In this document: positions 1 through 27,381 of the stretch, piece after piece
Layout: the number at the start of each line of letters is the position of its first letter
Position numbering within the stretch: the stretch's first letter is position 1
Assembly: GCF_004010195.1 (NCBI RefSeq)
Contig: NC_057751.1
Location: forward strand, 7,426,063 to 7,453,443
DNA length: 27,381 nucleotides
Origin: Chiloscyllium plagiosum
Taxonomy: Eukaryota
Direction: 5' to 3'
The notes under the pieces: model-generated
The model's input: the letters and a program-made list of their open reading frames with translations, nothing else
What the model was told of the DNA's origin: nothing
Databases searched by the model: none
Translations under genes and position numbers: made by a program

Positions 1-58
1 GGCAGGGGCCATGCTGTTTGTTTCTCTTGGTCAAAGGTTGCCACCTTGGATTTTCCAG
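1..58 (+). other. Possible 3' end of an upstream exon (perfect splice donor CAG|GTAAGT at 58/59)
   Basis: Consensus donor. Frame 1 is open (GRGHAVCFSWSKVATLDFP+G) and ends in phase 1, compatible with the phase-1 acceptor at 10249. No clear similarity to the SEMA4C 'VPRKTV' signal-peptide exon, so identity is uncertain. Confidence 0.3.
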
Positions 59-684
59 GTAAGTATCTGAAAAGGTGATAAGGATGTGAAACCCTTAAGG
101 ATCCAACAGATATATGGCAAAACTCCATTGACTATCATGTCCACTGTGGCATGCCTTAGCCTTCAGGTGCAGTATGCTGAATATGGTCCAGCCAAAAGGA
201 TAGTTGCTCAAATAGCCAGTTCAGCATCTGGCCACTGGAGAACCAGTTTTAGATTGGAGTACAATCGAGTCTGAGCAAATTTGTGAGCATAATAAACAGT
301 CAGATTGAAATTTTAAAAAGATGCACAGTATGTGCAGTTGTTTGAGGGAATTTAATATTTCCTTTTTCCATTATTGGAGTTTGGAGATTAATAATAAGGT
401 GTAGAAATCTTCAATTTATTAAAACATACATCAATTCATGTTTTGTCTGTCATTTGGTTTTGTTCTGGTTTATGTGCAGTGAGCTGCTTTCCATTTAAGT
501 CAGCACTGGGTCAGTTACAGCTTGTGTTTTGTGAGATATTAAAGGGTTAATTTGCTCTGCTGACTGCAGGACATTGGATCTTCCCGGGGTAGGGTGGTAT
601 GCCTCTGACCACCAGGTGGAATGTAAGGAATTCACTTTACCATCTCTCTCCATTCAGAGCCATTTGCATCATCATCCCCGAGTC

Positions 685-729
685 AGAATAAGAAGACTGC
701 AGTTACCAAAGAATAAGAAGACTGCAGTT
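685..729. repeat. 20-bp perfect direct repeat AGAATAAGAAGACTGCAGTT (685-704, 710-729)
   Basis: Read directly; 5-bp spacer ACCAA, period 25. Confidence 0.9.
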
Positions 730-1827
730 TACACCAGGTCTTGCCATTAAGCAATGATTTAATCACATTGTCTCAGGAAATGGTGTGATCACCACATTGT
801 GTCTTGAGTGGCATGTGACTGTGGGAGAAATGGCTGGGGGTTGTCTTGTGGGCGTTACTGTAATATGAAACTTTTGTACTGTAGAAGGGAAGGATGTTTC
901 TTTTGTTCAGGCATCTCTTGACATGGCTCTGCAAGCCCTGCGAAGTGTTAAGAGTTCCTTCAGAAAGCTTGAACTTAATAAAATTTTGGTGGTACACAGA
1001 AGTTGCCGTATTGCAGTTGCATCAAGTGTGTAAGAGTCTTGAAAAAGAACTTCACATGTGCAGTGTGCATTGGACACTGTTTCCATCAAACATTGCTGCA
1101 AATAAAATTTGGGATTATCTGGAAAGCTGAATTTGTTTCTGTCTCAAATACTACCAGGCACATATTAAGCAGGCTAAATGGAGTAAAATTCCCTTCGCAG
1201 GGAAGAGGGCTCTGCCTTGTCCCAAGGGTGAAATTTTCAGGGTCCTTTGTGTACAGTATAGTAGCATGCAGGCAAGATCAGTACCTGCGGTTTTGATCTG
1301 AAGCCATGAAGGTTTCCAATGTAGTCATGTTGGCTGCTCCTGATAACCTTATGGTCTGCATCCCAGGATACTTAAGGAGGTGGCTCTAGAAATCCTGGAT
1401 GCATTGGTAATCATTTTCCAATGTTCAATAGATTAAGGATCAGTTCCAGCGGATGAAAGGATGACTAATGTTGTCCCAATTGTCAAGAAAGGAGGGAGAG
1501 AGAACAGGGAATTATAGACCAGTTAGGCTGATGTCAGTGGTGGGAAAGATGCTTGAGTCAATTATAAAAGATGAAGTTATGACTCACTTGGATAGTAGTA
1601 ACAGGATATGTCAGATTTACGAAGGGGAAATCGTGCTTGACTGATCTTACGGAATCTTTTGAGGATGTAACTACGAAGATGGACAAGGGAGAGTCAGTGG
1701 ATGTCGTGGACCTGGACTTTCAGAAAGACTTTGAAGTCCCACATGGGAGGTTAGTGAGCAAAATTAGGGCACATAGTATTTGGGGCAAAATACTGACTTG
1801 GACTGAAAATTGGCTGGCTGACAGGAA

Positions 1828-2041
1828 TGGAAATGTGTTGCTGGAAAAGCGCAGCAGGTCAGGCAGCATCTAGGGAACAGGAGAATCGACGTTTCGGGCA
1901 TTAGCCCTTCTTCAGGAATGAAGAAGGTCTAATGCCCGAAACGTCGATTCTCCTGTTCCCTAGATGCTGCCTGACCTGCTGCGCTTTTCCAGCAACACAT
2001 TTCCATCTCTGATCTCCAGCATCTGCAGACCTCACTTTCTC
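1828..2041. mobile_element. Palindromic Penelope-derived short element (family A) with 14-bp TSD
   Basis: Inverted arms 1827-1914 and 1919-2006 (88 bp, 1 mismatch, GGAA loop). TSD CTGGCTGACAGGAA at 1814-1827 and 2042-2055. Homologous to the Penelope terminus at 24480-24605. Confidence 0.9.
1881..1918 (-). ncRNA. Putative minimal type-I hammerhead ribozyme (PLE type), intact core
   Basis: Minus strand reads ttc-CTGAAGA-A-GGGC-TAAT-GCCC-GAA-ACGT-C-gattc: CUGANGA box, stem II, GAAA, palindromic ACGU stem III, GUC cleavage triplet. Stem I is very short. Confidence 0.6.
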
Positions 2042-3854
2042 CTGGCTGACAGGAAGCAAAGAGTAGTGATAAATGGGTTCCTTTTAGAACCCCAGTGGGG
2101 TACCTCAAGATTCGGTGGTGGGACAGCAGCTGTTGACAATATACATTAATGATATAGATGAAAGTATTAAATGCAATATCAGCAAATTTGCTGATGACAC
2201 AAAGTTCGGTGGCAGGATGAAATGTGAGGAGGATGTTCTGAGAATACAGGGTGACTTGGACAGGTTCAGGTGAGTGGAAGGATGCATGGCAGATGCATTT
2301 CAATGTGGATAAATGTGTGGTTATCCACTTTTAATGGCAAGAATAAGATTACTATCTAAATGGAGTCAAGTTAGGTAAGATCTACAAAGAGATCTAGGTG
2401 TTCTTGTATATCAGTCAATGAAAACAAACATGCAGCTACAGCAGGCAGTGAAGAAAGCAAATGGCATGCTAGCCTTCATAACAAGACGAATATCGGAGCA
2501 AATATAACCATCTGCAGCTGTACAGGACCCTGGTGAGACCGCACCTGGACTAATGTGTGCACTTTTGGTCTCCATTTTGGAAGGACATTTTGGCTATTGA
2601 GGGAGTGCAGTGTAGGTTCAGAAGGTCAGTTCCCGGAATGGCGAGACGATCTTACGCTGAAAGATTGGAGTGACTGGGTTTGTATACACTTGAATTTACA
2701 GGGATGAGAGGGGATCTGATTGAGACGTATAAGATTATTAAAAGGTTGGACACTCTCTGGAGGCAGGAAATATGTTTCCGCTGATGGGTGTGTCCAGAAC
2801 CAGAGGACACAGTTTAAAAGTGAAGCGTAGGCCATTTAGAACAGAGTTGAGGAGAAACTTCTTCACCCAGAGAGTGGTGGATATATGGAATGCTCTGCCC
2901 CAGAAGACAGTGGAGGCCGAGTCTCTGGATACTTTCAAGAAAGAGATGGATAGACCTCTTAGAGATAATGGAATCAAGGGTTATGGGCATAAGGCAGGAA
3001 CAGGATGCTGATTGTGCATGATCAGCCGTATCATAATGAATGGTGGTGGAGGCCCGAAGGGCCGACTCCTGCACCTATTGTATACATTGAACAGACAGCA
3101 GGTGTTAAACAGAAGATTGCTGTTGACCAGTATGTGGATTGGACTGGAGCAGCAGGGGCCCCTGACAAACCCACTGAAATAACCACTGTGAATTTGGTTT
3201 GCAACTATCATTCTATGAGTCAGTTGACATAAATCTATGTAATAACCAAAAGCTTGCTAAGCTTTGATTTCTGCATTGCTGGCTGTTATTTTATGCATGA
3301 AGCATTAACAGCTGGAACATGCATGAACAAACTATGGTGTCATGAGTATATGCCAGCATATTGCCAAGTCGACAGAAATTTGTGTTTCTAATGCAGTTCC
3401 TCGTCTGAATCTTCATTTTAGACCCAGCCAGATGGCTTCCTACGGTGCTGTTATATCTGCACAGGTTGTCTTAAAAGTTACAGCTTAATTGCTTTCACGA
3501 AAAGGAGATAGGAGCCACTGATGGTGAAATCACCTGCAGTTCATCAGTTTGGTGATGAGTGGTGACTGGAGTGAATCGTATCTATGATCTTCCGTATCCT
3601 TGACTTGAGCGTTGTCATCTGTGTTTAGATGGTATGTAATAATTCGCGTGTGAAATCATGGCACTGCATGTGGGAACTTCAGCTCAACCGTTTGCACTGC
3701 AACTTGGCTTTGTCGTTACAGCATTGGCTGACCAAATTCATTGAAGCATCTCCACAGCTTGCATGGTTAACGACAAGATGACTTGGATGCTAGTTACTCA
3801 TTGTTATGCTTTGCTTGACAGTGAAGTTGTGGGCTTTTCTAATTTTAGGAGTTC

Positions 3855-4314
3855 CAAGTTCCTTGGAAGTGGAGTTACAGGTCATGACAATAATTAAGGC
3901 CTTTGGAATGCTTGCCTTTATTGCTCAATGCATTGAGTATAGGAGCTGAGAGATCATGTTGCAGCTGTATAGGACATTGGTGAGGCCACTTTGGGAATAC
4001 TGCATTCAGTTCTGGTCTCCTAGTTTGAAATGGTTCTGAAAAGTTTTACAAGTGAGCGGGGGAAGATGCACAAGGGACCCAACAGGCAACCTTTTCACAC
4101 AGAGGTTGGTGCCTGTATGGAATGTGCTGCCAGAGGAAATGGTCAAGGCAGGTACAAGTACAACATTGAAAAGGCATCTGGATGGGTATATGAATAGGAA
4201 GGGGTTCAGAGGGGTGTGGGCTACGTACTGTCAAATGGGACTAGATGAATTCAGGATATCTGGTCAGCATGGATCGAAAGGTCTGTTTCTGTGCTGCACA
4301 TCTCTTTGACTCTA
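3855..4314 (+). mobile_element. Decayed CR1-type LINE 3' fragment with internal deletion (~4052)
   Basis: AFGMLAFIAQCIEYRS, MLQLYRTLVRPL.EYCIQFWSP, then GNLFTQRLVPVWNVLPEE and a CR1-like 3' UTR. Confidence 0.85.
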
Positions 4315-4315
4315 A

Positions 4316-4720
4316 AACCGAACTTAGAATAACATAACCATTTGAAAATGCAACTTAAGAAAGAGCTGTTCCGATTTCCTGTAACATTAGATAAACACAC
4401 CCCTTGGCAAAAAGGTAAATTGAAACACACGTTTTTACAGGAGAGAGATCTAAGAGATCAGCATGGAGCTGTTTCTTTGGGTTAGTTTTAGCTGGAAACC
4501 AAAACTAGGGAATAAGTCCTGATCCCAGAGAACTAGCCACTCCACCTGCATTCGACGAGTGCTTTAAATACAAACCTGAAAGACTTCGCTGATTAACAGA
4601 TGCTGCCTAAGCCAGCCATTAATAAAGTAGCCAGTTGAGACATTGAGGCACCTCTGCCTTTACAACCCCCCTCAAAAACAGAGGGCAGAGTAACCTTGTT
4701 AAAGGAGCAGCGTTGTCACA
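4316..4720 (-). mobile_element. Partial copy of LTR-like repeat (same family as 12852-13466)
   Basis: Reverse complement aligns by eye with 12852-~13285 (e.g. CCTTTACAA...TAACCTTG..AAGGAGCAG...CACA; TTGGCA.AAAAGGTAAA...AAACAC). Terminus TG on the minus strand at 4720. Confidence 0.7.
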
Positions 4721-5064
4721 CGTGATTTGTCCAGAAGAACAAAAAGGTAACCGGTTTATTGGACTTTGCCTGAGTCGTTCGTGAAAAACACTTGGACTGA
4801 ATGCAGTACTGGTAGTTGCTTTCCAGCTGCTAAAATGGAGTGAGACACTGAGCTGACCTGCGATGCTGGTGACAAAGGGCTAATTTCTAGACAATGACTT
4901 TGTTGCAGACTTCGACTTGAGTGTGAGAGTTTACATGGATACTATATCTTGCTATTGGACACAGAGTCCCACAACCACAGTCAAGTAGTGTTGAAGCTGA
5001 GTTTGGAATACCGTAATCTTTCTTGCTTTGAAGAAGACACCAATAAATCAGCAGTAGTTTGAGA

Positions 5065-5246
5065 TCAAATGAGCAGGGGTTATCAGGCCGTTATTCCCCC
5101 CTTTTGTCATCAGATAATTGGGCAGTTGGTTTGCACCATGCATCTGTCCCCTTTTTGCACATTGGCTGTTTGAAGTTTCATCTGAATCTTAGAGTCTCAC
5201 TTCAGATAGCTACTATTTATGAAGGTAGCCATATTGGAAATGCAAT
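5065..5246 (+). mobile_element. Highly degraded Deu-domain SINE-like fragment (SacSINE1/AmnSINE-like)
   Basis: Ordered motifs GAGCAGGGG...CAGATAA...ATTGGCTG...CACTTCA...GAAGG...AAATGCAA resemble the remembered DeuSINE consensus; not aligned. Confidence 0.4.
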
Positions 5247-6215
5247 TAATTGTGTATTCAAGGTCCGTGATTGTTGGAGTTGGTTGTTGTGACTAGTGAT
5301 CATAGGTTGAAAGAGAATGGTAAACTCGTGGGTAACAATAAGGCTGGACAGGGAGCTTGAGGCAGGTGGTGAGAAAAACTGCAGCTGTGAAAGTTTCTTT
5401 TCAAAAGGCGCTGATGGGAATATTGGGGAAAATCTATGTGCGCTGAGGAGCTCCGTGGTTTGTAACACTGCTGTAAATAGCATACAGAAAGGTTTTTCAT
5501 TAGCCTAATGCAGGAGGTTTTGAGCAACATTGGCCATGAGTGCTGCCTTTACCCTGATGGAGATCTGAAACAATTAGGCCCATTGTTGGAATAGCCTCCT
5601 TCAACCAAAGTTGAGATACTGAGCAGCCAAGACTGTTGAAACTGAAATGGTTAGAATGAAAGACTTAAGACTACAGGAATGTAGTTCAGTTGTTTGAATC
5701 GTGATCTATATTAAAGGCAGTTGGCCTGGGTTTTATGATGAAGTTGCTTTGTCATGACTGAACTAAAAGCATTTTAATTTTGAAAAACTTGCATCTTGTC
5801 CATCAATCAGAAGTTAAATTTTGCCACTGGTTTTCAACAAATGTTCACAATATAATAGACTAAATGGAGGTCTCTTGTACTTGTTCTGCTGGAATGAGAT
5901 CCAGGCTCACCTTGAGACTTAATGGTTTGACAGATTATGCCTTGGAAACCCAGTGCACCTTGGCAGATGTTTCTCTGGTCTAATCGCATAGATGTTTGTT
6001 GCAGATTTGTGTTTGACGTGGGATAAAGCAATCAAGCTAAGTCAGATTTTTGTCATGACAGACATTAGACAATGGCTATGTGGTGATGGAAATGAAAGAG
6101 TTTAAGCAAAGTGTTGATAGTTTTGAGCCTGGAATTTTCTGTGTAGCCCCTCTTGTTGGCATTGTGGATTGAACAGGCATAAAAATGTTGTTATTGCTGG
6201 TCACACTAAAAGATG

Positions 6216-6332
6216 AAGGGTTCATGCCCAAAATGCCAATTATCCTGCTCCTCGGACGCTGCCTGACCTGTTGTGCTTTTCCAGCCCCCCTCTCTCGACT
6301 GATCTCTACCATCTGCAGTCCTCACTTTCTTG
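6216..6332 (+). mobile_element. Single-arm Penelope-derived family A element with 13-bp TSD
   Basis: Matches the right arm and tail of the 1828-2041 element. TSD ACACTAAAAGATG at 6203-6215 and 6333-6345. Hammerhead core degenerate. Confidence 0.85.
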
Positions 6333-7198
6333 ACACTAAAAGATGTGCAAAGAATCGTTTGAAGATGGTAATAAAAGATTTAGACACCCTGGGAGTGAGA
6401 TAAAAAACAGATTTAATGCTGAGTGTAATACATTGTGGCATTTCTGGAATGACATAAAACATTGACTGGAGTCAATGGTAAGTTGAAACCAATTGAGCAA
6501 AGTAGCACAAATGCTTTATTGTTGTGGACACTCAACTGCTATCAAGTGAGTAATGGATTCTGCTGGTCTTCGAGTGTTCATGTGTTCAAAGTTGGAATCG
6601 GCAGTGAGGTATTCTTGCTTGTAAATCAATGGTTTTACACACATTTGTATTCACAGCAGGTTTAAGGGAGCTACTGTACCTGACCAAGTGGGTGTTTTGC
6701 CAAAACTCAATAGTGGGAAATGTCTGAGCTATGGAACCTGTGCAGTAACATGTAGCCAAAGAGGAAGTAGCTCTTTTTGCACGTTAAAATGTTGAGTGGC
6801 CATAGAGAGTTGAATATTTCCACGTAGTACACGTAATTCAAAGGAAGGAAGGAAAGCTGGGATATGATAGAAGCTCAAAGATAATTTGGTGCATTGGACA
6901 GGTAGTACCAGAATACAACACAATCACTTAAGGCTATCTGAAATGTCCCTATAAAAATGTAAGAACTGGAAGATGTCATATAAGCAAATGGAAGAGTGTT
7001 TAAGCTAGTTAATGTGGAGGCAGTGCATTCTATGTGCAAAGAACTGCATGCTATTTTGGAACAAGTTTTTTTATTCTCTGACTTCATCCCTGGCTTGCTT
7101 ATTAGTCTTCAAATCTGTCCTGACAGAGGACTGCTTCTGTAAACTGTCAGGAATACTTCCTTAAGGTTTTGAAGCTTAAGACAAAATAACAATTTAGT

Positions 7199-7516
7199 GG
7201 GCGGCACGGTGGCACAGTGGTTAGCACTGCTGCCTCACAGCGCCAGAGACCCGGGTTCAATTCCCGCCTCAGGCGACTGACTGTGTGGAGTTTGCACGTT
7301 CTCCCCGTGTCTGCGTGGGTTTCCTCCGGGTGCTCCGGTTTCCTCCCACCATCCAAAGATGTGCAGGGTCAGGTGAATTGGCCATACTAAATTGCCTGCA
7401 GTGTTAAGTAAGGGGTAAATGTCGGGGTATGGGTGGGTTTCGCTTCGGCGGGTCGGTGTGGACTTGTTGGGCCGAAGGGCCTGTTCCCACACTGTAATCT
7501 AATCTAATCTAAAAAA
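7199..7516 (+). mobile_element. Full-length HE1-like tRNA-derived V-SINE
   Basis: Pol III A box TGGCACAGTGG (7210-7220), B box GGTTCAATTCC (7254-7264), V-domain TGTGTGGAGTTTGCACGTTCTCCCCGTGTCTGCGTGGG, (TAATC)n tail. Possible TSD AACAATTT at 7188-7195 and 7517-7524. Confidence 0.92.
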
Positions 7517-7659
7517 AACAATTTTAATTGATCTCTGCTATAATGCTGGCTGTTGTTGGTTGGTGGCCAGCCTTGTTCAGCTCTCGCAAGGAATTACTGG
7601 AGGGAACTAAGGGAAGCATTGATAACTCAGCAGTATTCTCCACAAAATGGTGTGGCTCG

Positions 7660-7842
7660 CATGTGGAAATGCTGATGTTGGACGAGGTCAGAGGTCAGGA
7701 CTCCAAGTTACAGTCCAAAAGGCTTTTTGGAAATCCCAAGCTTTCGGAGTACTACTGTTGCTGATGACTTCGCCTGACTAAGGGGCATTGCTCCGAAGAC
7801 TTGATGTGCTGGACTCTCACCTGGTGTTCGGTGACTTCTGAC
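7660..7842. mobile_element. Degenerate palindromic Penelope-derived family B element
   Basis: Similar to the reverse complement of 21998-22219 (GGAAATGCTGATGTTGGAC, AGTCCAA, AGCTTTCGGAG ... CCTGAC.AAGG.GC..TGCTCCGAA ... CTGGTGTT). Confidence 0.65.
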
Positions 7843-8900
7843 GTTATTCACAAAAGATTCGAAGAGGAGAAACTATCCAAAGGTCCAAAGGCTTTCGGTC
7901 ATTAGGAACTAGCACAAGTTGAATTGTTAAATTGCCAATCTCAATTTGCAGAGAACTGACATTTCACCCAGAACTGTGTTCACACAGTGAAGATGCTGTT
8001 TTAGCAGGTGAACTACTGTGAACTTTGCCTGAACAGCGTAATGCTTTTGAGTATAGTGCACAATCAGTATCTACTTGGTTAAAAAAAGGCACACATTTAG
8101 TGAAACTACAAACACAAAATGCTGGAAGTACCTGTGCAATGACGTGGAGATGAGGAAACCTGTTCATGGTTTCAGAGCAAGAATGTTCCCTGTTCTTCAC
8201 GTGAAACTACTCTGACCCAATTTGAAGATACAAAGTTAGGCACTTTGTGCCTAATTATGTAATGTAGTGATATTTCATATTAAACAGTGCACTATTTCAG
8301 TGTTGTTCATGCGTCCCAGCCCCTTCTTTCAAGGCAGGAAAATAAGCTCCCTACTGCCACTTACTGGCTGAAATGTGAAAATTTGGAGGGAAATCTGAAG
8401 TCAGGCGCAAATCTGCCTGCACTCTTGTATCCTCATATGCATATGAAACATTGTACTGCTGATTAAGTGTTGGACTTGAAATTGCAGTGTTTTTTAAAAT
8501 GTAGCTTTTCAAAATGTGTTTGCCTCTGGAACAGGTGAGACTTAAACTTGGGCCTCTCAGGCCAGAGTTAGGGACATCACTACTGTGCCACAAGAGACCC
8601 CTTAACTTGGGATAATATCAGAAGTGCAAGATTGTGCACCTGTTAACCAAGTGATACCAGGCTGCCTTGTGTTTTTCAAAGGAGTAAGTGACCAGCTTTG
8701 TCCCCTGCCTGCATGTGTTAAACATTCTGCTCAGGAGTGATCAGGAACAACAACTCCACCATGTTGTTTTGTCTTGTCTTCTGATGCCAGTCTTACCAAG
8801 GATATTCCTGACACACAAGCTTGCATCCTTATTGATACTGAAGATGTGATCCATGCTTTTGAATGGCTTTGTGCCACAATAGTTGGGTTCTTTGGGTGAT

Positions 8901-8928
8901 GGGGGGGGGTGGGGGTGGGGAGGGAGGG
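8901..8928 (+). repeat. G-run cluster with G-quadruplex potential
   Basis: GGGGGGGGGT GGGGGT GGGG A GGG A GGG. Confidence 0.7.
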
Positions 8929-10248
8929 TGCACTGCTAATGCTTTTGGATCGTGGGAGTAGACTAGTTTATGGCTGAAGCTTGGAAGTAATTGACCTGAC
9001 AAAGCAGGCATAACTGTGGGTTCATGTTGGGGAAACCAGCTTTAGCCAGATTTGCAGGTGTATGTTCCACTATGTGCTTGTGGCTTATGTTGGAAACTGT
9101 TGTAATTTGTTCTGAGACTTGAATCTCTGGTATTGTGCTTTGGGGCGCCTTGGGAAGCAGAATCAGAGCGCCAACTCCCATTGAGCTCCTGGGTTTTCTG
9201 TTAGTCCATTGATCTGAATTGGTTCCGTTGTCTGCCCCAGTATGTTGAGGTTCTGAATCATAGTTTGCTGAAAATTGCCAGGAGAAATCAAGCTGCAGCA
9301 CAAGTTGACACACCAGTGTTTAAGCGGTTTTCCATCCCATCTTGAATTATGTTCAAGACTGTATTAGGTTAGTAATATTAGTGTTCATGCTCCTTGTTCT
9401 TGAAGTGCTTGTCAGTTGCACAGTTATAGGTTCCTGGTCCTATTGGATTCCTCTGTGAATGTGGAAAAGGCCAATCACAGCTGCCTTCCTTGGCAAAGGA
9501 GAGCACAGCAAAGCAACTGCAGGATTGTGTCACATGACAAGCAGCAGCCCTCTGACAGTAATCAAAGCATGGTGCAGAAAAATGTGATTTTGTTCTATCA
9601 CCTGCTACTGAGGGCAGGATTTCTCCAGGGAGCTATGTACAATGGTGATGGTTTTAGATGTTTGTCTACTGCTAAGTTACCGTTGGAGAAGCCCTTGGCT
9701 ATAATAGTGCATTGTCGTCATCATCCATTGCATCTACAGCATTTGGTTTAAGCACTCGCCCCGGTAGAGATATCACTAGTTGACAAGCACAAAAGAATCA
9801 TTGAATGCAGCTGCATAGGATTTGCAATGTCATGTGATTTAGCTCAGTCTCTCTCCATGCTGAAATTTATACTGTAAATAGGATTTCTTGCTTTGCTGAC
9901 AGTAAAACTATGAAGTCAGCGTCTTTTTCCTTCGGATGATTAGGTGAGCAGCTGCTTGCAAGCAGCTTGTCTTGCTGAACAGTCATGCATCTATGTGGGT
10001 CAGCAAGGAGTCAGCACATGACATGGTTGGAGGTGGGGCTGGGTGATAAATGTCTCGTGTTCATGTGGTGGTTCAGTGTACACAGTGGGTATGTTGTGGT
10101 TTGAGGGCAGATTTGTGGTTCTGATATGCCAAAGGAAGAAGTAGGGCATTGGTGATGTTTCAGAGTGATACTATGTAGGCTTCTTGTCAGCTGCATCTTG
10201 CCTTGACATATTGGTGTGACCGAGAGCTAATATTCTTTTCTCTTGTAG

Positions 10249-10400
10249 CACTAAAGGGAGTGAAACACTTCTCCAAACCCAATGTCTACAATTACACAAC
10301 CCTGCGACTAGATGAAGATGAACAGATTCTGTATGTCGGTGCTCGAGAGGCAGTCTTTGCACTCTTCGTGCATGATGTTACCAAGGAGGTGAAAGAAGCG
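10249..10400 (+). CDS. SEMA4C: Semaphorin-4C-like coding exon, start of Sema domain: (x)LKGVKHFSKPNVYNYTTLRLDEDEQILYVGAREAVFALFVHDVTKEVKEA
   Basis: Acceptor TTCTTTTCTCTTGTAG, donor GCG|GTAAGG, 152 nt, phase 1 to 0. LYVGAREA.FAL is the Sema-domain hallmark. Confidence 0.9.
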
Positions 10401-11305
10401 GTAAGGAAATTTTTAACTTTGCACGTCCTCTCTCAAAAATAATTAAACGAGTCGGAGTGTTTTTTTCATAGCTCCTCACCAAAATGACCCATTTTTTACA
10501 CAAAAGCCTTGGTGTTGTTGCCGTGATCTTGGGCAAGTAACAAGTAGTCCATGAGCTTGATAGTTTCAAGGCAATTTATATTATACCTTGTTTGTGCAAC
10601 ATGATTTCTGGCAGAGGAAAAACTAAAAATCAAATGAGGTATCTTGTTTGTTCATCCTGGCGGGACACTGGAAGATGTGGTGCATCTCATAACCGAGCCC
10701 CTCATTGGTTCATATTCAAGGACAGTGATCTCAAGTGGGCAGGATCTCAGATCAAGTTTGAGTTCATGTTCACTGTAGCATTCTGATGATGGTTTGTTTC
10801 ATTTGCTTAGTGAAAATATTAGTGAGATCAAGTAACATTTGTCACAGTTGGCCAACAATGATTTGCTGAAGTGAACAGAAATTTTGATCTTAATGCAGAC
10901 CAGAATGTATGAAACTCTATTACTTTTAGTTGCTTTGCCATCCAATATTGGGCCTGGTAGTCTTAATCTTGTCCTGTCTTGTGTTGTCACGTTATGACCC
11001 TGTGGGTCCATTGGTCTGGTTAACGGTAGCAAATGAATGCAAACTGTCTGTGGTAATATCCTGTTACTTTGCCACGTAACAACACTGGGCAAATTCAGTT
11101 TCAAGATCATCATCAGTTTGTTTTGAGATTAACAAGACAGATGTGCTAAACCAGCATTTTAATTGGAGGTAATTAATTCATATATTTAATGACAGCAATT
11201 AATTCAAGTAAATGACAGTACAATTTGCCAAGTTAAGGATATCCAGTTGTGCTCAGTCCAGTGTCACAGACATTGTTGTGTCCCTGTCCTTCATAAAGGC
11301 AACTT

Positions 11306-11601
11306 GGGGGAGTCCAGAATTAGAGGGCATAGGTTTAGGGTGAGAGGGGAAAAATTCAGAAGGGACCCAAGGGGCAACTTTTTTGTGCAGTGGGTGGTGC
11401 GTGTATGGAATGAGCTGCCAGAGGAAGTGGTGGAGGCTGGTACAATTGCAGCACTTAAAAGGTACCTGTATGGGTTTATGAATGGGAAGGGATTAGAGGG
11501 ATGTGAGCCAAATGGGACTAGATTAGGTTAGGATATCTGGTCGACATGGATGAGTTGGACCGAAGGGTCTATTTCTGAGCAGTACATCTCTTTGACTGTA
11601 A
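11306..11601 (+). mobile_element. CR1-type LINE 3' end fragment
   Basis: GESRIRGHRFRVRGEKFRRDPRGNFFVQWVVRVWNELPEEVVEAGT plus 3' UTR GGACCGAAGGGTCT. Confidence 0.88.
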
Positions 11602-12107
11602 GTGTGCAAACAGAGACATTTTAATATTGATTATGGGGCAAGGTCAAGGAAGTGAAACAAGCGGTATCAAAAGGTTGTCTCAGTGTTAGGCATGTGCGTG
11701 AAAGTTCGTGATGCAGTATTGATTGCCCAGCAGGTGTTCTTCAGTTTATTGCTAGCAGTGCAACAATGCAACAGAATAAATTTCAGGATTTTTCAATGTT
11801 TTTACATGAGAGAGATATGGGTTGTGGTTGCAGTAGTTTGTCGTCTTGGATGATATGTGAGTGTGCAAGTGATTGGTGAGAAGTGGTTGGAGTTGGTGGG
11901 GAGGATGTTGCTGCATTTCATTTGTTCAGATGCACCTGACAACACAATGACCTGAGCTGTGTTGCGGCTTCCCGAGGAGGTTTTGAGCATTTAGCTCAGG
12001 TTTATTCTGACTTCCCCAGCCCCTTCCACGTGACTTGACTTGGGAGTTTGGATCAAGTCACGTCCACATCGTGAACTAGGGAGAGAATCGGGCTGTTTAA
12101 AGATTAG

Positions 12108-12323
12108 GAGAAAGTGAGTACTGCAGATGATGGCGATTAGAGTCATGATTGTGGTGCTGGAAAAGCACAGCAGGTCAGGCAGCATCTGGGGAGCAGGAAA
12201 ATCGACGTTTCTGGCAAGAGCCCTTCATTGGGAATGTCTGATGAAGGGCTTTCGCCCGAAATGTCGCTTTTCCTGCTCCTAGTTGCTGCCTGACTTATGC
12301 TTTTCCAGAACCACACTCTTGAC
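12108..12323. mobile_element. Palindromic Penelope-derived family A element (opposite orientation to 1828-2041) with 15-bp TSD
   Basis: TSD CTGTTTAAAGATTAG at 12093-12107 and 12324-12338. Imperfect inverted arms ~12141-12231 and ~12237-12323. + strand core CTGATGA-A-GGGC-TTTC-GCCC-GAAATGTC at 12238-12265. Confidence 0.88.
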
Positions 12324-12369
12324 CTGTTTAAAGATTAGCATGGACATGTGTGTGCTGGAGATATCTGTG

Positions 12370-13780
12370 CAAGTCCACTTTTTTTTGTCATTTACGTAAA
12401 TGATTTGGATGAGAATCTTGCAGACAGGGTTCATGTGTTTGTGGCTGACACCGAAATACATAGTGCAGTGGACACTCAAGAAAATTGCCTGAGTATTTAA
12501 TGGGACCTGGGGACTGTTGTGAAATAGTCAGCTCGGGGTGCAGTTGCATTTTGCATAAAACAGACATGAGCAGTAGGTAGGGTGGTGAAGATATTTGACA
12601 CTAATGCCTTCATAGGTCAGAGTATTGACTTCAGGAGTTCAGACATGATGTTTGTGAGGCTGCTTTTGGAGGACACTGTCTAATTCTGGTTACTGTACAA
12701 CAGGAAGCATCTTAAATTGCAAGGCATGCCGAAAAGACTTTGAAGATTGTTACCGAGACTAGGAGAGGCCAGATTGTTTGGGACTGCTTATCCCCTGAAG
12801 TGTAAGAGATTGAGGAGTCATCTTAAACATGTCAAAAAGGATGATGCGTATTGTGGCGATACTGCTCCTTCAAGGTTATTCTGTCCTTGTTCTCTTTTTC
12901 AGAGGGCTTGTAAAGGCTGAGGTTTTGATATGTCTGGAAAGGTCTACTTGAGAATGCTTTTAAGTGTTTTTTTTTTAAACAAGAGACTTGTACAGTGACG
13001 GGAATGGCGAGTTCTTCCAGTTGAGGGTTGCGTTTGATTTGGTTTGAGCAAGCTGTTTGGTTTGCAGCTGCTAGTTATGTTTTACCATGGGAACCCAAAG
13101 AAGCAGTTCCTTGCTGATGCTCTCACTTTCTTGCTGACATCTCTCCTGTCAGAACCTGTGTTTGATTTTACCTTTTAATGCCAAGGAGATGTTTATGGGA
13201 ATATTGCAAATATTTGGAAGAGCACCATTAAGTTGCGATAGAGTTCAACTGGGTTTTCAGATAGATTGTTATTGTAAATTTGGTTCTTTGTTTTTTCTTT
13301 GGTGTTTTCTTCAGTAGCCTGTAAGTAAACAGTGTTTTAAGACTGGTTGGGCCAGCTGCATCACTCCTGGAATATTCACCATTCACCTGCCTAAAACAAT
13401 GAGAAAAGTTGGAGTCTAGGCTCCCTTCTTGAAATGTTTTCAGGGGGTCTGGCCTGGTCCATAGCTGTAGACGTTACATAATGAATGTTGCCTTTCCCAG
13501 GGTAGGGGAGTCAAAAACGGGAAGGTATAATTTTAACGTGGGAGGGGAACTAGTTCACAGGGACCTGAGGAGCAACTTGTCCACAGAGGAACTTAAATGA
13601 AATGAATGCTGAAGGAAGTAGTAGATGCAGGTACAGTTTTGAACAGGTAAGTGAATAGTGAAGGTTTAGAGGGACAAGATCCAAACACATCGGCAAATGA
13701 ACCGATTTTTATTTGGGATATGTGGTTTGGCATGGACAAGTTGGACCGAAGGGTGTGTTTGTATTGTGTTACTGAGACTC
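12370..13780 (+). mobile_element. Heavily decayed CR1-type LINE split by an LTR-like insertion
   Basis: P.FFVIYVNDLDEN...V.DT.I at ~12373-12460 and later RT-like remnants to ~12848. Resumes at ~13470 with FPRVGESKT...GGACCGAAGGG 3' UTR. Confidence 0.7.
12852..13466 (+). mobile_element. Putative solo LTR (~615 bp)
   Basis: Starts TGTGGCGATAC and interrupts a CR1 copy. Flanks GTAT/GTAG (degenerate 4-bp TSD). Second inverted copy at 4316-4720. The 3' CA is not intact. Confidence 0.6.
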
Positions 13781-14400
13781 TTCAACATTCTGACAGTGTT
13801 CTGAGTGCACCCTGCAAACATTAGGTAACCTGTTACATTTACCTGTCGTGCTTAATAGGATGTGTTTGGCAAGACGAGATTAGTGTTAAATTACAGCTAT
13901 AATCAGCTCTTGCGTCCCTGCTGTTTGCTCATTTTCTCTTGTCTTATAAATAAATGCTTAATTACTGTGTATAATTTTAGTGACTTTGGCTAGAATTCAA
14001 GGACACATTTGGATGAGTGTTATTGTTCTGCTTATTGACAAATGGGGTTCTAGCTCTGCGCCAGTTTGTATAGCTCCCCTGAGTTTGAGGGGGTCGTATC
14101 TTTGTTACAGTTTTTGGTCTCCTGAGACGTTTCAGCAATTGTATTAGTGCCTTGTTTGGAATGAAAGACATGCTGCGCTTCAGTCTCAATGGAATGAGCA
14201 TTTATGATGAGTCCGAGAAGATGATAGCATGTTGTGAGCGTTTGTTTTGTTCCTGCACAGGCTAACGAAGCCATGTGAAAGACAAACGAGAGCAAAACTC
14301 TATCACTTTAAAGGAATAATGCCATATTCACATATGGTATGATTTTGTGTGAAATTGCATATAGCAGGATTTCACAGACACACGCACCATGCACCACGCA

Positions 14401-14402
14401 CC

Positions 14403-14433
<31 letters not shown>

Positions 14434-14437
14434 ACAC
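14401..14437. repeat. Poly(C)19 joined to (CA)n microsatellite
   Basis: Read directly. Confidence 0.95.
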
Positions 14438-15299
14438 CAACAACCTGGAGGAGATATCGTGTTGCACATGGCCCGCTGACTCCATCTGGTCCTGGGCCAT
14501 GCTCAAATTCCTTTTTGGATGCTGACATGCAACCACATTATGTACTCTCCAGCCTTGCTACTGAGGAGCGCAATTGGGGTTCTTGTCACTGCATTTTGTC
14601 AAACGCTGAGTCCCAGTGATTCGTGTTCAATGTTGAATCATGCAGCCATCAGTACCTTGCCGCACAGATATCAGCTTTACTACATTCCTCTATGTCGCAT
14701 CATTGCATTCCTTTATGTTGCATCATTGCACTTTGAAACACCTTTGACTACTGGAGCACTGGGCTTTTTGAGTCTTTTTCATCTTAGCTTTGGTTGTCCC
14801 ATTTCAAATTTGGATCTTGAGCGTAAGGGTGTGGTTTGAATTACGTTGAAGGAGGAGAACCCTTACGGCAGACGTCTTTCACAATTGATATTGCAAGTGG
14901 TACTTCAGTTTTAACGCTATGTGGAGGTGGGAGACGCTGAATTCTGAAGTGGACATGTCTGAGCTGTTAAATGCTCTACATGGCATAACACCAAGCCAAA
15001 GTTGAGCCTGGCTCAGAGTTTCCAACAAGCCTATTTGTCTTTCACGTCAGCTGTCCATTAGCGCATGATTCTTTGTCTGGCCATTTTTCTTAGCTGCATA
15101 ACACTTCATACTGAGCTGCCCAAAAATGAGAGTCAAATTTCATGTGTTTTGGGCAATCTGTCTGAATGTTTTGTAGCATTCTGTCTTAATGGCTTAACTG
15201 ATTTTTTTTTGGTCTATGTCTCAGCTCCACACTGCACAAACCTTTTGAAATAGCAACAATTTTTATTCAAAGCCACAATATTGAAGGAAATCCTCATTG

Positions 15300-15690
15300 G
15301 CAGACAGCATCGAAACAGACCCCCTCAGTCCAACTCCTACATGCTGACCAGGTTTCCTAATATGAATCGGTCCCATTTGGCCCAAATCCCTGTATACCTT
15401 GCCGATTCATGTGCCTATGCAAATGTTTTGTAAATGAAGGTTGTAATTGTACTCACCTTGTCCACTTCATCTGGCAACTTGTTCCAGAAAGCAACCCCTC
15501 AGCATGAAAAAGTTGCCCCTCTGGTTCTTGTTTATCTTTCCCCTGTCACCTTAAACCTCTGCCCTCTAGTTTTGGACCCCCCAACCCTTCGGAAAGGACC
15601 TTGGTTATTCACCATATCTATACCCCTCATGATTTTCTAAAAGGAGACCCTTCAACCTCTTGCCTTCCAGAGTAGCAAGTACTAGCAGCT
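15300..15690 (-). mobile_element. CR1-type LINE 3' end fragment, antisense
   Basis: Reverse complement matches 11306-11601 (CACCTTAAACCTCTGCCCTCTAGTTTTGGACCCCCC; TCTGGCAACTTGTTCCA; GTCCAACTC). Confidence 0.85.
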
Positions 15691-15959
15691 GTTAGCCCCT
15701 CCGTGTGAGAAGATTATAAGATTGTGTTGCAATTTTGTGTCATTACATGACTAAATTCAATTTTGTACTCTCTCTCGGGACGAATAAGGGATGGAGCTGA
15801 CGTGAGCTCACATCAGCGGTAATGCATGCCAGTGGACCTGTGGCTCAGATTTTGACCGTTTTGCGAGAGAAAATTGAGGGTGTGGAAAACAGACTGCATA
15901 AAGAAAAGGCCATTTACCTAACTGCATTTTTAATTGTTTTTTGTTTCTATCTGAGGCAG

Positions 15960-16022
15960 ATTGTTTGGGATGCCCCTGTTGAGAAGAAAATGGAGTGTGT
16001 TCAGAAGGGGAAGAACAATCAG
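15960..16022 (+). CDS. SEMA4C: Semaphorin-4C-like coding exon: IVWDAPVEKKMECVQKGKNNQ
   Basis: 63 nt, phase 0/0, acceptor GGCAG, donor CAG|GTATGT. Very close to remembered human SEMA4C [21 protein letters not shown]. Confidence 0.93.
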
Positions 16023-16466
16023 GTATGTTGAGAAGTTTTAATGTGATATGATTGGCTAATAGTTGCAGAAGCATTGTGCATAAGCACGTTAGAATAATGC
16101 ATGCAACTTGAGCCAAATTGCAGGCTGTCAGCACACTGACATAAAATAATAGCCTTGATTTTGATCAGTTAAGCTGTTGTGTTTTTAAAGCCACTGAGGT
16201 TGAGCTGGTTGTGAGCAATTTAAGGAACATGAGTGTCATTGTACATTTTGGAGATGAAGCATTGACATTAGTGAGGAAAGCTCCACCTGCCAGTCTGATG
16301 CATGGAAGTAAAGAGCAATAAACGTGTCTGTCATTGCATGTAAGGCAACTGCTACAGTAATGCATTGGGACCAAACCCGGGGAGGTTTGAGAGTCAGTGT
16401 GTGCTGCTGAGCTGTGGTTGTGTTGTCATGATGCAGAACTGAAGTGTTGATTTGTTCTCCTTTCAG

Positions 16467-16565
16467 ACTGACTGCTTCAATTACATTCGCTTCCTGCAGA
16501 ACTTCAACAGTACTCACCTATATATCTGCGGGACCTATGCCTTTCAGCCCAGGTGCACGTATATT
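16467..16565 (+). CDS. SEMA4C: Semaphorin-4C-like coding exon: [33 protein letters not shown]
   Basis: 99 nt, phase 0/0, acceptor TTCTCCTTTCAG, donor ATT|GTAAGT. C.N.IR and CGT.AF.P.C Sema motifs. Not in the ORF track. Confidence 0.95.
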
Positions 16566-17019
16566 GTAAGTACTGTTTTATGTCCAAGGATACTGCCTCC
16601 TATGATCTTCCTTCAGAGCACTGTTGCATGAGACATAAAGGAAGGAGCAATGCTGAACTGTTATAGGTGCTAAGTCAAGGCAGGTGTAGCTTTTTTTAAC
16701 CAGGTGGATCGAGGGAAATTTTATTCTGTTGCGTTATGCTTCCATCCCATTGCAATGAGGAACTATGCATTAAAGGAATATTGATCATTTTGTCTCTGAA
16801 GTAAAGCAGCATTCCATTACAAGGGCTGAACCCCTAATAAATATAATTTTGACCCAATGTTATTACGTGTGTTTTCTTTCAAATGAAGAGAGTATGCTGG
16901 CATGTCAAGGATAATTAAGGCTGCTGTCTGGTGCACCAAGTCAAACTGGCGTGATGACTACTCGATGGTCAACTTGAGGGGAGATTATGCTCATGGCTAA
17001 AATAAGCTGCTGGGTGCAG

Positions 17020-18373
17020 AGTGCAGGATTGAAGGTCATTTAGCAGTTTGGATCAGCAATTGGCTCGCTGAAAGAAGAGAGAGTGGTGGGGTTGATGGGG
17101 TATGTTCATCCTGGAGCTCCGTTACCAGTGGTGTGCCGCAAGGAACTGTTTTGGAGTCACTGCTGTTTGTTATTTTTATAAATAACCTGGACGTGGGCAT
17201 AGAAAGATGGGTCAGTAAATTTAAGGCAAAGTTGGGGATAGTGTTGAGGAATGTTTTGGGTTACAGAGGGACATCAGTAAGATGCAGAGTTGGGCTGAGA
17301 AGTAGCAAATGGAGTTTAATGCGGAAATGTGTGAGGTAGTTCCCTTCAGAAGAAGGAATAGGAATGCAGAGTATTCGGTTAATAGTAAAATTCTTGGCAG
17401 TGTCGATGAACCGAGAGATCTGTGTTCAGGTACGTAGATCCCTGAAAGGTTCCACCCAAGTTGATAGGGTTATTCAGAAGGCATATGGTGTATTGGCGTT
17501 TATTGTTAGGGGTATTGAGTTTTGGAGCCATGATATCATGCTTCAGCTGTACAAGACACTGGTAAGGCCGCACCTGAAGTATTGCATGTAGTTATGGTCT
17601 CTGCATTGTAGGAAGGATTAGATTAGATTAGGTTTCCACATTACAGTGGCCTTGGGCCTAACAAGTCTACACCGACCCTCCGAAGAGCAACCCACCCAGA
17701 CCCATTCCCCTACATTTACCCCTTCACCTAACACTACAGGCAATTTAGCATGGCCAATTCACCTAACCTGCACATTTTTGGATTGTGGGAGGAAACCGGA
17801 GCACCCGCAAGAAACCCTCGCAGAATGTGCAAGCTCCACATATAGTTGCCCGAGGCGGGAATTGAACCCAGGTCTCTGGCGCTGTGAGGCAATAGTGCTA
17901 CCCACTGTGCCACCGTGCTGCCCATGGAAGTTTTGGAAAGGGTTCAGAGGAGATTCACTCTGATGTTGCCTGGTATGGAGGGAAGGTCTTAGGAGGAGAG
18001 GCTGAGGGAACTGATGCTGTTTTCATTGGAGAGAAGAAGGTTGAGAGGTGACTTAATCGAGACATATAAGATTGGGTGTGAGAGCCTTTTTCCTCAGATG
18101 GTGAAGGCTAACATGAGGGGACATAGCTTTAAATTGAGGGGTGACAGATTCAGGACAGATATCGGGGTAGTTTATTTATTTAGAGAGTCATAGGGGCCTG
18201 GAACGGCCTGCCTGCAACAGTAGCAGACTTGCTGACGTCAAGGGCATTTAAATGGGCATTGGACATACATATGTAATGGTGTAGGTTAGATGAGCATCAG
18301 ATTAATTTCACACGTTGGTGCAACATGGAGTGCTGAAGGGCCTGTATGGCGCTGTAATGTTCTGTATTCGATG
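17020..18373 (+). mobile_element. 5'-truncated decayed CR1-type LINE, interrupted by HE1 SINE
   Basis: [82 protein letters not shown], 3' UTR ending CTGTAATGTTCTGTATTCGATG. Confidence 0.9.
17619..17923 (-). mobile_element. HE1-like V-SINE, antisense, nested in CR1
   Basis: Reverse complement of the 7199-7516 family: (GATTA)n tail on the left, CCACTGTGCCACCGTGCTGCCC on the right. CR1 reads through ...AGGAAGGAT|ATGGAAG when it is removed. Confidence 0.92.
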
Positions 18374-19726
18374 ATACTGTTCCTTTGTTTTGCCCAAGTA
18401 GCCCAGCATTTGTTGTGCTTCAGTACACATCCAGTATTGAGAAAGCTTTCAAAGAATCTGTTTCTGTCAGCCTTTTGCCATTTGCACCCCTTGGATATAA
18501 ATTGATCCTCACCAAGAGGAAAATCAGCCTTTTCCTCCTAGTTGCCCTGCTCTGCTGATGGGCTGGAGTGAGCAGACTACAATTTCAAGCCATCGTATTG
18601 TCAGCTATGCTACTGACTCTGGGCATCAGTCACGTCTCGCTACAGGGCAGTAGAATTCAACTGGTTATCTCCCACCAGGCTGACAACTGACCCCCCACCC
18701 ATGGCTGTTTGTGTCTTGTTTGCCCAAGTTGTAAATTAATAGACATCGCAGCTCTCGTGGGGCTGGGCAGATGCACATTAGGTGGTCACCCAGTGGTTCC
18801 ATCCTCTGCAAAGTCGCAAAAAGCTAGAGTTGAAGAATAACGGCTTGGAGAGTGGAAGACAGTTGAAATTCTGCCGAGAGTCTACTTTTTCCATCAAATG
18901 AATGGTTGGTTGTGACAGCATTGTTAAGGAAGCTCTGAATAAAGCCATCATTTCACTAGTGCCAGAGTTTAGGGGACGATCAGGAACCACAGAAATTGTG
19001 ACGTGAATGTCAGTGAAGGCTATGATGGTGTATTTTGGTTATAAGTCAGGGATGTGAGAAGCTTCAGCGATGGGTGAGATGGCAGCATTTAATGAAATTT
19101 CATATCTGAAAGGGGTGTATTAACAACCAGCTGGTTATTTGCAAGTGTCAGATGGAGTGACACCAGCAAGGGGCATTGCTGGTTGAACACAGGAAAGATT
19201 TGGAATGGAGTTACCATGGGAGGAAGTGATGAAGTATCGTTTCTCCTGCCCATAATCCTGCAATGGGCTTCACCCAGTTCTCCCTGTTGATTGCTTTGCT
19301 TTGGAAATCTTTTATCAGCTCTACTTTGCCAGTGTTCTGGGGTGGGAAGGCTTTAATGCCTTTAATACATGGCAATTATCTACTGTACAGTACCGTTCCT
19401 CGTTGACTCTGTACTTCTCAACCTGTATGCTCTCTCAGGAGTATACTTAAGTTGTCATGTACACCGTTACTTGAGTTCCTAAATCATTTTCATTAACCCC
19501 TTGTTATTAGGTGACAGCAACTTTTGTTGATGTCTGTCGTCAAATGTTTTGATGTCACTAACCCTTGGATAAATGTTTTGATGTCTGGTCCAGAACCTGT
19601 TGTGTCTTGTGTTTTTTTCTGAATGAGTGTTTCCTATTACTGTATCTACACAAAGTGTTCAAATGAGTGAACAGTTGCTGCTTTATAAAAAGGAATAAAA
19701 ATGTGTTTTAAAAAATAATTTCACAG

Positions 19727-19823
19727 GAGGTGCAAAATTTCACTTTAAACCAAATGGCCATGGAAGATGGGAAAGGCAAGTGCCCTTATGACCCTGCAAA
19801 AAGTCACACTGGTCTGATTGTGG
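19727..19823 (+). CDS. SEMA4C: Semaphorin-4C-like coding exon: [32 protein letters not shown]
   Basis: 97 nt, phase 0 to 1, acceptor TTTCACAG, donor [20 protein letters not shown] motif. Not in the ORF track. Confidence 0.95.
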
Positions 19824-21575
19824 GTGAGTACATGAGGATATAACTGAAGAATCCTTCAAAGCAAGCATTTGTAGTTTTTGGAGCTGCATTGTTTGGTCAT
19901 TGTGGAGAAAACGTTTCAGATAGTTTCAGCTGTTTCTCTCTGGTCCATATATAGAAAAACCATTCTGTACGTGTGAAACAGAGACATTTGAATGCACAGT
20001 CTGTGTCTGATGCTGCTGTGGGTCTTGGGTTTAGAGTGGAGCTCGAGCCTCTGTTGCATGTCAATTCATGGGTTTGTTCACAAAAACAAAGTGGTGCATG
20101 TCATCACTCCACTCAGGGAGCCATGGAACAGATTTTTCCTACAAGATCAGATGGTGCTCAGGCATCACAGAAAAGGAAGCAACATTTCGACATTTGGTAG
20201 CTGACTGGAAGTGCTCTGCTGCAGTCTTAGTTAACATGATTGAGCTTTGAAAGACATCCTTTCTCCTCATGAATTCGGTTTAAGAACAAGAGAAAATGCT
20301 ATCTGCTTTTTATTCTGCTGTACTAAATGACTTCATGTATTAGTTAAGGAGACGACCAATGAGGAGTTGAGTTGAGTTATTAGGATATGTTGGAGTTGAG
20401 AGTTAGGTGCTGGCTCAATCGCAGAAAGTAACAGTTGCATGCTTTCTGAAAGTAGCGGAATATGACCGAAGCGAGTGATGGCAATTTTGGAGAAGATTGC
20501 AGCAGATTGACCAAAAGTAAGTGGTGTGCAGGTTTGTCTTAGATTGCACCTTCACCCATTTGCTGCATACTTTGTACTGGGAGTTAGCTTATTCAGCTTG
20601 GCTGCACTTGTTCAAGGTAGGAAGCATGCAGGGGGAAAAAGTAAGTCAGGATTGCTGATCATACTGTGTTCAAGTAGCTCTGGTCAAAAAGCATATGTGA
20701 ATGAAATGAGTCTGGTTGCAAAACAATTCATGCCAACTAAGTCCTGTATGGGATGTTGAAATTAAAGCAACCACAATGACAGTGATATTCTAGCATGTTA
20801 AGAAGATTCTGGTCATGGACAAAAATGACTTTGACTGTGATCAATCTGAGAGAAAATCAAAATGGGTCTCACATGAGGCAGCAGGAACAGGGGGTGCAGT
20901 TCATGCTTCACAAATGGTCATAAATGAGTATAGCCGTACTATGTAATGTGCAAAATCCAATCTGTCACTCATTTGGAGCAAGCTGCAAGTTTGAGGTGCT
21001 TGACAATGATAACAGCAGTTGGAGAGAACGTGCATGACTGTGTACATGGTAAGGATGTGGCACAGGTTTTAACTAGTGGTCAGTGAAATGAGCACCTGGA
21101 AACAAACTGAAAGACGCTCAAGGTCTAAGTGATTCATTTGGAAGTCAGCAGCTTGGGTGATTGCCCAATGATTTTACTTTGTTTTTTCTTCTAAACGATT
21201 TATGAATTCACTGCTGTGTCCAGGAAAATTAAGGACTCTGCGTTGTTTTAAGTCTGACTGAGCAAAGAGTCTACTACAAATGGTTTCTGGGTCCAAGTTG
21301 TTAATTGTTTACTGATTAAAATTGTACAGAGAGAAGTTTGGCAATTGTGCACAAGGAAACAAATTGTGCAAGTCTACAATGTTGTGAGTCTGGACTTGTA
21401 CAGGGTTGGATAGGACGTTTGAGCCTGATAGTGATAGCCCACCAATCCAAACAGCAGAGCAATAGTTGCTCATCTGGGTTTGCTCGGATTCCCTTTTGCA
21501 TCACATCATGAGTTGTTCTGCAACACAAGTGACATTTGGCTTGTAATGCTGCTTTTTATTCCTCTCTCACTGCAG

Positions 21576-21692
21576 ATGGGGAGTTATATTCTGCTACGCT
21601 GAACAACTTCCTTGGCACAGAACCAGTTATTCTGCGCAACTTGGGGCCTCACTACTCTATGAAGACGGAATATCTAGCGTCCTGGCTCAATG
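21576..21692 (+). CDS. SEMA4C: Semaphorin-4C-like coding exon: [39 protein letters not shown]
   Basis: 117 nt, phase 1/1, acceptor CTCTCTCACTGCAG, donor ATG|GTAAAG. Near-identical to remembered SEMA4[40 protein letters not shown]. Confidence 0.95.
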
Positions 21693-21997
21693 GTAAAGTC
21701 TTTGTTATGGTTTATTTTCTTATCAATGATCAGTGAGTGCATGGAGAATGAAATACTGCCCATGGTAGATATGAAATGCTGGAATGAAGTCAGGTAAAAC
21801 CCAGGTTAGTTGTGGAATGCAAGTCTCTCTTCATTGGGTCATGAAATGCTTCCAAGGCATTTGAGCCTAGGTCACATGCAGGGTCAAAATCAAGAGCCAG
21901 ATGCTGGTGCACTGTACCAGCAAAACAGAAAGCTTTGATCATGAAGATACATTGGAAACTGGATAATACGTAGATGCAACGCATTGTCGTCGAGGAT

Positions 21998-22219
21998 AAA
22001 AATCACACAACACCAGGTTATAGTCCAGCAGATTTATTTGGAAGCACTAGCTTTCGGAGCACTGCTCCTTCATAAGGCGATTCTCCACAACCACCTGATG
22101 AAGGAGCAGCGCTCCAAAAGCTAGTGCTTCCAAACAAACCTGTTGGACTGTAATCTGGTGTTGTGTGATTTTTTTACTTTGTACACCCCAGTCCAACATC
22201 AGCATTTCCAAATCATGAC
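21998..22219. mobile_element. Palindromic Penelope-derived family B element with hammerhead-like cores
   Basis: Inverted arms 21998-22077 and 22094-22173. Core CAC-CTGATGA-A-GGAGC-AGC-GCTCC-(A)AA-AGCT-A-GTG. Possible TSD TCGTCGAGGAT/TCTTCAAGGAT (21987-21997, 22220-22230, 9/11). Confidence 0.8.
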
Positions 22220-22274
22220 TCTTCAAGGATGACGTTTGTTCAGTCATTCAAGGTGCCTGGTTCAGCTATGATTG

Positions 22275-22720
22275 TAAGTTGAGTGGAGATGCTTGGTTGT
22301 AAAACAAGGTCCCTGGGGATTGTGGTTTACAGTACCCCCAATGTAGGACAAAGTATATCAGATGACAAACGCATGGCAATGTGCATCATTGACTTCAATC
22401 CAAGCAGTAAGACTAAAAATTAAAAAGGCAGTTATCAAATGGATCATGGGTTGATGGAATCATTTTGAGATATTTTGTGTCCACAGTACATTTTGAGACT
22501 CAGCAGTGAGCAGGTAATATTTGACTTGGCATTACACTACGATCGCATTATGTCATGACCTGTTTCTTGATGCACACTGAGGTACTGCAACCACGTGAAT
22601 TTCAATATATCCAGTTAAGCAAAGAGAAGATTGGGTCTCTGATGTTTAAATGATCTTCAGGACATATGTGGGAATGAAAGCGGAGCTGTCTGAAGTGAAT
22701 TGGGCACATGTGGCTATGAG
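22275..22720 (+). mobile_element. Very old CR1/L2-type LINE ORF2 endonuclease-region remnant
   Basis: Degenerate ordered motifs: VE, GIVVYSTPN (cf. VYRPP), IDFN (cf. GDFN), QYI.E...EQVIFDL. Confidence 0.5.
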
Positions 22721-23683
22721 ACAAAAAAATGTATACAGACAAGTCATAATCAACAGTTAAAGAAGGCATGAGACAAGTCTCAGGAGAAAGATGTTCAAGT
22801 GTAGGAGGAAGCTAGCAAGCAATGTGCATGGATAGCAAGACTCAGCATAGGAATTGGAGAAGGAAGATTGTCAGTCCAGTGAGTGGTGGCCCTTTGAGAT
22901 TTGGATAGAATCACAAGATTACAACATGTTATTGACAGAGAGGAGGATACCAAATATTCCACTAATGGGCTGACAAGGCTCAACTGGAGACGGATGTCAT
23001 ACTATGATCTGAGGTGTTTCTAAAGGCTGTATGAAAGAAAAGTCTGTAAAATGTGGCAAGGTTACTTCAAACAAGCATGAATCAAAGATAAGCATTAAAG
23101 TCATGAAGCCAGGAAGGTAGAAAACAAAACTGATAGGTTAGTTAGCCTCCTTTCTGCAGAGATGATCAAATGTTCATGATATTCTAACTGGTTTGCAGTG
23201 TGGGGGGTTATCTTGAGATTCCCAGGAAGATTCAGCATGCCTTCCTCAACATTTAGGCTATCCATGGTACTCTTTGGTTTCATAGCCAAGTGCTAACTCA
23301 ATTCAAACAGCTCAGCTTTCAATCCTGTGTATGTCCTGAAATTAATTTAAAAATCAGAGACCGAACTTCTCTTTGCCTAACTGGATGTAATGAAATTCAC
23401 ATGTGGTTGCAGTACCTCAGTGTGCCTCAGGAAAGAGGTCATGTTCATTCTGTATTCAATAGTGTCTCCTGGAAGTTGGATTGCAGAAGGCTTTTCATCT
23501 CACTGAACAAAGTCAAAGGTGACAGTGTAGGGGTTGGATAGTATCCTGAATAGAAGACTGATGAAAACAGAATGCATACATGGTACTTGGCTGCAATGAC
23601 CTAGATAAGCTAAGTGAATAAGTATAAATTAAAATTGGACATGAGACCACCATACGTTATTAACTATATTCTGAAGAAGATAT

Positions 23684-24017
23684 GAAAAATGTGGTGCTGG
23701 AAAAACACAGCAGACTAGGTGAATTGGCCATGCTAAATTGCCTGTAGTGTTCGGTAAGGGGTAAATGTAGGGGTATGGGTGGGTTGCACTTCGGCGGGAC
23801 GGTGTGGACTTGTTGGGCCGAAGGTCCTGTTTCCACACTGTAAGTAATCTAATCTAATCTAATCTAATCGAAAACCAGGCAGCATCTGAGGAGCAGGAAA
23901 GGGCTTATGCCTGAAACGTCGATTCTCCTGCTCCTCGGATGCTGCCTGGCCTGCTGTGTTTTTCCAGCACCACATTTTTCAACTCTGGTCGCCAGCATCT
24001 GCAGTCCTCACTTTCTC
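23684..24017. mobile_element. Palindromic family A element with nested truncated HE1 SINE
   Basis: TSD CTGAAGAAGATAT/CTGAAGAAGGTAT (23671-23683, 24018-24030). Left arm broken by SINE; hairpin centre including CTGATGA missing. Confidence 0.85.
23717..23874 (+). mobile_element. 5'-truncated HE1-like SINE (3' half)
   Basis: AGGTGAATTGGCCATGCTAAATTG...GGCCGAAGG.CCTGTTTCCACACTGT + (TAATC)n, matching 7371-7510. Confidence 0.9.
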
Positions 24018-24479
24018 CTGAAGAAGGTATCTCCTGAAGATGGTTGTTAATCAGTGACCAAATGGACAAGAATCTGGCACATGGAGTATCAACATGGGAC
24101 AATGACAAGTTCAAATTTGGTGTGAAGAATAAGCATTTAGCTATTGCAACAGTGATTAAGTGGAAGTTTGTAAGTGCAGGGAGATTTGGGTTTTGTGATG
24201 CATGATTTGCACCAACGTTGTGTGTCGGAGAGACACACAGAACAAGCACATAGGCTGAGAGCACATTTCCAATACTGCTTTTGAACTCTTTCCCTTAAGA
24301 TCTAAAAGGGAGGTCACGGGTGGTTTTATTTTCAAATTCAGCTGATAAACTGAAGCAGGCCATTTAGCCCTTAACCTTGACAGTGACTGGTCTGCTGTTG
24401 ACATTGACTCTTTAATGCCCTTAACTCCACATTGTTTCAAACATACATGCAAGTTCTTCAGTGACTTCTGGTGATCTTG

Positions 24480-25733
24480 GAGAAAGTGAGGACTGCACAT
24501 GCTGGAGGTCAGAGTGAAGAATGTGGTGCTGGAAAAGCACAGCTGGTCAGGCAACACCCAAGGCGAGGAGAATCAGTATTTTGGGCGTAAGCCCTTCACC
24601 AGGAATGAGACTTGTGGGCAGGACGGCTGAGAGATAAATGGAAGGGGGAATGTAGGTAGATGAAGGTGGGGGAAAAGGTGATAGGTCGGAGAGGAGGGTG
24701 GAGCGGACACGTGAAGAGGGTGGTACTGAGTTGGAAGATTGGATCTGGGATTAGGTGGGGGTGGGGGGAGGGAAGTGAGGAAACTGGTGAAATCCATATT
24801 GATCCCGTGTGGTTGGAGGATTCCAAGGTGGAACATGAGGCGTTCTGCCTCCTGGTGTCAGGTGGTTAGGGTTTGGCTATGGACGAGGCCCAGGACCTGC
24901 ATGTTCTTCATGGAGTCGGAGGGGGAGTTGAAGTGTTCACCCACGGGGCAGTGGGATTGATTGGCATGAGTGTCCCAGAGTTGTTCTCTGAAACCATGTC
25001 TCCATCAGGGAGACAGGATGCCAACTCGCCTCTACATCGGGGAGACAGGGCGACAACTTGTGACCCTATCTGTGTTTCAGAGAGCCCATTTGATCCACGC
25101 TACCCAACACCCCCCGGCACCTTCTGCCACCGCAAGTAGTGCGAAAACCTGCACATGAACCTCCTCCCTCACCTCCGTCCAAGGCCCCAAAGGATCCTTC
25201 AACATCTGATAGAAATTTACCTGTCCTTCCGCACAAGTTATCAACTATATCTGCTGCACCCGATATGCTCTCCCCTACATTGGGGAGAGAGGTTGCCCAC
25301 TTGCGGAACGCTTCAGAGAAGATCTCCGGGACACCCGCATCGACCAACCCCACCATCCTGTGGCCGAACAGTTCAACTCCCCCTCCCACTCCATCAAGGA
25401 CATGGAGTTCCTGGGCTGCCTCCATCACCACACCCTGGAGGAAGAACGCCTCATCTTTTGCTTTGGTCCTGCGTGGTTGGAGGGTCCTAATGTGGATTTC
25501 ACCAGTTTCCTCATTTCCCTTCCCCCGGTCCTCAGCCTCCAACTTGGCACTGCCTTCTTGACCTATCCATCTTCCTTCCCACCAGTCCACTCCACCCTCC
25601 TCTTCAAGCTATCACCTTTTCCCCCACCTTCATGTACCTATAGCATTCCCAGATACCTCCCCAGCCCCTCCCTGGTCCACAAGCCTCATTTCTGATTAAG
25701 GGCTTATGCCCGAAATGTCAATTATTGTGTTCC
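24480..25733. mobile_element. Penelope-like retroelement insertion (GIY-YIG endonuclease region) with inverted architecture
   Basis: + strand 25005-25733: LYIGETGRQL, PGTFCHRK..KTC, YIGERGCPLAERFRE, PVAEQFNSPSHSIKDMEFLG, EEERLIFCFG. Minus strand 24480-~24995 carries the same 3' region with a complete terminus. TSD TCTGGTGATCTTG/TCTTGTGACCTTG (24467-24479, 25734-25746, 11/13). Confidence 0.88.
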
Positions 25734-26889
25734 TCTTGTGACCTTGATTGCAGAAGTAGATGGGGCAGATAATATGAAGCTTTCATGACACTCTGGGAGA
25801 GGATCAATACTTGGAACAAGAGGGTTGTATTCTGTGGATAGGTTGAGGCTACCAATCATTTAGTGATTGGTGCCTAGACTGAAGATGTTGATTGGGTTTG
25901 ATAAGATGTGGAAAGGTTGCTGCATCTTGTCTCAGGGCCTAAGTGTGGGAGTTTAAAGATAAAAATTCTGTTTCAAAGTGATCAAGGGAGTCAAAAATAT
26001 AAATTGGATTTGACAGGGGTGGATCAAGTGAATCACAGCACAGCACATCAGGTTATCTTCGAGACGAATGTGAAAATCGAAATCTGAACAGATCAGTACT
26101 GAGGGGCTGAATGTTGGAAATTGTCTCTTCCTTTGCAGTCTGCTTTGGTTCCACTGTTGTAATGGCACCCTGATTTCTTGGGTGGCCATTAGGAAATTGG
26201 AACCACAGAGCACAGCTTAAGGTCATCTCATTTCATCATTCACTCCCCCCCCCGCTCAATCTAGTTATATTTATTTGTGTACTACCAATCCACCAATAAT
26301 GCAGTAACTCCGGTTCGGGCAGCCAGATGTAATGTGAGCCTTTTGGGATGCAAGTGTCAACCTCTGTTATACAGCAGTTTAGGACCCTTGCTGCATTGCA
26401 GAATGCATTGTCTGATAACAGCCCATTTCAGTAGGCTGTTGTGCTATCTTGTCCAGTATTGCCCAAGTCAGTTGGTCAGTGAGAATGGGATTAGGGCATT
26501 TTCCTGTTTGGATGCAGACTTTGCAGATCTGAATTTGAGAGCATTCCAAGAGCAGTCAGTGATCTGAATTATAAGCAACTAAATATTGTGTGCTAGTTTT
26601 GGCTTGTTCCAGTGGTTGAAGATGGCTTGGTCTATGATATGCCATTCTGTGACATGCCAAAATGGGATCTCTTGCTGAAGTCTGCCGGGGGGTTGCGATC
26701 TCTCAGAAACAAGCCCTGTGCCAACATCTAACCAGATTTGCAACTATTCACTTGGAGATGGTCAAATGCATTCTTCTCCATCGCGGAGGGAGGGAGTGGA
26801 GGGGTGCTTTGTGACTTTTTGATCTGATCTATGAAAAGGCATGCTTGTAAGTCATAGATGCTAGTTTGTAAGGAGTACACATCATTGTG

Positions 26890-26983
26890 AGACTGGAGAC
26901 TGTGGTGCTGCAAAAGCACAGCAGGTCAGGCAACATCTGAGAAGCAGGAAAATTGACATTTCGGGCCCGAGCCCTTCATCAGG
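26890..26983 (-). mobile_element. Single-arm family A element with near-intact hammerhead-like core
   Basis: Minus strand 26983-26951 reads CCTGATGA-A-GGGC-TCGG-GCCC-GAAATGTC-AATT. Confidence 0.8.
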
Positions 26984-27024
26984 AGGGTAACTTGGAAACC
27001 TTTGGTGGTCTTTGTTCCTGAGAT

Positions 27025-27110
27025 CAAAACAATTGTTGGAAAATGTCAGCAGGTCTGGCAGCAGCTGAAGAGAGAAATTGGAGTTAGCGTTTTGGGTCCT
27101 GTAACCTCCC
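27025..27110 (-). mobile_element. Degenerate related Penelope-terminal repeat (third variant)
   Basis: TTGGAAAATGTCAGCAGGTCTGGCAGCA...GAGTTAGCGTTTTGGGTCC resembles family A arm layout. Confidence 0.5.
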
Positions 27111-27164
27111 CTCCCCTTGGCACATCTGTTCTTTTGGTTTTTGCTCACAGTTCCCAGTTTATGT

Positions 27165-27381
27165 CATAGAACATAGAACATAGAACAATACAGCGCAGTA
27201 CAGGCCCTTTGTCCCTCGATGTTGCGCCGATCCAAGCCCACCTAACCTATACTAACCCACTATCCTCCATATACCTATCCAATGCCCGCTTAAATGCCCA
27301 TAAAGAGGGAGAGTCCACCACTGCTACTGGCAGGGCATTCCATGAACTTACAACTCGCTGAGTGAAGAACCTACCCATAAC
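27165..27381 (-). mobile_element. CR1-type LINE 3' end, antisense, runs off the window
   Basis: (CATAGAA)3 tail; TACAGCGC..TACAGGCCCTT and TTAAATGCCC match the reverse complement of 18240-18373. Confidence 0.88.

Follow-up and report, generated by a model that had tools for sequence, protein, structure and literature searches.

The window, the whole 27,381-nt stretch of Chiloscyllium plagiosum DNA that was analysed, contains a hairpin insertion at positions 1814 to 2055. Two inverted arms of 88 bp (1827-1914 and 1919-2006) differ by a single mismatch (1905/1928) and enclose the loop GGAA (1915-1918), and a 14-bp direct repeat (TSD) bounds the insert (1814-1827 and 2042-2055). All of these had been described in a first-pass annotation of this DNA, and all are present in the sequence. 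A further 35 nt of element sequence (2007-2041), absent from that annotation, lie outside the pairing and correspond to the "tail" of Penelope-like elements (PLEs). The RNA fold of the hairpin has a free energy of -195.3 kcal/mol (z = -25.3), equalled by 0 of 200 shuffled sequences. In what follows, offsets are counted from C3 of the hammerhead motif (position 0), with the predicted cut after +27. The features are as follows.

1400..2800 (approximate bounds), + strand: decayed older LINE RT region that hosts the insertion, from translation of the flanks
1814..1827, + strand: left copy of the TSD, 14 bp of host LINE RT sequence; the site is single in other LINE copies
1827..1921, - strand: short arm, the inverted element head, offsets -6 to +89 from hammerhead C3 (1915), from copy comparison
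1884..1919, - strand: intact minimal type I hammerhead motif, in agreement with the description in the available text of PMC4209133
1915..1928, + strand: junction, with the GGAA loop, a 9-nt fold-back stretch and an extra T at 1928, from the antisense fold; unique in the genome
1919..2006, + strand: paired part of the long arm, the element head in sense orientation without C3, from arm pairing and copy comparison
2007..2041, + strand: unpaired 35-nt PLE "tail" between two inferred RT start sites (available text of PMC11167929 and PMC3846280)
2042..2055, + strand: right copy of the TSD; the modal TSD is 14-16 bp, in 41 of 54 hairpins

The hairpin is a Neptune-type PLE that inserted recently and in truncated form, as a head of ~125 nt (hammerhead, spacer and 35-nt tail) and an inverted second copy. 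Both the layout and the hammerhead motif have already been published for PLEs. The insertion unit of EN+ PLEs is described as an inverted 5'-truncated pLTR with a 30-40-bp tail and a TSD (Arkhipova 2013, PMC3846280; Craig 2021, PMC8557442; both as far as their text was available), and in the family studied here we found RT followed by a C-terminal GIY-YIG domain, an inverted truncated copy, a tail, a TSD and a hammerhead in the terminal repeat. The short arm is identical at 93 of 93 bases to a natural copy at another locus (L099), and the long arm (1932-2041) has the commonest letter in every column of 78 copies. The window copy is thus among the youngest of its family, in line with the earlier proposal that it is young.

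Translation of the flanks gives a single LINE RT frame that is interrupted by the insert (WTENWLADR and QRVVING), and other LINE copies are continuous across the site (NWLADRRQRVV). Identity of the flanks to other LINE copies is at most 87%, and the flank matches the Pfam RT model weakly (E 0.069). The first-pass annotation had placed the insertion within an older CR1; the flanks confirm a decayed LINE RT on the + strand, which we take to be CR1-like. No host gene was found at the Pfam cut-off in the 146 of 202 non-repeat reading stretches of the window that were scanned.

Read on the minus strand from 1915, the hammerhead sequence is CUGAAGA-A-GGGC-UAAU-GCCC-GAAA-CG-UC. Its parts are a helix I of AUUC/GAUU with one U-U, the core CUGAAGA, an extra A, a helix II of GGGC/GCCC, GAAA, and a palindromic ACGU. 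The following elements of a minimal type I hammerhead are present: CUGANGA, GAAA and UH, an extra base after A9, the G10.1-C11.1 pair and a palindromic helix III. H17 is the C at 1888, so that the predicted cut falls between 1888 and 1887. The sequence agrees with the earlier claims that the minus-strand core is intact and would be cut at this point, and that the sense copy reads ATGAAGA, without C3. In the + strand copy helix II is altered too, by a G-to-T change at 1928. According to the available text of PMC4209133, minimal PLE hammerheads recurrently show an extra base after A9, G10.1-C11.1 and a palindrome, and have low activity in vitro; an extra base at this place, previously considered tolerated, is a conserved feature of the PLE motif. 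The motif here shares with those in that report the type I topology, the extra base between 9 and 10.1, the G10.1-C11.1 pair, the palindromic 15.2/16.2, a short helix I and an occurrence mostly in solo truncated copies. It differs in having a helix II of 4 bp and a helix I of three Watson-Crick pairs plus a U-U mismatch, and is known here from sequence. Cartilaginous fish are not named among the motif carriers in the available text of that report.

A covariance-model search for hammerheads had been suggested as a check, and an Rfam scan of the window gave no hammerhead match up to E 5. The scan returned only sub-threshold matches to miRNA hairpins; these are chance matches, and we rejected a miRNA precursor as an identity for the hairpin. 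In RNA folds, helix II forms with a probability of 0.99 in isolation and 0.0 within the hairpin. Helix I, expected to have 4-5 bp in a motif of this type, is weak (pair probability < 0.1), and the hammerhead-like fold lies 3 kcal/mol above the MFE. Cofolding of two copies yields just the palindrome duplex, and such a cofold is blind to a dimeric hammerhead. The minus-strand fragment 1860-1925 that the first-pass annotation had put forward takes in 6 bases of the other arm; 1919 is where the natural unit begins.

The 3.56-Gb genome contains a large family of related copies. Genome-wide there are 3,802 exact matches to a 39-mer from the tail and 8,742 to a 33-mer that follows the cut site, with the natural TC kept in 99 of the first 100 listed. 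Upstream of the segment from -5 to +35, the same C-rich stretch was found in 22 of 30 copies, behind a GIY-YIG domain that marks the 3' end of a PLE ORF. The most informative locus (L106) has a 561-aa open frame with matches to RVT_1 (E 1.4e-8) and GIY-YIG (E 5e-4; 20.7 bits with a cut-off of 22.6), and its element end is 93.6% identical to 1919-2043 of the window. This link between an RT + GIY-YIG ORF and the same end sequence bears out the earlier assignment to a recently mobile Penelope-like family. The linker that joins RT to EN has the form CxxxxCxxC, with CKCKRCKTC in L106 and CNRRRCKTC in L101. In the available text of PMC8557442, a CX2-5CxxC linker at this position marks Neptune and is shared with Nematis; by its linker the parent would be of Neptune type, with the limit that the linker alone does not part Neptune from Nematis. 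Open frames of 900-1,470 aa were rejected as full ORFs, as they span assembly gaps. No complete ORF was found in this assembly, which has gaps there, and a PDB sequence search with the ORF gave 0 matches. The same head, hammerhead included, occurs both after the 3' end of the ORF and before its 5' part, where the first in-frame ATG, read by eye, is ~160 nt past C3. Because the head also precedes the 5' part of the ORF, the long arm has the element's sense strand on +, which makes the short arm the inverted copy.

The window also contains a second PLE family (family B) at 21993-22220, a hairpin insertion of the same layout with its own minimal hammerhead and a tail of ~40 nt. Its GIY-YIG domain is 30% identical to that of the first family (family A), and the two have no other significant likeness. 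Elsewhere, a family A stub is inserted in a family B hairpin at the start of its tail region (L233, ~1370-1500). The window has older family A sequence as well: a long copy at 24479-25733 with inverted fragments of the GIY-YIG region (67-72% identity to L106), and stubs or hairpins of CTGATGA subfamilies at 6206-6334, 12106-12323, 23678-24020 and 26894-26987. At L041/L042 and L056, which are different loci, the same LINE-like sequence lies upstream of a truncated element copy, as either a repeated target or a copied composite.

We examined conservation of the motif in 96 older arms (<94% identity) out of 369 examined. Apart from CpG decay and N7, the motif columns are 88-99% conserved. In the older arms, the non-CpG changes that are shared lie at N7, in loop II and at the mismatched pair of helix I, and the seven changes at G5 are mostly junction artefacts, six of them visibly so. 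A compensatory change from G-C to A-T in helix II is present in 6 of the 96, all in one older subfamily (Fisher p = 0.003), and probably reflects one event. Helix II occurs as GGGC/GCCC, GAGC/GCTC and GGAGC/GCTCC. The family B hammerhead has the last of these, together with AGCT in place of the ACGT palindrome and a 3-bp helix I of CAC/GTG (CAC/GUG in the RNA), where family A has three Watson-Crick pairs and the U-U mismatch. Covariation of stem II, which had been named beforehand as a check, is thus real across subfamilies and the second family; the counts are low and the independent events few. The hammerhead comes from active parents, in which it is probably selected; at this locus it travels as a passenger. 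Other minimal-hammerhead variants were encountered as single matches at L270 and L096 (helix II GAGTC/GACTT; helix I of 5-6 bp), and these probably belong to other PLE families.

To describe the insertions as a population, we used 90 of the first 92 tail matches listed, leaving out two long copies, and dropped 7 that were bounded by gaps, which left 83. Four of the 7 run upstream, so long copies are under-counted. An adjacent inverted arm is present in 54 of the 83 copies, and 25 have none. The 54 hairpins have 44 distinct junctions, and the junction of the window copy has 1 match in the genome. Most junctions are non-palindromic, with deletions, duplications or foreign bases; one junction recurs 5 times and another 4 times, both by microhomology of 2-3 nt. 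The TSD is 14-16 bp in most hairpins (see above), and the outer end of the short arm falls at +88 to +93 in 44 of the 54. The outer ends of the two arms are thus at about +90 and +125, 35 nt apart. Long copies carry inverted arms of 98-571 bp.

The first-pass annotation had described a family whose ribozyme lies within its own antisense arm; our counts do not support this layout as a trait of the unit that moves. In a strong form of this idea, the hairpin itself would be a non-autonomous, MITE- or retrozyme-like unit that is copied whole, its ribozyme silenced by the antisense arm. The hairpins are very uniform in size, exist in thousands of copies, and include the two short junctions that recur, all of which would fit such a unit. 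However, the sampled hairpins have 44 junctions among 54, the recurring ones being microhomology joins; the window junction is unique genome-wide; arm lengths run without a break up to 571 bp; and nearly a third of the copies have no inverted arm at all. We therefore regard copying of the hairpin as very improbable, and the idea of a MITE as largely refuted, since copies do not share internal structure. A non-LTR retrozyme was rejected also: such elements are described as tandem in the available text of bioRxiv 2026.07.22.740005, and the locus has a single head-to-head pair in place of head-to-tail tandem units each with a hammerhead.

Each hairpin appears instead to have been made at its own insertion. 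In the fold of the antisense strand, GGAA naturally forms the loop of a mini-hairpin, TCA-GGAA-TGA, and copies with other junctions have the extra T of 1928 ahead of the same base, within a set chosen by likeness to the window copy. As the window junction is unique, we read the loop and the loss of C3, and likewise the 1905/1928 mismatch, as products of joining and not of selection. The first-pass annotation had suggested that the broken sense copy spares the host pre-mRNA, and the + strand copy does lack C3 and have a mismatched helix II. Both changes, however, lie within the junction, with the loss of C3 exactly at the join, so that no protection of the host is needed to explain it; most hairpin long arms lose parts of the core whatever the locus; and the window scan described above found no host exon. 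Moreover, the intact minus-strand motif would be silent too, because it is fully paired in the hairpin. In a head-to-head pair, transcription from either side meets the antisense arm first; with a modelled helix II probability near 0, neither copy would be expected to cut. Selection to spare the host is scarcely credible as the origin of the broken motif.

We consider it very likely that the window copy arose as a truncated PLE insertion by two staggered cuts, synthesis of two short cDNAs, and a head-to-head join after run-off at the 5' end of the RNA. The element's enzyme would cut both target strands ~14 bp apart, and two short cDNAs would be primed on the RNA head, at +125 and +90, the short arm probably corresponding to the cDNA from the inner of the two start sites. 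The cDNAs would be short since the element RNA would begin at about -4, just upstream of the hammerhead, and synthesis would run off there. A brief snap-back would follow, in the window copy on the natural mini-hairpin of the short cDNA, leaving the GGAA loop, and the two cDNAs would then be joined head to head. Once inserted, the copy would stay uncleaved, its antisense arm being made first from either side and helix II unable to form.

This scheme combines what we observed in the genome (arms, tail, TSD, the link to RT + GIY-YIG, per-copy junctions, outer ends, and inner ends that pile up at -4/-5, as described below) with in vitro work on another PLE, in which both strands are cut and extended from two start sites on an uncut RNA template (PMC11167929, available text). 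In that work, on an anole PLE, synthesis starts from two internal sites that bound the tail, the hammerhead needs protein, and uncut RNA is the main template. An alternative is a single cDNA that folds back and primes itself, on an antisense or sense template, to give the inverted arm, with a resolution that leaves the tail. The window loop is indeed a natural antisense mini-hairpin, and palindromic junctions and self-priming have been proposed for rotifer PLEs (PMC3846280, available text). At the window copy, twin priming and this model are not directly distinguishable. Across copies, the mostly non-palindromic junctions, with their deletions, duplications or foreign bases, argue against self-priming, as do the outer ends at two fixed sites 35 nt apart, like the start sites seen in vitro (PMC11167929, available text). 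We consider the single-cDNA model improbable.

The inner ends of the arms report where synthesis stopped. Inner ends at -8 to -1 were found for 30 of 83 long arms and 35 of 54 short arms, with a pile-up at -4/-5, the first base of hammerhead helix I. A further 37 long arms and 14 short arms end within the motif, at 0 to +23; for the long arms we ascribe this provisionally to trimming at the join. Very few end at +24 to +33 (1 of 83 long and 2 of 54 short), and 6 of 83 long and 2 of 54 short arms run further upstream. Genome-wide, 889 arms have a foreign (non-C) base at -5 and 2,762 have C, of which ~8 in 30 also end near -5, giving an estimated ~1,500 arms that end at -4/-5. In family B the boundary is broader, with 12 of 30 long arms and 13 of 23 short ones ending at -14 to -1.

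The cut site left a much smaller signal. A foreign purine directly before it is present in 41 arms genome-wide, and 22 of 30 inspected are true junctions; at a control site (+32) there are 11 such arms, 6 of them junctions. The resulting excess, ~30 junctions at the cut site compared to 6 at +32, may reflect cleavage of a few percent of templates, on the basis of one control site and confounded by microhomology.

Several properties of the -4/-5 boundary suggest that synthesis ran off a capped RNA start and then jumped between templates, and we infer that -4/-5 may be the RNA start. Among the first 100 non-C bases listed at -5 there are 62 G, 35 A and 3 T. In 30 arms inspected by eye, most A's were supplied by neighbouring sequence; of 19 G's, ~7 did not come from it, 9 possibly did, and 3 were unclear. 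At the 5' ends of full-length L1 copies, the cap has been held responsible for an extra G (PMC11702581, available text). Of 30 loci selected for an N-terminal ORF fragment, 20 have that fragment joined to a head with nothing between. Nineteen of the 20 joins lie at -7 to -2, at scattered ORF positions, and two share one junction. At loci L258-L287 (e.g. L262, L269, L277 and L279) such fragments sit on the head at -4/-5 with element ends flanking, and these joins are likely template jumps after run-off. The base at -5 is C in 14 of the 20 ORF-jump junctions and G in 2, and a pure cap model does not fit. All 12 heads that continue into the ORF begin at -7 or further in.

The boundary could instead be a strong RT pause on a longer RNA, caused by structure or a bound protein. 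The genomic C at -5 in those 14 junctions would be expected from a longer template, as would the spread of family B ends and the ~2,000 arms that run on upstream (2,762 x 22/30). Against a pause, the stop lies past the structured motif and not before it, the non-C bases at -5 are strongly biased to G over T, with some of the G's not supplied by neighbours, and the heads that continue into the ORF begin within the boundary region or further in. The boundary site, TCATTCC, is an initiator-like word, and this too would favour an RNA start. We hold a pause to be possible, somewhat short of probable. In an RNA sequencing run (X19), reads from many genomic copies and both strands rise ~tenfold across the -4/-5 boundary; no pile of molecule starts or ends was seen there among these mixed reads.

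In LTR retroelements, priming near the 5' end of the RNA yields a short run-off cDNA, minus-strand strong-stop DNA, that must jump in the first strand transfer. A bolder reading, which we consider doubtful as a whole, is that the stubs are fossils of a similar step in PLEs. The capped RNA would start at the first base of helix I, priming would occur just 90 or 125 nt inside, and the strong-stop cDNA would jump to a 32-nt acceptor repeat made by the ribozyme. Cleavage by the hammerhead of the downstream repeat, at +28, would provide this terminal repeat, and receiving the jump would regenerate the pseudo-LTR; failed jumps would give hairpins and solos, and stray jumps partial tandems. The end counts, the extra G and the ORF joins support the run-off and jump steps. 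Among 184 arms classed, from loci chosen with bias, no jump acceptor lay exactly at +28 (two labels were chance matches), and there was one near case (L145/L296). The process proposed here is like strong-stop synthesis in its short run-off cDNA that jumps and unlike it in being target-primed, without a tRNA primer; homologous R-region transfer is a feature of the LTR elements. The available text of Schostak 2008 (PMC2377424) places a start site in the pseudo-LTR and sees no obvious mechanism of regeneration. A literature search that included few subscription papers found nothing relevant on a ribozyme-made jump acceptor or on shark PLE hammerheads; a text search of the PMC11167929 supplements gave no match, and supplementary figures there and in PMC4209133 may show 5' ends or shark motifs.

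The closest known systems are the EN+ PLE insertion units (PMC3846280, PMC8557442) and Poseidon PAc of Anolis carolinensis (Frangieh 2024, PMC11167929), each compared on the text available. With the former, the insertions share the head-to-head inverted copy, the tail on one arm, the TSD, palindrome or microhomology at the join, and partial tandems. They differ in that the typical insert is just a 95-125-nt head and inner ends pile up at the first base of the hammerhead, and the TSD is 14-16 bp where rotifer examples have 8-10 bp. With PAc they share a hammerhead close to the transcript unit's 5' end, start sites that bound the tail, extension of both strands, an uncut RNA template and the absence of reads ending at the cut site. 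The linker here is of Neptune type, and the ORF starts ~160 nt after C3, in PAc within helix II. The run-off point and the jumps are not described in the part of the PAc report available. To these systems the analysis adds counts across the genome, the surplus of G at -5 and the jumps to ORF fragments. The window locus is a dead stub of a known PLE class, and its family is a large natural record of PLE insertion, in which thousands of young copies mark the two sites of priming, a stagger of 14-16 bp, a sharply placed run-off point and frequent jumps. These copies make the role of the PLE hammerhead and the regeneration of pseudo-LTRs and tandems testable.

Two minor observations concern the sequences around the copies. 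At L001-L030 many TSDs begin with CTGGC or CTC, matching the element end, in a set retrieved with a query that included the TSD; in an unbiased set the overlap of TSD and element end is mainly CT or CC. A SINE-like short dispersed repeat is present in the window at 7198-7515, 17650-17924 and 23710-23875, with copies up to 92% alike, and one copy is nested in the family A hairpin at 23678-24020.
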